This document shows, piece by piece, positions 1 to 64,000 of a DNA stretch of 64,000 nt; within the stretch, counting starts at the first letter, position 1; each line of letters starts with the position of its first letter. The notes beneath the pieces are model-generated. The model saw only the letters and a list, made by a program, of their open reading frames with translations. It ran no database searches and was not told where the DNA came from. The stretch lies in NCBI GenBank assembly GCA_965216935.1, contig OZ244217.1, positions 3,597,565 to 3,661,564 of the forward strand. Reading direction: 5' to 3'. This DNA is from Acidobacteriota bacterium. GTDB taxonomy: Bacteria; Acidobacteriota; UBA890. Position numbers and translations under genes: made by a program.

Positions 1-10
1 GAGTAGGTGC

Positions 11-2008
11 TTGCGGAAGGCCGCGAATCGACGACTTCGCGACATCGGCGACGCTCGCATCGAGATCGAGGAAGCGATCGCCGAGCCCGTCGACGCCGTC
101 GTCAGCTCGGGACCATCCACAAGAGATGCGGCGTCCCGGAAGATCTCGCCGGTGCTTCTCTTTGGGATCGGCGTCGCTCTGGGTCTGATTGTCGCGATTG
201 CCGGGACCTTCCTCCTATCACCTGAAACGCCGAGTGATGTCAGCTACTTGGAGCTACCCCTGGAGTCCGGCACCCGTCTTTGGGGCGGGCATACGGACGA
301 AGCACGGATCGGGGGCGACCGTCCGAGCCGTTCCGCTTTCGTGCTCACTCCTGACGGCCGGGCCGTCATCTACGCCGCCACCGACGGTGATACCGGTCGT
401 CTCTACCTGCGCCGCCTCGAGAATCCGGAGGCGACTCCGATCAGCGACACCGAGGGCGGATCGAGCCCGTTTCTGCATCCAAACGGGCAGGAGGTAGGAT
501 TCGTCGTCGGTAGGGACATCCGGGTCGCACCCATCAGCGGAGGCGGATCGCGCACGATTCTGCAGAACGCGCCGTTCGACGTCGACGGCCCCTATGGCCT
601 GGATTGGACCGAGGAGGGGATCGTCTTCGCCGGCACGGATGGGATCTACCTTCTCCCGAACACGGGCGGCGACCCGAGGCCGCTGACCAGGGTGCGCCGG
701 GACCAGGGCGAGTCGTTCCATATTCAACCGGAGCTTGTGTCGGGCGGCATGGTGTTGCTCTACACGGTCTTGCGGTCCCGTTTCATACGGGGATTGGATG
801 AGGCGAGTATCGTGGCCCTGCCGCTCGCGGGTGACGCCACCGTCGCCGAGCCGGTGGACCTCCTCCAGGGGGCTGCTGACACCGTGTACATGCCGAGTGG
901 CCACCTGTTGTTCGGCCGGTGGGGGGTACTGATGGTCGCCGGCTTCGATCCCGAGCGACTGGAGCTGACCCACGAGGCCGTGCCCGTCTTCGAAGACGTC
1001 ATGCAGGCCATGAATGCGGCCAACGGCACGATCGGTACGGGCGCTGCGCAATTCAGCGTCTCGGAATCCGGGGCGCTACTGTACGCGCCCGGGGGTGTCT
1101 ACCCGGAGCCCGATCACCAACCCGTCTGGGTGTCCCGCGCCGGCGATGTCGATGAACGGATTTCCCTTCCGGCCTGGAACCGCTCTTTCATGTATCCACG
1201 GATCTCACCCGACGGCGGGCGGGTGGCGTACAGGGGCCCCACGCAATCCGACCGGGACATAATCGTGTTCGATCTCGAGAGTGAGGGGGCCCATCCGTTG
1301 CCGCTGCCGGGTGTTCAGACAACGCCGGCGTGGAGCCCGGACGACACACACTTGGCGTTCGAATCGGATCACGAAACGGGCGATCCGCAGCTCTATACGG
1401 TCACCTCCGACCTGAGCGGCGACCCGGAACGCCTCACCGACACGCCAAACTTCCAAGGTGTCGTTGGCTGGTCGGACGACGAGATCCTCTTCAGGGAGGG
1501 CAGGGACATCTGGGCCGTCGCTGCTGACGGAAGCGGGGACCCCGCGGCGATTGTCGAGGGACCGGAGAGAAAATGGTGGCCGGCACTATCTCCGAATGGA
1601 GATTGGCTAGCCTATGCTTCCGACAGATCCGGGCAGTTCCAAATCTACGTGCGACCGTATCCCGCCGGTGTTCCCGAGTACACGGTCACGGTCGAAGGCG
1701 GCACCCGGCCAACTTGGTCCCTCGACAACTCCGAGCTCTTCTACCGGACCGGGACCGACGATCGCTCCGCGATGATGGCCGTGGAGGTCAGCTTTGAGGG
1801 AGGCTTTGAGTGGGAAGAGCCGCGCAAACTGTTCGATCGTCCAATGCTAGGCTCGTCGCCTTTGCGCAGCTACGACGTGGCAGCGGACGGCCGCTTCCTG
1901 ATGATAGAAGAGTGGCAGCCCCCTCCCCAGCCGGTAACCCAACTTCGGCTCGTGCTCAACTGGTTCGAGGAGCTGAACCGCCTCGTGCCAACGGACGGCT
2001 CCCGATGA
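11..2008 (+). CDS. membrane-anchored WD40-like (PD40/TolB-type) beta-propeller repeat protein; possibly 5'-partial (listed start is TTG, no in-frame stop before it in the window)
   Basis: Single N-terminal TM helix (PVLLFGIGVALGLIVAIAGTFLL) followed by repeated units with RISPDGGRVAY / WSPDDTHLAF / LSPNGDWLAY motifs typical of TolB-like propellers. Its stop overlaps the downstream ATG (ATGA). Confidence 0.7.
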   Translation: MRKAANRRLRDIGDARIEIEEAIAEPVDAVVSSGPSTRDAASRKISPVLLFGIGVALGLIVAIAGTFLLSPETPSDVSYLELPLESGTRLWGGHTDEARIGGDRPSRSAFVLTPDGRAVIYAATDGDTGRLYLRRLENPEATPISDTEGGSSPFLHPNGQEVGFVVGRDIRVAPISGGGSRTILQNAPFDVDGPYGLDWTEEGIVFAGTDGIYLLPNTGGDPRPLTRVRRDQGESFHIQPELVSGGMVLLYTVLRSRFIRGLDEASIVALPLAGDATVAEPVDLLQGAADTVYMPSGHLLFGRWGVLMVAGFDPERLELTHEAVPVFEDVMQAMNAANGTIGTGAAQFSVSESGALLYAPGGVYPEPDHQPVWVSRAGDVDERISLPAWNRSFMYPRISPDGGRVAYRGPTQSDRDIIVFDLESEGAHPLPLPGVQTTPAWSPDDTHLAFESDHETGDPQLYTVTSDLSGDPERLTDTPNFQGVVGWSDDEILFREGRDIWAVAADGSGDPAAIVEGPERKWWPALSPNGDWLAYASDRSGQFQIYVRPYPAGVPEYTVTVEGGTRPTWSLDNSELFYRTGTDDRSAMMAVEVSFEGGFEWEEPRKLFDRPMLGSSPLRSYDVAADGRFLMIEEWQPPPQPVTQLRLVLNWFEELNRLVPTDGSR

Positions 2009-2232
2009 TCGGCACGCTGCCGGACGAGCTGCACCGCGCGTTGAAATAAAGCGCCGCTCGCCGCGATACGACCATCGGCGAGCTGGTGGCGGAGAGTCTC
2101 GAGTTCTACGGCATCAAGACTTCGGCTGCGGCGGATGAATTGGTGGCAGCGGCGCGGGAGCTCAGCGGTCTTAGCGAGGGCGAGGCCACGAAGCTGGCCG
2201 TTGAGGAGACGCGGGCCGAGCGAGCCGGTTGA
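2005..2232 (+). pseudogene. vapB: ribbon-helix-helix VapB/ParD-like antitoxin interrupted by an in-frame TAA at 2047-2049
   Basis: Translation MIGTLPDELHRALK*SAARRDTTIGELVAESLEFYGIK... matches the RHH antitoxin consensus (LPDELHxxLKxxAAxxxxSxxELVREAL) across the stop. The 3' end overlaps the PIN toxin start by 4 nt (TTGA). Confidence 0.5.
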
Positions 2233-2651
2233 AGCGTCGTCCGGCGATCATCGACACTAACGTGGTCGTCGCAGGATTGTTGACCGCCGATGTCGATGCA
2301 CCGCCAGCGCGGATCCTCGACGCCATGATTCGCGGCAGTCTTCCGTTCGTCCTGTCGGTACCGCTGCTCGCCGCGTATCGCCGCGTGCTGACGCGGCCCC
2401 GTATCAGCAAACGGCACGGGTTGACGTCCGACGCGATCGATCGCCTGCTGACCACCCTTGCCGGCAACGCCATCGTGCGCGAACCGCCTGCGGCCGCAAG
2501 CGCGCCCCCCGATCCCGGCGACCAGCACCTCTGGGACCTCTTGTCCGCCGTCCCGAACGCGGTTCTCGTGACCGGGGACCTGAAGTTGATCGACGGCGCT
2601 CCGCACGGACTGTCGGCGATGTCCGCACGCTCGTTTCTCGCGCTCGACTAA
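2229..2651 (+). CDS. vapC: PIN-domain toxin (VapC family), TTG start
   Basis: N-terminal IIDTNVVVAGLL and a 140-aa length with conserved acidic positions (VLVTGDLKLID). It is translationally coupled to the upstream RHH ORF. Confidence 0.75.
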   Translation: MKRRPAIIDTNVVVAGLLTADVDAPPARILDAMIRGSLPFVLSVPLLAAYRRVLTRPRISKRHGLTSDAIDRLLTTLAGNAIVREPPAAASAPPDPGDQHLWDLLSAVPNAVLVTGDLKLIDGAPHGLSAMSARSFLALD

Positions 2652-2713
2652 GGAGCGCGGCGCTGGCAGGCGCTGCCGTCCGGTTGGTAGCCGAAGCCTC
2701 GGGCAGCATGTGG

Positions 2714-3571
2714 TCAGGCTCCCTCCTCGAACGATTCGGCGAGCGCGAGACCGGTCTGCATCAGATCACCGGCTTCATCGATCGTGAGCAACCCATGGGC
2801 CAGATCGGTGTCTCGATCGCCGCCGGCCAGACGAACGTTCCGCGAAAACAGCAGCCACTGCCCGTCCGCCGCGACAATCAGCCCGGGGGTCGCGAGCAGG
2901 CGGTCGATGATCTCATCGGTCAGCACACGGTCGATCGCCCCCGGATCGTCGCCGTAGATCTTCATCGCTTGCTCGAAGTCCGCACGTCGCCCGCAGGGCA
3001 GCGAGCCGGGCCGTTCACGCATGGCCACGACGGTTTGGGCCAACCCGCGGATCAGACCGACACCGAGCCCGGCGGAATCAGGCCCCGATCGGCCCTTTGC
3101 GCCCATCTCGGCGGCTGCCTGCTGCATGGCGACATCGACGAATTCTTCGGTCATCCTGCCGAGGTTCGGCAGCAGTTCGAATCGGGGCAGCGATCGGCCG
3201 TCGCGGCGCAAGCAAACCACCGTGTGCCGGCTGCGCTCGGCGCGCGACTCGTCGGACCCGGTGATTTCCGTGTTGTAGCCCATTTCGGTGCGGCCGCTGT
3301 TTTCGATGTCGAACACGACGATCCGCTCGTCGCCCCGCGATGCGTCGACGACCTGCCGGACCCGCTTCGGCTTCGGCACGATCGCCCAGGTGGGCATGCC
3401 ATCCGGGTAGGCCCCCTCCGCGGTGCCGTGGAACCCGAGGCGTCCGGCCGCTTCGAGAATGCCCTCCCACCGTAGCCTCCGTGCTTCCCTCTCACGAGCC
3501 ACGTGCTTTCGGACCAGTGCGACCAGGGCGGCCAGGCCGACCACGGCGAGGACACTGATCGCCCAGCTCAC
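2714..3571 (-). CDS. hypothetical N-terminally membrane-anchored protein
   Basis: A GTG start with a GAGG 8 nt upstream gives MSWAISVLAVVGLAALVALV (TM helix) and a ~260-aa soluble domain. No recognisable family. The 360-aa ORF-track version adds an Arg-rich, non-coding-looking N-terminus. Confidence 0.4.
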   Translation of the reverse strand: MSWAISVLAVVGLAALVALVRKHVAREREARRLRWEGILEAAGRLGFHGTAEGAYPDGMPTWAIVPKPKRVRQVVDASRGDERIVVFDIENSGRTEMGYNTEITGSDESRAERSRHTVVCLRRDGRSLPRFELLPNLGRMTEEFVDVAMQQAAAEMGAKGRSGPDSAGLGVGLIRGLAQTVVAMRERPGSLPCGRRADFEQAMKIYGDDPGAIDRVLTDEIIDRLLATPGLIVAADGQWLLFSRNVRLAGGDRDTDLAHGLLTIDEAGDLMQTGLALAESFEEGA

Positions 3572-3922
3572 GGCCGGGCCTCGAATGTCGTCTGAAGGGA
3601 CAAGCCGGCGGTGCGGTTCATCGTGGACTCCTTGGCGGCGAGATCTCGGGTGCTCCTGCGAGCGATTCTCCCAGCCGGAAGCGAACCACGATCGGCGCGT
3701 GCGTTGCCACGTCGTCGTTCTCGAAACGATGGATGAAGCCCCCTCGTGTCTCACCAACCCCACCGCTGGCCACGGATAGTACTGCCGCCTCCCCACTCTC
3801 GGCTACGGCCCGCCCTTAGCGCAGCTCCGGCAGGCAAGCATCAAACGCGATGGTGCCGACGATCGCCGGCTGATTGTCCCGTACGGTATCGTATGCGTCA
3901 CGGGAGCTCGATCGATACCAAG

Positions 3923-3991
3923 ACATTCCCGAACGGTAGTATTAACCTTGCCGAGGACTCAGATCCCCTGATACATTCCCGTTCGGGAATG
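3923..3991 (+). promoter_or_regulatory. candidate HipB operator: half-site ACATTCCCGAACGG (3923-3936) plus perfect-arm palindrome CATTCCCG-TT-CGGGAATG (3974-3991)
   Basis: Inverted repeat read directly. It lies 64-130 nt upstream of the hipB start codon. Confidence 0.45.
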
Positions 3992-4054
3992 CGTCGCGGT
4001 GTGCCCCAACCAGGACGCGTCGCGCGAGAGGAGTCGGGCGCGAGGAGTCGGGAG

Positions 4055-4351
4055 ATGACGCCAGCACGGCCTTCGGCCAAATCACACGCATCAGCGGAGG
4101 CGCCTAGCCGACGGATCGTCACCGCCGAAGACCTCGGACGCGCGATCCAGCGGCGGCGGGCGGATCTCGGACACACGCAGGCCGAGGCCGCGGCGCTGTG
4201 CAACGTCGGCGTTCGCTTTCTTTCCGAGCTGGAGCGGGGTAAACCCACCGCGGAGATCGGCAAGGCGTTGAAGGTTGCCCGGAGGCTCGGCTTGGAGCTC
4301 GCGCTCGAGGCGCGTGGCGACAGTGCCCGGCAACCGGGCGAAGGACCGTGA
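4055..4351 (+). CDS. hipB: XRE-family helix-turn-helix antitoxin HipB
   Basis: RIVTAEDLGRAIQRRRADLGHTQAEAAALCNVGVRFLSELERGKPTAEIGKALKVARRLGLEL is an XRE HTH. The stop overlaps the hipA GTG (GTGA). The longer 201-aa ORF upstream extension looks non-coding. Confidence 0.75.
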   Translation: MTPARPSAKSHASAEAPSRRIVTAEDLGRAIQRRRADLGHTQAEAAALCNVGVRFLSELERGKPTAEIGKALKVARRLGLELALEARGDSARQPGEGP

Positions 4352-5628
4352 GCTCCGTGGAAACCTCGGAGGGCGCCGCCGACGTACTGCGGGTCGGATT
4401 CGCTGGTCGCGCCGTCGGCGAGTTGCGGCATGACGGCGACGGACATCTCTCCTTCCGCTACACCGACGAGTGGCTGGATGGCGGGTTCGCCATCTCGCTG
4501 AGCATGCCCCTCCGCGATCGCGTCTACGACGATGTGGCCCAACGCTTCTTCGTCAACCTGTTGCCGGAGGGGCAGGTCCGCGCGCTGGTGGCGCGCCGCC
4601 TCGGGGTCTCCGAGGACAACGACTGGGAGCTGTTGGTGGCGCTCGGCGGCGATTGCGCCGGCGCGCTGACGTTGACCGAAACCATCGATGAACCGGCGCC
4701 ACCGGTCTATCGGGAGCTGACCATCGACGAGCTGCGCTCGCTCGCAGCCACGCCACACCCCGGCCTTGCGGCGATCAGCGGCGAACAAGATCTGCGTTTG
4801 TCCCTCGCCGGTGCCCAGGACAAGTTGCCCGTGCGGGCGACGGCGGAGGGAGAGTATCGGCTTCCGCTGGGCGCCGCCCCGAGCACGCACATCATCAAGT
4901 TTGCGGGCACCGATTTCGCCCATCTGACCGCCAACGAGGTGTTCGTTACCGATCTTGCCCGGCGCCTCGATCTTCCGGTCTCGCCCACGACGCTGGACAC
5001 GCGGTTCGATCCGCCGTTGTGCGTCGTTGAGCGCTACGACCGCGTCCTCCTTGCCGACGACAGCGTGCGCCGGGTCCACCAGGAGGACCTCTGCCAGGCC
5101 TTGGGCCTCCCCTACACGCGCAAGTACGAGGCGGAGGGCGGTCCGGATCTCGCGGCTGTCGTGGCGTTGCTCGATACCCATGCTGCCGATCCCATCGGGG
5201 ATCGGCGCGCACTGATTCGCTGGCTGGCATTTTGCCTGCTGGTCGGCAACGCCGACGGCCACGGCAAGAACCTGTCGTTGCTGTACGACGGCGCGGCGCC
5301 CCGCCTGGCGCCGTTCTACGACCTGTTGAGCACCGCCGTCTACCCGGGAATCAGCCAACGGCTGGCGCTGTCCGTCGCCGGCCAGGCAGACCCGGGCGAT
5401 GTGAAGCGTGCCGACTGGCTGCGCCTCGGGCGCCAGCTCGACGTTCGTCCCGCATACGTCCTCGATCTCGTCGACGAGATGACGACCGCGCTAGCCGTTG
5501 TTCTCGAACGATCCGAGGCGGAGTTTCGCGACGCCTACGGCGAATCGCCGATCCTGCAGATGGTGCCGCCCCTGGTCCGGCGCCGGGGACGACGAGCCCG
5601 GAGCATGTTGCGGGAAGCAAAGGGCTGA
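4348..5628 (+). CDS. hipA: HipA-family serine/threonine kinase toxin
   Basis: HipA_N region (GELRHDGDGHLSFRYTDEWLDGGFAISLSMPL), GAQDKLPV motif, and C-terminal LLVGNADGHGKNLSLLYDG...APFYDLLST. Length is 426 aa. Confidence 0.85.
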   Translation: MSSVETSEGAADVLRVGFAGRAVGELRHDGDGHLSFRYTDEWLDGGFAISLSMPLRDRVYDDVAQRFFVNLLPEGQVRALVARRLGVSEDNDWELLVALGGDCAGALTLTETIDEPAPPVYRELTIDELRSLAATPHPGLAAISGEQDLRLSLAGAQDKLPVRATAEGEYRLPLGAAPSTHIIKFAGTDFAHLTANEVFVTDLARRLDLPVSPTTLDTRFDPPLCVVERYDRVLLADDSVRRVHQEDLCQALGLPYTRKYEAEGGPDLAAVVALLDTHAADPIGDRRALIRWLAFCLLVGNADGHGKNLSLLYDGAAPRLAPFYDLLSTAVYPGISQRLALSVAGQADPGDVKRADWLRLGRQLDVRPAYVLDLVDEMTTALAVVLERSEAEFRDAYGESPILQMVPPLVRRRGRRARSMLREAKG

Positions 5629-5719
5629 AGCGCACGCACGATCGCGGCTCTCGTGACCAACTCCGGGCTGGCGGCCGACTGGGGTTTGCCTCGAATCACC
5701 GACGTCGCCCGTCCCGAAG

Positions 5720-6115
5720 TCAGGTCGATCCCAGAGACCGCGCGAATTCGGGGAATGCCGCGAGCAACCGTGCGTCCTCGGTCACCAGGTCGACGGACAA
5801 GAGTTGAGCAAGCGCGGCGTACTCGCAATCGTAGGCGGAACAGCGGGATTCGGCCGCCAGGGTCAGCACCAGGCGTGTCGGGACGAGATGCTGGCGGCCA
5901 CCGAGGACCATCTCCGCGCACGACCAGAGCTCGGCGGCCGCGTCCAGATTCATGTCGCCACGCCGCACATACCTACTCAGTACCTGACGCAATTCGCTCC
6001 GCCACAGCAACGGGGCCGCCCACTCGGCGTCCTCACGCAACAACCGCTCTGCGGCCGCGGCCCGTGGCCCCGGAAGCACCAGATACGCCAACACGTTCGT
6101 ATCGACGACGATCAC
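5720..6115 (-). CDS. vapC: PIN-domain toxin (VapC family)
   Basis: MIVVDTNVLAYLVL... with a 131-aa length. The start overlaps the upstream antitoxin stop by 4 nt. Confidence 0.75.
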   Translation of the reverse strand: MIVVDTNVLAYLVLPGPRAAAAERLLREDAEWAAPLLWRSELRQVLSRYVRRGDMNLDAAAELWSCAEMVLGGRQHLVPTRLVLTLAAESRCSAYDCEYAALAQLLSVDLVTEDARLLAAFPEFARSLGST

Positions 6116-6357
6116 GGCTCACGACCACGTCGCTTCAGCGCATCGATCTCGCTGTGATCCAGCGGCGCCAGACCATAGCGGCGCTGGATCTCGCGCACCT
6201 CGCCCACGATCGTGCGGACGTCGGCGACCGGAGCCAGAGCGTGGGCTTCCAACACGGCGAGCACCTCGCCGTTGAGGCTGCGGTGGTTGCGCCGGGCTCG
6301 CTCCCGCAGGATCTCGAGGACCTCCTCCGGTAGGTCGCGCACGGTGAGGGACGGCAT
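6112..6357 (-). CDS. vapB: VapB/FitA-like ribbon-helix-helix antitoxin
   Basis: MPSLTVRDLPEEVLEILRERARRNHRSLNGEVLAVLEA is a classic Arc/RHH antitoxin N-terminus. The internal Met was chosen over the ORF-track upstream extension. Confidence 0.7.
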   Translation of the reverse strand: MPSLTVRDLPEEVLEILRERARRNHRSLNGEVLAVLEAHALAPVADVRTIVGEVREIQRRYGLAPLDHSEIDALKRRGREP

Positions 6358-6542
6358 CGGGCTCTCCCTTCGCGGATCGTTGAACGCCACCCATGGTTTC
6401 AGATTGCAGTCATTATACACCTATGCCGGCCGGGATCGGGGTTCCGGGTGCTTTCCGGTGCCTCGCTGACCTGCAACGTGGCACGATCTCCGAAGTAGCC
6501 GTCGAGGATTCCTATCGATCCCCCAAGGCGTACGGCAAGCCG

Positions 6543-7340
6543 ATGTCCACATCGTTGAAGAGCGTCACCCGGAAGGGGCTCTCGGCCGTCGTTCTGACGG
6601 TGCTCCTGGGCTCGGCGCCCTCACACCAGCCCGTCACCTTCTGCTCCTGCGCCACGATGGCTTGCAGCGAAATCGTCGACGCCGACGCCGTCTTCGAGGC
6701 GACCGTGGAGTCCATCCGAACGGTCCCCGGTGCGCCCGGGATGATCGATGGTTACTCCAGTGATGTGCTCGGAGAGCGCCGACTTCCCCTCCTCGAGGTC
6801 GAGCTCTCCGGGATCAATTCCTGGCGTGGAGTCGCGGACTCGGTGGTCCGAACGGCTCCTGCCGAAGAGTCCTGCGGGTACGGATTCGAGGCCGGCGGGC
6901 GTTACCTCATTCAAGCAAGTCGCAGGGAGGACGACCGTCTCTGGGTCAGCCTCTGCAGCGCCACACGTCCCGTTGAGCGTGCGGCAGGCTTGATCGAGTA
7001 TCTCCGTAGCTTAGAGGGTCCGACCGATGAGACGATCGTTTGGGGAGTTGTGATGGTCTTGACGGATACACAACGAACCTCCGGTGACCATCTCCGTCGG
7101 AATTTCGACCCGGTACGCGCCGCTGAAATCCTCGTGGAAGGTGCCGAAAGCCGGTCCACAACGACCGATCTGAACGGGCAGTTTTCCCTTCGCGGCCTGC
7201 CCACCGGCTCCTACACGATCCGCGCGGTGCCGCGCATGGGCGACGAGGGGCTCGACGACACGACCTTCCGCAGCTCTCCGTTCGTGCTCGAGGGCCCACG
7301 TGCGTGCGCAGAAGTCGCATTCCTCGGGCGCCGGCGCTAG
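6543..7340 (+). CDS. secreted hypothetical protein with C-terminal carboxypeptidase-regulatory-like (CarbopepD_reg) beta-sandwich
   Basis: Signal peptide MSTSLKSVTRKGLSAVVLTVLLGSAPSHQ, a Cys-containing N-domain, and C-terminal TDLNGQFSLRGLPTGSYTIRAV. Confidence 0.5.
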   Translation: MSTSLKSVTRKGLSAVVLTVLLGSAPSHQPVTFCSCATMACSEIVDADAVFEATVESIRTVPGAPGMIDGYSSDVLGERRLPLLEVELSGINSWRGVADSVVRTAPAEESCGYGFEAGGRYLIQASRREDDRLWVSLCSATRPVERAAGLIEYLRSLEGPTDETIVWGVVMVLTDTQRTSGDHLRRNFDPVRAAEILVEGAESRSTTTDLNGQFSLRGLPTGSYTIRAVPRMGDEGLDDTTFRSSPFVLEGPRACAEVAFLGRRR

Positions 7341-7507
7341 CGCCCGGGCGCGGCGCGGTCGAAGGCGTTTCGCGGACATCACCATGGCAGCGGAACGGGC
7401 CGTCTCTTCGCACGAGGGTGTCTCGCGAAGTGTGCACCCGCCGTGCTGCATTGTGATGCTTTCGAGCAGCCGGGGGAGACGGTAGCCTCGGACAGCTACT
7501 TCCGGCG

Positions 7508-7990
7508 GTGCAAGGTATGAGCCTGGACCGGGCAACCAGACAGATGATCATCGGCGAGATCGAAACGGCGTTCTCGAGCACGACGCCGCCCGGTGACGCC
7601 CGCCTGCGGCACCCGCAGTGCCGGGATGACGGCGATATCGTCGACTTCTACGGAGCGCGGGACAGGCGGGACCTGTCGGACGACGACATCATCGGCAACT
7701 ATGCCGCCCTTTCGTTCTTCAGCGCCGAGGCCTTCCAGTACTACATGCCCGCGTTCATGATCTGGTCGCTGACTCGCAGCGACTCGATCGAGTACGTGGT
7801 GGAAAGCACCCTTCGAGCGTTCGATCCGACGGGCGAAAACCAAGCCCTCGTCGCTTTCCAGGCATCGAAGTACGCCCTCTTCACGGACACTCAGCGGGCG
7901 GCGGTCATCCTCTTTCTCGAGGCGTTCACGACCGACCCGGATCTCGGACCCATCGCGCGGGGCGCACTTCGCAGCTATTGGCGTCCGTAA
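7508..7990 (+). CDS. hypothetical protein (possible immunity-like cargo)
   Basis: A 160-aa ORF with coding-like composition and no family recognised from sequence alone. Confidence 0.4.
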   Translation: MQGMSLDRATRQMIIGEIETAFSSTTPPGDARLRHPQCRDDGDIVDFYGARDRRDLSDDDIIGNYAALSFFSAEAFQYYMPAFMIWSLTRSDSIEYVVESTLRAFDPTGENQALVAFQASKYALFTDTQRAAVILFLEAFTTDPDLGPIARGALRSYWRP

Positions 7991-8005
7991 GGCCGGAGCG
8001 GCCCG
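7991..8005 (+). terminator. GC hairpin GGCCG-gag-CGGCC immediately after the stop codon; a second imperfect hairpin lies at 8066-8087 between convergent genes
   Basis: Inverted repeat read from sequence. There is no U-tract, as is common in high-GC genomes. Confidence 0.3.
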
Positions 8006-8112
8006 TTCCTCCCTCCAAAGTGCCCCCTACAGGGTGCGCCCGGTGCGCGCGAGCAAGGCACACCCCCGCAAGGGGCACCCCCTGCGGCGAGAAGGGACGC
8101 GGGAACGGTCCC

Positions 8113-10323
8113 CTACCCCCAGCTCAGATCGTGATTCGTGATCGGCAGTGAGCGCACGCGCTTGCCGGTCGCGGCGAAGATCGCGTTGCAGAGCGCCGCC
8201 GGCGCCGGCGGCAACGCCGGTTCGCCGAGGCCGCTGGGCGGGAAGTCCGTCTTCAGGAAATGCACGTCCACCGGTGGTGATTCGCGAAGCGTGAGCAGGA
8301 AGAAGTTGTTGAAGTTCCCCTGCCGCGTGCGACCGCCGCGGAAGGTGATTTCCTGATACAGCGCCTGCCCCAACCCATCGAGCACGGCGCCTTGCACCTG
8401 GTTCTCGGCATTCAGCGGATTGATGATCTGGCTGCCGACATCGCCTACGGCCCACACCTGGTCGACGGTGACTTCCCCGTCCCGCGCGACCGTCGCCTGG
8501 ATCACCTCGGCGAAGTAGCCTCGGTGGCTGTAGTGGAAGGCGACGCCCTTCGCTGTGCCGTCGGGCAGCGGCTCGCCCCACCCCGACCGCTCGCCGACCG
8601 CTGCCACTACCGCCCGCATACGCGCCGCATCCAGCTGGGTCTCTGCTCCCGACGCGACGGCCTGATCGAGCAGATCGAGGCGTACCTGCAGCGGATCCTT
8701 ACCGGCGGTATGTGCCAGCTCGTCGATGAAGCATTGAATGACGAAGGCGATCGCGTTGCTCGTCGGCGCGCGTAGCGCACCGGTGGGGATGCCCAGCGGC
8801 ATCCGCGAGGTCACGAGCGAAAAGTTCGGGATGAAGCCCTGCGGGAACTCCCGGTCGCGCAAGCCGGCGCTGGCGGAAAACCGCCCTCCCTGGCCGTACG
8901 AGACGAAATGATTGTGCCAGCCGACGATCCCTCCGTCGGCATCGACGGCGCCCTTGAGAAAGTGGAAGCCACCGGGGCGGTAGGGGTCGTGCTGCATGTC
9001 GTCCTCACGCGTCCACACCAGCTTGACGGGAAAGTCCACCTCGCTGGCGATGCGCGCCGCCTCGACAACCGGGTCGTTGTAGAGCCGGCGGCCGAAACCG
9101 CCGCCCATGCGCGTCAGATGCAGGGTGACGTCGCTCTCGGCAATGCCGAGGGTCTCCGCGCACTGACCGCGTGCCCCCTCCGGCGTCTGCGTGGGCGCCC
9201 ACAGCTCGAGCTTGCCGTTGCTGAAGTGGGCGGTGCAGTTCTGTGGCTCGAGCGGAGCGTGGGCGATGAACGGATAGGAGTAGGCGGCCTCGATCACGTC
9301 CGCTGCGGCCGCGGCGGCGGTTTCGAAGTCCCCGTCGGCACGGAGGGACTCCTCCGGAGGCTGCTGCGCCAGCTCCTCGGCACGCGCCGCAAACCCCTCG
9401 CTGCTGTGCTCCGCGGACGGCCCCTCGTCCCATGTCACCTCGAGCTGCCCGCGCGCCTGCTGCGCCGCCCACCAGGTGTCGGCGATGATCGCGACGCCGC
9501 TCTGCAGGGCGTCCAGCGGCGAATCGCCGCCCTCGATGACGAAAGCATGGCTAACGCCGGGGGCGGCGCGAACCGCATCGAGATTGGCGGACATCACCTT
9601 GCCGCCAAAAACCGGGCACTTCTCGAACACGGCGTACTTCATACCCGGCACGTCGACGTCGATACCGAACAACGGCTTGCCGGTGACAATCGCGTCGTTG
9701 TCGACGCCGGCGATCGGCGTGCCGATGATGCGGAAGTCCCCGGGGTCTTTGAGCGAAACGCTGTCCGGTTCGGGTACCGGGCGCCCGGCGGCGTCCTCGG
9801 CCAGCTCACCATAGGTGTGGCTCCGGCCGCTGGCGCGGTGGTGCACCACGCCGGCCTCGGTTTCGAGCTCCGACGCCGGAACACCCAAACGGTCCGACGC
9901 CGCCGACAGGAGCATGGCCCGAGCCGTCGCACCGGCGCGGCGCATCGACTCGTAGTGCATCGGCGTGGCGGTGCTTCCGCCGGCGAACTGGCCTCTGTAC
10001 AGATCGGTATCGAGCCCGGCCTGCTCGACGCTCACCTGATCCCACGACACGTCCAGCTCCTCGGCGATCAGCATCGGAAGCATGGTCTTGACGCCCTGCC
10101 CGATCTCGGGGTTCTGGGCGATGATGGTCACCGGGCCGTCCGGCATGATGCGGACGAACGCGGTAAGGATCGTCTCGGCCTGCGCGACACCGGCGTTCGC
10201 CCCTGCATCGGGCACGGAGAGACGTGCTCCGAGGAGGAAACCTCCGCCGGCGAGGGCGGAGACGCTGAGGAACTGGCGACGGCTGAGGTCGGACTTGGCG
10301 TTTTCGTTCGTCGTCACGGTCAC
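8113..10323 (-). CDS. molybdopterin-binding large subunit of a xanthine dehydrogenase-family hydroxylase (IorB / aldehyde dehydrogenase beta-subunit-like), Tat-exported
   Basis: A GTG start preceded by AAGGAGG. The Tat signal is SRRQFLSVSALAGGGFLLGARLS. Its 736 aa carry aldehyde-oxidase/xanthine-dehydrogenase Mo-binding motifs. The ORF-track N-terminal extension was rejected. Confidence 0.8.
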   Translation of the reverse strand: MTVTTNENAKSDLSRRQFLSVSALAGGGFLLGARLSVPDAGANAGVAQAETILTAFVRIMPDGPVTIIAQNPEIGQGVKTMLPMLIAEELDVSWDQVSVEQAGLDTDLYRGQFAGGSTATPMHYESMRRAGATARAMLLSAASDRLGVPASELETEAGVVHHRASGRSHTYGELAEDAAGRPVPEPDSVSLKDPGDFRIIGTPIAGVDNDAIVTGKPLFGIDVDVPGMKYAVFEKCPVFGGKVMSANLDAVRAAPGVSHAFVIEGGDSPLDALQSGVAIIADTWWAAQQARGQLEVTWDEGPSAEHSSEGFAARAEELAQQPPEESLRADGDFETAAAAAADVIEAAYSYPFIAHAPLEPQNCTAHFSNGKLELWAPTQTPEGARGQCAETLGIAESDVTLHLTRMGGGFGRRLYNDPVVEAARIASEVDFPVKLVWTREDDMQHDPYRPGGFHFLKGAVDADGGIVGWHNHFVSYGQGGRFSASAGLRDREFPQGFIPNFSLVTSRMPLGIPTGALRAPTSNAIAFVIQCFIDELAHTAGKDPLQVRLDLLDQAVASGAETQLDAARMRAVVAAVGERSGWGEPLPDGTAKGVAFHYSHRGYFAEVIQATVARDGEVTVDQVWAVGDVGSQIINPLNAENQVQGAVLDGLGQALYQEITFRGGRTRQGNFNNFFLLTLRESPPVDVHFLKTDFPPSGLGEPALPPAPAALCNAIFAATGKRVRSLPITNHDLSWG

Positions 10324-10333
10324 GATCCCCTCC

Positions 10334-10840
10334 TTACTTTCCGCCGGCCGGCGCGGTTTCGCGTCGGCTCGCGCTGGAGTCCGTGGAGGACTGGATCTCG
10401 GCCGCCCGATGGACCGCGGCGCGGATGCGGGTGTACGTCGCACAGCGACACAGGTTCCGGATCCCCTGGTCGATCTGCTCGTCGCTCGGACGAGGATTCT
10501 CGTCGAGGAAAGCCGCCGTCGCCATGATCTGTCCGGCCTGACAGTAGCCGCACTGAGGCACGTCGATCTCCTGCCAGGCGAGCTGCACCGGGTGGGTACC
10601 GTCGAGCGAGAGGCCCTCAACCGTGGTGACGTTTCCGCCCGCGATACTCGATACCGGCATCCGGCAGGTGCGCTGCGCCCTGCCGTCGACGATGACGGTG
10701 CAGGCGCCACAGAGCGACGCTCCACAGCCGAACTTCGTGCCTTTCATATCGAGGACGTCGCGGAGCACCCAGAGCACCGGCATGTCGGGCGGGACGTCGA
10801 CCGTGGTGGGATTGCCGTTGAGCTGGAAACTAATCTCCAT
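10334..10840 (-). CDS. (2Fe-2S)-binding small subunit of the Mo hydroxylase (IorA-like)
   Basis: Cysteine motifs CGASLCGACTV and CGYCQAG...CRCATY in 168 aa. Confidence 0.85.
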   Translation of the reverse strand: MEISFQLNGNPTTVDVPPDMPVLWVLRDVLDMKGTKFGCGASLCGACTVIVDGRAQRTCRMPVSSIAGGNVTTVEGLSLDGTHPVQLAWQEIDVPQCGYCQAGQIMATAAFLDENPRPSDEQIDQGIRNLCRCATYTRIRAAVHRAAEIQSSTDSSASRRETAPAGGK

Positions 10841-11107
10841 GAACAGGGCCTCCGTGGGTCGTCAATGGAATGTCGTCGCACGGGGAGACTAGCAACTCTC
10901 GGGCCGAAACGGGACCCTACGGCGCTCTACCGCGCCCGCGGCTCTACCCGCGTGTCGCGCGCCGGTTATGCCTCTCGCGCTCGAACCGTACGGCGACCTC
11001 GTCCAGACTGGCGTCGGTACGGCCGATGTGGGCGCGTGCGACCGTAGGATCGCGGCCGCGCTCACCCGGGCTCGGCGAAGCGCGTCCGGCCGGCACCGGC
11101 CTGCCGC

Positions 11108-11572
11108 CTATCGCTGCGGCAAGAACGTGCCGTTGTTGAGGCTCCAGACGTAGGCAGCCAGCGCGCCGACATCCTCGAACTCGAGGTCCATCCCTCCCCC
11201 GGGATTCATCTGGAATCGGCGGTTCGGGTCGGCGAAATCCCGGCGACGCACGCCCCAGAAGATCGTGTCGAAAACGTTCTCGAGGCTACCGTCTCCTTGT
11301 ACCCATTCGGTATCTGTCAGGTCGGGACCCAGGTTGCCGCCACTACCACCCTCGCCGTGACAGTTGGCGCACGAGCCTTCGGCGAACAGCTCCTGGCCGC
11401 GGCGGATCATGCGTGCCCAGCGCTGCACCTGGTCGCGTTCCATCCAGCGGGTTACTTCGGCGGGAAGCTCGACGGCTTGCTGCTGTGCCCCGGCATCGGC
11501 GATGAAGGCTGCGCCGAAGGCGAGGATCACCGCGACCAATAGCGCAGCTCGGAATCGGAGTTTGTGGATCAT
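11108..11572 (-). CDS. class I c-type cytochrome (probable electron-acceptor subunit of the Mo hydroxylase)
   Basis: Signal peptide plus a single CANCH haem-binding motif. It is the first gene of the co-directional cytochrome c, FeS and Mo subunit set. Confidence 0.7.
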   Translation of the reverse strand: MIHKLRFRAALLVAVILAFGAAFIADAGAQQQAVELPAEVTRWMERDQVQRWARMIRRGQELFAEGSCANCHGEGGSGGNLGPDLTDTEWVQGDGSLENVFDTIFWGVRRRDFADPNRRFQMNPGGGMDLEFEDVGALAAYVWSLNNGTFLPQR

Positions 11573-11625
11573 CTCGGGCCTCTGATCATTTCGGTCCTCT
11601 CGCTCGAAGGCCTCACCCGCTCCAT

Positions 11626-11658
11626 GTCACGTGGACGGGCCGTGTCACGTGGACGGGC
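11626..11658 (+). promoter_or_regulatory. direct repeat 2 x GTCACGTGGACGGGC (3-nt spacer) in the divergent promoter region
   Basis: Read from sequence. It lies 54-86 nt upstream of the cytochrome c start and ~180 nt upstream of the histidine kinase. Each unit contains a CACGTG palindrome. Confidence 0.4.
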
Positions 11659-11840
11659 GAAACGGTGATCTCGGTGTGCGGCGGCGGAGCCTGCCGCCGC
11701 CGCACCCGGGGCCCGCAAGAGCCCCGTTCGAGCCATGACGACGACGCTACCCGCATTCCCGTTCGCCGAGGTGGTGCCTCCGCAAGCGGCCCGCAAGGGG
11801 TTCGTGCGCGAAATGTCAGCGAGTTGTCAGAATTGCCGCC

Positions 11841-13493
11841 ATGAAAGGCCCGATGGCGGGAGATCGCTGTTTCCCACCGGCGGGCCCGGCTATCGTTTGG
11901 GACATGTCCACTTCTGCGGACAATGGCTCGCGCCGACCTCTGATCATCGTCTGCTTGGCGGCGGCGCTCGTGCTGGTGGTTGCGCTCGGCTACGAAGCCG
12001 TTACCGCGGCGCGTGCGCAGCGCGATGCGGTCGAGGGCGTGCTGCAGGACTACGCGGCGCTGGCAGCCGATCAGTACGCCCGCAACGTCGCCGTCACGCT
12101 CGAATACGAGTGGTTTCTGCCCGCGCAGCGCTTGCTGGCGGCATACGATTTCGAGGCCGGCCAACCGCCCACCGGGGACGCCCCGCTGAAGGGCCAGCGC
12201 AACGAGTACGTCCTGGCCGACGTCATCGGCTCCCTGTACAGGCTCGATCTCGACAACGGCGAGATCAAGACACTGGACCTCGGGGCCGAAACACCGGACT
12301 CGTGGCTGCGGGACGCCGTCCGCACGCATGCCGACACGCTCTCTTCGAGCGAGTGGCCCTACACCGCCTTCCTGCAGCACACGAGCGATCTCGAGTTGCT
12401 GTTGGTGTACCGGCGCGAAAGCGGCGGGACCGTGCTCTCCGGCTTCGCCGCCGAGGCCGAGACGTTGCACCGGTTCCTTGCCGACGCCGTCGAGATCTAC
12501 GACCTCCTGCCGGCCACGCTCACCGACGATTCGGGCACCGCCGATCTGGTCCACGTGCGTGTGATCGACCAGCGCGGCCAGACCCGCTTTGCTCACGGCC
12601 CGGAGGGTGAAGCGTCGATCAGCGCCACGGCAGAGCTCCCGCCATACCACGCCGGCCTGCGCGTCGTCGCGTCCATCCCCGCATCGTCCGCCGGGCGATT
12701 GGTCGTGGGCGGGCTCCCCTACTCCCGCCTGCCCATTATCGCCGGGCTGCTCGCCATCACCTTCGCCTTGCTCGGAATCGGTGTCGTGCTGTGGCGCCGG
12801 GAGCAGGAACTGGTGGACCTGCGGGAACAGTTCGTCGCCGGAGCATCGCACGAGCTGCGAACCCCGCTTGCACAGATCAGGATGTTCGCCGAAACCTTGC
12901 GGCTGGAGCGGGTGCGCAACCCCGAGGAACAGCGACGCTCGCTCGACATCATCGACCGTGAAGCTCGACGGTTGGCGGTGCTGGTCGACAACCTGCTCCA
13001 GTTCTCCAGCTCTTCCGGAAGGGAGCAGCGCTTCGTGCCCGAGCGCGCCGACCTCTGCTCGCTCGCCAAAGACGTGGTCGACGGCTTTCGTCCCCTGTCT
13101 GCTGCTGCGGCAACCCGCATCGAGTTGATCGGCGCCGACCGTATCGAAGCTCGCATCGACCGAGACATGTTCCGGCAGATGCTCGTCAACCTGCTCGACA
13201 ACGCGATCAAGTACGGCCCCGAGGGGCAGACCGTTACAGTGGATATCTCCGCCAATGGCGACCAGGCACGCGTCGCGGTCACCGACCAGGGTCCCGGCGT
13301 GCCGGTCGGTGAGCGTTCGCTGGTCTGGCAGCGTTTCTGGCGCGGGCCCCACAACGTGGGCGTGACGGGAACCGGCATCGGCCTGGCGCTCGTCCGCGAG
13401 CTCGTCGAGCTGCACGGCGGGACGGTAGGTGTGAGCGACGGGGACGACGGAGGCGCGCGGTTCGAGCTGCGCCTGCCGCGGGAGAGCGCCTGA
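11841..13493 (+). CDS. sensor histidine kinase (HisKA + HATPase_c) with N-terminal TM/periplasmic region
   Basis: H-box ASHELRTPL, N-box LLDNAIKYGPEG, and G2 box GTGIGLALVRELVELHGG. The stop overlaps the response-regulator ATG. Confidence 0.85.
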   Translation: MKGPMAGDRCFPPAGPAIVWDMSTSADNGSRRPLIIVCLAAALVLVVALGYEAVTAARAQRDAVEGVLQDYAALAADQYARNVAVTLEYEWFLPAQRLLAAYDFEAGQPPTGDAPLKGQRNEYVLADVIGSLYRLDLDNGEIKTLDLGAETPDSWLRDAVRTHADTLSSSEWPYTAFLQHTSDLELLLVYRRESGGTVLSGFAAEAETLHRFLADAVEIYDLLPATLTDDSGTADLVHVRVIDQRGQTRFAHGPEGEASISATAELPPYHAGLRVVASIPASSAGRLVVGGLPYSRLPIIAGLLAITFALLGIGVVLWRREQELVDLREQFVAGASHELRTPLAQIRMFAETLRLERVRNPEEQRRSLDIIDREARRLAVLVDNLLQFSSSSGREQRFVPERADLCSLAKDVVDGFRPLSAAAATRIELIGADRIEARIDRDMFRQMLVNLLDNAIKYGPEGQTVTVDISANGDQARVAVTDQGPGVPVGERSLVWQRFWRGPHNVGVTGTGIGLALVRELVELHGGTVGVSDGDDGGARFELRLPRESA

Positions 13494-14203
13494 TGGCCCG
13501 CATCCTGATCGTCGAAGACAACCCGGACCTGGCGTACGGGCTGCGCAACAACCTCGAGATCGAGGGGCACGAGGTCGAAGTCGCGGCCGACGGCGAGGAA
13601 GGACTGCGCCGCGCGCTGGGCGCGTCGGAGGACAACGACCTGATCGTCCTCGACCTCATGCTCCCCAAGCTCGACGGGTTCCACGTCCTGCGCGAGCTGC
13701 GTGCCGCCCAGATCGCGACTCCGGTGCTGATACTCACGGCCCGGGGCGAAGAGTCCGACGTCGTTCGCGGTCTGCGAGTGGGAGCCGATGACTACGTCAC
13801 CAAACCGTTCGGCATCCTCGAGCTGCTCGCCCGCGTCGAAGCCCTGCTGCGGCGCGCGGCACCGGCTACCGGCGACAAGGCGGCGCGGTTCGAGACGTTC
13901 GGCGACGTGCACATCGATCGGGCGGCGCGCTCGGTACGTCGCGGCGATCGAGCCCTGGCGCTCACGCCCAAAGAGTTCGACCTGCTTGTCGCCCTCGTCG
14001 AACGCGACGGCGCCGTCGCCACCCGCGTCGAGCTCATCCGCGAGGTGTGGGGCTATCCCGGCTCCGTCGTCACGCGCACGGTCGATACCCACGTCGCCGA
14101 GCTCCGCCGGAAGATCGAGGATAATCCGTCGGAGCCTCGCTACATTCTCACGGTCCCGCGGGTCGGCTATCGTCTCGAACGGCAACCGACGACGCGGGAC
14201 TGA
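13493..14203 (+). CDS. OmpR/PhoB-family response regulator
   Basis: Receiver domain MARILIVEDNPDLAYGL...DLMLPKLDG and winged-helix C-terminus TVPRVGYRLE. Confidence 0.9.
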   Translation: MARILIVEDNPDLAYGLRNNLEIEGHEVEVAADGEEGLRRALGASEDNDLIVLDLMLPKLDGFHVLRELRAAQIATPVLILTARGEESDVVRGLRVGADDYVTKPFGILELLARVEALLRRAAPATGDKAARFETFGDVHIDRAARSVRRGDRALALTPKEFDLLVALVERDGAVATRVELIREVWGYPGSVVTRTVDTHVAELRRKIEDNPSEPRYILTVPRVGYRLERQPTTRD

Positions 14204-14286
14204 GCGGCGACAGCGGCGATGGCGATGGCGATGCCGATGCCGGCGGCAACCTCCGCCACACGGTCCGGCAGTTCTCTTCCAGCCGC

Positions 14287-16932
14287 TCAGCGCTGGCGGA
14301 GCGCCTCGCCCGGGTCGATCGTTGCAACGCGTCTCGCCGGCAACCAGCTCGCCGCGAAGCTGACCGTCAAGAGCACGACCGTGACCCCGCCGACGACGGC
14401 TCCGTCCGCAACGCTGACGCCGAATACGAGCGGCTCGGCGGCCCGGCCCGCCATCCACGCCAGACCGGCGCCGACAGCTGCACCCGCGGCGCTCAGCAGC
14501 AATGAGCGCACGATCACCATCCGCTGCAGAGTGCCTCCGGTGGCGCCCAACGCCATCCGTATTCCCAGCTCGCCGCGCCGCGCCCTCACCGAATAGGCCA
14601 GCACGCCGAACAGGCCCAGCCCCGAGAGACCGGCGGCCGCGCCGGCGAGCGTCATCAGGACGACCATGGCGAGCCGCGGGACGCCGACCGCATCGGCGAC
14701 CACGGTATCGAGAGCGGCGATGCGATCGACCGGCTGCTGTGCATCGACGGACCAGATGGCCCGGCGCACCGGCTCGATCATCTGCTCCGGCTGCGCCTGC
14801 GCGCGAACGAAGACGGCCATGTTCGGGCGTGGATCGCGATGATACGGGACGTAGAACACCGGCGGTGCGGGCTGTCGCACACCGCGTCGCAGCACGTCGC
14901 CCACAACCCCGACGATCGTCGCCTCTCCGTAGCTCCTCTTGTGAATCAGAACGCGAGCTCCGATGGCGTCTCCGTCCGGATAGTGGCGGCGAACAAAGGC
15001 CTCGTTGACGATGACGACCGTGGCGACGTTCTCGAAATCGCTCCGTTGAAAGCCCCGCCCGGCGACGATCTCCACGCCCGCGGCGGCGAAATACCCTTCG
15101 CTGACCCGACGCCACTCCTCGCGTAGCCCCTGCCCCGGCGGCGGAGGCGGGCGATCGAGCAGCGAGATCCCCTCGAAATCGTCTTCGGCCTGCAGCGGTA
15201 CGTAGTCGTTGACCCCGACGGCCACGACTCCGGGGACCTCCTCGATCCCGTCGAGGAGGCGGCGGAAATGGACCGCGCGCTCGGTCGCGTCCCGGTCATC
15301 GAGATCTCCGGTGTACAGCGTGAGCACGCCCTCGGGGTCCAGCCCCGTCTCGACGGCGAAAAGGTTGCGTACGGTGCCGAATGCCAGCAATCCCACGACC
15401 AGTAGCAGGGTAGCGAACGCGACCTGCGCGGCGACGAAGAGGTCGTGAGCCCGCCGCGCCGGCGCCGCGACGGAACGAGACCGATCGACCGAGGCAAGCG
15501 CACCCCCCGGCTTGCGCGCCGTAGCGCCGAGCACAGCCGTCAACGAGCCCGCCAGCACGATGATCGCGGTGACGGCAACAGCAAACACTGCCGCACGCAC
15601 GTTGAAATCCGCTCGAAAGCTCACCACCTGGGCCGCCGACCCCGGGATCGCCACGAACGGCGGCGCCATCCCCGGTAAGAATCGCAGCCCGGCGATCGCC
15701 GCGACAACGCCGAGCGCCCCGCCAATCCCGCAGACCACGACGACCTCGGTCACCAGGCGACGAGCGATCCGCCAGAATCCGGCGCCGAGGGACGACTCTA
15801 TCGCTACGTTCGCCCGCTCGGATGTTGCATGGACGAGAAACAATCCGGCCACGTTGGCCGCCGCTACCAGGACCATCGCACCGACGGCCACTGCCAACGA
15901 GAGGAGAACCGGACGAACGGCCTCGGTCACGGTTTCGTGGAGCGGCTCGACGGCAACGGTCCAGCCCGTGAGCCGCGGATCCTCCTGGCGAATGCGCTGC
16001 ATGACCCCTTCGAGCTCGACGGAAGCCTGGTCGATCGTGGCCCCGCGGCGAAGCAGTCCCACAATCCAATAGTCGTACGAGGTGCGGTTGTACGTGGCGA
16101 GCTCGTCGTCGTATAGCGGGACGAACAGCTCGGCCCGCGCGGCGAACACGAAGTCTTCCGGCAGCACGCCGACGACGGTGACGAAGCCGTCGTTGGTCTG
16201 GAGCCGGCTTCCGATCGCTTCCGGCGCGGCCCCGAATCGTTCACGCCACGCCGCGTGCGTGATGACAGCGACCGGCTCCGAGCCACTGAGGCCGTCACGT
16301 CGGACGAATGTGCGCCCCACCGCGGCGTCGACGCCGAGAACGTCGAAGAACTCCCACGTCGCGGTGAGCGTCGGCACGACCCGCGGTCGATCCTCCTCGA
16401 GAAGAGTGATGTCATCCGGTTTGATCGCCGCCATGTGTTCGAAGGTGGCACCGCCCGCCCGCAGGTCGATGTAGTTCGATCCGGAGACCACGTCTCGAAG
16501 CTGGCCGTTCTGTGCGTTCCGTCCCCAGACGATGACGGTGCGTTCCGGGTCCGCGTGGGGCGATGACCGCAACAGCGTGCCGTCGACGACTGCAAACGCC
16601 AGCGTAGCGGCGGTTACCGCGAGCGCCGCCACCGCGCCGACCGTGGCGGCGAACCCCGGCCGGCGCCGTAGCGAGCGCGTCCCGAGACGCAGGTCACGAC
16701 CCCAACCGGCAAACGGTGCAGCCCTCGCCCGCCTCTCGGCAACGCCGTGGCGCAACGCCCCGAAAAATGCCAAGGCGACGAAGGTCCCGCGGCGCAGCCA
16801 GCCTCCGGCCTCGGAGAGACCCGCTTCGAACGTGGCAACCAACTCGTCACGATACCGGCTGCGAAAGTCCGCCGGATAGAGCACCAACACCCGCTCATAC
16901 AGGGTGGCGAGCCGCCTCCCGCTCCTGGTCAT
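14287..16932 (-). CDS. ADOP-family ABC transporter permease (duplicated FtsX/MacB-type permease with N-terminal permease-prefix domain)
   Basis: N-terminal LYERVLVLYPADFRSRYRDELVATFEA prefix motif, two FtsX-like 4-TM modules, and 881 aa. The stop/start overlap with the upstream PadR is ATGA. Confidence 0.8.
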   Translation of the reverse strand: MTRSGRRLATLYERVLVLYPADFRSRYRDELVATFEAGLSEAGGWLRRGTFVALAFFGALRHGVAERRARAAPFAGWGRDLRLGTRSLRRRPGFAATVGAVAALAVTAATLAFAVVDGTLLRSSPHADPERTVIVWGRNAQNGQLRDVVSGSNYIDLRAGGATFEHMAAIKPDDITLLEEDRPRVVPTLTATWEFFDVLGVDAAVGRTFVRRDGLSGSEPVAVITHAAWRERFGAAPEAIGSRLQTNDGFVTVVGVLPEDFVFAARAELFVPLYDDELATYNRTSYDYWIVGLLRRGATIDQASVELEGVMQRIRQEDPRLTGWTVAVEPLHETVTEAVRPVLLSLAVAVGAMVLVAAANVAGLFLVHATSERANVAIESSLGAGFWRIARRLVTEVVVVCGIGGALGVVAAIAGLRFLPGMAPPFVAIPGSAAQVVSFRADFNVRAAVFAVAVTAIIVLAGSLTAVLGATARKPGGALASVDRSRSVAAPARRAHDLFVAAQVAFATLLLVVGLLAFGTVRNLFAVETGLDPEGVLTLYTGDLDDRDATERAVHFRRLLDGIEEVPGVVAVGVNDYVPLQAEDDFEGISLLDRPPPPPGQGLREEWRRVSEGYFAAAGVEIVAGRGFQRSDFENVATVVIVNEAFVRRHYPDGDAIGARVLIHKRSYGEATIVGVVGDVLRRGVRQPAPPVFYVPYHRDPRPNMAVFVRAQAQPEQMIEPVRRAIWSVDAQQPVDRIAALDTVVADAVGVPRLAMVVLMTLAGAAAGLSGLGLFGVLAYSVRARRGELGIRMALGATGGTLQRMVIVRSLLLSAAGAAVGAGLAWMAGRAAEPLVFGVSVADGAVVGGVTVVLLTVSFAASWLPARRVATIDPGEALRQR

Positions 16933-17288
16933 CGCGGGTCCGATCCCGGCTCCGCCATCGCCAGCGTCCCGAGAAGCTCGCGCTGACGAAGGGCCTCTGC
17001 GGCCAAGACTTCGGCACCGAAGTCGGTCAACCGGTAGTAGCGTCGCCGCGCGTCTTGCGGATCGACGTGCTCCGGCGCGTCGCGGACGACGCCCTGCTCG
17101 GCGAGGCGCGCCAGCGTGCGATACAGGAGCCCGGCATCCATTCGCATGGCCCCATCCGTGCGCTCGCGCATCTGCTTCAGGATGCCGTAGCCGTGGCAGG
17201 GCCCGTCGTTCAGGATTGCGAGGATCATGAAGACACGTGGCTTGAGCGGAAGCAGCGCGCCTACGTCGATTTGTGATGCATTTTGCAT
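16929..17288 (-). CDS. PadR-family transcriptional regulator
   Basis: VFMILAILNDGPCHGYGILKQMRERT is the PadR winged-helix signature. The start could be ATG at 17288 or 17303. Confidence 0.8.
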   Translation of the reverse strand: MQNASQIDVGALLPLKPRVFMILAILNDGPCHGYGILKQMRERTDGAMRMDAGLLYRTLARLAEQGVVRDAPEHVDPQDARRRYYRLTDFGAEVLAAEALRQRELLGTLAMAEPGSDPR

Positions 17289-17306
17289 ATATGCATTATG
17301 CATAGC
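17274..17306 (+). promoter_or_regulatory. AT-rich palindrome cluster TGATGCATTTTGCATATATGCATTATGCATAG (perfect 12-nt palindrome TGCATATATGCA) overlapping the padR initiation region
   Basis: Read from sequence. It is an island of low GC in a 68% GC background. Confidence 0.3.
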
Positions 17307-17440
17307 ACAAAACCCGCGGTCAACTTGTCGAGAGCATCGTCACCGGAACGAACGAAATGATCGCGAAAATCCCCGCGTTCAGGGGAAGAGGTCGGCTACC
17401 TCGACCACGGCGGCTGGCTCGTCAGCACGCTTTTCGCCAA

Positions 17441-17484
17441 CCCAGGGATGTGCTACCCAGGGATGCTACCCAGGGATGCTGTAG
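17441..17484 (+). repeat. three tandem copies of CCAGGGATG(T)GCTAC immediately 3' of the small repeat-protein gene
   Basis: cccagggatgtgctac / ccagggatgctac / ccagggatgctgtag, read directly. Confidence 0.5.
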
Positions 17485-17499
17485 GCACGGTGGTCCCCT

Positions 17500-25195: not shown

Positions 25196-28100
25196 GTGTT
25201 CACTGCTCGGACCCTGATTCGACTCGGCGTCTCCGGATGTCTATTCGCCGGCATCGCGCTGGCAAGCGTGACCCCGACTGTGGGCTCGCCGCCATCCGCA
25301 GCGCCGCCGTCCGCATCGCCGCCATCCGCCGCAGCCCAAGAGCGCGGCACCCGTTTCCTCCGCCAACCCGACGTCAGTGCCGACGCCATCGTCTTCGTGC
25401 ATGCGAACGACCTGTGGCGCGTCGGTCGCGACGGCGGCAATGCGATCCGCCTGACAAGCTCCGACGGAGCGGAAACGGACCCGGTGTTCAGCGCCGACGG
25501 CCGCTGGATCGCCTTCAGCGCCCAGTACGGCGGCAACACCGACGTGTACGTCATCCCGGCCACCGGAGGACAGCCCCGGCGCCTGACCTTCCATCCCGGC
25601 GAGGACACCGCGCAGGGGTGGACGCCCGACGGGGACGTCCTCTTTCGATCGGGACGCGAGGCGCAGCCGACGATGCTGTGGAAGATGTTCACCGTTCCGC
25701 CGACCGGCGGTCTTCCCCGGGCTCTACCGCTGCCGCAGGCGTACCTCGGCCAGATGTCGGCGGACGGTCGCCAGATCGCCTACCAGGAGATCGGCTACTG
25801 GGACCCCGAGTGGCGTAACTATCGGGGCGGGCAGGCGCAGCCGATCAGCATCGTCCAGATGGGCACGTGGGAGCGGATCACGCCGCCCTGGGAAGGCGAG
25901 CGACAGATGGATCCGGTGTGGTTGGACGGGGTTGTCTACTACATGTCGGAGCGCGACTGGGCCAGCAACGTTTGGGCCTTCGATCCCGCCACGGGCACCG
26001 AGACGCAGATCACCTTCCACGCTGATTTCGACGTCAAGAGCGTCGGTGCGGGCGACGGCGTCTTGATCTACGAGCAAGCGGGCTTCTTGCACGAATACGA
26101 TCCTGCCCGCGGCGCGACCCGCCAGCTCGTCGTCAACGTCGCCGGCGACTTCAACTGGGCCCGCCCACGCTGGGAGGAGGTGTCGGCGACGAGCCTTTCC
26201 AACCCGCGCCTGTCGCCCACCGGGAAGCGCGCCCTGTTCACGCACCGGGGCGAGATCTTCAGCGTCCCGGCCGAGCAGGGAAGCTGGCGCAACATCACGC
26301 GCTCCCCAGGCGTCGCCGATCGCAACCCGGCCTGGTCGCCGGACGGCTCCAGGATCGCCTGGTTCAACGACCGCGGGGACGAATACGAGCTGGTGATTGC
26401 CGACCAGAACGGCGCCAATGAACACCGCATCGGTTTCGACGACCCGACCTTCTACTTCCAGCCGGAGTGGTCGCCGGACGGAACGCGGCTGGCGTTCACC
26501 GACACCGACTACCGCGTGCTGATCGTCGACGTCGCCACGGGCGAGCTGACCCACGTCGACACGGACCGCTTCGCCCATCCCGAGCGGTCGATGAATCCCG
26601 TCTGGTCGCCGGACTCCCGCTGGATCGCCTATGCCCGCCGGCTCGACAACCAGCTGCGCGCGATCTTCGTGCACGACACCGACAGCGGTGAGACCCATCA
26701 GCTGACCGACGGCATGGCCGACGCCATCACGCCGGTGTGGGACACCTCCGGCGATTACCTGTATTTCCTCGCCTCGACCGACTACGGCCTCAATACGGGT
26801 TGGCTCGACATGACCTCGTACGATCGCCCCGTGACGCGGACGCTCTACGTCGCGTTGCTGGAGGAGGACGTGCCTTCACCTTTTCTGCCGCGAAGCGACG
26901 AAGAGGCGGTAGACGAGGACGAAGCAGATGGAGCATCGGAGGAAAGCGCATCAGCCGCCGACGAATCCACCGAGCAGCTTGCAGATGCCGCCCGCTCGGC
27001 CGCCGGCGGCGCGGCACAGACCGAATCCGGAGCTTCGCCGGCAGCTGCCTCCCCGGCTGTCGACATCGACATCGACGGCATCGCTCGGCGCATTGTCGAC
27101 GCTCCGGGGCTACCGCCGCGCAACTACACGGGTCTGCGCGAAGGTCCCGAGGGCACCGTCTTCGTGGCCGAACTGGTGCCGCAGCAAGGCGCGGTGCTGC
27201 ACAAATACATCCTCGAAGATGCCGAGGCGTCGACGTTTCTCGAGGGGTTCCAGGCGGTCCAGATCTCGCACGACCGCAGCAAGATGCTTTACCGGCGTGG
27301 CGGCTCGTGGAACATTGTCGCCACCGCCCGCCCACCGGGTAACGGCGACGGCCGGCTCTCGCTCGACAACCTCCGCGTGCGGGTAGTCCCCCAGGAAGAG
27401 TGGGCGCAGATGTTGCGCGACGGCTGGCGTTTCATGCGCGACTTCCTCTACGTCGACAACCAGCACGGCGCGCCCTGGGACGACGTGTGGGACTGGTACT
27501 CCGCCTGGCTCCCCGACGTGCGCCACCGCTCCGACTTCAACCAGCTGCTCGACATCCTCTCCGGGGAAATCGCCGTCGGCCATTCGTACGTCCGCGGAGG
27601 CGACTACCCGGACCTCGACAACCCGCGCACCGGCTTGCTCGGGGTGGACCTCGAAGAGGTTGACGGCTGGTACCGGATCAGCCGCATCTATACCGGCGAG
27701 GATTGGACCCCAGGCACGCACGGCCCGCTCTCGATCCCCGGCATGGACGTGGCCGAAGGCGACTACCTCCTCGCGATCGATGGGCAGAACGCCGCGGCCC
27801 CGGTGAATCCCTACGAGCTCCTCGAAGGCACGGCCGGGAGAACCGTCACGATCACCGTGTCGTCGTCGCTTGCCGGGGGCGACGCCCGCGACGTCGTCGT
27901 GGAGCCCGTCGGCAGCGAGGCCGAGTTGCGGCGGCAGGCGTGGGTCGCCGCAAACCAACGTCGCGTCGACGAGATCAGCGGCGGGCGGCTCGCGTACGTG
28001 TGGTTGCCCAATACCGGCCAAGGCGGCTACACCTACTTCAACCGCATGTACTTCGCCCAGCAGGATCGGCAGGGCGCCGTCATCGACGAGCGCAACAATG

Positions 28101-28612
28101 GCGGCGGCTCGGCCGCCGACTACATCGTCGACATTCTCGATCGCGAGCTCACCGGATACTTCAACTCCCGCGCAGGCGATCGCAAACCGTTCACCCAGCC
28201 TATGGCCGGTTTGTGGGGTCCGAAGGTCATGGTCGTCAACGAGCGCGCCGGGTCCGGCGGCGACCTGATGCCCTATCTGTTCAAGTTCAAGGGCGTCGGT
28301 CCGCTGGTCGGCACGCGCACGTGGGGCGGGCTGGTAGGCACGTGGGATACCCCCCCGCTCATCGACGGCGGCCGCTTCGTCGCCCCGCGGGGCGGCTTCA
28401 TCAACGTCGACGGTGAGTGGGACGTCGAGGCGATCGGCGTGGCGCCCGACATCGAGGTTCGAAACGACCCGTTGCCGGTCATCAACGGAGGCGATCCGCA
28501 GCTCGAAGCGGCTGTGCGCGAGGCGCTTCGCCTGCTCGAAACCGAGGCGGTGACACTGAGGCCGGAGCCCGCCCCGCCGGTGCGATATCGACGACCGGGA
28601 GGCGGTCGATAG
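25196..28612 (+). CDS. tricorn protease homolog (PD40 beta-propellers + PDZ + S41 peptidase), secreted, GTG start
   Basis: 1138 aa. Signal peptide, multiple WSPDG/PD40 repeats, and an S41-family C-terminus (GTRTWGGLVGT...). An acidic low-complexity insert sits at aa ~560-620. Confidence 0.8.
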   Translation: MFTARTLIRLGVSGCLFAGIALASVTPTVGSPPSAAPPSASPPSAAAQERGTRFLRQPDVSADAIVFVHANDLWRVGRDGGNAIRLTSSDGAETDPVFSADGRWIAFSAQYGGNTDVYVIPATGGQPRRLTFHPGEDTAQGWTPDGDVLFRSGREAQPTMLWKMFTVPPTGGLPRALPLPQAYLGQMSADGRQIAYQEIGYWDPEWRNYRGGQAQPISIVQMGTWERITPPWEGERQMDPVWLDGVVYYMSERDWASNVWAFDPATGTETQITFHADFDVKSVGAGDGVLIYEQAGFLHEYDPARGATRQLVVNVAGDFNWARPRWEEVSATSLSNPRLSPTGKRALFTHRGEIFSVPAEQGSWRNITRSPGVADRNPAWSPDGSRIAWFNDRGDEYELVIADQNGANEHRIGFDDPTFYFQPEWSPDGTRLAFTDTDYRVLIVDVATGELTHVDTDRFAHPERSMNPVWSPDSRWIAYARRLDNQLRAIFVHDTDSGETHQLTDGMADAITPVWDTSGDYLYFLASTDYGLNTGWLDMTSYDRPVTRTLYVALLEEDVPSPFLPRSDEEAVDEDEADGASEESASAADESTEQLADAARSAAGGAAQTESGASPAAASPAVDIDIDGIARRIVDAPGLPPRNYTGLREGPEGTVFVAELVPQQGAVLHKYILEDAEASTFLEGFQAVQISHDRSKMLYRRGGSWNIVATARPPGNGDGRLSLDNLRVRVVPQEEWAQMLRDGWRFMRDFLYVDNQHGAPWDDVWDWYSAWLPDVRHRSDFNQLLDILSGEIAVGHSYVRGGDYPDLDNPRTGLLGVDLEEVDGWYRISRIYTGEDWTPGTHGPLSIPGMDVAEGDYLLAIDGQNAAAPVNPYELLEGTAGRTVTITVSSSLAGGDARDVVVEPVGSEAELRRQAWVAANQRRVDEISGGRLAYVWLPNTGQGGYTYFNRMYFAQQDRQGAVIDERNNGGGSAADYIVDILDRELTGYFNSRAGDRKPFTQPMAGLWGPKVMVVNERAGSGGDLMPYLFKFKGVGPLVGTRTWGGLVGTWDTPPLIDGGRFVAPRGGFINVDGEWDVEAIGVAPDIEVRNDPLPVINGGDPQLEAAVREALRLLETEAVTLRPEPAPPVRYRRPGGGR

Positions 28613-28806
28613 ACGGCGTGCCGGTGGGGTTTCACGCTCCGGCGGGCCCGTGTCTTGATTCCACCCGAAGCGACGCTTACTGTCCGCGCTAGCGGGCCGT
28701 GGTAGCGGTTCGATGGGTCCGCCCCAGGTGAGACAGACGGGAGGGCCACGGTCAGCGGCGAGTCCGTGGTCGGGCCCGGAGCCCACAGCGCGTCGGAGGT
28801 GACAAC

Positions 28807-29859
28807 TTGAGCCCGGTTCACCTCGCGTTCCTCGGCTGTGGGTTCATCACGCGGGTCCACAGCCGGCATCTGCGCAAGATGGGCCGCGAGTTCGTCTGCA
28901 GCTATGCCAGCCGCGACGAAGAGCGCGCCGCCGATTTCAGGCGTCGCCTCGGCGGCGAGGGGCACTACGGTAGTTACGAGGCGGCCATCGACGACCCGTC
29001 CGTCGACGCCGTCGTCGTTGCCGTGCCCACCCGCTATCACCTGGACCTTGCCCTGCGGGCCCTCGAGGCCGGCAAGCACGTGCTGGTCGAAAAGCCGGCG
29101 TTCCCTCGTCTCGAGGATTACCAGACCGTGATCGACGCCCGCGACCGGGCGGGCCGAACCGTGATCATCGGCGAGAACGATCACTACAAGCCGCTGTGCG
29201 TGATGCTCCGGCAGTTGCTCGCGCAGGGCGCGATCGGCGAGATGGTCTTCGGCCACTTTGTCACGATCATGAAGAAGCCCAAGTCCGCCGACGACTGGCG
29301 CAACGACGAGGACATGGCGGGCGGCGACGCCTTCTTCGAGGAGGGGATCCATTGGCTGCACATCGCCGGCAGCCTGGGCCCGCGAATCCGCTCGATCCAC
29401 GGGTATCGCCCACCGGCCTCGAAGAACGGACCACTCGCCGGCGACGCGCGGCGAAAGAGCATGCTGGTGTCGTTTCAGTACGACAACGGAGCCGCGGGAG
29501 CCCTCTACTATTCGCGGGAGATACCGTCCTTGTTCCGCGGCCTGCGTCTGTCGAAGCTGTTCGGCCGTGAGGGGATCATCACGTTCGAATCGAACGGCGT
29601 CGTCCTCCTGGCGCGCGGACGCGGGCTCCCGCGGCTGCGCTTCCCCGGATTCCGCGACATTCGCGGCTATCGGGCGATGTACCGCGACTTCGCCGGCGCG
29701 ATTCGCGAGGGTCGGCCTCTCGAGATGAGCCTGGAACGGGCCCGCGAAGACCACGAACTGATGGACGCCGCCTACGCCAGCGCAGACGCCAGCGCAGACG
29801 CCAGTGCCGACGCCAATGCCGACGCGAACGCCGACGCGGCAGAGCCGCATTCCCCGTGA
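28807..29859 (+). CDS. Gfo/Idh/MocA-family NAD(P)-dependent oxidoreductase
   Basis: Rossmann N-terminus LAFLGCGFITRVHSRHL and EKP motif VLVEKPAF. The C-terminal tail is an (ADAS/ADAN)n repeat. Confidence 0.8.
   Translation: MSPVHLAFLGCGFITRVHSRHLRKMGREFVCSYASRDEERAADFRRRLGGEGHYGSYEAAIDDPSVDAVVVAVPTRYHLDLALRALEAGKHVLVEKPAFPRLEDYQTVIDARDRAGRTVIIGENDHYKPLCVMLRQLLAQGAIGEMVFGHFVTIMKKPKSADDWRNDEDMAGGDAFFEEGIHWLHIAGSLGPRIRSIHGYRPPASKNGPLAGDARRKSMLVSFQYDNGAAGALYYSREIPSLFRGLRLSKLFGREGIITFESNGVVLLARGRGLPRLRFPGFRDIRGYRAMYRDFAGAIREGRPLEMSLERAREDHELMDAAYASADASADASADANADANADAAEPHSP
29776..29835 (+). repeat. 5 x 12-nt tandem repeat (GCCAGCGCAGAC-like) encoding ADASADASADANADANAD tail
   Basis: Read directly from the sequence. 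Confidence 0.6.
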
Positions 29860-31385
29860 CCGAACGTTTCGACCTCGTTATTGTGGGCTCCGGCACCGGG
29901 GGCGGGACCGTCGCCCATGCGCTGGCCTCGAGCGGCGCGCGGATTCTGATCGCCGAGCGCGGGGACTTCATCCCCCAGGAAGAACAGAACTGGGACCCGC
30001 GAGCCGTCTGGGGGGAGCTGCGATACCGCGCCAAAGAACGCTGGCTCGACGGGCAGGGCGACGAGTTTCTTCCGTATACGCACTACTGCGTCGGCGGGAA
30101 TTCGAAGTTCTGGGGCGCCGTGCTGTACCGCCTCCGGCAGGAGGATTTCGGCGAGCTCCTCCACCAGGGCGGCGTCTCCCCGGAGTGGCCGATCAGCTAC
30201 GAGGACCTGGCTCCCTACTACGACCGCGCCGAACGCCTTTATAGCGTGCACGGCGAGGTCGGGCCGGACCCGACCGAGCCGCCGCGCGTGCCGTTTCCGC
30301 ATCCCGCGGTCCCGCACCAGGGACGCATCGCAACGATCGTCGAAACACTACGGAACATGGGCCTTCACCCGTCTCCCCTGCCCCTCGGCCTGCTGCGGCC
30401 CGGGGAGCCGGACGGCTGCATCCTCTGCGATACCTGCAACTCCTATCCTTGCAAGCTGCGATCGAAGAGCGACGCCGACGTATGCGCCGTGAGCCCCGCC
30501 CTCGAGCGGGACAACGTGACGCTGTGGACGAACACCTTCGCGGAGCGCCTGCTGACCGACGACGCGGGCACGAAGATCGTCGCCGCCGAGATGGTTCGAG
30601 CCGGCGAGCCGGTCCGCGTCGAGGCACCCTTGTTCGTGATTTCGTGCGGCGCGGTGAACTCCGCTGCCCTGCTGTTGCGCTCGGCGAATCCGTCGCATCC
30701 CGAGGGGTTGGCGAATTCTTCCGGGATGGTCGGGCGCAACTACATGGCCCATCTCGCCACCATGCTCGGCGCATTCATGCCGCCGCGGCACGACACCGTC
30801 TTTCAGAAGACCGTGGCGATCAACGACTACTACTTGCGCGGCCCCGACGGTGGATACCCGCTCGGTCAGATCCAATCGCAGGGGCGATCGAATGCCACCA
30901 TCGCCAAGGCTGGCGGGCCGCCGGCGGCCCGCTGGGTGCCAACTTGGGCCTACGACGCCTGGTTCGCCCGCGGCGTCGAATGGCTGGCGATGAGCGAGGA
31001 CCTGCCACATCCTGACAACCGCGTAACGCTGACGGCGGACGGGCGCATTCGCCTGCGCTGGGAACCCCTCAACGCCGAGGCGCACCGTGAGCTTGTCGAC
31101 CAGGCCCGGCAGATCCTGCGGCGGGCGGGTGCCTGGTATGTTCTGCCGATCTCGCTGGGGGTCGTCAACACGACCCACCAGTGCGGCACGGCGGTCTTCG
31201 GCGAGGACCCGAGGACCTCCGTGCTCGACACCCTTTGTCGCACCCATGACGTCGAGAACCTCTTTGTCGTCGATGCGTCGTTCTTTCCGTCTTCGGCGGC
31301 GGTGAACCCGGCGTTGACCATCGCGGCACAGGCGCTGCGGACGGCGGACCATATCAAAGAAACCCACCTGGGCAGGTACTCATGA
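29856..31385 (+). CDS. GMC-family FAD-dependent oxidoreductase
   Basis: FAD-binding motif DLVIVGSGTGGGTVAHALA and C-terminal GMC_oxred_C (HQCGTAVFG...LFVVDASFFPSS). The start overlaps the upstream stop as GTGA. Confidence 0.85.
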   Translation: MTERFDLVIVGSGTGGGTVAHALASSGARILIAERGDFIPQEEQNWDPRAVWGELRYRAKERWLDGQGDEFLPYTHYCVGGNSKFWGAVLYRLRQEDFGELLHQGGVSPEWPISYEDLAPYYDRAERLYSVHGEVGPDPTEPPRVPFPHPAVPHQGRIATIVETLRNMGLHPSPLPLGLLRPGEPDGCILCDTCNSYPCKLRSKSDADVCAVSPALERDNVTLWTNTFAERLLTDDAGTKIVAAEMVRAGEPVRVEAPLFVISCGAVNSAALLLRSANPSHPEGLANSSGMVGRNYMAHLATMLGAFMPPRHDTVFQKTVAINDYYLRGPDGGYPLGQIQSQGRSNATIAKAGGPPAARWVPTWAYDAWFARGVEWLAMSEDLPHPDNRVTLTADGRIRLRWEPLNAEAHRELVDQARQILRRAGAWYVLPISLGVVNTTHQCGTAVFGEDPRTSVLDTLCRTHDVENLFVVDASFFPSSAAVNPALTIAAQALRTADHIKETHLGRYS

Positions 31386-31900
31386 AGGCACGATCGTTCA
31401 GCCACACGGGCGTCACGGTGGCCGACTTCGACACGTTCGTTCAGTTCTACGCTGACAACTTCGGCTGCCGGCTCGTGGGCGTCGGCGACAGCGATCCGGA
31501 ACGCGTCCGCACCGTCTTTGGCGTCGACCACGAGGCGCCGAGCTGCAAGATCGGCTGGTTGCGGACCCCCGCCGGCGGCATGCTCGAGATCTTCGATTTT
31601 CGACCGGACAAGCCCGCCGAGGACATCGTCTGGAGCCGCGTCGGCTTGACGCACATCAGCTTCGACGTCAGGAACCCGTACCGCTGGTACGAGTTTCTGA
31701 AGGGAAACGGCGTCGAGATCGTCAGTGAGGTCGAGGAATCCCAGCACGGCCACGCGTTCTTCTTCGTCAAGGATTGCGACGGCAACCTGATCGAGCTGAT
31801 CGATCTGCGCTACCGCTACCCGCTGCTGCGGTACCTCGGTTGGTTCGCCGGCTGGCTGTTTCGCCGCGGCCGCTACAGCACACACTACGGTCCGTCCTGA
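31382..31900 (+). CDS. VOC-family (glyoxalase/bleomycin-resistance/dioxygenase fold) protein
   Basis: HTGVTVADFDTFVQFY and HISFDV...GHAFFFVKDCDGNLIEL are paired beta-alpha-beta-beta-beta modules. The overlap with the upstream gene is ATGA. Confidence 0.65.
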   Translation: MKARSFSHTGVTVADFDTFVQFYADNFGCRLVGVGDSDPERVRTVFGVDHEAPSCKIGWLRTPAGGMLEIFDFRPDKPAEDIVWSRVGLTHISFDVRNPYRWYEFLKGNGVEIVSEVEESQHGHAFFFVKDCDGNLIELIDLRYRYPLLRYLGWFAGWLFRRGRYSTHYGPS

Positions 31901-32153
31901 GCGACGCCGCGTTCGGAAAACCTGACGACGCCTCGGCGGCCCGTCGGACACACCGATATTCCGGCCGCCGACCGACGCGCAACCGCGAGGGGTGTTCCGG
32001 AGCGACGTTGGTCAGCGGCGCTGGCTCCGAACGCCCATTCTGGGAGGCCCGCACCACAACCGACGGTGACCGGCGTTTCGATGCCCTGTTTTCCACCGAA
32101 CCTGATACGATGCACACAGGTTGTAGCCAACTTGGATGGAAACCGATCAGAGG

Positions 32154-32190
32154 TCGCCCGCTGCGAGCAACCGGCGGGTTTTTTTGTTTG
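32154..32190 (+). terminator. rho-independent terminator (CCCGC-loop-GCGGG followed by TTTTTTTGTTTG)
   Basis: Hairpin plus T-tract read from the sequence, upstream of the csp promoter region. Confidence 0.55.
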
Positions 32191-32278
32191 CACCCAGGAA
32201 CGCCTCAGACGGGCGAGCGGCTGCGTGTCGAAGCTCCAGTAGATAGGTCGGAGCTTCATGCTGAAGGAGGGCCGAGGA

Positions 32279-32479
32279 ATGGCCAAAGGTACCGTGAAGT
32301 GGTTCAACGACGCGAAAGGCTTCGGCTTCATCGCGCAAGAAGGTGGCGAGGACGTCTTCGTCCACCACACTGCGATCCAGGGCGACGGATTCAAGACGCT
32401 CGCTGAAGGAGCCGAGGTCGAGTTCGACATCGCCCAAGGTCCGAAGGGCCTGTCGGCGGAGAACGTCCGCACCGTCTAG
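32279..32479 (+). CDS. cspA: cold-shock protein, CspA family
   Basis: [34 protein letters not shown] in 66 aa. RBS GGAGGG sits 7 nt upstream. Confidence 0.9.
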
Positions 32480-32501
32480 GCAGCAGGCTGTATCGTGACG
32501 A

Positions 32502-32531
32502 CGCCCCGCTCGGGAATCTCCCGGCGGGGCG
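32502..32531 (+). terminator. GC-rich hairpin CGCCCCGC-N14-GCGGGGCG after csp; a second hairpin GCCGTCA-aagctaa-TGACGGC follows (32596-32616) for the convergent gene
   Basis: Inverted repeats read from the sequence. There is no U-tract. Confidence 0.4.
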
Positions 32532-32629
32532 TTCGCACGTTCCGGGGAAGCTGCAGACTTCCCTACTTTCTCGTCCTGAGCCCCGAATCGGGGGGACTTG
32601 CCGTCAAAGCTAATGACGGCCGGTCGCGC

Positions 32630-33160
32630 CTACTCGTCGACCTCGATAACGACCGTATTGGCGATCTTGTCGCCGAGACGACGGCCGTCGGCATCCACCA
32701 GCACCATGACCACCTCGATGATCGCGAGCACCAGCGCCAGGAAGAACAGAGGAATCGCCAAGATCACGCCGATGATCGTCATCAGGAAAAGCTGGGCAAT
32801 GCCACTGATGGCGAAGATCCAGTTGCGCTTCACCGAGGTCATGATGTCGACCGGCGAACCGTCCAGAGTCACCGGGCGCAGCTTCATGACCTTCTTGCCG
32901 AGCGAACGCTGATCCATGAATTCGACGTCCAGGCCGTCGCGAACGAGCCAGTAGCCGGTCGCGATGAGACCTCCGATGATCGGAATGAAACCGATCACGA
33001 TCGCGATCACCGCGTCGATGATGGCCGCGATGAAGCGCTTGGACAGCTCAGCTTTGGCAGGGGGCGCTGTGCCCCCGCCGGACGGGGCTTCCGCGGCGTT
33101 GGCCTCGCCGGACGGGGAGCCCTGAGCGTTGGTGTCCTCGGGTTCTTCTGCCACGGGCAT
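32630..33160 (-). CDS. RDD-family membrane protein
   Basis: RFIAAIIDAVIAIVIGFIPIIGG and GRRLGDKIANTVVI are the RDD motifs. RBS AGGAG is upstream of the chosen internal ATG. Confidence 0.7.
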   Translation of the reverse strand: MPVAEEPEDTNAQGSPSGEANAAEAPSGGGTAPPAKAELSKRFIAAIIDAVIAIVIGFIPIIGGLIATGYWLVRDGLDVEFMDQRSLGKKVMKLRPVTLDGSPVDIMTSVKRNWIFAISGIAQLFLMTIIGVILAIPLFFLALVLAIIEVVMVLVDADGRRLGDKIANTVVIEVDE

Positions 33161-33284
33161 CTCTCCTCTCGAGCGGCCCTTGCGCCGCCCCTCGTTGTAA
33201 CGATCCCCCACACCGGTACTAGGGTTTATCCCAGCGACCCGGGACATACAAGGGCCGCCTGGACGGAGACCCTCCGGGGACGTC

Positions 33285-34238
33285 CTACTCGAGCTCGCCG
33301 CTCAACCAGTGCACGACGTTGAGAAGGAACTGGAAGTTCTGCCCGGCGTCGGGGTCGTTCATCCCCATCGGAAAACGCTGCTGACCGGAGACCTGCGCGG
33401 AGAACATCGCCGCCTCCCCGAACACCGCCACCCTTCCGACCCCGTGTCGAAGCACGGCGCCCTGCAGCCACCCGTCCGCGGGCACGCGCGGCGTCGTCTC
33501 CGAGAACGTGGACGCTCTGGTCGGCAACAGCACGTCGACGTCTTCCCCCATGATCAGGATCTCCTCCACCTGGGCCCCCGGACGCGGTCGAAACGCCTGC
33601 CCGGTGAACGTCGTCACCGCGTCGATTCGCTCGCTCGCAGACCGCCCGTTGGTGACCGGATGATCGCCCAGGGTCCCCTCGGCGCGTGTGAAGGTGATCC
33701 TTCCCCTACGGCCGGAGTCGGCGAGCGCATATCCATTGACGAACAGCAGCCCGAAGCTCTCGGCCAGTTCGGCCGCCGCCCCGGGAAACGGCATGTGGTC
33801 GGCGATCAACATGAGAGAGCCTCCGCGCTCGACCCAGGCGCCGATGGTGGCGACTTCGGCGCGAGTGAACGCCGGCGGATTCGGCAACACCCACTCCTCG
33901 GCGTCGTCTACGTTGAGCGCGTTGGAGATGACCAGTATCTGCGCGCCGGCGAGCGAGCGCTCCGTGAAGGTCTCCGTGGAGGGGCGGACAACGTAGCCGT
34001 CGCGGCGCAGCAACTCGGCAAAAGGCCGGTAGCGCCCCTGGGCGGTGTGGAAGTTGTGGTGCGCCTCGTCGACGAGAACCAGGGGCCCGGCGCCAACATC
34101 GAAAACGGGAGACGCGATCGGCGGGCGAAAGTCGAGGTCCGCGGACTGGCCCGGCCCAGACGCCGTGGCGCACGCCTGCGCCAGGATCAAGGCCAAGCAG
34201 ACGCTCGCTCCGCACGACGGCGATGTAGTCGAAGACAT
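33285..34238 (-). CDS. secreted DUF4350-like protein (possible lipoprotein)
   Basis: Signal with LALILAQAC, then LVLVDEAHHN, ILVISN, GGSLMLIADH and GRVAVFGEAAMF motifs. Confidence 0.5.
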   Translation of the reverse strand: MSSTTSPSCGASVCLALILAQACATASGPGQSADLDFRPPIASPVFDVGAGPLVLVDEAHHNFHTAQGRYRPFAELLRRDGYVVRPSTETFTERSLAGAQILVISNALNVDDAEEWVLPNPPAFTRAEVATIGAWVERGGSLMLIADHMPFPGAAAELAESFGLLFVNGYALADSGRRGRITFTRAEGTLGDHPVTNGRSASERIDAVTTFTGQAFRPRPGAQVEEILIMGEDVDVLLPTRASTFSETTPRVPADGWLQGAVLRHGVGRVAVFGEAAMFSAQVSGQQRFPMGMNDPDAGQNFQFLLNVVHWLSGELE

Positions 34239-34317
34239 AGCTCCCCTCGAACCTCGCTCCGTTCGCGACATCGTGCAGAACAGAGTAATGCCGGTCGGAG
34301 GTCATGTCAGCCGCCTG

Positions 34318-34746
34318 CTACAGATCGAACCAGCCCCTCAGCCGGGTTTGCGGGTCGGCCTTGACGACAGCATCGGCGCGAGCCGAGCAGCTCACCCTCA
34401 AGGAAAACTTCAGCCGTCCGCCCCAGGGCCACCAGGCGGCGTACATCGTCGGGTCGGCGTCCGGCTCGAGCACGAAGAGCTGCTGGCCGGTCATGATCCC
34501 TCCCCAGACCCCGGCCGCCCGGCCGATGTGCTCCGGAGCAGTACCGATGTCGTGCGGACCCCATGCGTGCGGCATGGTTTCCGCGACCAGGTCGAGGACC
34601 GCTTTCTGATCGTCTTGCTTCACGATCAGGAGCGCCGCCCAGTAGTTCTGATCCCACTGCCACGGCGCCACGTCGCGCGTACCCTCGATCAGCCGGGTCG
34701 TCGCTTCGTGCATTCGCTCGAGCGCGTTGAGGGGTCTGGGTCTCAT
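34318..34746 (-). CDS. hypothetical protein
   Basis: A 142-aa ORF from an ATG with a GAGGAA RBS. It is Trp-rich and no family was recognised. Confidence 0.4.
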   Translation of the reverse strand: MRPRPLNALERMHEATTRLIEGTRDVAPWQWDQNYWAALLIVKQDDQKAVLDLVAETMPHAWGPHDIGTAPEHIGRAAGVWGGIMTGQQLFVLEPDADPTMYAAWWPWGGRLKFSLRVSCSARADAVVKADPQTRLRGWFDL

Positions 34747-34909
34747 CGAAGTTCCTCGGGGTGAGCCTCTGATGATAGCGGAACAGGAAGCGGCTGAAAT
34801 CCCGACCTTCTTCGCCGCACGCGGCGAGAACACCGGCCCGCCGGCGACGGGTACCGGCCATCCGGTGCTGTTCCTTACGCCGGCAGAACGAGCTTGCTAC
34901 GGTTGATGA

Positions 34910-35881
34910 ATGAAGACTCTCACCTGCTCCGCGCTGCTGCTGCTTCTGATTGGTTCGGCCTCGCCGGCCGCGCCAGCGCCTGAGTGGTCGTTCTCGCTCA
35001 CCGCCGGATCCCTGGTGTACGAGCACCACGGCGAAGATCGCGTCAACATACATCGGTACGTCGCCGGCGACCCCGAGCCGGTCCCGCTGACCTCCCACCG
35101 AGCCAATGACCTTCGGCCGCGCTGGTCACCGGACGGAACCCGTGTGGCGTTCCATTCCGACCTCGAGGGTTCCAACGACATCTTCATCGTCAACGCCGAC
35201 GGCAGCGGCTTGCGGCGAATCACCGACCACCCGGGGGAGGATTTCGATCCGGATTGGATGCCCGACGGACGGCTCGTGTTCGCCTCGGACCGGGACGGCG
35301 ACCAGAACATCTGGATCATGGACCTGGACAGCGGCGCCACGAGCCAACTGACCCACTACGACGGCGGCCGCACCGGCGGACCTACGCCGTCCGCGGACGG
35401 GCGGCGGATCGCCTTTTCGTCGGACCAGCTCTTCTCCTGGCAGGTCTATGTTCTCGACAGTCGCAGCGGCGACATCGAGCGACTCACCGGGCCCATCCCC
35501 GGCCGCTGCAACCCGGCCTGGAGGCCGGCCACCGACCTGATCGCCTACATGGCGGGAGGCGATCTCGTGGGTACCGACCTGCGGACGGTCGGGGCGGACG
35601 GAAGCGGCGGCGACAACCTTGCCGGGAGCGAGGGCGACAACCAGGATCCGCAGTACGCCGAGGACGGATCTCGGCTCGTGTGGGTTACCGACCGCCACGG
35701 AAGCTGGGAGATCTACGAGGCCGCCGGTGACGGCTCTGGCGAGCGGCGCGTCAGCACCACGCCGGAGGACGAGCGCCACCCGGACCTGTTCCTCGGCCCG
35801 TTGCCTTCGTCCCGTACCGGCCACGCGTCCCGAGCGGTCGGTATCACCGCGCCCTACCCTAACTCTCGCCGCTCGCCGTAG
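34910..35881 (+). CDS. secreted WD40-like (PD40/TolB-type) beta-propeller repeat protein
   Basis: Signal peptide MKTLTCSALLLLLIGSASPAAPA and repeats WSPDGTRVAFHSD / WMPDGRLVFASDRDGDQNIWIMD. Confidence 0.75.
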   Translation: MKTLTCSALLLLLIGSASPAAPAPEWSFSLTAGSLVYEHHGEDRVNIHRYVAGDPEPVPLTSHRANDLRPRWSPDGTRVAFHSDLEGSNDIFIVNADGSGLRRITDHPGEDFDPDWMPDGRLVFASDRDGDQNIWIMDLDSGATSQLTHYDGGRTGGPTPSADGRRIAFSSDQLFSWQVYVLDSRSGDIERLTGPIPGRCNPAWRPATDLIAYMAGGDLVGTDLRTVGADGSGGDNLAGSEGDNQDPQYAEDGSRLVWVTDRHGSWEIYEAAGDGSGERRVSTTPEDERHPDLFLGPLPSSRTGHASRAVGITAPYPNSRRSP

Positions 35882-37064
35882 GGACCGTCCCCGTCAGGAA
35901 GGGCGCCTCCAATCGGTAGCGGATGATTCTCTGCCGATCCGTCTCGGGGTCGGTCTCGAGCCCGTAGACCGCATTCCCCAGCGAGCGGATCCAGCTTCGA
36001 TCGGAGATCAGGCCGGTGAAGACACGCTCGCCTTCCGGAGAATAGACATCGACGGGAACAACGTCCCGCTGCCAGGACCCGTCGGTGTACGGAAACACAT
36101 ACAGGTTCCCCTGCCCATCGACGCGCAAGGCGTGCCCACGCCCCGGCCCTCGCCGGCCCCCCTGCGGGACCGTGAGCTCGGGCGGCGGCGCGTCTGCGGC
36201 GGGCGACGAAACGGCGGGTACGTCCACATGCACGATCCACTTCGCCGCACCCGTGCTGTCGAACGCCTGGATCACGTATTCGTCGCCCCGGGTCAGATAG
36301 ACGTCTCCGGTCCGGGTCGCGACAAAGCCGGGCCGACCTCGGGGCGATGTCGCACCGCGCGGCCGCGGCGAGACGGCTCCGTACGTCAGCCCGTCGTCGT
36401 TTTCGATCGCGACCTTCTCGACGCTGTACCAGGGCCGACGGTCTCGGTCCAGCATCTCGAACGAGCCCACCAGGGAACCGTCGGCAGTGCCCTGCACATC
36501 GCGGGAAAACGCCCGCCGCATCAGCGACCGGTCATAGAGATGCCGACCATCGAGCGTCCACACGGTGATCTTGTTGCCCGTGCTGATCGCCAGCTTGTCG
36601 CCGGCCACGGCGATCCAGCCGTGTCGGAACGGCGCCATCTCGCCGGCCCCACCGAAGGCCCGCTCGAAACCGCCGTCCGCTCCGTAGACCACGATGCGGT
36701 AACGACCGCTGTCGTGGATGTACATCCTGCCGGCTTCGTCGACCGCGATCCCCACCGCGTCGTCGAAGTCGAAGCGACGATCCTCCGGGCGCTCGTCGAT
36801 GACGAGGTCTTCGACCAGCCTGATCAGCTGTCCTTCCCGATCCGCCAGCGACACCGGTGGATAGTGGAGCCAGCGAGCCGGCCCCGCCGTGGGCTCGCCC
36901 GGCGCCACATATGGCGGCGGTTGGTCGATCTCTACGCCCCGGGGGCCCGCCTCCGTGGCGGCGGCCGGAACCTCGACCGCCGCGGGCGTCTCCGTGGGGA
37001 CACCGACGGGAGGGACGCTGCCGGCACATGCAACGCCGGCCGGCACGACGAGGCCGAAGATCAC
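35859..37064 (-). CDS. beta-propeller (NHL/TolB-like) repeat protein, probable lipoprotein; start uncertain
   Basis: Repeated VYGADGGFERAFGG-type blades. A GTG start gives MIFGLVVPAGVACAGS. The ORF-track 485-aa version has an Arg-rich N-terminal extension. Confidence 0.4.
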   Translation of the reverse strand: MIFGLVVPAGVACAGSVPPVGVPTETPAAVEVPAAATEAGPRGVEIDQPPPYVAPGEPTAGPARWLHYPPVSLADREGQLIRLVEDLVIDERPEDRRFDFDDAVGIAVDEAGRMYIHDSGRYRIVVYGADGGFERAFGGAGEMAPFRHGWIAVAGDKLAISTGNKITVWTLDGRHLYDRSLMRRAFSRDVQGTADGSLVGSFEMLDRDRRPWYSVEKVAIENDDGLTYGAVSPRPRGATSPRGRPGFVATRTGDVYLTRGDEYVIQAFDSTGAAKWIVHVDVPAVSSPAADAPPPELTVPQGGRRGPGRGHALRVDGQGNLYVFPYTDGSWQRDVVPVDVYSPEGERVFTGLISDRSWIRSLGNAVYGLETDPETDRQRIIRYRLEAPFLTGTVPTASGES

Positions 37065-37378
37065 GGCGCGCCACCAACCACCTCTGCAACGGTGGCGCGG
37101 CGCCCGCCGGGCAACGGCGCCGGCGCGGCCCTCATACTGCCGCGCGCCGACTCGGCATTCGGCACCCCGTGTACGGGCGTGCGCATGGAGTCTGGCTTCC
37201 TTCGACAAGGTCGTCACCTCCGATCCCGACGATACTAGCAAGGCATGGCTCCGATGACCCGGCGTCCGCCCGAGGGCAGGAGCCCCGAGCCGGCCCGCCC
37301 TCCCGCTCGCCGACAAACTTGACGCCCGTTCTTGCCGCCACCTACGATCAACGGATCATCTAGCCTGGGGACACTGGC

Positions 37379-38494
37379 GTGCGCTCAATCGCGGTATGCA
37401 ACCTGAAGGGAGGCGTCGGCAAGACGACGTCGACCGTGAACATCGGCGCGAGCCTCGCTCGCAGCGGCAAGTCCGTGCTCCTGGTCGACTGCGACCCTCA
37501 GGCGAGCCTGACGACCTGGCTGAGAGCCACGCCCCACAACGGCGAGCCGACTCTCTACGACATCCTGCGCGGACAGGCGACCGTACGGACCGCGGCGGTA
37601 CCCACACGGTGGGAGAACCTCAGCGTGGTTCCGGCCGAGTCGCGGCTGAACGAGATCGACCGCGGGGCGCTCGCCGGCGAGCGGGTTCTCTGGGCCCGCA
37701 TGAGCGACGACTACGACTACGCGATCTTCGACTGCTCCGCTTCCCCCGGGGTGGTGCTCACGAACGCGCTGACCGCGTCGGACGGAATCGTCGTTCCGGT
37801 CCAGGCCAAGGGAATGGCCTTGGGAGGCATCGAGCGGCTGCAGCGCCTGCTCGCCGACGTCGCCAGAGGCAGCGGCAACCTGATCAACCTCGCCGGCATC
37901 CTGGTGTGCCTCTTCGACGGCCGGACGAAGATCTCCCGAATGGTCCTGGGCGAGCTGCGCGCAAAGTACTCCGGGCTGGTCTTCGACACCGTGATTCATG
38001 AGGACGTGAAGCTCTCGGAAGCCGCCGATCGTCGGCTCCCGGCCGTGGAGCACGCCCCCGACTCGCGCGCAGCGGCGGAGTACGCCGCGGTGGCATTCGA
38101 GCTCATGACGCGTAACCTGGGGACCGTACCGGGCCGGGACGGCGCCGGCGCGAGGTCGGGCGGCGTGCAACGCAACCTCATGGGCGACGGTCCGTCGCAT
38201 GTCCCCTCGCCGGCTGCGGCGGCAACCTCGACTGCGCCGCACCGCGCCGCGGTCACGACCGGCTCGGTCGGCGCGACGGCCCCTGCAGGCGCGGCGATGG
38301 CCGCCACCGAGGCGGCCACCGAAGCCCCCCAACCGGGCACCGGCCTGGCTGCCATCGCCGAGGGCCCGAACGAGGCCGAGCTCACACCGGCCACTCCGGC
38401 GCACAAAGACACTCGGCCGTCGACGACGCGGACCGCTACCCGCCGTGCCGCCCCTCGGGTGGGCTTGCCGCAACTCCAGTACGGGCACGACTGA
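37379..38494 (+). CDS. orphan ParA/MinD-family P-loop ATPase with ~120-aa Pro/Ala/Thr-rich disordered C-terminal extension
   Basis: Deviant Walker A CNLKGGVGKTTSTVNIG and LLVDCDPQASLTTWL, with a GTG start. No parB or parS partner was detected nearby. Confidence 0.8.
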   Translation: MRSIAVCNLKGGVGKTTSTVNIGASLARSGKSVLLVDCDPQASLTTWLRATPHNGEPTLYDILRGQATVRTAAVPTRWENLSVVPAESRLNEIDRGALAGERVLWARMSDDYDYAIFDCSASPGVVLTNALTASDGIVVPVQAKGMALGGIERLQRLLADVARGSGNLINLAGILVCLFDGRTKISRMVLGELRAKYSGLVFDTVIHEDVKLSEAADRRLPAVEHAPDSRAAAEYAAVAFELMTRNLGTVPGRDGAGARSGGVQRNLMGDGPSHVPSPAAAATSTAPHRAAVTTGSVGATAPAGAAMAATEAATEAPQPGTGLAAIAEGPNEAELTPATPAHKDTRPSTTRTATRRAAPRVGLPQLQYGHD

Positions 38495-38527
38495 TCCGCC
38501 ATCCTTCCACTCGTACGGGGAGCTGAC

Positions 38528-39265
38528 GTGGACCGCTACCATCCCTCCCGCTGGCCGTTGGCGATCTGGGTGGCGTTGTCCATCGGCCTGGGGCTGCTCC
38601 GCGTTCCCTACACCCTCGGCTCGTTTTCCTTCGCTCCGGCAGTCGCGCTCCTGTCGGGCACCTGGCTCGGATGGCGCCGCGCCGGCCTGGTACAGGTGCT
38701 GGCGTTGGCCGGATCGCTCGCCGTCGTGGCGGTGTTTCCAGAGCTCGGAAATGTCGGCGACTGGGGCTTTCGCCTCGGGCTCGTCGCCGCGGCAATGATC
38801 GCCGGGGCGATCGCCCGCCCGGACGGAAACGGCGCCCACCCCACGCGGACGATCCGGCTGGCGGTGTTCGGTGCAGCCGGTGCCACGGCTGCCCTGGTCA
38901 TGATCGTCGTGCCGAGGCAAACGTCCGGTGTGCTGTTCGCCCTGACGTTCCTGCTGGCGACCTCGATCGCGGTTTTCTACGCCTATCGGATGGTGCCGGA
39001 GCCCGGACGGGTCATCGGGTACGCCTTTTGCCTCATTCCGTACTACGCTGCCGGCATCTCGTGGAACCTGGTGGTGTCGCGCTTTTTCCCCGCTCGAGCC
39101 GCTCTCGCCGGGATCCCCGACGACTGGGACGAAATCCTGTTTCATGCCTATTTCGCCCACCTCCCGAGCGAGCTGATTGCCGTCGTCGTGATCGCGTACC
39201 TGGTGTGCGCGCTCGACCGTGGCGGACTGTCTCGTGGGCCGATGGCGATCGGCTCGTCGCGTTGA
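38528..39265 (+). CDS. hypothetical polytopic membrane protein
   Basis: About 6 predicted TM helices in 245 aa, directly downstream of the orphan parA. Confidence 0.45.
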   Translation: MDRYHPSRWPLAIWVALSIGLGLLRVPYTLGSFSFAPAVALLSGTWLGWRRAGLVQVLALAGSLAVVAVFPELGNVGDWGFRLGLVAAAMIAGAIARPDGNGAHPTRTIRLAVFGAAGATAALVMIVVPRQTSGVLFALTFLLATSIAVFYAYRMVPEPGRVIGYAFCLIPYYAAGISWNLVVSRFFPARAALAGIPDDWDEILFHAYFAHLPSELIAVVVIAYLVCALDRGGLSRGPMAIGSSR

Positions 39266-39372
39266 CCTGTTCGCGCGAGCGCGGCTATAATCCCCGTTTC
39301 CAGGGTTTTGCGGTCTACGAGTCCGTTTGGCCGCGGCCGATCCCCGCCTGGGGACGCGGCACAAGGGAAAGA

Positions 39373-39445
39373 AGGCGCGTAGCTCAGTTGGGAGAGCGCT
39401 TCCCTGACGCGGAAGAGGTCGTCGGTTCGAGCCCGGCCGCGCCTA
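39373..39445 (+). tRNA. tRNA-Val (anticodon GAC)
   Basis: Cloverleaf: acceptor AGGCGCG/CGCGCCT, D-arm GCTC-AGTTGGGA-GAGC, anticodon stem CTTCC/GGAAG with loop CTGACGC, T-arm GTCGG-TTCGAGC-CCGGC, discriminator A. No CCA is encoded. Confidence 0.9.
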
Positions 39446-39494
39446 CTCATTTCCCCGATTTCCCGCCATTCCTGCACGCCGGCGTCGAAGAAGA

Positions 39495-41471
39495 ATGTCC
39501 GAATCCATCGCTTTGAACATCGAAGGTCGGGAGGTCACCGTCCCGGTGGGTACCCGCGTGGGCGAGGTTCTCGAGGAGCACGCGCCCGACTGGCTGAAGG
39601 GCGCCATCGCCGTACGGCTCGGCGAGCAGGTCCTCGACTTCCAGATGGCGGTCCCGGGCTCCGGCGAGCTCGTCGCGGTGCGTGCCGGCGACGACACGCC
39701 GATGTCGCTCGAGCTTTGCCGGCACACCACCTCGCACGTCATGGCCCAGGCCGTCAAGCAGCTGTACGACGACGTGCAGGTCGGCATCGGCCCGGCGACC
39801 GACGACGGCTTCTACTACGACTTTCTGCGCGGCGAGCCGTTCACTCCGGATGATCTACAGAAGATCGAGCAGCGCATGCGCAAGCTCATCAAGCGCAATC
39901 AGAAGCTCGAACGGATCGAAATGACCAAGGCCGAGGCCGAGGAGCTCTTCGCCGGCAAGGGCGAGGAGCTGAAGGTCGAGCTCATCCGCGACAAGGGCGG
40001 CGATCTGGTTTCCTGCTATCAGCAAGGCGATTTCATCGACTTCTGCACCGGCCCACACCTGGCATCCACCGGGAAGATCCCGGCGATCAAGCTCATGCAC
40101 ACCGCCGCGGCCCACTGGCGCGGCCGCGACGACGCCCCGATGATGCAGCGCATCTACGGCACGGCGTTCTTCTCGGACGAGGACCTGAAGGCCTTCCTCG
40201 AGCACATCGAGGAAGCGCAACGCCGCGACCACCGCCGGCTCGGCATCGATCTGGATCTCTTCCACTTCGACGAAAGCGCCGGCCCCGGCATGGCCTTCTG
40301 GCACCCGAAGGGCGGCATGGTGCGCCACGAGATCGAAACCTTCCTGAAGGACGAGCAACTGGCGCGCGGCTACGACGTCGTCTACACGCCGCACATTGCC
40401 CGCTCGCACCTGTGGGAGACCTCGGGGCACTACGCCTACTACAAGGACAACATGTTCACGCTCGACGTCGACGAGCACGAGTACGTCCTGAAGCCGATGA
40501 ACTGCCCGGGGCACATCCTGATCTATCAGAAGGGCACCCGTTCGTACCGCGATCTGCCGATCCGTTACAGCGAGTTCGGGACCGTCTACCGCAACGAGCT
40601 GTCCGGTGTTCTGCACGGCATGCTGCGCGTCCGCGGCTTCACCCAAGACGACGCCCATATCTTCTGCACTCCGGAGCAGATCCAGCAGGAGGTCTCCGCC
40701 GCGCTCGACCTCTGTCTTCACATCATGGAGACCTTCGGGTACGACGAGTACCGCATCGACCTTTCGCTGCACGATCCGGACGACTTCGACAAGTACGCCG
40801 GCGACGAGGCCCAGTGGGCGATGGCGGAATCCGCTCTGGCGGACGCCCTCGACGCGATGGGGCTCGTTTACGAGCGCCAGGCCGGCGAGGCGGCCTTCTA
40901 CGGCCCCAAGATCGACTTCCATCTTATCGACGCGCTTGGCCGCGCCTGGCAAGGATCGACCGTCCAGCTCGACTTCAACCTGCCGGAGCGGTTCGACCTG
41001 ACCTATGTCGGCGACGACGGGCGGCCGCACCGCACGGTGATGATTCACCGAGCGATCTACGGCTCGCTCGAGCGCTTTGTCGGCGGCTTGATCGAGCACT
41101 ACGCCGGAGCGTTTCCGCTCTGGCTGGCGCCGGTTCAGGCGATCGTCCTGCCGATCGCCGATGACCGACACATGGACTACGCCCAGAAGGTGGCAGCGGA
41201 GCTGGAGCAAGCCGGCCTACGGGTCGAGGTCGATCGTCATAGCGGCAAGTTGGGCGCCAAGATTCGCGATGCGCAGATGCAGAAGATTCCGTTCATGCTC
41301 ATCGTCGGCGACCGTGACATGGAAGAAAACCAGATCTCCGTGCGTCATCGCAGTGCCGGAGATCTCGGCAGCCAAACCGTGGAGGAATTTCTCACGCAGG
41401 CGAGGCAAGACATAGACGCCCGCGCTGTGCGAGAATGGCCCCTACGTGAAGGTTCGGCGACGCCGGCCTGA
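39495..41471 (+). CDS. thrS: threonine--tRNA ligase
   Basis: TGS and second-additional domains, a class II core (HRAIYGSLERF), and 658 aa. Confidence 0.95.
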   Translation: MSESIALNIEGREVTVPVGTRVGEVLEEHAPDWLKGAIAVRLGEQVLDFQMAVPGSGELVAVRAGDDTPMSLELCRHTTSHVMAQAVKQLYDDVQVGIGPATDDGFYYDFLRGEPFTPDDLQKIEQRMRKLIKRNQKLERIEMTKAEAEELFAGKGEELKVELIRDKGGDLVSCYQQGDFIDFCTGPHLASTGKIPAIKLMHTAAAHWRGRDDAPMMQRIYGTAFFSDEDLKAFLEHIEEAQRRDHRRLGIDLDLFHFDESAGPGMAFWHPKGGMVRHEIETFLKDEQLARGYDVVYTPHIARSHLWETSGHYAYYKDNMFTLDVDEHEYVLKPMNCPGHILIYQKGTRSYRDLPIRYSEFGTVYRNELSGVLHGMLRVRGFTQDDAHIFCTPEQIQQEVSAALDLCLHIMETFGYDEYRIDLSLHDPDDFDKYAGDEAQWAMAESALADALDAMGLVYERQAGEAAFYGPKIDFHLIDALGRAWQGSTVQLDFNLPERFDLTYVGDDGRPHRTVMIHRAIYGSLERFVGGLIEHYAGAFPLWLAPVQAIVLPIADDRHMDYAQKVAAELEQAGLRVEVDRHSGKLGAKIRDAQMQKIPFMLIVGDRDMEENQISVRHRSAGDLGSQTVEEFLTQARQDIDARAVREWPLREGSATPA

Positions 41472-41519
41472 AGACGTGTCCGCGCCTCTGGGGCGGCGGA
41501 CCAAGACAGGAGTCATCGT

Positions 41520-42029
41520 ATTACCGAACAGAGAAAACACCGGACCAACGACCAAATCAGGGTGCCGCAAGTCCGACTGATCGACGCCGAAGGCGAGCAG
41601 CTGGGCGTCGTTCCCACGGACGCGGCGAGGATTCGAGCCAAGGAGCTCGAGCTCGACCTCGTGGAAGTGGCACCGAACGCGGACCCGCCCGTGTGTCGCT
41701 TGATGGACTACGGCAAGTACGCGTACCGGATCGCCAAGGAACAAAAGCAGCGCCCGCACAACACACAGCTCAAGGAAGTGAAGTTTCGTCCGAAGATCGA
41801 CGAGCACGACTACTCGTTCAAGATGAAACACATCCAGCGCTTCCTGAGTCAGGGACACATGGTCAAGGCAACGATCATGTTCCGCGGACGCGAGGTCGTA
41901 CATCCGGAATTCGGAAGAAAGATCTTGGACCGCGTCGTCGAGGAGCTCGGTGACGCCGTGCGTATCGACAAGCCGCCGCGCATGGAAGGGCGCCTGATGC
42001 ACATGATCATCACGCCCAAGCGCGACTGA
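41520..42029 (+). CDS. infC: translation initiation factor IF-3, ATT start codon
   Basis: In-frame ATT gives ITEQRKHRTNDQIRVPQVRLIDAEGEQLGV, the conserved IF-3 N-terminus. CAGGAG RBS is 7 nt upstream. The ORF-track ATG start would truncate the N-domain. Confidence 0.9.
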   Translation: MTEQRKHRTNDQIRVPQVRLIDAEGEQLGVVPTDAARIRAKELELDLVEVAPNADPPVCRLMDYGKYAYRIAKEQKQRPHNTQLKEVKFRPKIDEHDYSFKMKHIQRFLSQGHMVKATIMFRGREVVHPEFGRKILDRVVEELGDAVRIDKPPRMEGRLMHMIITPKRD

Positions 42030-42080
42030 GCGACTACGCCCGTCCGCACATTTGGCCGTTTTGAAAACAGGGGTACCGAA

Positions 42081-42284
42081 ATGCCGAAAATGAAGAATCA
42101 TCGTGGTGCCGCCAAGCGCGTCAAGCGCACGGGTACGGGCAAGTTCTCCCGGCATCACGCCTACGCCAGCCATCTGATGGGTCACAAGTCGAGCAAGCGG
42201 AAGCGCAACCTGCGGAAGTCGGCGATCGTCAGCGACGCCGACCATCAGCGCCTCGCGCGGCTGCTGCCGGAACGCTACAGCTGA
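42081..42284 (+). CDS. rpmI: 50S ribosomal protein L35
   Basis: [27 protein letters not shown]. Confidence 0.95.
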
Positions 42285-42313
42285 CGGTCGACGTCGAATA
42301 ACGGAGGAATCTC

Positions 42314-42673
42314 ATGGCCCGTGTGAAGCGCGGCAACGTCCACAAGAACCGGCGCCGCCGCATACTCAAGCAAGCCAAGGGCTACTACGGATCTGACAGC
42401 CGGCTGTATGCCTCTGCGCGCGATGCGGTCGATCGCGCCATGCAGTACGCTTACTCCGGCCGCAAGCGCAAGAAGCGCGACTTCCGCCGCCTGTGGATCA
42501 CCCGCATCAATGCCGCCTGCCGGCAGAACGACATTTCCTACAGTCGCTTTATCGCCGGCCTGAAGGCCGCCGGCGTCGGTCTCGACCGCAAGGTGCTGGC
42601 GGAGATCGCCGTCGAGGACCCCGAAGTCTTCTCCCAGCTGACCACCGCGGCGAAAGACTCCCTCGCCGCCTGA
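42314..42673 (+). CDS. rplT: 50S ribosomal protein L20
   Basis: [26 protein letters not shown]. Confidence 0.95.
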
Positions 42674-42694
42674 TCCGTCCGGGAAGGCGGCACC

Positions 42695-43726
42695 GTGGCC
42701 GATGACGCGGCACACCGGAATCCGGAAGCTCCGGCCTCCGACCCACTCGCCGAGATCCGGGACCTCCTGCGCGATTTCGAAGGCGAAGCGGTCGAGGTGC
42801 GCGATCAGCCCGGTCTCGACGAGCTCCGCGCCCGCTACATAGGTCGCAAGCGCGGCAGGCTCACCGCCGTCTTCGACGGCCTGCGCAATGTCGCCAAGGA
42901 GTCGCGCGGCGAGGTCGGGCGAGCGGCGAACCACGCCCGCAGCACGATCGAGGCGCGCCTCGACGAGCTGAGCGGCAGTCTCTCGACGACAGCCGACGAG
43001 GGCGCCGAGCAACTCGACGTGACCCTCCCGGGCCGCGTCGACGAGGGTGGCTCCCTGCACCCGATCACGCTGGCACTGGAGGAGATCGTCAGCGTATTCA
43101 CCCGCATGGGATACAAGGTGGTGGGCGGCCCGGAGGTCGAGCACGACTTCTACAACTTCGAGGCCCTCAATATCCCGCGCGACCACCCGGCGCGCGATAT
43201 CCAGGACACGCTGTACCTGAACGACGACTGGCTGCTCCGCACGCATACGTCGCCGGTGCAGATTCGCACCATGCAGAAGCAGGAGCCGCCGCTGGCGATC
43301 ATCGTGCCCGGGCGGGTCTACCGTCGCGATACCCCGGACGCCACCCATACGCCTTCGTTCGTCCAGTGCGAGGGTCTGGTGATCGACCGCAACATCACCA
43401 TGGCCGACCTCAAGGGGACACTCGATCACTTCGCCAAAGCGCTGTTCGGGCCCCACACCGAAACCCGCCTGCGGCCCGGATATTTTCCGTTCACCGAGCC
43501 CTCGGCCGAGATGGACGCCAATGCCGGCGACGGCTGGATCGAGATGCTCGGCTGCGGCATGGTCCACCCGAACGTGCTCGAAGCGGTCGGCTACGACCCG
43601 CAGGTCTGGCAGGGATTCGCTTTCGGGATGGGGATCGACCGCATCGCCGCACTGCGATTCGGCATTCAGGACATCCGCATCTTTTACGAGAACGACGCCC
43701 GCTTCCTGCGTCAGTTCGCCGTCTGA
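42695..43726 (+). CDS. pheS: phenylalanine--tRNA ligase alpha subunit
   Basis: Class II motifs FPFTEPSAEMD and GMGIDRIA. Confidence 0.9.
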   Translation: MADDAAHRNPEAPASDPLAEIRDLLRDFEGEAVEVRDQPGLDELRARYIGRKRGRLTAVFDGLRNVAKESRGEVGRAANHARSTIEARLDELSGSLSTTADEGAEQLDVTLPGRVDEGGSLHPITLALEEIVSVFTRMGYKVVGGPEVEHDFYNFEALNIPRDHPARDIQDTLYLNDDWLLRTHTSPVQIRTMQKQEPPLAIIVPGRVYRRDTPDATHTPSFVQCEGLVIDRNITMADLKGTLDHFAKALFGPHTETRLRPGYFPFTEPSAEMDANAGDGWIEMLGCGMVHPNVLEAVGYDPQVWQGFAFGMGIDRIAALRFGIQDIRIFYENDARFLRQFAV

Positions 43727-43732
43727 CCTGCC

Positions 43733-45802
43733 ATGCTCTTCTCCGCCAATTGGCTGGCACGCTACGTCGACACACCGAGCTCCGTCGAGGAGCTCGGTGA
43801 GGTCCTGACGCGCTGCGGCATGGTGGTCGACGCTAGCCGATCGTCCGGCGACGACACCGTGTTCGACCTCGACATCCCCTCGAACCGGGTCGACGCAATG
43901 AACCACTTCGGCGTCGCCCGGGAGATCGCTACGGCGCTGCGCACCAGCCTCGGCGAGCCGGATACCAGCGCGCCCGAGGCCGCGACACCGATCGGGGACC
44001 TGACTTCGGTCACCATCGAAGACCTGGAAGGCTGCCCCCGCTACGCCGCCCGTCTGATCCGTGACGTCCGGGTGGCCCCCTCGCCGCCCTGGATGGTCAA
44101 GCTTCTCGAAGCCATCGGGCTGCGACCACTGAACAACGTCGCCGACATCACCAACTTCGTCCTCTGGGAGCTCGGACACCCGCTGCATGCGTTCGATTTC
44201 GACCGTCTGTCGGGCCGCCGGATCGTCGTGCGCCGGGCCCGCGAGGGCGAATCTCTCGAGACGCTCGACGGTGTCGAGCGCGAGTTGGCGACCTCTGACG
44301 TGATTATCGCCGACGACGCACGTCCGGTAGCCGTGGCCGGAATCATGGGCGGGAACGATACGGCAATCTCCGATCTTTCGACCAACGTCCTGTTGGAAGG
44401 CGCGTGGTTCGATCCCGCTGCGGTACGGGCAACGGCACAGCGCCTCAACCTGCACACCGACGCAAGCCATCGCTTCGAGCGCACCCCGGCGCGTGACGGC
44501 ATGCTGCGGGCGCTCGATCGCGCCGCCACCCTGATCATCGAGCTCGCCGGGGGCGAGTTGGCCGCCGGAACCATCGACGAGAAGGGCCCGCTCCCGGAAC
44601 CGGTAGCGACCGAGCTGCGTGCGGCGCGCCTCGCCGGAATCCTCGGGATCGAGGTCGGGGCCGAGGATGTCGAGGATATTCTCGAGCGGTTGGGCTTCCG
44701 GGTCTTGGCCCGGGAAGGCGGGTTCGAGGTCCAGGTCCCGACCTATCGTCCCGACGTCACCCGTGAAGAGGACCTGATCGAGGAAGTCGGGCGGCACGTC
44801 GGGTACGATCGCCTGCCGGCAACCTTACCGGTGATCCCGGCATCCGAGGAGGCCGGCACCCCCGAGGTTCTCGGCGAGCAGCGCCTCAAGCGCCGCCTTT
44901 CCGCCGCCGGCTGCTACGAAGCGATGTCGAGCTCCTTGAGCTCGGAGTCCGAGCAGCGCCCGTTCCTGGACGACACCGACGAGCTCGTCCGCATCGGCAA
45001 TCCGATCTCCGAGGGCTTCGCGGTGTTGCGTGCGCACCTGATTCCGGGCCTGCTCAACGCCGTGGCCTTCAACATCAACCATGGGCAAACCGACCTGCGG
45101 CTGTTCGAGCTCGGACGCCGATTCGGCGGCCCGCTGACGGACGACGGTATTACCGAGCGTTGGGGGCTGGGTATCGCCATGACCGGGCGTCGCAACCGGC
45201 CGCACTGGAGCGGACAATCCTCTCCGTTGGATTTCTTCGACCTGAAGGGAACCGTGGAAGATGTCAGCCGCCAGATGGCCTGGCCGCGGTGGCACTGGGC
45301 CGCCGGCCAGCGCGCCGGACTGGATCCGGCCGCAACCGCGCTGCTGCACGCCGGGGGCGACGGTTCCCCGGCGGCGAGCGGATGGGCCGGCAGGTTGGAC
45401 CCGGCCGCGGCGGCGGCGTTCGGCATCGAGGCGGACGTCTGGGTCGCCGAGCTCGATATCGAGGAGCTCCTGGCGCAGCCACATCCCACTGCCCGCCACC
45501 AGCCGATATCACGCTTCCCGGGTGGGACCCGCGATGTAGCGCTCGTCTTGCCGCAAGACGTTCGATTCGGCGATCTGCGGGATACTGCGCGCGCCACGGC
45601 AGCGGATCAGGGGCTGCCGCTCGCGACGCTGACGTTGGTCGAGGTCTACGTCGGTGAAGAGATTCCCCCGGACGCGCGCGGCCTGACGCTGCGATTCGGC
45701 TTTCGCGCCGACGATCGCACCCTGACTGCCGACGAGATCGACGCGGCCCAACGAGCCCTCGTCGGCGCGTTGACTACGGCTCACGACGCCCGCCAACGCT
45801 GA
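43733..45802 (+). CDS. pheT: phenylalanine--tRNA ligase beta subunit
   Basis: B3/4, B5 and anticodon-binding domain order. 689 aa, directly after pheS. Confidence 0.9.
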   Translation: MLFSANWLARYVDTPSSVEELGEVLTRCGMVVDASRSSGDDTVFDLDIPSNRVDAMNHFGVAREIATALRTSLGEPDTSAPEAATPIGDLTSVTIEDLEGCPRYAARLIRDVRVAPSPPWMVKLLEAIGLRPLNNVADITNFVLWELGHPLHAFDFDRLSGRRIVVRRAREGESLETLDGVERELATSDVIIADDARPVAVAGIMGGNDTAISDLSTNVLLEGAWFDPAAVRATAQRLNLHTDASHRFERTPARDGMLRALDRAATLIIELAGGELAAGTIDEKGPLPEPVATELRAARLAGILGIEVGAEDVEDILERLGFRVLAREGGFEVQVPTYRPDVTREEDLIEEVGRHVGYDRLPATLPVIPASEEAGTPEVLGEQRLKRRLSAAGCYEAMSSSLSSESEQRPFLDDTDELVRIGNPISEGFAVLRAHLIPGLLNAVAFNINHGQTDLRLFELGRRFGGPLTDDGITERWGLGIAMTGRRNRPHWSGQSSPLDFFDLKGTVEDVSRQMAWPRWHWAAGQRAGLDPAATALLHAGGDGSPAASGWAGRLDPAAAAAFGIEADVWVAELDIEELLAQPHPTARHQPISRFPGGTRDVALVLPQDVRFGDLRDTARATAADQGLPLATLTLVEVYVGEEIPPDARGLTLRFGFRADDRTLTADEIDAAQRALVGALTTAHDARQR

Positions 45803-46222
45803 AACGGGCCTTCGGCCGCCTTCATCGTTGCAAAACAGCCGCGGCTCCCGCACACTAGGGTCAGTACCTGACCGAAATGATACGCACCGGCTCGCCGGTG
45901 AACTGACCAACAAAAGCTATAGCCCCTCGATGAACGGGAGGGAGAAGAACTCGAACCGGGTCCGGAAGTTGCCGACGCTCCGGATCTTCTTCAACGCCGA
46001 AAACCTTACCGTCGGCACCAAATCCACGACGAGAGCAAGCAGATCGCGAATATTGCATGGTTACGGTGACTTCATACCGTTTCTACACCGAGGGGGCTCG
46101 CTAGCCTAGGCGTCCGCGTCCCCCCGCTGCGCGCTGCAACATCTCCCGTCGCTTTCGGCGACCGGTTCGGCGGCTACGTGTGTCGCCCCCCTTCTCCCCC
46201 TCGTGACCGAGGCTGACAGGGG

Positions 46223-47860
46223 GTGATCATGCACGGCACCAGCATCACCGGCACCCTCGGCCTCGGCCTCCTGGCGCAAGCCGGTATCTCGCCGACCACC
46301 ACGACCACCGCTGTTGCACTCGGTGTTCTCGTCGGCGGCTCGATCCTCATCGTCGTCTGGTTCCTGACCCGACGGCGCTTCGCTGATCGCTTGCTGAGCG
46401 ACGCGAAACAGAAGGTCGATGATCTGGCCCGCGACAGCAAGAAAGAGGCCGACGGCCTGCTCAAGGAGGCCAAGATCGAAGCACGCGAAGAGCACCTTCG
46501 CGCCCGCCAAGCGTTCGAGGACGAGAGTCGCGATCGACGTCGTGAGCTGTCGAAGCTCGAGCGCCGCATCGCCCGGCGAGAGGAGAAGCTCGAGCGACGG
46601 ACCAGCGCCTTCGAAGACCGCGAGAAGGAGCTCTCACGCCTCGAACGTGAGCTCCGCCGAAAGGTCGAACGGGTGGAGTTTCTCGAAAAGGACGCCAACC
46701 AGAAGCGCACCGACGCCGTCGCCCGCCTGGAGAGGATTGCCGGGCAGACTTCCGAACAGGCGCGGCACGCGCTGTTGCAGATGATGCAGCGGGACGCCCG
46801 CGAGGAAGCTGCCTCGCTGGTCCGACGCATCGAGTCGGACGCCAAGGCGACGGCTCGCAAGAAGGCGGAGCAAGTCATCGCCCTGGCGATCCAGCGGGCG
46901 GCGAGCAATCATGTCGCCGAGCACACCGTATCGGTCGTGGAGCTCCCCTCGGACGACATGAAAGGGCGGGTCATCGGCCGCGAAGGGCGCAACATTCGCG
47001 CATTCGAGATGATCACCGGCGTCAACCTGATCGTCGACGACACACCCGAGGCGGTACTGATCTCCACCTTCGACCCTCTCCGGAGGGAGGTCGCGCGGCT
47101 GGCCCTCGAGCAGCTCGTCAGCGACGGGCGCATTCACCCGGCCAGGATCGAGGAGGTCGTCGAGCGCATCCGGGCGGACATCGACGAGCAGATCCGTCAG
47201 GACGGAACCGATGCGGCGCACGACCTCGGGATACACGGCCTGCACGACGAGCTCATCCGGCTGCTGGGCACGCTGCGTTTCCGCACCTCGTACGGACAGA
47301 ACGTGCTCAAGCACTCCATCGAAGTGGCAACCATCGCCGGCATCCTCGCCGCCGAGATCGGTGCCGACCCGCAGGTCGCTCGACGGGCCGGTCTTTTGCA
47401 CGACATCGGCAAAGCCATCGACCACGAGGTCGAGGGGACCCACCTGACGATCGGTATCGACCTCTTGCGGCGGTATGGAGAAGCGGAATCGGTAATCCAC
47501 GGGATGGAGGCGCATCACTTCGACGTCGAGCCGAAGACGGTGGAGGCCGTGCTGGTGCAAGCGGCCGACGCGCTGTCCGCGGCGCGTCCCGGCGCCCGCC
47601 GGGACATGCTCGAAACGTACGTCAAGCGGCTGCAAAAGCTCGAGGAGATCGCCGACGCCTTCAACGGCGTCTCCAAGGCGTACGCCATCCAAGCCGGCCG
47701 CGAGCTGCGCATCATCGTCGAATCCGACCAGGTCAGCGACAACGAAGCGGTCTGGCTGTCGAAGGACATCGCCAAGCGGATCGAGAAAGAGGTCCAGTAC
47801 CCGGGGGAAATCAAGGTCACCGTGATTCGAGAGACCCGCGCCGTCGGGTTCGCTCGATGA
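46223..47860 (+). CDS. rny: ribonuclease Y
   Basis: N-terminal TM, a coiled-coil region, a KH domain (VIGREGRNIRAFE) and an HD domain (HSIEVA...HDIGK). Confidence 0.85.
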   Translation: MIMHGTSITGTLGLGLLAQAGISPTTTTTAVALGVLVGGSILIVVWFLTRRRFADRLLSDAKQKVDDLARDSKKEADGLLKEAKIEAREEHLRARQAFEDESRDRRRELSKLERRIARREEKLERRTSAFEDREKELSRLERELRRKVERVEFLEKDANQKRTDAVARLERIAGQTSEQARHALLQMMQRDAREEAASLVRRIESDAKATARKKAEQVIALAIQRAASNHVAEHTVSVVELPSDDMKGRVIGREGRNIRAFEMITGVNLIVDDTPEAVLISTFDPLRREVARLALEQLVSDGRIHPARIEEVVERIRADIDEQIRQDGTDAAHDLGIHGLHDELIRLLGTLRFRTSYGQNVLKHSIEVATIAGILAAEIGADPQVARRAGLLHDIGKAIDHEVEGTHLTIGIDLLRRYGEAESVIHGMEAHHFDVEPKTVEAVLVQAADALSAARPGARRDMLETYVKRLQKLEEIADAFNGVSKAYAIQAGRELRIIVESDQVSDNEAVWLSKDIAKRIEKEVQYPGEIKVTVIRETRAVGFAR

Positions 47861-48696
47861 GGCTGCTGTTCATCGGCGACGTTGTCGGCAAACCCGGCCG
47901 GCGTGTTCTCGAGGCCCGCCTCGGGGACATACAGGCAAGCCGCGATGTCGACTTCACCATCGTCAACGCGGAGAACATCGCTGCCGGCCGCGGCATCACC
48001 CCGACGCTGGCCGACGACCTGCTCGCCATGGGCGTCGACGTGCTGACCACCGGGAACCACATCTGGGCACAGCGCGGCATCGACACCTACCTGGACAACG
48101 AGCCCCGCCTCCTCAGGCCGAGCAACTACCCGCCCGGAAGCCCGGGCACCGGCGTATTCCACGGCCGCGGCCGCAACGGCAGGGCCGTCATCGTCGTCAA
48201 TTTGCAGGGGCGCGTGTTCATGCCGCCGATCGATTGCCCGTTTCGCGCCCTCGACGAGATCCTCGCCGAGATCGCCGATCCGAGCGCGGTCGTGTTGGTG
48301 GATTTCCACGCCGAAGCGACGTCCGAGAAGCTCGGCATGGGATGGTACGCCGACGGCCGGGTGAGCGCCGTGCTCGGCACCCATACCCACGTCCCGACGG
48401 CCGACGCCCGCCTGCTGCCGGCGGGGACGGCCTACTGCACGGACGTGGGCATGACCGGCCCGTACGATTCCGTCATCGGAACCCGCCCGGACCTGGCTCT
48501 CAATCGTTTCCTCACGGCTCGACCGACCCGCTTCCAGGTCGCCAACAGCAATGCTCGTGTCGCCGGCGCCGTCGTCGATGTCGATGTCGACACCGGTCGG
48601 GCGACCGCGATCGAGGCGTTCCTCGATCCACCCGGCCCACTGCACACCCGCCAGGGCGAGGATCACGACGTAGCCGGACGTATCTTCGACACGTGA
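47857..48696 (+). CDS. ymdB: YmdB-family metallophosphoesterase (TIGR00282)
   Basis: MRLLFIGDVVGKPGR...TIVNAENIAAGRGITP...TTGNHIW in the conserved rny-ymdB arrangement. The overlap with rny is ATGA. Confidence 0.8.
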   Translation: MRLLFIGDVVGKPGRRVLEARLGDIQASRDVDFTIVNAENIAAGRGITPTLADDLLAMGVDVLTTGNHIWAQRGIDTYLDNEPRLLRPSNYPPGSPGTGVFHGRGRNGRAVIVVNLQGRVFMPPIDCPFRALDEILAEIADPSAVVLVDFHAEATSEKLGMGWYADGRVSAVLGTHTHVPTADARLLPAGTAYCTDVGMTGPYDSVIGTRPDLALNRFLTARPTRFQVANSNARVAGAVVDVDVDTGRATAIEAFLDPPGPLHTRQGEDHDVAGRIFDT

Positions 48697-50066
48697 GTTC
48701 CGCCGGAGAGGATACGCGCGAGATCTGGTCGGTAAGCCGATTCGTCGGTATGTCTCGCGATCTCCTGGTCGACGCCATGCCTTTCGTCTGGGTGCGCGGT
48801 GAGATCAGTGGGTTCTCCGCACCCTCGAGCGGACATTGGTATTTCGACCTCAAGGACGAGCATGCCCTGGTGCCGGTGGCGATGTTCAGCCGCGCGAACA
48901 GCCAGGTTCCGTTCGAGGTGGAAGCCGGGATGGAGATCATCGTCGGCGGCGAGGTGACGATCTATCCGGTGCGCGGGAAATTCCAGATTGTCGCCGAGAT
49001 GCTCGAGCCGGTCGGCTGGGGGGCGATGCAACTTGCCTTCGAGCAGCTCCGGGCCCGGCTCGCAGAGGAGGGCCTCTTCGATGCCGACCGAAAGCGGCCT
49101 CTCCCTCTTCTGCCGACGACCATCGGCGTGGTCACCTCCCCTACCGGCGCGGCGTGGCGCGACATGTGCCGCGTCTGGCACAACAACCAGGTACCGATTC
49201 GCGCCGTCCTCTCCCCTGCCCGCGTCCAGGGAGCGGGGGCTGCCGAACAGATCGTCGCGGCGATCGAGCGCCTCAACGCTAATGGCGAAGCCGACGTGAT
49301 CATCGTCGGTCGTGGGGGTGGCTCGCGCGAGGACCTGTGGGCCTTCAACGAGGAGCCTGTCGCCCGCGCCATCGCCGCTTCCGCGATTCCTGTCGTTTCG
49401 GCGGTCGGCCACGAGATCGACCAGACCATCGCAGACTTCGTCGCCGACCGCCTGTCGGCGACCCCGACGGCGGCGGCGGAACTGGTCGCGGCCAGCCGCA
49501 AGACCCTCGTGGCACGGCTCGACAGTGCCTGGCGCCGGACGGAAGCGGAGATCGCCCAACGCCTGCTCCGGAGCCGTTCGCGCCTGCAGGAACCGCGGCT
49601 GCAGCGCAACCTCCGCCAACCCGCTCGACTCCTCCAGGTTTATCGGCAGCGACTGGACGACACCTTCGCACCGTTGCGGCGACAGATCGATCGTCGCCTT
49701 GCCAGGCACCGCCAGACCCTGGACGGGGCGGCGCGGTTGCTGAGCGCACGGAACCCGGCGGCACTGGCTCTGCGACGCCGGCAGCGGGCGGACAACGCCG
49801 CACGCAGGGTGGAGAACGCCGCGAAAACCGTCCTCGCCGACCGCAAGGCACGCCTGCAGGCTGCGGTCGCCCGTATCGATGCGCTCAGCCCGCTTGCCGT
49901 CCTCGGCCGCGGTTATTCGATTTGCGAGCGGGCCGAGGACGACCGGATCGTCCGCCGAGGCGCCGACGTCGCTCCGGGTGAGGCAGTCCGCGTGCGCCTT
50001 GCCCGCGACGTGATCGATTGCACCGTGGACGCTGTCCGCGAGGGCACGGAGGGGCGCGGAGTGTGA
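48693..50066 (+). CDS. xseA: exodeoxyribonuclease VII large subunit, GTG start overlapping ymdB stop
   Basis: N-terminal OB fold ...IWSVSRFVGMSRDLLVDAMPFVWVRGEISGFSAPSSGHWYFDLKD, then a catalytic and coiled-coil C-terminus. The 610-aa ORF-track version is an upstream artefact. Confidence 0.85.
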   Translation: MSSAGEDTREIWSVSRFVGMSRDLLVDAMPFVWVRGEISGFSAPSSGHWYFDLKDEHALVPVAMFSRANSQVPFEVEAGMEIIVGGEVTIYPVRGKFQIVAEMLEPVGWGAMQLAFEQLRARLAEEGLFDADRKRPLPLLPTTIGVVTSPTGAAWRDMCRVWHNNQVPIRAVLSPARVQGAGAAEQIVAAIERLNANGEADVIIVGRGGGSREDLWAFNEEPVARAIAASAIPVVSAVGHEIDQTIADFVADRLSATPTAAAELVAASRKTLVARLDSAWRRTEAEIAQRLLRSRSRLQEPRLQRNLRQPARLLQVYRQRLDDTFAPLRRQIDRRLARHRQTLDGAARLLSARNPAALALRRRQRADNAARRVENAAKTVLADRKARLQAAVARIDALSPLAVLGRGYSICERAEDDRIVRRGADVAPGEAVRVRLARDVIDCTVDAVREGTEGRGV

Positions 50067-50081
50067 GAAAATCCCGAACCG

Positions 50082-50378
50082 ATGAGCAAGCCTGAAGACA
50101 CGCAGACCGATCAAGAGACGCTCGCCTTCGGCGACGAGGACCTCACCTTCGACGCCGCGCTCGACAAGCTCGAAGAGTTGGCGGCGCAGCTCGAAGAGGG
50201 CGACGTGCCGCTGGAGAAGGCCCTGGAGGTCTACGAGGCCGCGGTGCACCTGTTCGCCTTCTGTCGCGGCCGCCTCGACGGAATGGAACAGCGGATCGAA
50301 CAACTCTCCGAGACCCTCGACGGCACGCTCTCGGTCGGACCCGCACCGATGCTGGCGGACGACCCCGAGAATGGATAG
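50082..50378 (+). CDS. xseB: exodeoxyribonuclease VII small subunit
   Basis: FDAALDKLEELAAQLEEGDVPLEKALEVYEAAVHLFAFCRGRLD. Confidence 0.85.
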   Translation: MSKPEDTQTDQETLAFGDEDLTFDAALDKLEELAAQLEEGDVPLEKALEVYEAAVHLFAFCRGRLDGMEQRIEQLSETLDGTLSVGPAPMLADDPENG

Positions 50379-51297
50379 CCCGGAATCCCCGTCGGAAGTG
50401 CCCCCGACTGCCTCGGCCGAGGTGCTCTTTGCCGGCTACCGCGCCCGCATCGACGACGCCTTGGAGAGCGTGCTGCCGCCGGACAGCGAGCCGCCCGCCG
50501 GGCTACACGCCTCGATGCGCTATTCGGTCTTCGCCGGCGGCAAGCGCCTCCGGCCGATTCTCGTGCTCGCCGCCGGCCGCGCCTGCGGCGGTGACTTCGA
50601 CGCCCTGCTTCCGGCTGCTTGCGCCGTCGAGCTGCTGCACACCTATTCGCTCATCCATGACGACCTGCCGGCGTTCGACGACGACGACCTGCGCCGCGGT
50701 GTGCCGACGAACCACGTGGTGTTCGGCGAGGCTCAGGCGATCCTGGCCGGCGACGCGCTTCAAACGCTGGCCTTCACTGTCATGGCGGAGGCGGCGCGGG
50801 CGTCGGACGCCCCATCGGCCTGGACGGCCGCGATATCGGAGCTCGGCTCCGCCGCCGGCAGTTTCGGTATGGCCGGTGGCCAATGGCTCGACGTCGAGGC
50901 CGAAGGCAACCAGCTCGACCGCGCCGCGCTCGAAACGATGCATGCGGCCAAGACGGGTGCTCTTCTTGCCGCCTGCGTCCGCATCGGCGGCTTGCTCGCC
51001 GCCGCCGGCGCCGACGAGCTCGAGCGCCTCGGGGCCTACGGCAAGGCGATCGGCTTGGCGTTCCAAATCGTGGACGACATCCTGGATGTGGAGGGCTCGG
51101 TCGAATCGCTGGGGAAGACGCCCGGTGTCGACGCCGATCGGGGCAAGCCGACCTACCCCGCCTTGCTCGGAATGGACGAGGCGCGGGCCACGGCCGAGGG
51201 CCTTCGGCGGGTGGCACACGAGAGCATCGCTCCGCTGGGCGAGGCCGCACATCCGCTTCGGGCGATTGCCGATTTCGTCATCGATCGCGGCCGGTGA
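50371..51297 (+). CDS. ispA: polyprenyl synthetase (farnesyl/geranylgeranyl diphosphate synthase)
   Basis: First DDxxD LIHDDLPAFDDDDLRRG and second FQIVDDILD. Confidence 0.8.
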   Translation: MDSPESPSEVPPTASAEVLFAGYRARIDDALESVLPPDSEPPAGLHASMRYSVFAGGKRLRPILVLAAGRACGGDFDALLPAACAVELLHTYSLIHDDLPAFDDDDLRRGVPTNHVVFGEAQAILAGDALQTLAFTVMAEAARASDAPSAWTAAISELGSAAGSFGMAGGQWLDVEAEGNQLDRAALETMHAAKTGALLAACVRIGGLLAAAGADELERLGAYGKAIGLAFQIVDDILDVEGSVESLGKTPGVDADRGKPTYPALLGMDEARATAEGLRRVAHESIAPLGEAAHPLRAIADFVIDRGR

Positions 51298-52097
51298 CCT
51301 CGGCACGCCGGCGCCTCGACCAGGCTCTGGTCGAGCGCGAGCTCGCCCCCACGCGTAGCCGGGCAAGAGCCCTGATCATGGCGGGGCAGGTCCGCGTCGC
51401 CGGGCACACGGCGTCCAAGCCCGGCACCCTGGTCGACGCGGGTGTCGCGATCGAAGTCGCGACGCCACCTCGCTTCGTCAGCCGGGGCGGCGACAAGCTC
51501 GATACCGCGTTGAGCGTCGCCGGCCTCGACGTGGCGGGTCGGACATGCATCGACATCGGCGCCTCCACCGGAGGATTCACGGATTGCCTGCTGCAAGCCG
51601 GAGCGGCCTGCGTGGTCGCCGTCGACGTCGGCTACGGCCAGCTCGACTACCGATTACGGAGCGACCGACGCGTCCATGTGCTCGAACGGGTCAACGCACG
51701 CTATCTCACCCCGGCCGATCTGCCGGCCGGCGTCTGCCCGCCGACGCTGCTGGTCATCGACGTCGCGTTCATCAGCGCAGCCAAAGTGCTTCCGGCCGCG
51801 ACCGACGTATGCGCCGAGGCGGCCGATGCGCTGGTTCTGGTAAAGCCGCAGTTCGAGTGCGGCCCGGAGCAAGTCGGTACCGGCGGCGTTGTGACCTCGT
51901 CGCGGGCGCGCGAGGAGGCTCTGCATCAGGTGGCAGCCGCCGCGGTGGCCTGCTCCTGGGGTATCCTGCGCGCGATCCCCAGCCCGATACGCGGCCCGGC
52001 CGGCAACTGGGAATGTTTTCTGCAGCTGTCTCGTCCCCCCGCGGGACCGGAGTTTGCTAGCCTCGACACTGCGGCAATCGACATCCCGGAAGGCTGA
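51294..52097 (+). CDS. tlyA: TlyA-family rRNA 2'-O-methyltransferase (hemolysin A-like), GTG start overlapping ispA stop
   Basis: S4 domain RRLDQALVERELAPTRSRARALIMAGQVRV and methyltransferase DIGASTGGFTDCLLQAGA. The 404-aa ORF-track version is an overlap artefact. Confidence 0.8.
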   Translation: MTSARRRLDQALVERELAPTRSRARALIMAGQVRVAGHTASKPGTLVDAGVAIEVATPPRFVSRGGDKLDTALSVAGLDVAGRTCIDIGASTGGFTDCLLQAGAACVVAVDVGYGQLDYRLRSDRRVHVLERVNARYLTPADLPAGVCPPTLLVIDVAFISAAKVLPAATDVCAEAADALVLVKPQFECGPEQVGTGGVVTSSRAREEALHQVAAAAVACSWGILRAIPSPIRGPAGNWECFLQLSRPPAGPEFASLDTAAIDIPEG

Positions 52098-52106
52098 GGA
52101 GACCCG

Positions 52107-53000
52107 ATGAACGACGTTCCCGAGAGCACCGCGTTCCGCCGTGTCGGCCTGGTCGCCAAGGGACACGAAGAGGACATCTCCACCGACCTGCGCCGGATCG
52201 CCGACCGGCTGACCACGCACGGCTGCGAGGTGGCCTGCGACCAATCTGCTGCCGGACTGATGAACGGCGAGGTTCGCGGCCTCGAACGCGGCGATCTGGC
52301 GAACACCGTCGACGTCATCGTCGTTCTCGGGGGCGACGGCACGCTGCTGTCGGTCGCCCGCAGCGCCGCCGCGGCCGGGGTCCCGGTAATGGGCATCAAC
52401 TACGGCAGCCTGGGCTTTCTGACCTCGACGGTTCGGGAAGAGAGCGAGCGCGCCATCGACGATCTGATCGCCGGCCGCTACGAGCGCAGCAGCCGCATGA
52501 TGCTTCGCGCCAGCGTCGAGACTGAGGACGGAGCAGCCGACCCAAACCGTGTGCGCGACGTCCTGAACGACGCCGTGGTGAACAAGACGGCTCTCGCCCG
52601 CATCGTCCGCCTGCAAGTGACGATCGACGATGCCTTCGTCTCCCGCTATCGTGCCGACGGCCTGATCGCCGCCACCCCCACGGGCTCCACCGCCTATTCG
52701 CTCGCCGCCGGCGGGCCCATCGTCTCCCCCGAAGTCGAGGCCATCGTTCTGTCCCCCATCAGCCCTCACTCGCTCGCCGACCGCCCGCTCGTGCTCCCCG
52801 GCGAGGCACGTATTCGCGTCCGCCTTCTCTCGGAGGCGCTCGACATCGTTCTGACGCTGGACGGCCAGGAAGGAATTGCGATCCACCCGGGGGAAGTCGT
52901 CGCGATCGAGCGGAGCCCGCATCGCTTCGAGCTGTTGCTCACCGGGAAGCGATCCTACTTCGAGGTGCTGCGGACGAAGCTGCGGTGGGGAGAGCAGTAG
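52107..53000 (+). CDS. nadK: NAD(+) kinase
   Basis: GGDGTLL and ATPTGSTAYSLAAGGP motifs. Confidence 0.85.
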   Translation: MNDVPESTAFRRVGLVAKGHEEDISTDLRRIADRLTTHGCEVACDQSAAGLMNGEVRGLERGDLANTVDVIVVLGGDGTLLSVARSAAAAGVPVMGINYGSLGFLTSTVREESERAIDDLIAGRYERSSRMMLRASVETEDGAADPNRVRDVLNDAVVNKTALARIVRLQVTIDDAFVSRYRADGLIAATPTGSTAYSLAAGGPIVSPEVEAIVLSPISPHSLADRPLVLPGEARIRVRLLSEALDIVLTLDGQEGIAIHPGEVVAIERSPHRFELLLTGKRSYFEVLRTKLRWGEQ

Positions 53001-53016
53001 TCCGCGGCTCGCGGAG

Positions 53017-53862
53017 TCAGTCTTGCGCCAGCTCGCCGTTGAGGCTGCCGGTTCGGTAACCCTCGAGGTCGAGGGTGACGAACGTGTAGCCGAGGTCCTT
53101 GAAGATCTCGACGAAGCTCGCCGTCATCTTCTCGTCGAGGGCACGCGGAAGTTCGGCAGGGTCGATCTCGATGCGGACGGTCGAGCCATGGTGACGAACG
53201 CGGAACTGCAGGAATCCCAGCGTGCGGAGGGCCTCTTCGCCCGCCTCGATGCGACCGAGGACGTCTTCGGTGACCTCGAGCCCGTAGGCGACGCGCGACG
53301 ACAGGCAGGCGGCCGCCGGCTTGTCCCAGGTCGGAAGTCCGAGGGCATGCGACAGCTCGCGTACGTCGCGCTTGTCGAAGCCGGCGTCCCGCAGCGGGCT
53401 GATGACACCCTGCTGCTCGCCGGCAGCGATACCCGGACGGAAATCGACCGCATCCTCGGCGTTCGTTCCGTCCAGGACCACGGCCATCCCCCGGCGGCGT
53501 GCCAAATCGCGCAGCTTGCCGTAGAGTTCGGACTTGCAGAAGAAGCAACGGTTGGCGGCGTTCTCGCGATATCCCGGATCGTCGAGCTCGGCCGTCGCAA
53601 TGACTTCGTGGGCGAGGCCGAGCTCCGCGGCGAAGGCGCGGGCGTCCTTGATCTGACTTCGCGGCACAGCGGCGCTATCCGCGGTCACCGCGACGCTTCG
53701 ATCGCCGAGCTCCAGGTGGGCAATGCAAGCAACCAGAGCGCTGTCGACGCCGCCCGAGAAGGCGACAAGAGCCGAGTCGACCGAGCCGATGGCCCGTCGC
53801 ACGTCGTCGTACTTCTGGCGGATCGGAGAGCCCCGTCGGGGTGGATGCACTAGAGTAGGCAT
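53017..53862 (-). CDS. PP-loop ATP pyrophosphatase, LarE / TIGR00268 family
   Basis: PP-loop AFSGGVDSA and CxxC-type cysteine motifs in 281 aa. Confidence 0.6.
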   Translation of the reverse strand: MPTLVHPPRRGSPIRQKYDDVRRAIGSVDSALVAFSGGVDSALVACIAHLELGDRSVAVTADSAAVPRSQIKDARAFAAELGLAHEVIATAELDDPGYRENAANRCFFCKSELYGKLRDLARRRGMAVVLDGTNAEDAVDFRPGIAAGEQQGVISPLRDAGFDKRDVRELSHALGLPTWDKPAAACLSSRVAYGLEVTEDVLGRIEAGEEALRTLGFLQFRVRHHGSTVRIEIDPAELPRALDEKMTASFVEIFKDLGYTFVTLDLEGYRTGSLNGELAQD

Positions 53863-53946
53863 GGATCAACGATGAGGGTGGAATCAGTGGACAAGCAGGT
53901 GGTGGAGCCCGGGATCGAGAGTAACAGTCGGTTCGCGCGAGCAGCA

Positions 53947-55068
53947 ATGCGATATTCCATCGTCGCACTGGCGTTGGTTCCGCTCGCCGTCGGCTGCGGC
54001 GGGGTGCCCCCCGACAGTGATCCCCTCGCCTCGATCGCCGCGAGCGTCGACGAGAGCGAGCGGGCCCCGGCCCGTCTGACGGAGTCCTGGCGCCGCACAC
54101 CGGAAACACCGCTGACGTTTCGGCCCGCCGTAGGAGAGAACGCCGTCTATTTGGCCCAGGGCGACCGGCTCGCCGCTTGGAACGTCGCCGACGGACGCTC
54201 CCGCTGGCCGGCGGTCGTGCTCGAAGCCGATATCACCGCCGCCCCGGTCGCCGTGGGCGACCAGGCCGTCGTCGCCACGGCCGGAGCCCGGGCGCGCGTC
54301 TGGTGGCTGGGGAGCGATAGTCGACTGATCGAGCAGGCAGCCGTCGACGCCCCCATCACGCAGCTGAGCGCTCTTGGCGGCATTCTCCTGTATGTCGATG
54401 AGCACGGCGTCGGGCGCCTCGGCGCGTCCTCCTGGCACACGACCATCGAAGGCATCGAGAGCGTCGCTCTGGCCCCCGGCCACGGGCTGGCCCTGGCGAC
54501 GACGTCGACCGGATCGCTCGCCGCACTCGACCTCGATGACGGATCGGACCGCTGGCAGCAGGATGTCGGCGACACGATCAGCGGCGTCGCGGTGGGCGGC
54601 GACCGAGCGTTCGTCGCCACCAGCGAGCGGGGACTCTTCGCCTTCCGGGTGGCCGACGGGCGCCCGTTGTGGACCCGCAACCTGGGCACGGCGATCGAGG
54701 GCGCGCCGGCCGTTGCACAGGACCTCGTCTGGGTAGCGGCCTTCGACGCCCGTCTGCACGCCTTGAAGGCGGGCAACGGCACGCTGATGGGGAACTTGTC
54801 GGTCGACCTGTCGTCGCGCAACTACCTCGACCTGGCCAGCTACGATCCCTGGGTCGTGGTGGGAGCGTTGTACGGGCCGTGGCTGGCCGTCCGCGGCCCC
54901 ACCCGAGCAGAGCGGCCGAACGCCGGCGCTACGAGGGTAGTGGTGCGGCAGCCGAACACGGTCGGTCGCCCCGACCTGTCCGTGCCGGCCGGCGTCGGTC
55001 CTCCGGGGGTCGCCGTCGTCAACGGCGACGGAACCGTGGCGTTCCTCCAACCCCAGCGCGCGCGCTGA
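53947..55068 (+). CDS. PQQ-like beta-propeller repeat lipoprotein (BamB-like)
   Basis: Lipoprotein signal MRYSIVALALVPLAVGCGG and repeated propeller blades. The ORF-track start at 53872 would leave only 9 nt to the divergent larE-like start. Confidence 0.55.
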   Translation: MRYSIVALALVPLAVGCGGVPPDSDPLASIAASVDESERAPARLTESWRRTPETPLTFRPAVGENAVYLAQGDRLAAWNVADGRSRWPAVVLEADITAAPVAVGDQAVVATAGARARVWWLGSDSRLIEQAAVDAPITQLSALGGILLYVDEHGVGRLGASSWHTTIEGIESVALAPGHGLALATTSTGSLAALDLDDGSDRWQQDVGDTISGVAVGGDRAFVATSERGLFAFRVADGRPLWTRNLGTAIEGAPAVAQDLVWVAAFDARLHALKAGNGTLMGNLSVDLSSRNYLDLASYDPWVVVGALYGPWLAVRGPTRAERPNAGATRVVVRQPNTVGRPDLSVPAGVGPPGVAVVNGDGTVAFLQPQRAR

Positions 55069-55222
55069 CAGTCGGCGGCCAGCAGGCCGTGTTGAACGCG
55101 TGGGCGTCGGGCTAGTGTCCTGTGCGGGAAGTAAGTTGACACTCGCGGGAGCCATCTGCGGTGAGGCCAAGGAGAGCAGACGCAGGCGATGCGGCGGTAT
55201 CGTCCAGGAGGCTCGACGCCGG

Positions 55223-55645
55223 CTAGTCCTTCCGCTTTTCCTTGAGCTCGAGAAGGACGCCGTCGAGCGCCCGCGGGTGCAGGAAGGCGATGCGCGCTCC
55301 GGCGGCGCCGGTCCGCGCAACCTCGTCGACCATCGGAACGTCGGAGTCGGAAAGGCTCGACAGGACGGCGTCGATGTCGTCGACGACGACGCAGATGTGG
55401 TGGATCCCCTCTCCTCGCTTCTCGAGGAAGCGCGCCACCGGGCTCGACTCGCCCAGCGGCGAAACCAGCTCGATCCGGGTTTCGCCGGGAAGCCGCAGAA
55501 ACACCACTTCGACCCCCTGCCCTGACACCACCTCGCGCGACTCGACCTCCGCGCCCAGAAGCTCGCGGTACGTCCGGCACGAGCGGTCGAGATCTCGCAC
55601 GGCAATGCCTACGTGGTCGATCGGACCCGGCGGGACGGCGCTCAT
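55223..55645 (-). CDS. mce: methylmalonyl-CoA epimerase (VOC family)
   Basis: IDHVGIAVRDLDRSCRTYRELLGAEV and GEGIHHICVVVDDIDA in 140 aa. The internal Met was chosen over the ORF-track extension. Confidence 0.75.
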   Translation of the reverse strand: MSAVPPGPIDHVGIAVRDLDRSCRTYRELLGAEVESREVVSGQGVEVVFLRLPGETRIELVSPLGESSPVARFLEKRGEGIHHICVVVDDIDAVLSSLSDSDVPMVDEVARTGAAGARIAFLHPRALDGVLLELKEKRKD

Positions 55646-56622
55646 TCTCCGAGCACCTCGGCAACAACCTGCTCTGCCGCCGAATGCGGATCCAGCTCGC
55701 CGCCGGCGATGGCGTCGATCAGCCGATCCTCCGCCGCGATGTCGAACCCGCGGCTGCGCGCGACGGCGAGGAGGCGCTCTCGCAGAAGCGTTCGCAGGCG
55801 CATCTTCGCCAGCGTGCGCCGTTTGGCTTCCGCCCGCCCGCTGCTGCGGTACCAGCTCTCGTGCTCGCCGATGGCTTCGGCGAGCTTCCCGACACCCTCG
55901 CCCTGCGCCGCGACCGTCCGCACGATCGGCGGCGACCATTCGTCGTCCGCAACGCGGGTCACCCAGGCGTGCAACTGAGCCTCCGCCCGGTCGGCGCCCG
56001 GCATGTCCGACTTGTTCAATACGAAGATGTCGGCGATTTCCATGATGCCCGCCTTGATCGCCTGGATCTCGTCGCCGCCCACCGGTGTGAGCACGACGCA
56101 GGTCGTATCGGCAACACCCGCCACGTCGACCTCGTCCTGACCGACGCCCACTGTCTCTACCAACAGGCGATCGAAGCCGGCAACGGCCAGCAAAACCAGC
56201 GTGTCGTAGACCGCCGCTGCGAGCCCGCCCATCGCACCGCGAGTCGCCATGCTGCGAACGTAGACGCCGCTGTCCTGACTGTGGCGTTGCATGCGCACGC
56301 GGTCGCCGAGCAGAGCGCCGCCCGTGAACGGGCTGGTCGGATCGACGGCCAGGACGCCGACGCTGACGTCGTCGTCCCGGTACGCCTTCGTCAGGGCGTC
56401 CACCAGTGTCGATTTCCCCGCCCCGCTGGGGCCGGTGATCCCGACGATCGGAGCGGAGCCGACGCGCGGGAAAGCTTCACGGACGAAGTCCTCACTCGCT
56501 TCGGTGCCGTTTTCGACCGCGCTGATGGCCCGCGCCAGGGCCCTGCGGTCGCCCGCGGCGATCCGCTCGACGATCTCCGCCGGGGCGGCCTCCGCTCCGG
56601 GACCGCGCTCCGGATCAGCCAC
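55642..56622 (-). CDS. meaB: methylmalonyl-CoA mutase-associated GTPase MeaB/ArgK
   Basis: Walker A GITGPSGAGKSTLVDAL and LAVDPTSPFTGGALLGDRVRM. The GTG start was chosen and the ORF-track N-extension rejected. Confidence 0.8.
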   Translation of the reverse strand: MADPERGPGAEAAPAEIVERIAAGDRRALARAISAVENGTEASEDFVREAFPRVGSAPIVGITGPSGAGKSTLVDALTKAYRDDDVSVGVLAVDPTSPFTGGALLGDRVRMQRHSQDSGVYVRSMATRGAMGGLAAAVYDTLVLLAVAGFDRLLVETVGVGQDEVDVAGVADTTCVVLTPVGGDEIQAIKAGIMEIADIFVLNKSDMPGADRAEAQLHAWVTRVADDEWSPPIVRTVAAQGEGVGKLAEAIGEHESWYRSSGRAEAKRRTLAKMRLRTLLRERLLAVARSRGFDIAAEDRLIDAIAGGELDPHSAAEQVVAEVLGE

Positions 56623-57763
56623 GCAGTAGCTCGCGGGAAATGACCAGTCGCTGGATCTCTGAAGTACCCTCGCCGATCGTGCACACCTTGGAGTCGCGGT
56701 AGAGCTTCTCCACCGGATAGTCCTTGACGAAGCCGTAGCCACCGAAGACCTGAACCGCCTGTTCCGCCGCTCTTACGGCGGCCTCGCTGGCGTACAGCTT
56801 CGCCATCGACGCCGCCTGCTTGAAGTCCTCACCGGCGTCTTTCATGGCGGCCGCCCGCCAGACCATGCAGCGAGCCGCCCGCACCTGGCTCGCCATGGTA
56901 ACGAGCTTCGCCTGGATCGCCGGGAACGTCCCGATCGGTCGGTCGAACTGATGCCGCTCGCGGACGTATCCGAGGCAGGCGTCCAACGCCCCTTGCGCCA
57001 GGCCGACCGAGAGAGACGCGATGCTGATCCGCCCGGCGTCGAGAACGCGCAGCGCGTCGACGAAGCCCTCATCCTGATTTCCCAGTATGGCGTCGGGCTC
57101 CAGCGAGACGTTCTCCAAGATGAGCTCGACGGTGTCGCTGGCGCGGCACCCGAGCTTGTCTTCTTTTCTGCCGACGCGGAACCCCGGGGTGTCGCTCTCG
57201 ACCGCGAACGCGGTGATTCCGCGATTGCCTTTCTCGGGGCTGGTCACGGCGTGCACCACCGCCAGGCGCGCACGTGCCCCGTTGGTGTTGAAGGTCTTGC
57301 TGCCGTTCAGCACCCAGCGTCCGACGGATTCGTCCCACTCCGCGGTAGTGCGGGTGCCGGCCGCGTCGGAGCCGGCCTGGGGCTCGGTAAGACCCCAGGC
57401 GCCGATCCAATCGCCGGTGGCGAGCTTCGGGAGATACAGTCGCTTCTGCTCTTCACTGCCCGCCAGGAGGACGTGGCCCGTGCACAGCGAGTTGTGGGCT
57501 GCGACGCTCAAGGTCACCGAGGGGTCGACGCGGGCCATTTCCTCGATCACCGTGGCGTATTCGACCGTATTCAAGCCGGCGCCGCCGTACTCCTCGGGCA
57601 CGAATCCGCCGAGAAAGCCGAGCTCGCCGATCTGCCGCATGACCTCGTCGGGGAACGCTTGTGCCTCGTCCCAATCCCGCACATTCGGGAGAATCACGTC
57701 GCGAGCGAAGTCACCCACCGTCTCGGCGACCAGTCTCTGTTCCTCGCTGATGACGAACTCCAA
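56615..57763 (-). CDS. acyl-CoA dehydrogenase
   Basis: ACAD N/M/C domains with C-terminal GEGTSEIQRLVISREL. A TTG start with GGAGG RBS gives MEFVISEEQRLVAETVGDFA. Confidence 0.8.
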   Translation of the reverse strand: MEFVISEEQRLVAETVGDFARDVILPNVRDWDEAQAFPDEVMRQIGELGFLGGFVPEEYGGAGLNTVEYATVIEEMARVDPSVTLSVAAHNSLCTGHVLLAGSEEQKRLYLPKLATGDWIGAWGLTEPQAGSDAAGTRTTAEWDESVGRWVLNGSKTFNTNGARARLAVVHAVTSPEKGNRGITAFAVESDTPGFRVGRKEDKLGCRASDTVELILENVSLEPDAILGNQDEGFVDALRVLDAGRISIASLSVGLAQGALDACLGYVRERHQFDRPIGTFPAIQAKLVTMASQVRAARCMVWRAAAMKDAGEDFKQAASMAKLYASEAAVRAAEQAVQVFGGYGFVKDYPVEKLYRDSKVCTIGEGTSEIQRLVISRELLRG

Positions 57764-58056
57764 GGGGCCTCCGGGTGTCGTGACGGTCCTGGGAAACTGC
57801 CTTCCGCCAAGAATGGCCCCGTGACGGGACCCGGCGGCGCTCTCCACGCTATTATAGGCCCCCTGGAAGCCGGCGGTGGACGAGTCTCTCCGCTGCCCCG
57901 CAACGACGCCGGCAGCCAGACCGTCGAGGCCGAGCAGGACGGCCCTTTCTTCCGCAGCTCCTGCCAACCACTGCGAACCGAGCGGAGGTCCCCATCTCCG
58001 AGGTAACCCAGCCCAAGGCCGAGCTTCACGCGCATACGACTTTCTCGGACGGCGTC

Positions 58057-58845
58057 TTGACACCGGCCGAGCTCGTCGCCGAAGCACTCCGCGTCCGCCT
58101 CACCGCTCTCGCCGTCACCGATCACGACATCGTCGACGGCGTCCCGGTCGCCCGAGCAGCCGCCGAGGGAACCGACCTCGAGCTGATTCCGGGCATCGAA
58201 TTCTCGACCAATCTCAACGCCCACGAAGTACACGTGCTCGGACTCTTCATCGATGAGCAGCACGATGAGCTGGTGGCATCGACGTTGCGCTCGCGCGATT
58301 TCCGTCGCCAACGCGCCATCGAGATCGTCGACCGCCTGAACCGGCTCGGCGTCGAGGTCGATTTCGATTCCGTCGAGGACGCCGCCGCCGGCGGCAGCAT
58401 CGGCCGGCCCCACATCGCCCACGCACTGGTGCGGCGAGGCGCCGCCACCGACCTGGACGACGCCTTCAGGCGCTACATCGGCGTCGGCCGGCCCGCTTTT
58501 GCACCTAAACCGACGCTCGACGCCGAAGAGGTGATCGGTGTCGTGCACCGGGCCGGCGGAATTGCGATACTTGCACATCCGGCGAGCAGCCGGGTAAGCA
58601 ACACGAGTATTCGAAGGCTGATGGAGCTGGGGCTGGACGGGTTCGAGATCGACCACCCGAAGCACAGCGCCGCGGCGCGGCGTAAGCTCGGCAGGCTGGT
58701 CGAGGATACGGGGCTTCTGCCTTCGAGCGGATCGGACTTCCACGGCCCCGGAAGCGGCCGGACCCGGCTCGGCACGCACGCCGTGCCCATGGAGTGGCTC
58801 GAGGCGATGCGCGCTGCCGCGGCGGTGCATCGCGACGCAAATTGA
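58057..58845 (+). CDS. PHP-domain (TrpH/YciV-like) metal-dependent phosphoesterase; true start probably upstream (~58021) at a non-canonical codon
   Basis: Motifs ...AVTDHD... and GIEFS. The essential N-terminal motif [19 protein letters not shown] is encoded in-frame just upstream of the first canonical start. Confidence 0.6.
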
Positions 58846-58891
58846 ATCGGAGTTACCTACAGAGAAAGCTCCGAACCCGGAGAAACGACCT

Positions 58892-59461
58892 TTGAGCATC
58901 AAACCCGACCACTGGATCCGCAAGATGGCGCTCGAGGAGCGCATGATCGACCCGTTCGAGGAGGGCCAGGTCAGCAGCGGCATCGTTTCGTACGGCGTCT
59001 CGTCGTACGGCTACGACATCCGCATCGCCGACGAGTTCAAGCTGTTCACCAACTTGAACACCAGCGTCGTCGACCCGAAGGCCTTCGACCCCCACTCGTT
59101 CGTCGACATCAAGGGCGACGTCTGCATCATTCCGCCGAATTCTTTCGCCCTGGCGCGCTCGATGGAGTATTTCCGCATTCCGCGGTCGACGCTGGTGATC
59201 TGTGTCGGCAAGTCCACCTACGCCCGTTGCGGCATCATCACGAACGTGACACCGCTGGAGCCCGAGTGGGAGGGACACCTGACCCTCGAGATTTCCAACA
59301 CAACGCCCCTGCCGGCAAAAATCTACGCCAACGAGGGCATCGCGCAGCTGTTGTTCTTCGAGAGCGACGAGCCGTGTGAAACCTCCTACGCAGACCGCAA
59401 GGGGAAGTACCAGGCGCAGACGGGCGTCACCGTGCCTCGCATCGATCGGAACTCCGCATGA
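58892..59461 (+). CDS. dcd: dCTP deaminase
   Basis: [13 protein letters not shown]...[10 protein letters not shown]...[14 protein letters not shown] in 189 aa. Confidence 0.9.
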
Positions 59462-60924
59462 ACATCACCACGACGAAAGCGCCCGCCGCCGAGCTCGAGA
59501 CCGAGGCGCTCATCCTCGCAATCCCCCAGGGGGCAGAGAAACCGACACCATGGGAAGCCGTCGATGCCGCTTTCGGCGGCGTCGTCTCTGCCGCCATTGC
59601 GGGAGACGGCTTCCACGGAAAGACGGGCCAGACACTGGCGCTCTCTGCCACGGGAGGTCGCGCGGCAGAGCTCATCCTCGTCGGCCTCGGCCGACCTGCC
59701 GACATCGACCTGGAAAGCTGGAGACACGCCGTGGCCGCCGCGGCAGCTACCGCGCGAGCCCGCGGCAACCGGCGCATCGGTGTCCCGGTCCCCGAGCTCT
59801 CGGCCGCCGACGCGCCCACACTGGCCGCCGCCGCCACGGAAGCCGTTGTCCTGGGCGCCTACCGCTACGGGGAGTTCAAGCCCGCTCCGCCCGAGCGTGT
59901 CGAGCTCGACGAGCTGCAGATCGCGGCAAACATCGACGTCGGTGACGCCGTCGAGCGGGCCCGGAACGTCGCCGAGGCGACCTGCTGGGCACGCGACCTG
60001 ATCAATACACCCAGCAACGAGAAGCGGCCCGTCGCTCTGGCCGCACGGGCCGTTGCGATGGCCGAAGAGTTCGGCCTGCGACACGAGGTCATCGACGAGG
60101 AGCAGGCGCAGGAGATCGGCCTCAACGCTCTGCTGGCTGTCGGCACCGGCTCTTCGGTTCCACCCCGTCTGGTCATCCTGGAGCATCGTCCCGACGGCGC
60201 AGAAGGCCCCCCCACCGTGGTCGTCGGCAAGGGCATTACGTTCGACACCGGCGGCATCTCCCTCAAGCCGCCGGCCAAGATGGCCAACATGAAAGGTGAC
60301 ATGTCGGGCGCCGCGGCGGTCTTCGGCGCCATGCGGTCGCTGGCGGCAAACCGTGCCGACCGCTGGGTTGTCGGGGTAACGCCGTTGGCGGAGAACATGC
60401 CGAGCTCGAACGCCTATCGGCCGAGCGACATCATTCGCGCCTACGACGGCACGACGATCGAAGTACTCAACACCGACGCCGAGGGGCGCGTCGTGCTGGC
60501 CGACGCCCTCGCCTACGCTCGCAAGCGTTTCGAGCCCCGTTGCATGGTCGACCTGGCGACGCTCACCGGTGCGTGCGTCGTCGCCCTCGGTACCCACGCC
60601 GCGGGGTTGATGGGGAGCGACGATGAGCTGTGCGACGCCCTCATCGCGTCCGGAGAGGCGACCGGCGAGCGCCTGTGGCGCCTGCCCGCGTGGAAGGACT
60701 ACGACCTGATGGTCGACAGCGACGTCGCCAACGTGCGTAACTCCGCCGGCCGCGAGGCCGGTGTCGTCACCGCCGGCATGTTTCTGAAGCGCTTCGTTGG
60801 TGATACCCCTTGGGCGCACCTCGACATCGCCGGAACCGCGTTCATCGACAAGGCGAAGCCCTACCGCCCCAAGGGGGGGACGGGCTTCGGCGTGCGGCTT
60901 CTGGTCGACTGGCTGGAGCGTTGA
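59458..60924 (+). CDS. pepA: leucyl aminopeptidase (M17)
   Basis: [17 protein letters not shown] and [16 protein letters not shown] motifs. Confidence 0.85.
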
Positions 60925-61952
60925 GCTCGAATCAGGCGCCGACCGACCCGAAGGAACGCGTCGAGAAGCTTCGCGCCGCCTTCAACGGCGCCGAGCGCGT
61001 CCTGACCCTGGCGCACGACAATCCCGACCCTGACGCCCTGGCGAGCGCCTTCGCTCTCAGCGCCATTCTCGAGCACCTCGGCGTGCCGGAGTGCGTGGTC
61101 GGTTACGGCGGTATGGTTGGCCGGGCGGAGAACCGCGCCATGATCCGCGAGCTCGACCTCGACCCGATTCGCGTCGAGCCCACCGACCTGGAGAACTTCG
61201 ACGCCATCGCTCTGGTCGACACGCAGCCGGACTTCGGCAACAACTCTTTTCCCGCCGGCGGCCATGCTGCAGCGGTGATCGACCATCACCACGGGCGCGG
61301 GGAGCTCGAAAACGTCACGTTCTTCGATCTGCGCGAGGGCTACGGGGCTACCGCGACAATCGTCTACGAGTACGCCCATGCTTCCGGCGTGCCGTTGCCC
61401 GAGAACATCCTCACGGCCCTGTTCTACGCCATCAAGTCCGAGACCCAGGAGCTCGGCCGCGAGGCCGGCTACGCCGACCGCGAGGCGTACCTCAGCCTGC
61501 TGCCACGCGCCGACAAGGCAGCCGTGGCGCGCATCCAGCGGGCCCGCGTTCCGCGCAGCTACTTTCGCGCCTTCCGGCTCGCCGTCGGCAACGCCCAGGT
61601 TCACGGCCGGACGGTCCTCAGCGACCTGCAGGAGGTCGACAGCCCCGACATGGTGGCCGAGATGGCCGATTTCCTTCTCCGGCTCGAGGGCGCCGACTGG
61701 GCCGCGTGCATGGGGCACCACGAGGACGACCTGGTGCTTTCGGTGCGCTCCGCCGAAGAAGACGCGCACGCAGGTGAACTGATCCGTCGTGTCGTGGCAG
61801 GGCTGGGTCGTGCCGGCGGGCACGGCACCATGGCCGGTGGCCGGGTGCCGCTCGACGGCGCTCCCTACGCCGAGGTTGCCACTGAGATCTACGCCCGGCT
61901 CCTCGACCGCCTCGCCGACGGCGCCAAGGCAGGCGAGCCGCTCGTCGATTGA
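60921..61952 (+). CDS. nrnA: DHH/DHHA1-family phosphoesterase (NrnA-like nanoRNase/pAp phosphatase), TTG start overlapping pepA stop
   Basis: DHH region LTLAHDNPDPDALASAFAL...VIDHHHG and DHHA1 region GGGHGTMAGG. Confidence 0.7.
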   Translation: MSSNQAPTDPKERVEKLRAAFNGAERVLTLAHDNPDPDALASAFALSAILEHLGVPECVVGYGGMVGRAENRAMIRELDLDPIRVEPTDLENFDAIALVDTQPDFGNNSFPAGGHAAAVIDHHHGRGELENVTFFDLREGYGATATIVYEYAHASGVPLPENILTALFYAIKSETQELGREAGYADREAYLSLLPRADKAAVARIQRARVPRSYFRAFRLAVGNAQVHGRTVLSDLQEVDSPDMVAEMADFLLRLEGADWAACMGHHEDDLVLSVRSAEEDAHAGELIRRVVAGLGRAGGHGTMAGGRVPLDGAPYAEVATEIYARLLDRLADGAKAGEPLVD

Positions 61953-61955
61953 CGC

Positions 61956-62624
61956 TCAGCTGGACAGGCGCTGCATTCCCCCCTGGATCCGACCGGGGGC
62001 AACGATTCCGCCGCTGACGACGAAACGCAACGCTTCCTCGACGCTCATCTCCAGGAAGGTCAGCTCGTCGCGGCGCGACAGCACCAGCACGCCGGAGGTC
62101 GGGTTCGGCGTCGTCGGCACGAAGACGTTGACGGTCTCTCCCGGCGTCCGCTGCTGCAGCTCCCCGACCGTCGGTGCGGTCACCAGACCGACGGTGTAGA
62201 TGCCCTTGCGGGGGTACTCCACCAGAACCACCGACTCGAACGTCTGCTCGGTGGTGCTGTAGAACGTCTCGATCAGCTGCCGCGCCGAGCCGTACACGCT
62301 CTTGACCAGCGGAATACTCAGCGCCAGCTCGTCCATCTTCTTGACCAGGCGCCGGCCGATGAAATTGCCGCCCAGGAGCCCGACCAGATAGATGGCAAAG
62401 AGGGTCAGCACGACGCCGATGAAGCTTGCTGCCGCCGTAGCCCCCGGCACATCCAGCAGCGCACCGAGCCCGGCCGCGCGGATCAAGCCCATGACCGCTG
62501 GCGTGGCGAAGCGGTTGATCGGTCGCAACAGCAGTGCCACCAGCCAGATCGTCACCACCGTGGGCAGAATGATCAGGATGCCGGTCAAGACCGAGCGACG
62601 AAAATGTCCGAGAATCGGGCTCAC
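61956..62624 (-). CDS. DUF502-family membrane protein
   Basis: TIWLVALLL, IYLVGLLGGNFIGRRL, IPLVKSVY and VVLVEYPRKGIYTVGLVT motifs. The GTG start overlaps the pgsA stop. Confidence 0.65.
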   Translation of the reverse strand: MSPILGHFRRSVLTGILIILPTVVTIWLVALLLRPINRFATPAVMGLIRAAGLGALLDVPGATAAASFIGVVLTLFAIYLVGLLGGNFIGRRLVKKMDELALSIPLVKSVYGSARQLIETFYSTTEQTFESVVLVEYPRKGIYTVGLVTAPTVGELQQRTPGETVNVFVPTTPNPTSGVLVLSRRDELTFLEMSVEEALRFVVSGGIVAPGRIQGGMQRLSS

Positions 62625-63226
62625 CGCGGCTCGTCTCCGGACAAGCCGAGGCGACGCCAGGAGTTGACGAAATACTGGCCGGCGGAGAGCAAGGAGAGGA
62701 TCACGACCAACCACAGGCCGATCTCGCCGATGAAGAAGTACTCGCCGAGAAAGCGGGGGCCGAGAATCAGCAGGACGACGGTCACCATCTGCACCGTCGT
62801 CTTGTACTTGCCGAGCGAAGACGCCGGAATGGACACCCCCCGGTCGGCCGCGATCGTCCGCAAGCCGCTGATGGCGATCTCCCGACCGATGATGATTACC
62901 ACCATCCACGCGGGCGCCAGTCCCAACTCGACCAACGAGATGAAGGCCGCCGAAACGAGAAGCTTGTCGGCTATCGGGTCGAGCAGCTGTCCCAGGGTGG
63001 TGATCTGCTGCCGGCGGCGAGCCAGGTAGCCATCGAACCAATCGGTGAGCGACGCGAAAATGAACACCGAGAGCCCGACCAGGGTGTACTCGGTGAGCAG
63101 AAAGACAACCAGCAGCGGAACGAGGAAGATACGCAGAACCGTGAGCGCGTTGGGCAGCGTCCAGTTGCCCGTTGCGCCCTCGGTCAGCCTCGACGTCGCC
63201 TGTCCGGGGTGTGGCGTGTTGGCCAT
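62621..63226 (-). CDS. pgsA: CDP-diacylglycerol--glycerol-3-phosphate 3-phosphatidyltransferase
   Basis: CDP-OH phosphatidyltransferase motif DWFDGYLARRRQQITTLGQLLDPIADK. Confidence 0.85.
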   Translation of the reverse strand: MANTPHPGQATSRLTEGATGNWTLPNALTVLRIFLVPLLVVFLLTEYTLVGLSVFIFASLTDWFDGYLARRRQQITTLGQLLDPIADKLLVSAAFISLVELGLAPAWMVVIIIGREIAISGLRTIAADRGVSIPASSLGKYKTTVQMVTVVLLILGPRFLGEYFFIGEIGLWLVVILSLLSAGQYFVNSWRRLGLSGDEPR

Positions 63227-63270
63227 GTTCCGCCTTGAGTGGTGCCTGCGTGCAAATGACAGTTTAGCAG

Positions 63271-63330
63271 GGCGCCGCCGGCACTCCGGGGGCGTCTGGC
63301 GCCGCCGGCTCCCCGGGAGCGTCCGGCGGC
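63271..63330 (+). repeat. imperfect ~30-nt tandem duplication (GCCGCCGGCWCYCCGGGRGCGTCYGGCG x2) in the pgsA/queD-like divergent intergenic region
   Basis: Read from the sequence. Confidence 0.45.
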
Positions 63331-63386
63331 GCCGCGGGGTGCGTTACCATGTTCCCTGATCGATTCGTTCCCGCCCGGTATCTCAT

Positions 63387-63758
63387 ATGCGCTTCTCCGT
63401 CCGCTCGTCGTTTCCCGCAACCCACCGGATCCGCATCGACGCCCGCGGCACGCTGGAGCCGGCGCACGCCCACAACTGGCGCATCGAGGCGTGGTTCGAT
63501 GCCGGGGACGACGACACCCGCCTACCCGTGGAAGCCCACGCGTTCCTGCTCTCCTGGGTAGCCCGCTACGACGGGAAGAGCTTCAACGACGTGCCGCCTT
63601 TCGACGTCGTCAATCCCACGGCCGAGGAAGTGGCTCGGGTCTTCGCCCAAGAAAGCGCCGCGGCGTTGCCCGACGCCCGTGTCATCCGCGTCGAGGTTGG
63701 CGAGGCGGCGGGCTTCAGTGCGACCTACCGACCAGACTCGGGGCGGAACAGCGCCTGA
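63387..63758 (+). CDS. 6-pyruvoyl-tetrahydropterin synthase / QueD-family protein (Cys-less variant)
   Basis: ATHRIRIDARGTLEPAHAHNWRIEAWF and VVNPTAEEVARVF resemble QueD motifs (AAHRL...HGHNY...NPTAEN). Confidence 0.5.
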   Translation: MRFSVRSSFPATHRIRIDARGTLEPAHAHNWRIEAWFDAGDDDTRLPVEAHAFLLSWVARYDGKSFNDVPPFDVVNPTAEEVARVFAQESAAALPDARVIRVEVGEAAGFSATYRPDSGRNSA

Positions 63759-63807
63759 CCCGGCCACATGGCGCACGACGCACGACGAGCGCTGCGGTCC
63801 GTTCCCT

Positions 63808-64000
63808 TCAGCGGTTGCTCGTGACCGTCGACTTGCGCCGATCTACGTAGCTTTGCAACCCGATTTCGAGCGCCTCCGCCAGCTCCGCCCGGTAGTCGAC
63901 CGTCTTCAGCCAGGCCTCTTCCTGCTCGTTGCTGACGAACGACGCCTCGACGAGAACGGCCGGCATCTTCGCTCCCACGAGAACAGAGAACGGAGCCGTC
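63808..64000 (-). CDS. N-acetylmuramoyl-L-alanine amidase (Amidase_3), 5'-partial at window edge
   Basis: C-terminus ...MPAVLVEASFVSNEQEEAWLKTVDYRAELAEALEIGLQSYVDRR matches Amidase_3 ends. Confidence 0.6.
   Translation of the reverse strand, partial: TAPFSVLVGAKMPAVLVEASFVSNEQEEAWLKTVDYRAELAEALEIGLQSYVDRRKSTVTSNR

What the first reader, a model, noticed from the sequence alone, without database searches (positions are those of the whole stretch)
2005..2232. VapB antitoxin broken by an in-frame TAA while its PIN toxin partner looks intact
Reading through the stop at 2047-2049 gives a contiguous RHH antitoxin (MIGTLPDELHRALK-stop-SAARRDTTIGELVAESLEFYGIK...). A single-base change (GAA/AAA/CAA to TAA) explains it. 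The downstream vapC (TTG start, overlapping) has no obvious lesions. An intact toxin without its antitoxin should be lethal. This implies one of four things: the toxin is dead, the stop is read through, a C-terminal antitoxin fragment is re-initiated (GTG at ~2086), or the stop is a sequencing or assembly error.
Basis: seen in the sequence. Interest (0 to 1): 0.55.

Follow-up and report, generated by a model that had tools for sequence, protein, structure and literature searches.

The report
Decaying PIN/RHH toxin-antitoxin remnant
This is an ordinary decaying toxin-antitoxin gene pair: the antitoxin has a premature stop and has lost its start and promoter, and it can be lost safely because the toxin has probably lost a catalytic residue.

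Summary
ATG 2005, an in-frame TAA at 2047-2049, and the same frame running on to TGA 2230-2232 align to ribbon-helix-helix (RHH) antitoxins across the stop (tblastn E=2e-28). The stop replaces a Glu found in 69 of 75 homologues. None of about 82 related loci has such a stop.

The toxin is not lesion-free. The PIN_3 ORF (2229-2651) carries Ala (GCG, 2373-2375) where 118 of 120 homologues have Glu. The three closest relatives read GAG in the same DNA context. This Glu is the conserved acidic residue after strand 2. The equivalent E43A change abolishes toxicity in Haemophilus VapC1. It is the window's only departure at 36 highly conserved PIN columns.

Homology to relatives begins only at 2014. 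The native start, the first ribbon residues (M-x-R-L-T-I) and the family's TTGGTG-repeat promoter/operator are absent. The fragment abuts the end of a PD40-repeat gene.

Best reading: a recently disabled toxin-antitoxin remnant with three lesions. The rest of both genes is still well conserved. A sequencing error at 2047 cannot be excluded, because no independent assembly was found. It would not change the picture. Interest is low.

The parts
11..2008 (+). Upstream PD40 (WD40-like beta-propeller) repeat gene. Its stop overlaps the ATG of the antitoxin fragment (ATGA). It is context, and the only plausible source of transcription into the remnant.
   Evidence: PF07676 PD40, E=2.5e-18. Homologues end ...LNWFEEL(K/N/E)RLVPT plus 1-3 residues. 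The window ends LVPTDGSR*, so the native end lies at about 1996-2002.
1997..2013 (+). Junction of unknown origin between the PD40 homology and the toxin-antitoxin homology. It contains the ATG at 2005 and the near-palindrome CCGAT-G-ATCGG (2002-2012).
   Evidence: In the DNA alignment with L081, L082, L085 and L014, homology starts at ACGCTGCC (2014). tblastn homology starts at 2014. 10-mer check.
2005..2046 (+). 14-codon N-terminal antitoxin fragment (MIGTLPDELHRALK). Bases 2014-2046 are homologous to antitoxin residues 7-17 of relatives. The ribbon residues M-x-R-L-T-I are missing or replaced.
2047..2049 (+). In-frame TAA replacing the conserved Glu of the 'ALKEAA/ALKESA' motif.
   Evidence: Glu in 69 of 75 homologues. 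Codon GAG or GAA in relatives. None of about 82 related loci has an in-frame stop.
2050..2232 (+). Rest of the antitoxin reading frame: second half of the RHH domain plus the C-terminal region, presumed to bind the toxin. It ends at TGA 2230-2232.
   Evidence: 83-86% identical to the three closest relatives over the whole homologous stretch TLPD...AG (2014-2229). After the stop it matches every column that is at least 90% conserved.
2086..2088 (+). First canonical in-frame start codon (GTG) after the stop. It would give a 48-aa C-terminal fragment. No convincing Shine-Dalgarno sequence precedes it.
   Evidence: The upstream sequence ...CATCGGCGAGCTG was read directly.
2229..2651 (+). Full-length PIN_3 toxin ORF (140 aa, TTG start, 4-nt overlap with the antitoxin stop). 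It is catalytically compromised.
   Evidence: PF13470 58.9 bits. TIGR00305 36.9 bits. AlphaFold2 pLDDT 91 with a PIN fold.
2373..2375 (+). Codon 49, GCG (Ala), where the family has Glu: an A-to-C change at 2374 in the conserved acidic residue after strand 2.
   Evidence: Glu in 118 of 120 homologues. It is the only deviation at 36 conserved columns. The three closest relatives read GAG in the context CTCGCCG-A-GTATCG.
2253..2255 (+). Asp9, first conserved acidic residue. Retained.
   Evidence: 120 of 120 homologues. Coordinates.
2520..2522 (+). Asp98, third conserved acidic residue. Retained.
   Evidence: 119 of 120 homologues. Coordinates.
2577..2579 (+). Asp117 (in T-G-D), fourth conserved acidic residue. 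Retained.
   Evidence: 117 of 120 homologues. Coordinates.

Best explanation
Bases 2005-2651 are a recently inactivated remnant of a type II toxin-antitoxin module: an RHH/CopG-type antitoxin with a PIN_3 toxin. It carries three independent lesions.

1. A 5' truncation removed the module's own promoter/operator, the native start codon and the first five or six antitoxin codons. These codons form the first half of the DNA-binding ribbon. The fragment is now fused to the 3' end of a PD40-repeat gene.
2. A nonsense change (Glu codon to TAA at 2047-2049) ends the antitoxin after 14 codons.
3. An A-to-C change at 2374 turns the toxin's conserved Glu49 into Ala.

Shown here: all three lesions, and how unusual each is within the family.

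Inferred: E49A abolishes or strongly weakens ribonuclease activity. Loss of the promoter, together with loss of translational coupling (the toxin's TTG start overlaps the antitoxin stop and has no Shine-Dalgarno sequence of its own), leaves the toxin poorly expressed. Losing the antitoxin is therefore harmless.

The rest of both genes is still well conserved, so the decay appears to be evolutionarily recent. The order of the three events is not resolved. Toxin inactivation or promoter loss most plausibly came before the nonsense mutation.
For: - Stop inside a homologous frame: tblastn E=2e-28 across the stop. Glu at that column in 69 of 75 homologues.
- An uninterrupted antitoxin is present in all related loci that have enough upstream sequence, about 82 of them, apart from one orphan.
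- Toxin lesion: Ala49 against Glu in 118 of 120 homologues. It is the only deviation among 36 columns that are at least 90% conserved. GCG against GAG in an identical DNA context in the three closest relatives.
- Position of residue 49: the AlphaFold2 model (pLDDT 91.3) places D9 after strand 1, residue 49 in the helix after strand 2, D98 at a helix N-terminus and D117 after strand 4. [quoted passage not shown]
- Foldseek top matches include M. tuberculosis VapBC toxins and the PIN proteins PAE2754 and PAE0151.
- The equivalent E43A mutant of Haemophilus VapC1 is expressed but not toxic (PMC4229260).
- 5' truncation: DNA and protein homology begin at 2014. The window deviates at the invariant positions R3, L4, T5 and I6.
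- PD40 homologues end 1-3 residues after LVPT, so there is no intergenic space.
- 78 of 82 relatives have at least one TGGTG/CACCA motif in the 90 nt upstream, and 62 of 82 have TTGGTG. The window has none, against a background of 0.19 per 90 nt.
- No promoter-like site in 1500-3000.
- A relative with E49G and an intact antitoxin (P0040, seen in two independent assemblies) shows that toxin-first inactivation happens in this family.
Against: - Everything after the stop in the antitoxin, and everything except residue 49 in the toxin, is as well conserved as in functional homologues. This fits very recent decay. It fits equally well continued selection on a C-terminal antitoxin fragment or on the PIN protein.
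- PIN_3 proteins are predicted to have 4-7 acidic active-site residues, so loss of one may weaken rather than abolish activity.
- The mapping of Glu49 onto the catalytic Glu of characterised VapCs rests on conservation and predicted topology. Profile-profile alignment to Shigella VapC was not significant, and no PIN_3 structure has been solved.
- No reads or independent assembly could be examined.
Confidence: 0.75

Rival explanations
1. The TAA is a sequencing or consensus error. The true codon is GAA or GAG and the antitoxin frame is continuous.
For: A single substitution is enough. The flanking sequence is fully conserved. The base lies between A-runs (TTGAAATAAAGC). The source appears to be one 5.87-Mb contig with no second assembly. 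No independent copy was found.
Against: - Two further independent lesions sit in the same 650-bp module: E49A and the 5' truncation. Random error does not predict that.
- A rough scan for in-frame stops flanked by coding signal found no other split gene in 64 kb. The only flagged + strand case that was examined, the stop at 43724-43726, is the normal pheS/pheT boundary. Frameshifts were not scanned.
- Even with the stop repaired, the protein lacks the native ribbon start and the operator.
Confidence: 0.08
2. The toxin is still at least partly active. It is neutralised without the RHH domain, either by a C-terminal antitoxin fragment re-initiated after the stop (GTG 2086, 48 aa) or in trans by a paralogous antitoxin elsewhere in the genome.
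For: - The post-stop region matches all conserved columns. In RHH-PIN systems this C-terminal region is the part that binds the toxin (established knowledge of VapB and FitA; not tested here).
- GTG 2086 lies only 37 nt after the stop.
- The PIN shows no general decay.
- This family does occur in several copies per genome (tandem pairs in L083).
Against: - No recognisable Shine-Dalgarno sequence precedes GTG 2086, TTG 2140 or GTG 2143 (read).
- There is no promoter of its own.
- E49A hits a residue whose Ala substitution abolishes toxicity in VapC1.
- No paralogue exists within the 64-kb window. The rest of the genome could not be searched.
Confidence: 0.1
3. Translational readthrough of TAA yields a full-length antitoxin.
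For: The frame is open and conserved on both sides of the stop.
Against: - TAA is the most efficiently recognised bacterial stop codon, and no bacterial genetic code reassigns it (established knowledge).
- No readthrough-promoting RNA element or Rfam family is present.
- No relative has a stop here.
- The product would still lack the first half of the ribbon.
Confidence: 0.02

Closest known systems
PIN_3 (PF13470 / TIGR00305 / COG1569) toxins with RHH (CopG-like, PF01402) antitoxins: a VapBC-type type II toxin-antitoxin module
   Same: - Gene order antitoxin then toxin, with a 4-nt stop/start overlap.
- The toxin scores well above both curated cut-offs and has a PIN fold.
- The antitoxin is 83-86% identical to intact relatives, whose sequences reach the RHH_1 gathering score.
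   Different: - The antitoxin is 5'-truncated and interrupted by TAA.
- The family's TTGGTG-repeat operator/promoter is absent.
- The toxin has Ala at the conserved Glu49.
FitAB (Neisseria gonorrhoeae) and VapBC of Shigella and Haemophilus: characterised PIN toxins with DNA-binding antitoxins
   Same: - A PIN toxin with four conserved acidic residues.
- An antitoxin with an N-terminal DNA-binding domain (RHH in FitA) and a C-terminal toxin-binding tail (established knowledge).
- The E43A mutant of VapC1 is non-toxic, which parallels E49A here.
   Different: - A different Pfam family (PF01850, not PF13470).
- No significant sequence or profile alignment.
- Structural similarity is only moderate (TM about 0.6).
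Degenerate or orphan toxin-antitoxin loci on chromosomes (pseudogenised modules)
   Same: Inactivating changes in both partners, loss of autoregulation, and no fitness cost expected.
   Different: The decay here is at an early stage. It has three discrete lesions, and both reading frames are otherwise still family-typical.

Membership tests
PIN_3 toxin (PF13470 / TIGR00305) | Profile match above the curated cut-off | tested here: met
   PF13470: 58.9 bits against a cut-off of 27, residues 6-118. TIGR00305: 36.9 bits against 29.15.
PIN_3 toxin (PF13470 / TIGR00305) | PIN fold (alpha/beta/alpha sandwich) | tested here: met
   AlphaFold2 pLDDT 91.3, pTM 0.86. Foldseek PDB hits are 3ix7, 7vwo, 6a7v, 5x3t, 4xgq, 1v8o and 2fe1. 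Probability is 0.98-1.00 and TM-score normalised to the query is about 0.5-0.64.
PIN_3 toxin (PF13470 / TIGR00305) | Complete set of conserved acidic active-site residues (D after strand 1, E after strand 2, D at a helix N-terminus, D after strand 4) | tested here: not met
   D9, D98 and D117 are present. Position 49 is Ala, where 118 of 120 homologues have Glu. The residue-level match to a solved VapC active site could not be shown by sequence. It rests on predicted topology and on PMC5499597.
PIN_3 toxin (PF13470 / TIGR00305) | Ribonuclease activity and growth inhibition | not testable with these tools
   Needs expression of the Ala49 and Glu49 versions.
RHH (CopG-like, PF01402) antitoxin | Profile match above the curated cut-off | tested here: not met
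   The window protein, even with Glu restored, gives only sub-threshold hits (PF20605 19.4-19.8 bits against 27.2; PF22513 about 19 bits against 27) and no RHH_1 hit. Three of five intact relatives tested (among them L085 and L014) reach RHH_1 at 22.0-25.3 bits against a cut-off of 20.5.
RHH (CopG-like, PF01402) antitoxin | N-terminal beta-strand (ribbon) that pairs in the dimer and reads the operator | tested here: not met
   The family has M-x-R-L-T-I-(T/S)-L, with R, L, T and I conserved in at least 95% of homologues. The window has M-I-G-T-L, and homology starts only at T-L.
RHH (CopG-like, PF01402) antitoxin | Uninterrupted reading frame | tested here: not met
   TAA at 2047-2049. None of about 82 related loci has an in-frame stop.
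Functional type II toxin-antitoxin operon | Own promoter with operator repeats upstream of the antitoxin (autoregulation) | tested here: not met
   Relatives: TTGGTG in 62 of 82, and at least one TGGTG/CACCA in 78 of 82, within 90 nt upstream. The window has none. No promoter-like site in 1500-3000. The fragment abuts the PD40 coding sequence.
Functional type II toxin-antitoxin operon | Antitoxin and toxin genes adjacent with a coupled stop/start | tested here: met
   TTGA overlap at 2229-2232. The relatives show the same 4-nt overlap.

The most novel reading that the evidence does not exclude
The Ala49 PIN protein is not decaying but is kept under selection as a non-toxic or weakly toxic RNA-binding protein. 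It would be co-transcribed with the PD40 gene. A promoter-less, ribbon-less C-terminal antitoxin fragment, re-initiated at GTG 2086, would still bind it. That would be a toxin-antitoxin pair domesticated into a non-autoregulated two-protein unit.
Probability: 0.06. Interest if true: 0.4.

Novelty: new member of a known kind. Interest (0 to 1): 0.15.

Why it matters
It removes an apparent paradox. An intact toxin with a broken antitoxin would be lethal, but here the toxin has lost a near-invariant, probably catalytic Glu and the module has lost its promoter.

The locus is a clean early-stage example of how chromosomal toxin-antitoxin modules decay, with the toxin or its expression disabled and the antitoxin then free to break. 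It is also a reminder for annotation: a full-length PIN ORF is not necessarily a functional toxin. It opens no new question.

A by-product may be useful. The RHH antitoxins of this PIN_3 subgroup have a strongly conserved TTGGTG-repeat motif upstream. It is probably their operator.

Tried and rejected
- Exact look-up of the window's PIN protein in public assemblies, to find an independent copy of the locus, found nothing. Its 90% cluster has one member on one 5.87-Mb contig.
- Two metagenome DNA scans found nothing: one with the exact sequence around the stop, one codon-degenerate. The second did not recover the known JGI relative L081 either, so that collection is evidently incomplete for this family.
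- Sequence searches of the PDB with the PIN profile and with P0002 gave no meaningful hits.
- hhalign of the PIN_3 profile against Shigella VapC, as a single sequence and as a 30-sequence profile, was not significant. Only the D98 and T-G-D segment aligned, at probability 0.3%. The mapping of E49 onto the VapC catalytic Glu therefore rests on topology and conservation.
- An Rfam scan of 1-6000 found nothing.
- The promoter and terminator scan of 1500-3000 found nothing.
- The composition profile shows no island signature.
- A relative-rate check for accelerated evolution of the window's PIN showed only a slight deficit: 56.4% mean identity to 115 homologues, against 57-60% for its four closest relatives.
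- The 10-mer CGATGATCGG is shared between the junction and the L085 promoter. I considered it as evidence for an internal deletion and judged it probably chance, because the 10-mer is common.
- Reassignment of TAA was rejected: none is known in bacteria.
Full report
**1. What the sequence shows**

ATG 2005-2007 sits in an ATGA overlap with the stop codon of a 665-aa upstream ORF. That ORF is a PD40 (WD40-like beta-propeller) repeat protein (PF07676, E=2.5e-18). Fourteen sense codons follow (MIGTLPDELHRALK), then TAA at 2047-2049. The same frame stays open for 60 more codons to TGA 2230-2232.

A 140-aa ORF starts at TTG 2229, overlapping that stop by 4 nt, and ends at 2651. It is a PIN_3 domain protein (PF13470, 58.9 bits against a cut-off of 27; TIGR00305 'putative toxin-antitoxin system toxin component, PIN family', 36.9 bits against 29.15).

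**2. Is the interrupted frame really an antitoxin?**

Yes. I collected 80 genomic loci that encode PIN_3 homologues (47-61% identity) and the contigs of the closest relatives (67-73% identity). Nearly all carry a gene of about 80 codons directly upstream of, or overlapping, the PIN start.

- The family consensus is M[AS]RLTITLSDERHRALKEAAARRGKTIGQLIEESLEFYGIKT...LVA.AR...L.E.EA..LAVEETRA.R.
- In eight loci my ORF picker chose the wrong frame or found no upstream ORF. tblastn then found an uninterrupted antitoxin in seven of them. The eighth, L040, is a PIN with no antitoxin upstream. A further locus, L004, is cut by the contig end.
- Three of five intact relatives tested reach the RHH_1 (CopG) gathering score, at 22.0-25.3 bits against 20.5, over residues 3-38.
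- tblastn of the closest antitoxin (L085) aligns to window 2014-2229 in one frame, with the stop inside the alignment (86% identity, E=2e-28).
- In an alignment of 75 homologues the stop column is Glu in 69. The codon is GAG in the three closest relatives and GAA in L014.
- None of about 82 related loci with enough upstream sequence has an in-frame stop.

**3.

DNA and protein homology to relatives begins only at 2014 (ACGCTGCCGGAC = T-L-P-D). The window deviates from the family at R3, L4, T5 and I6. R3 and T5 are invariant, and L4 and I6 are at least 95% conserved. These residues form the first half of the RHH ribbon. After the stop, the window matches every column that is at least 90% conserved.

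PD40 homologues end with ...LNWFEEL(K/N/E)RLVPT plus 1-3 residues. The window ends LVPTDGSR*. The PD40 gene therefore runs essentially to its natural end at about 1996-2002, and there is no intergenic space.

In relatives, the 90 nt upstream of the antitoxin carry TTGGTG direct repeats, or TTGGTG...CACCAA palindromes, next to a -10-like TATGGT/TATGAT.

- TTGGTG occurs in 62 of 82 loci.
- At least one TGGTG/CACCA occurs in 78 of 82.
- The window has none, against a background of 0.19 per 90 nt.
- No promoter-like site exists in 1500-3000.

The module has therefore lost its promoter/operator, its native start and five or six codons. The ATG at 2005 lies in a 17-nt junction of unknown origin.

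**4. The toxin is not intact**

Among 120 homologues, four acidic positions are conserved.

| Position | Conservation |
|---|---|
| D9 | 120 of 120 |
| E49 | 118 of 120 |
| D98 | 119 of 120 |
| D117 | 117 of 120 |

The window has Ala at position 49 (LLAAYRRVL against LLAEYRRVL). This is its only deviation among 36 columns that are at least 90% conserved. Homologues deviate at 1.6 such columns on average. The codon is GCG (2373-2375) against GAG in the three closest relatives, within the identical context CTCGCCG-N-GTATCG. That is a single A-to-C change at 2374.

An AlphaFold2 model (pLDDT 91.3) has a PIN fold. Its Foldseek matches include M. tuberculosis VapBC toxins, PAE2754 and PAE0151. The model places the four residues as follows:

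- D9 just after strand 1;
- residue 49 in the helix after strand 2;
- D98 at a helix N-terminus;
- D117 after strand 4.

This is the arrangement of PIN active-site residues summarised by Matelska et al. [quoted passage not shown] In Haemophilus VapC1 the equivalent E43A mutant is expressed at normal levels but no longer inhibits growth (PMC4229260).

One caveat applies. I could not obtain a significant sequence or profile alignment between PIN_3 and Shigella VapC, nor any PDB sequence hit. The equivalence of Glu49 with the catalytic Glu is therefore inferred from conservation and predicted topology, not shown by superposition.

**5. How it most likely works, or no longer works**

Three lesions are shown in one 650-bp module.

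The following steps are inferred:

- E49A abolishes or strongly reduces nuclease activity.
- Without its own promoter, the module is transcribed only by readthrough from the PD40 gene.
- The PIN's TTG start overlaps the antitoxin stop and has no Shine-Dalgarno sequence of its own. The nearest GAGGAG is more than 20 nt upstream. Termination at 2049, 180 nt earlier, should therefore uncouple and depress toxin translation.

Together these remove any need for the antitoxin, so there is no lethality paradox.

The decay appears recent. The window's PIN is only marginally more divergent from 115 homologues (56.4% mean identity) than its four nearest relatives are (57-60%). The post-stop antitoxin sequence is also family-typical.

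A relative, P0040, carries E49G with an intact antitoxin and appears in two independent assemblies. Toxin-first inactivation therefore does occur in this family. The order of events in the window itself is unresolved.

**6. Rival explanations**

- **Sequencing error at 2047.** This cannot be excluded, because no reads or second assembly are available. The two other independent lesions argue against chance error. So does the absence of other nonsense-split genes in a rough scan of the window: the only flagged + strand case that was examined is the normal pheS/pheT boundary. Repairing the stop would still leave a promoter-less antitoxin with a truncated ribbon beside an E49A toxin.
- **Re-initiation at GTG 2086, or neutralisation in trans.** This is compatible with the good conservation of the C-terminal region. 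It has no positive support. There is no Shine-Dalgarno sequence and no paralogue within the window.
- **Readthrough of TAA.** This has no support. No RNA element was found, and no bacterial genetic code reassigns TAA.

**7. Comparison with known systems, and verdict**

This is a degenerate member of the PIN_3/RHH (VapBC-like) type II toxin-antitoxin family. It passes the profile and fold tests for the toxin and has the family's gene architecture. It fails the tests for a complete acidic active site, an intact ribbon, an uninterrupted antitoxin and an autoregulatory operator.

Pseudogenised toxin-antitoxin loci are well known. The finding is real but ordinary, and the apparent paradox is resolved. 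Interest is low (0.15).

Noticed in passing
window 3746-4351 (+) and 4348-5628 (+): A second, apparently intact toxin-antitoxin module lies 1.1 kb downstream. It is an HTH_3 (HipB-like) ORF overlapping a HipA kinase (Couple_hipA plus HipA_C, E=5.7e-47). The region therefore holds a small cluster of toxin-antitoxin genes.
   Followed up: partly
L001-L085, the 90 nt upstream of each antitoxin start: The RHH antitoxins of this PIN_3 subgroup share a conserved upstream motif. It consists of TTGGTG direct repeats (about 8-bp spacing) or TTGGTG..CACCAA palindromes overlapping a -10-like TATGGT/TATGAT. TTGGTG is present in 62 of 82 loci. It is probably the operator. The window lacks it.
   Followed up: partly
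L083 1241-1923 and L084 1189-1871: A relative's PIN_3 (P0040) has Gly (GGT) at the conserved Glu49, with an intact antitoxin upstream and a second PIN_3 pair in tandem. The same sequence occurs in two independent metagenome assemblies.
   Followed up: partly
L040 about 236-655: An orphan PIN_3 gene with no antitoxin in the 236 nt available upstream. It keeps Glu49 but has Glu in place of Asp117 (TGE).
   Followed up: no
window 2002-2012: The junction between the PD40 gene and the antitoxin fragment contains the near-palindrome CCGAT-G-ATCGG. The 10-mer CGATGATCGG also lies in the promoter region of the closest relative, L085 (position 447). The 10-mer occurs twice in the window and six times across the loci, so this is probably chance.
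   Followed up: partly
window 2714-3796 (-): A 360-aa ORF converging on the 3' end of the PIN gene has no Pfam match. Its function is unknown.
   Followed up: no
window 42674-45802 (+): pheS (350 aa) and pheT (691 aa) lie in the same reading frame, separated only by a TGA. My in-frame-stop scan flagged this, but it is a normal gene boundary. The pair shows that the window is chromosomal.
   Followed up: yes
window 11-2008 (+): The protein-database search with the PD40 protein's C-terminal 258 residues returned nothing closer than 47% identity, although the neighbouring PIN protein is present at 100%. Either the source annotation does not call this gene, or the word-based candidate selection missed it.
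   Followed up: no
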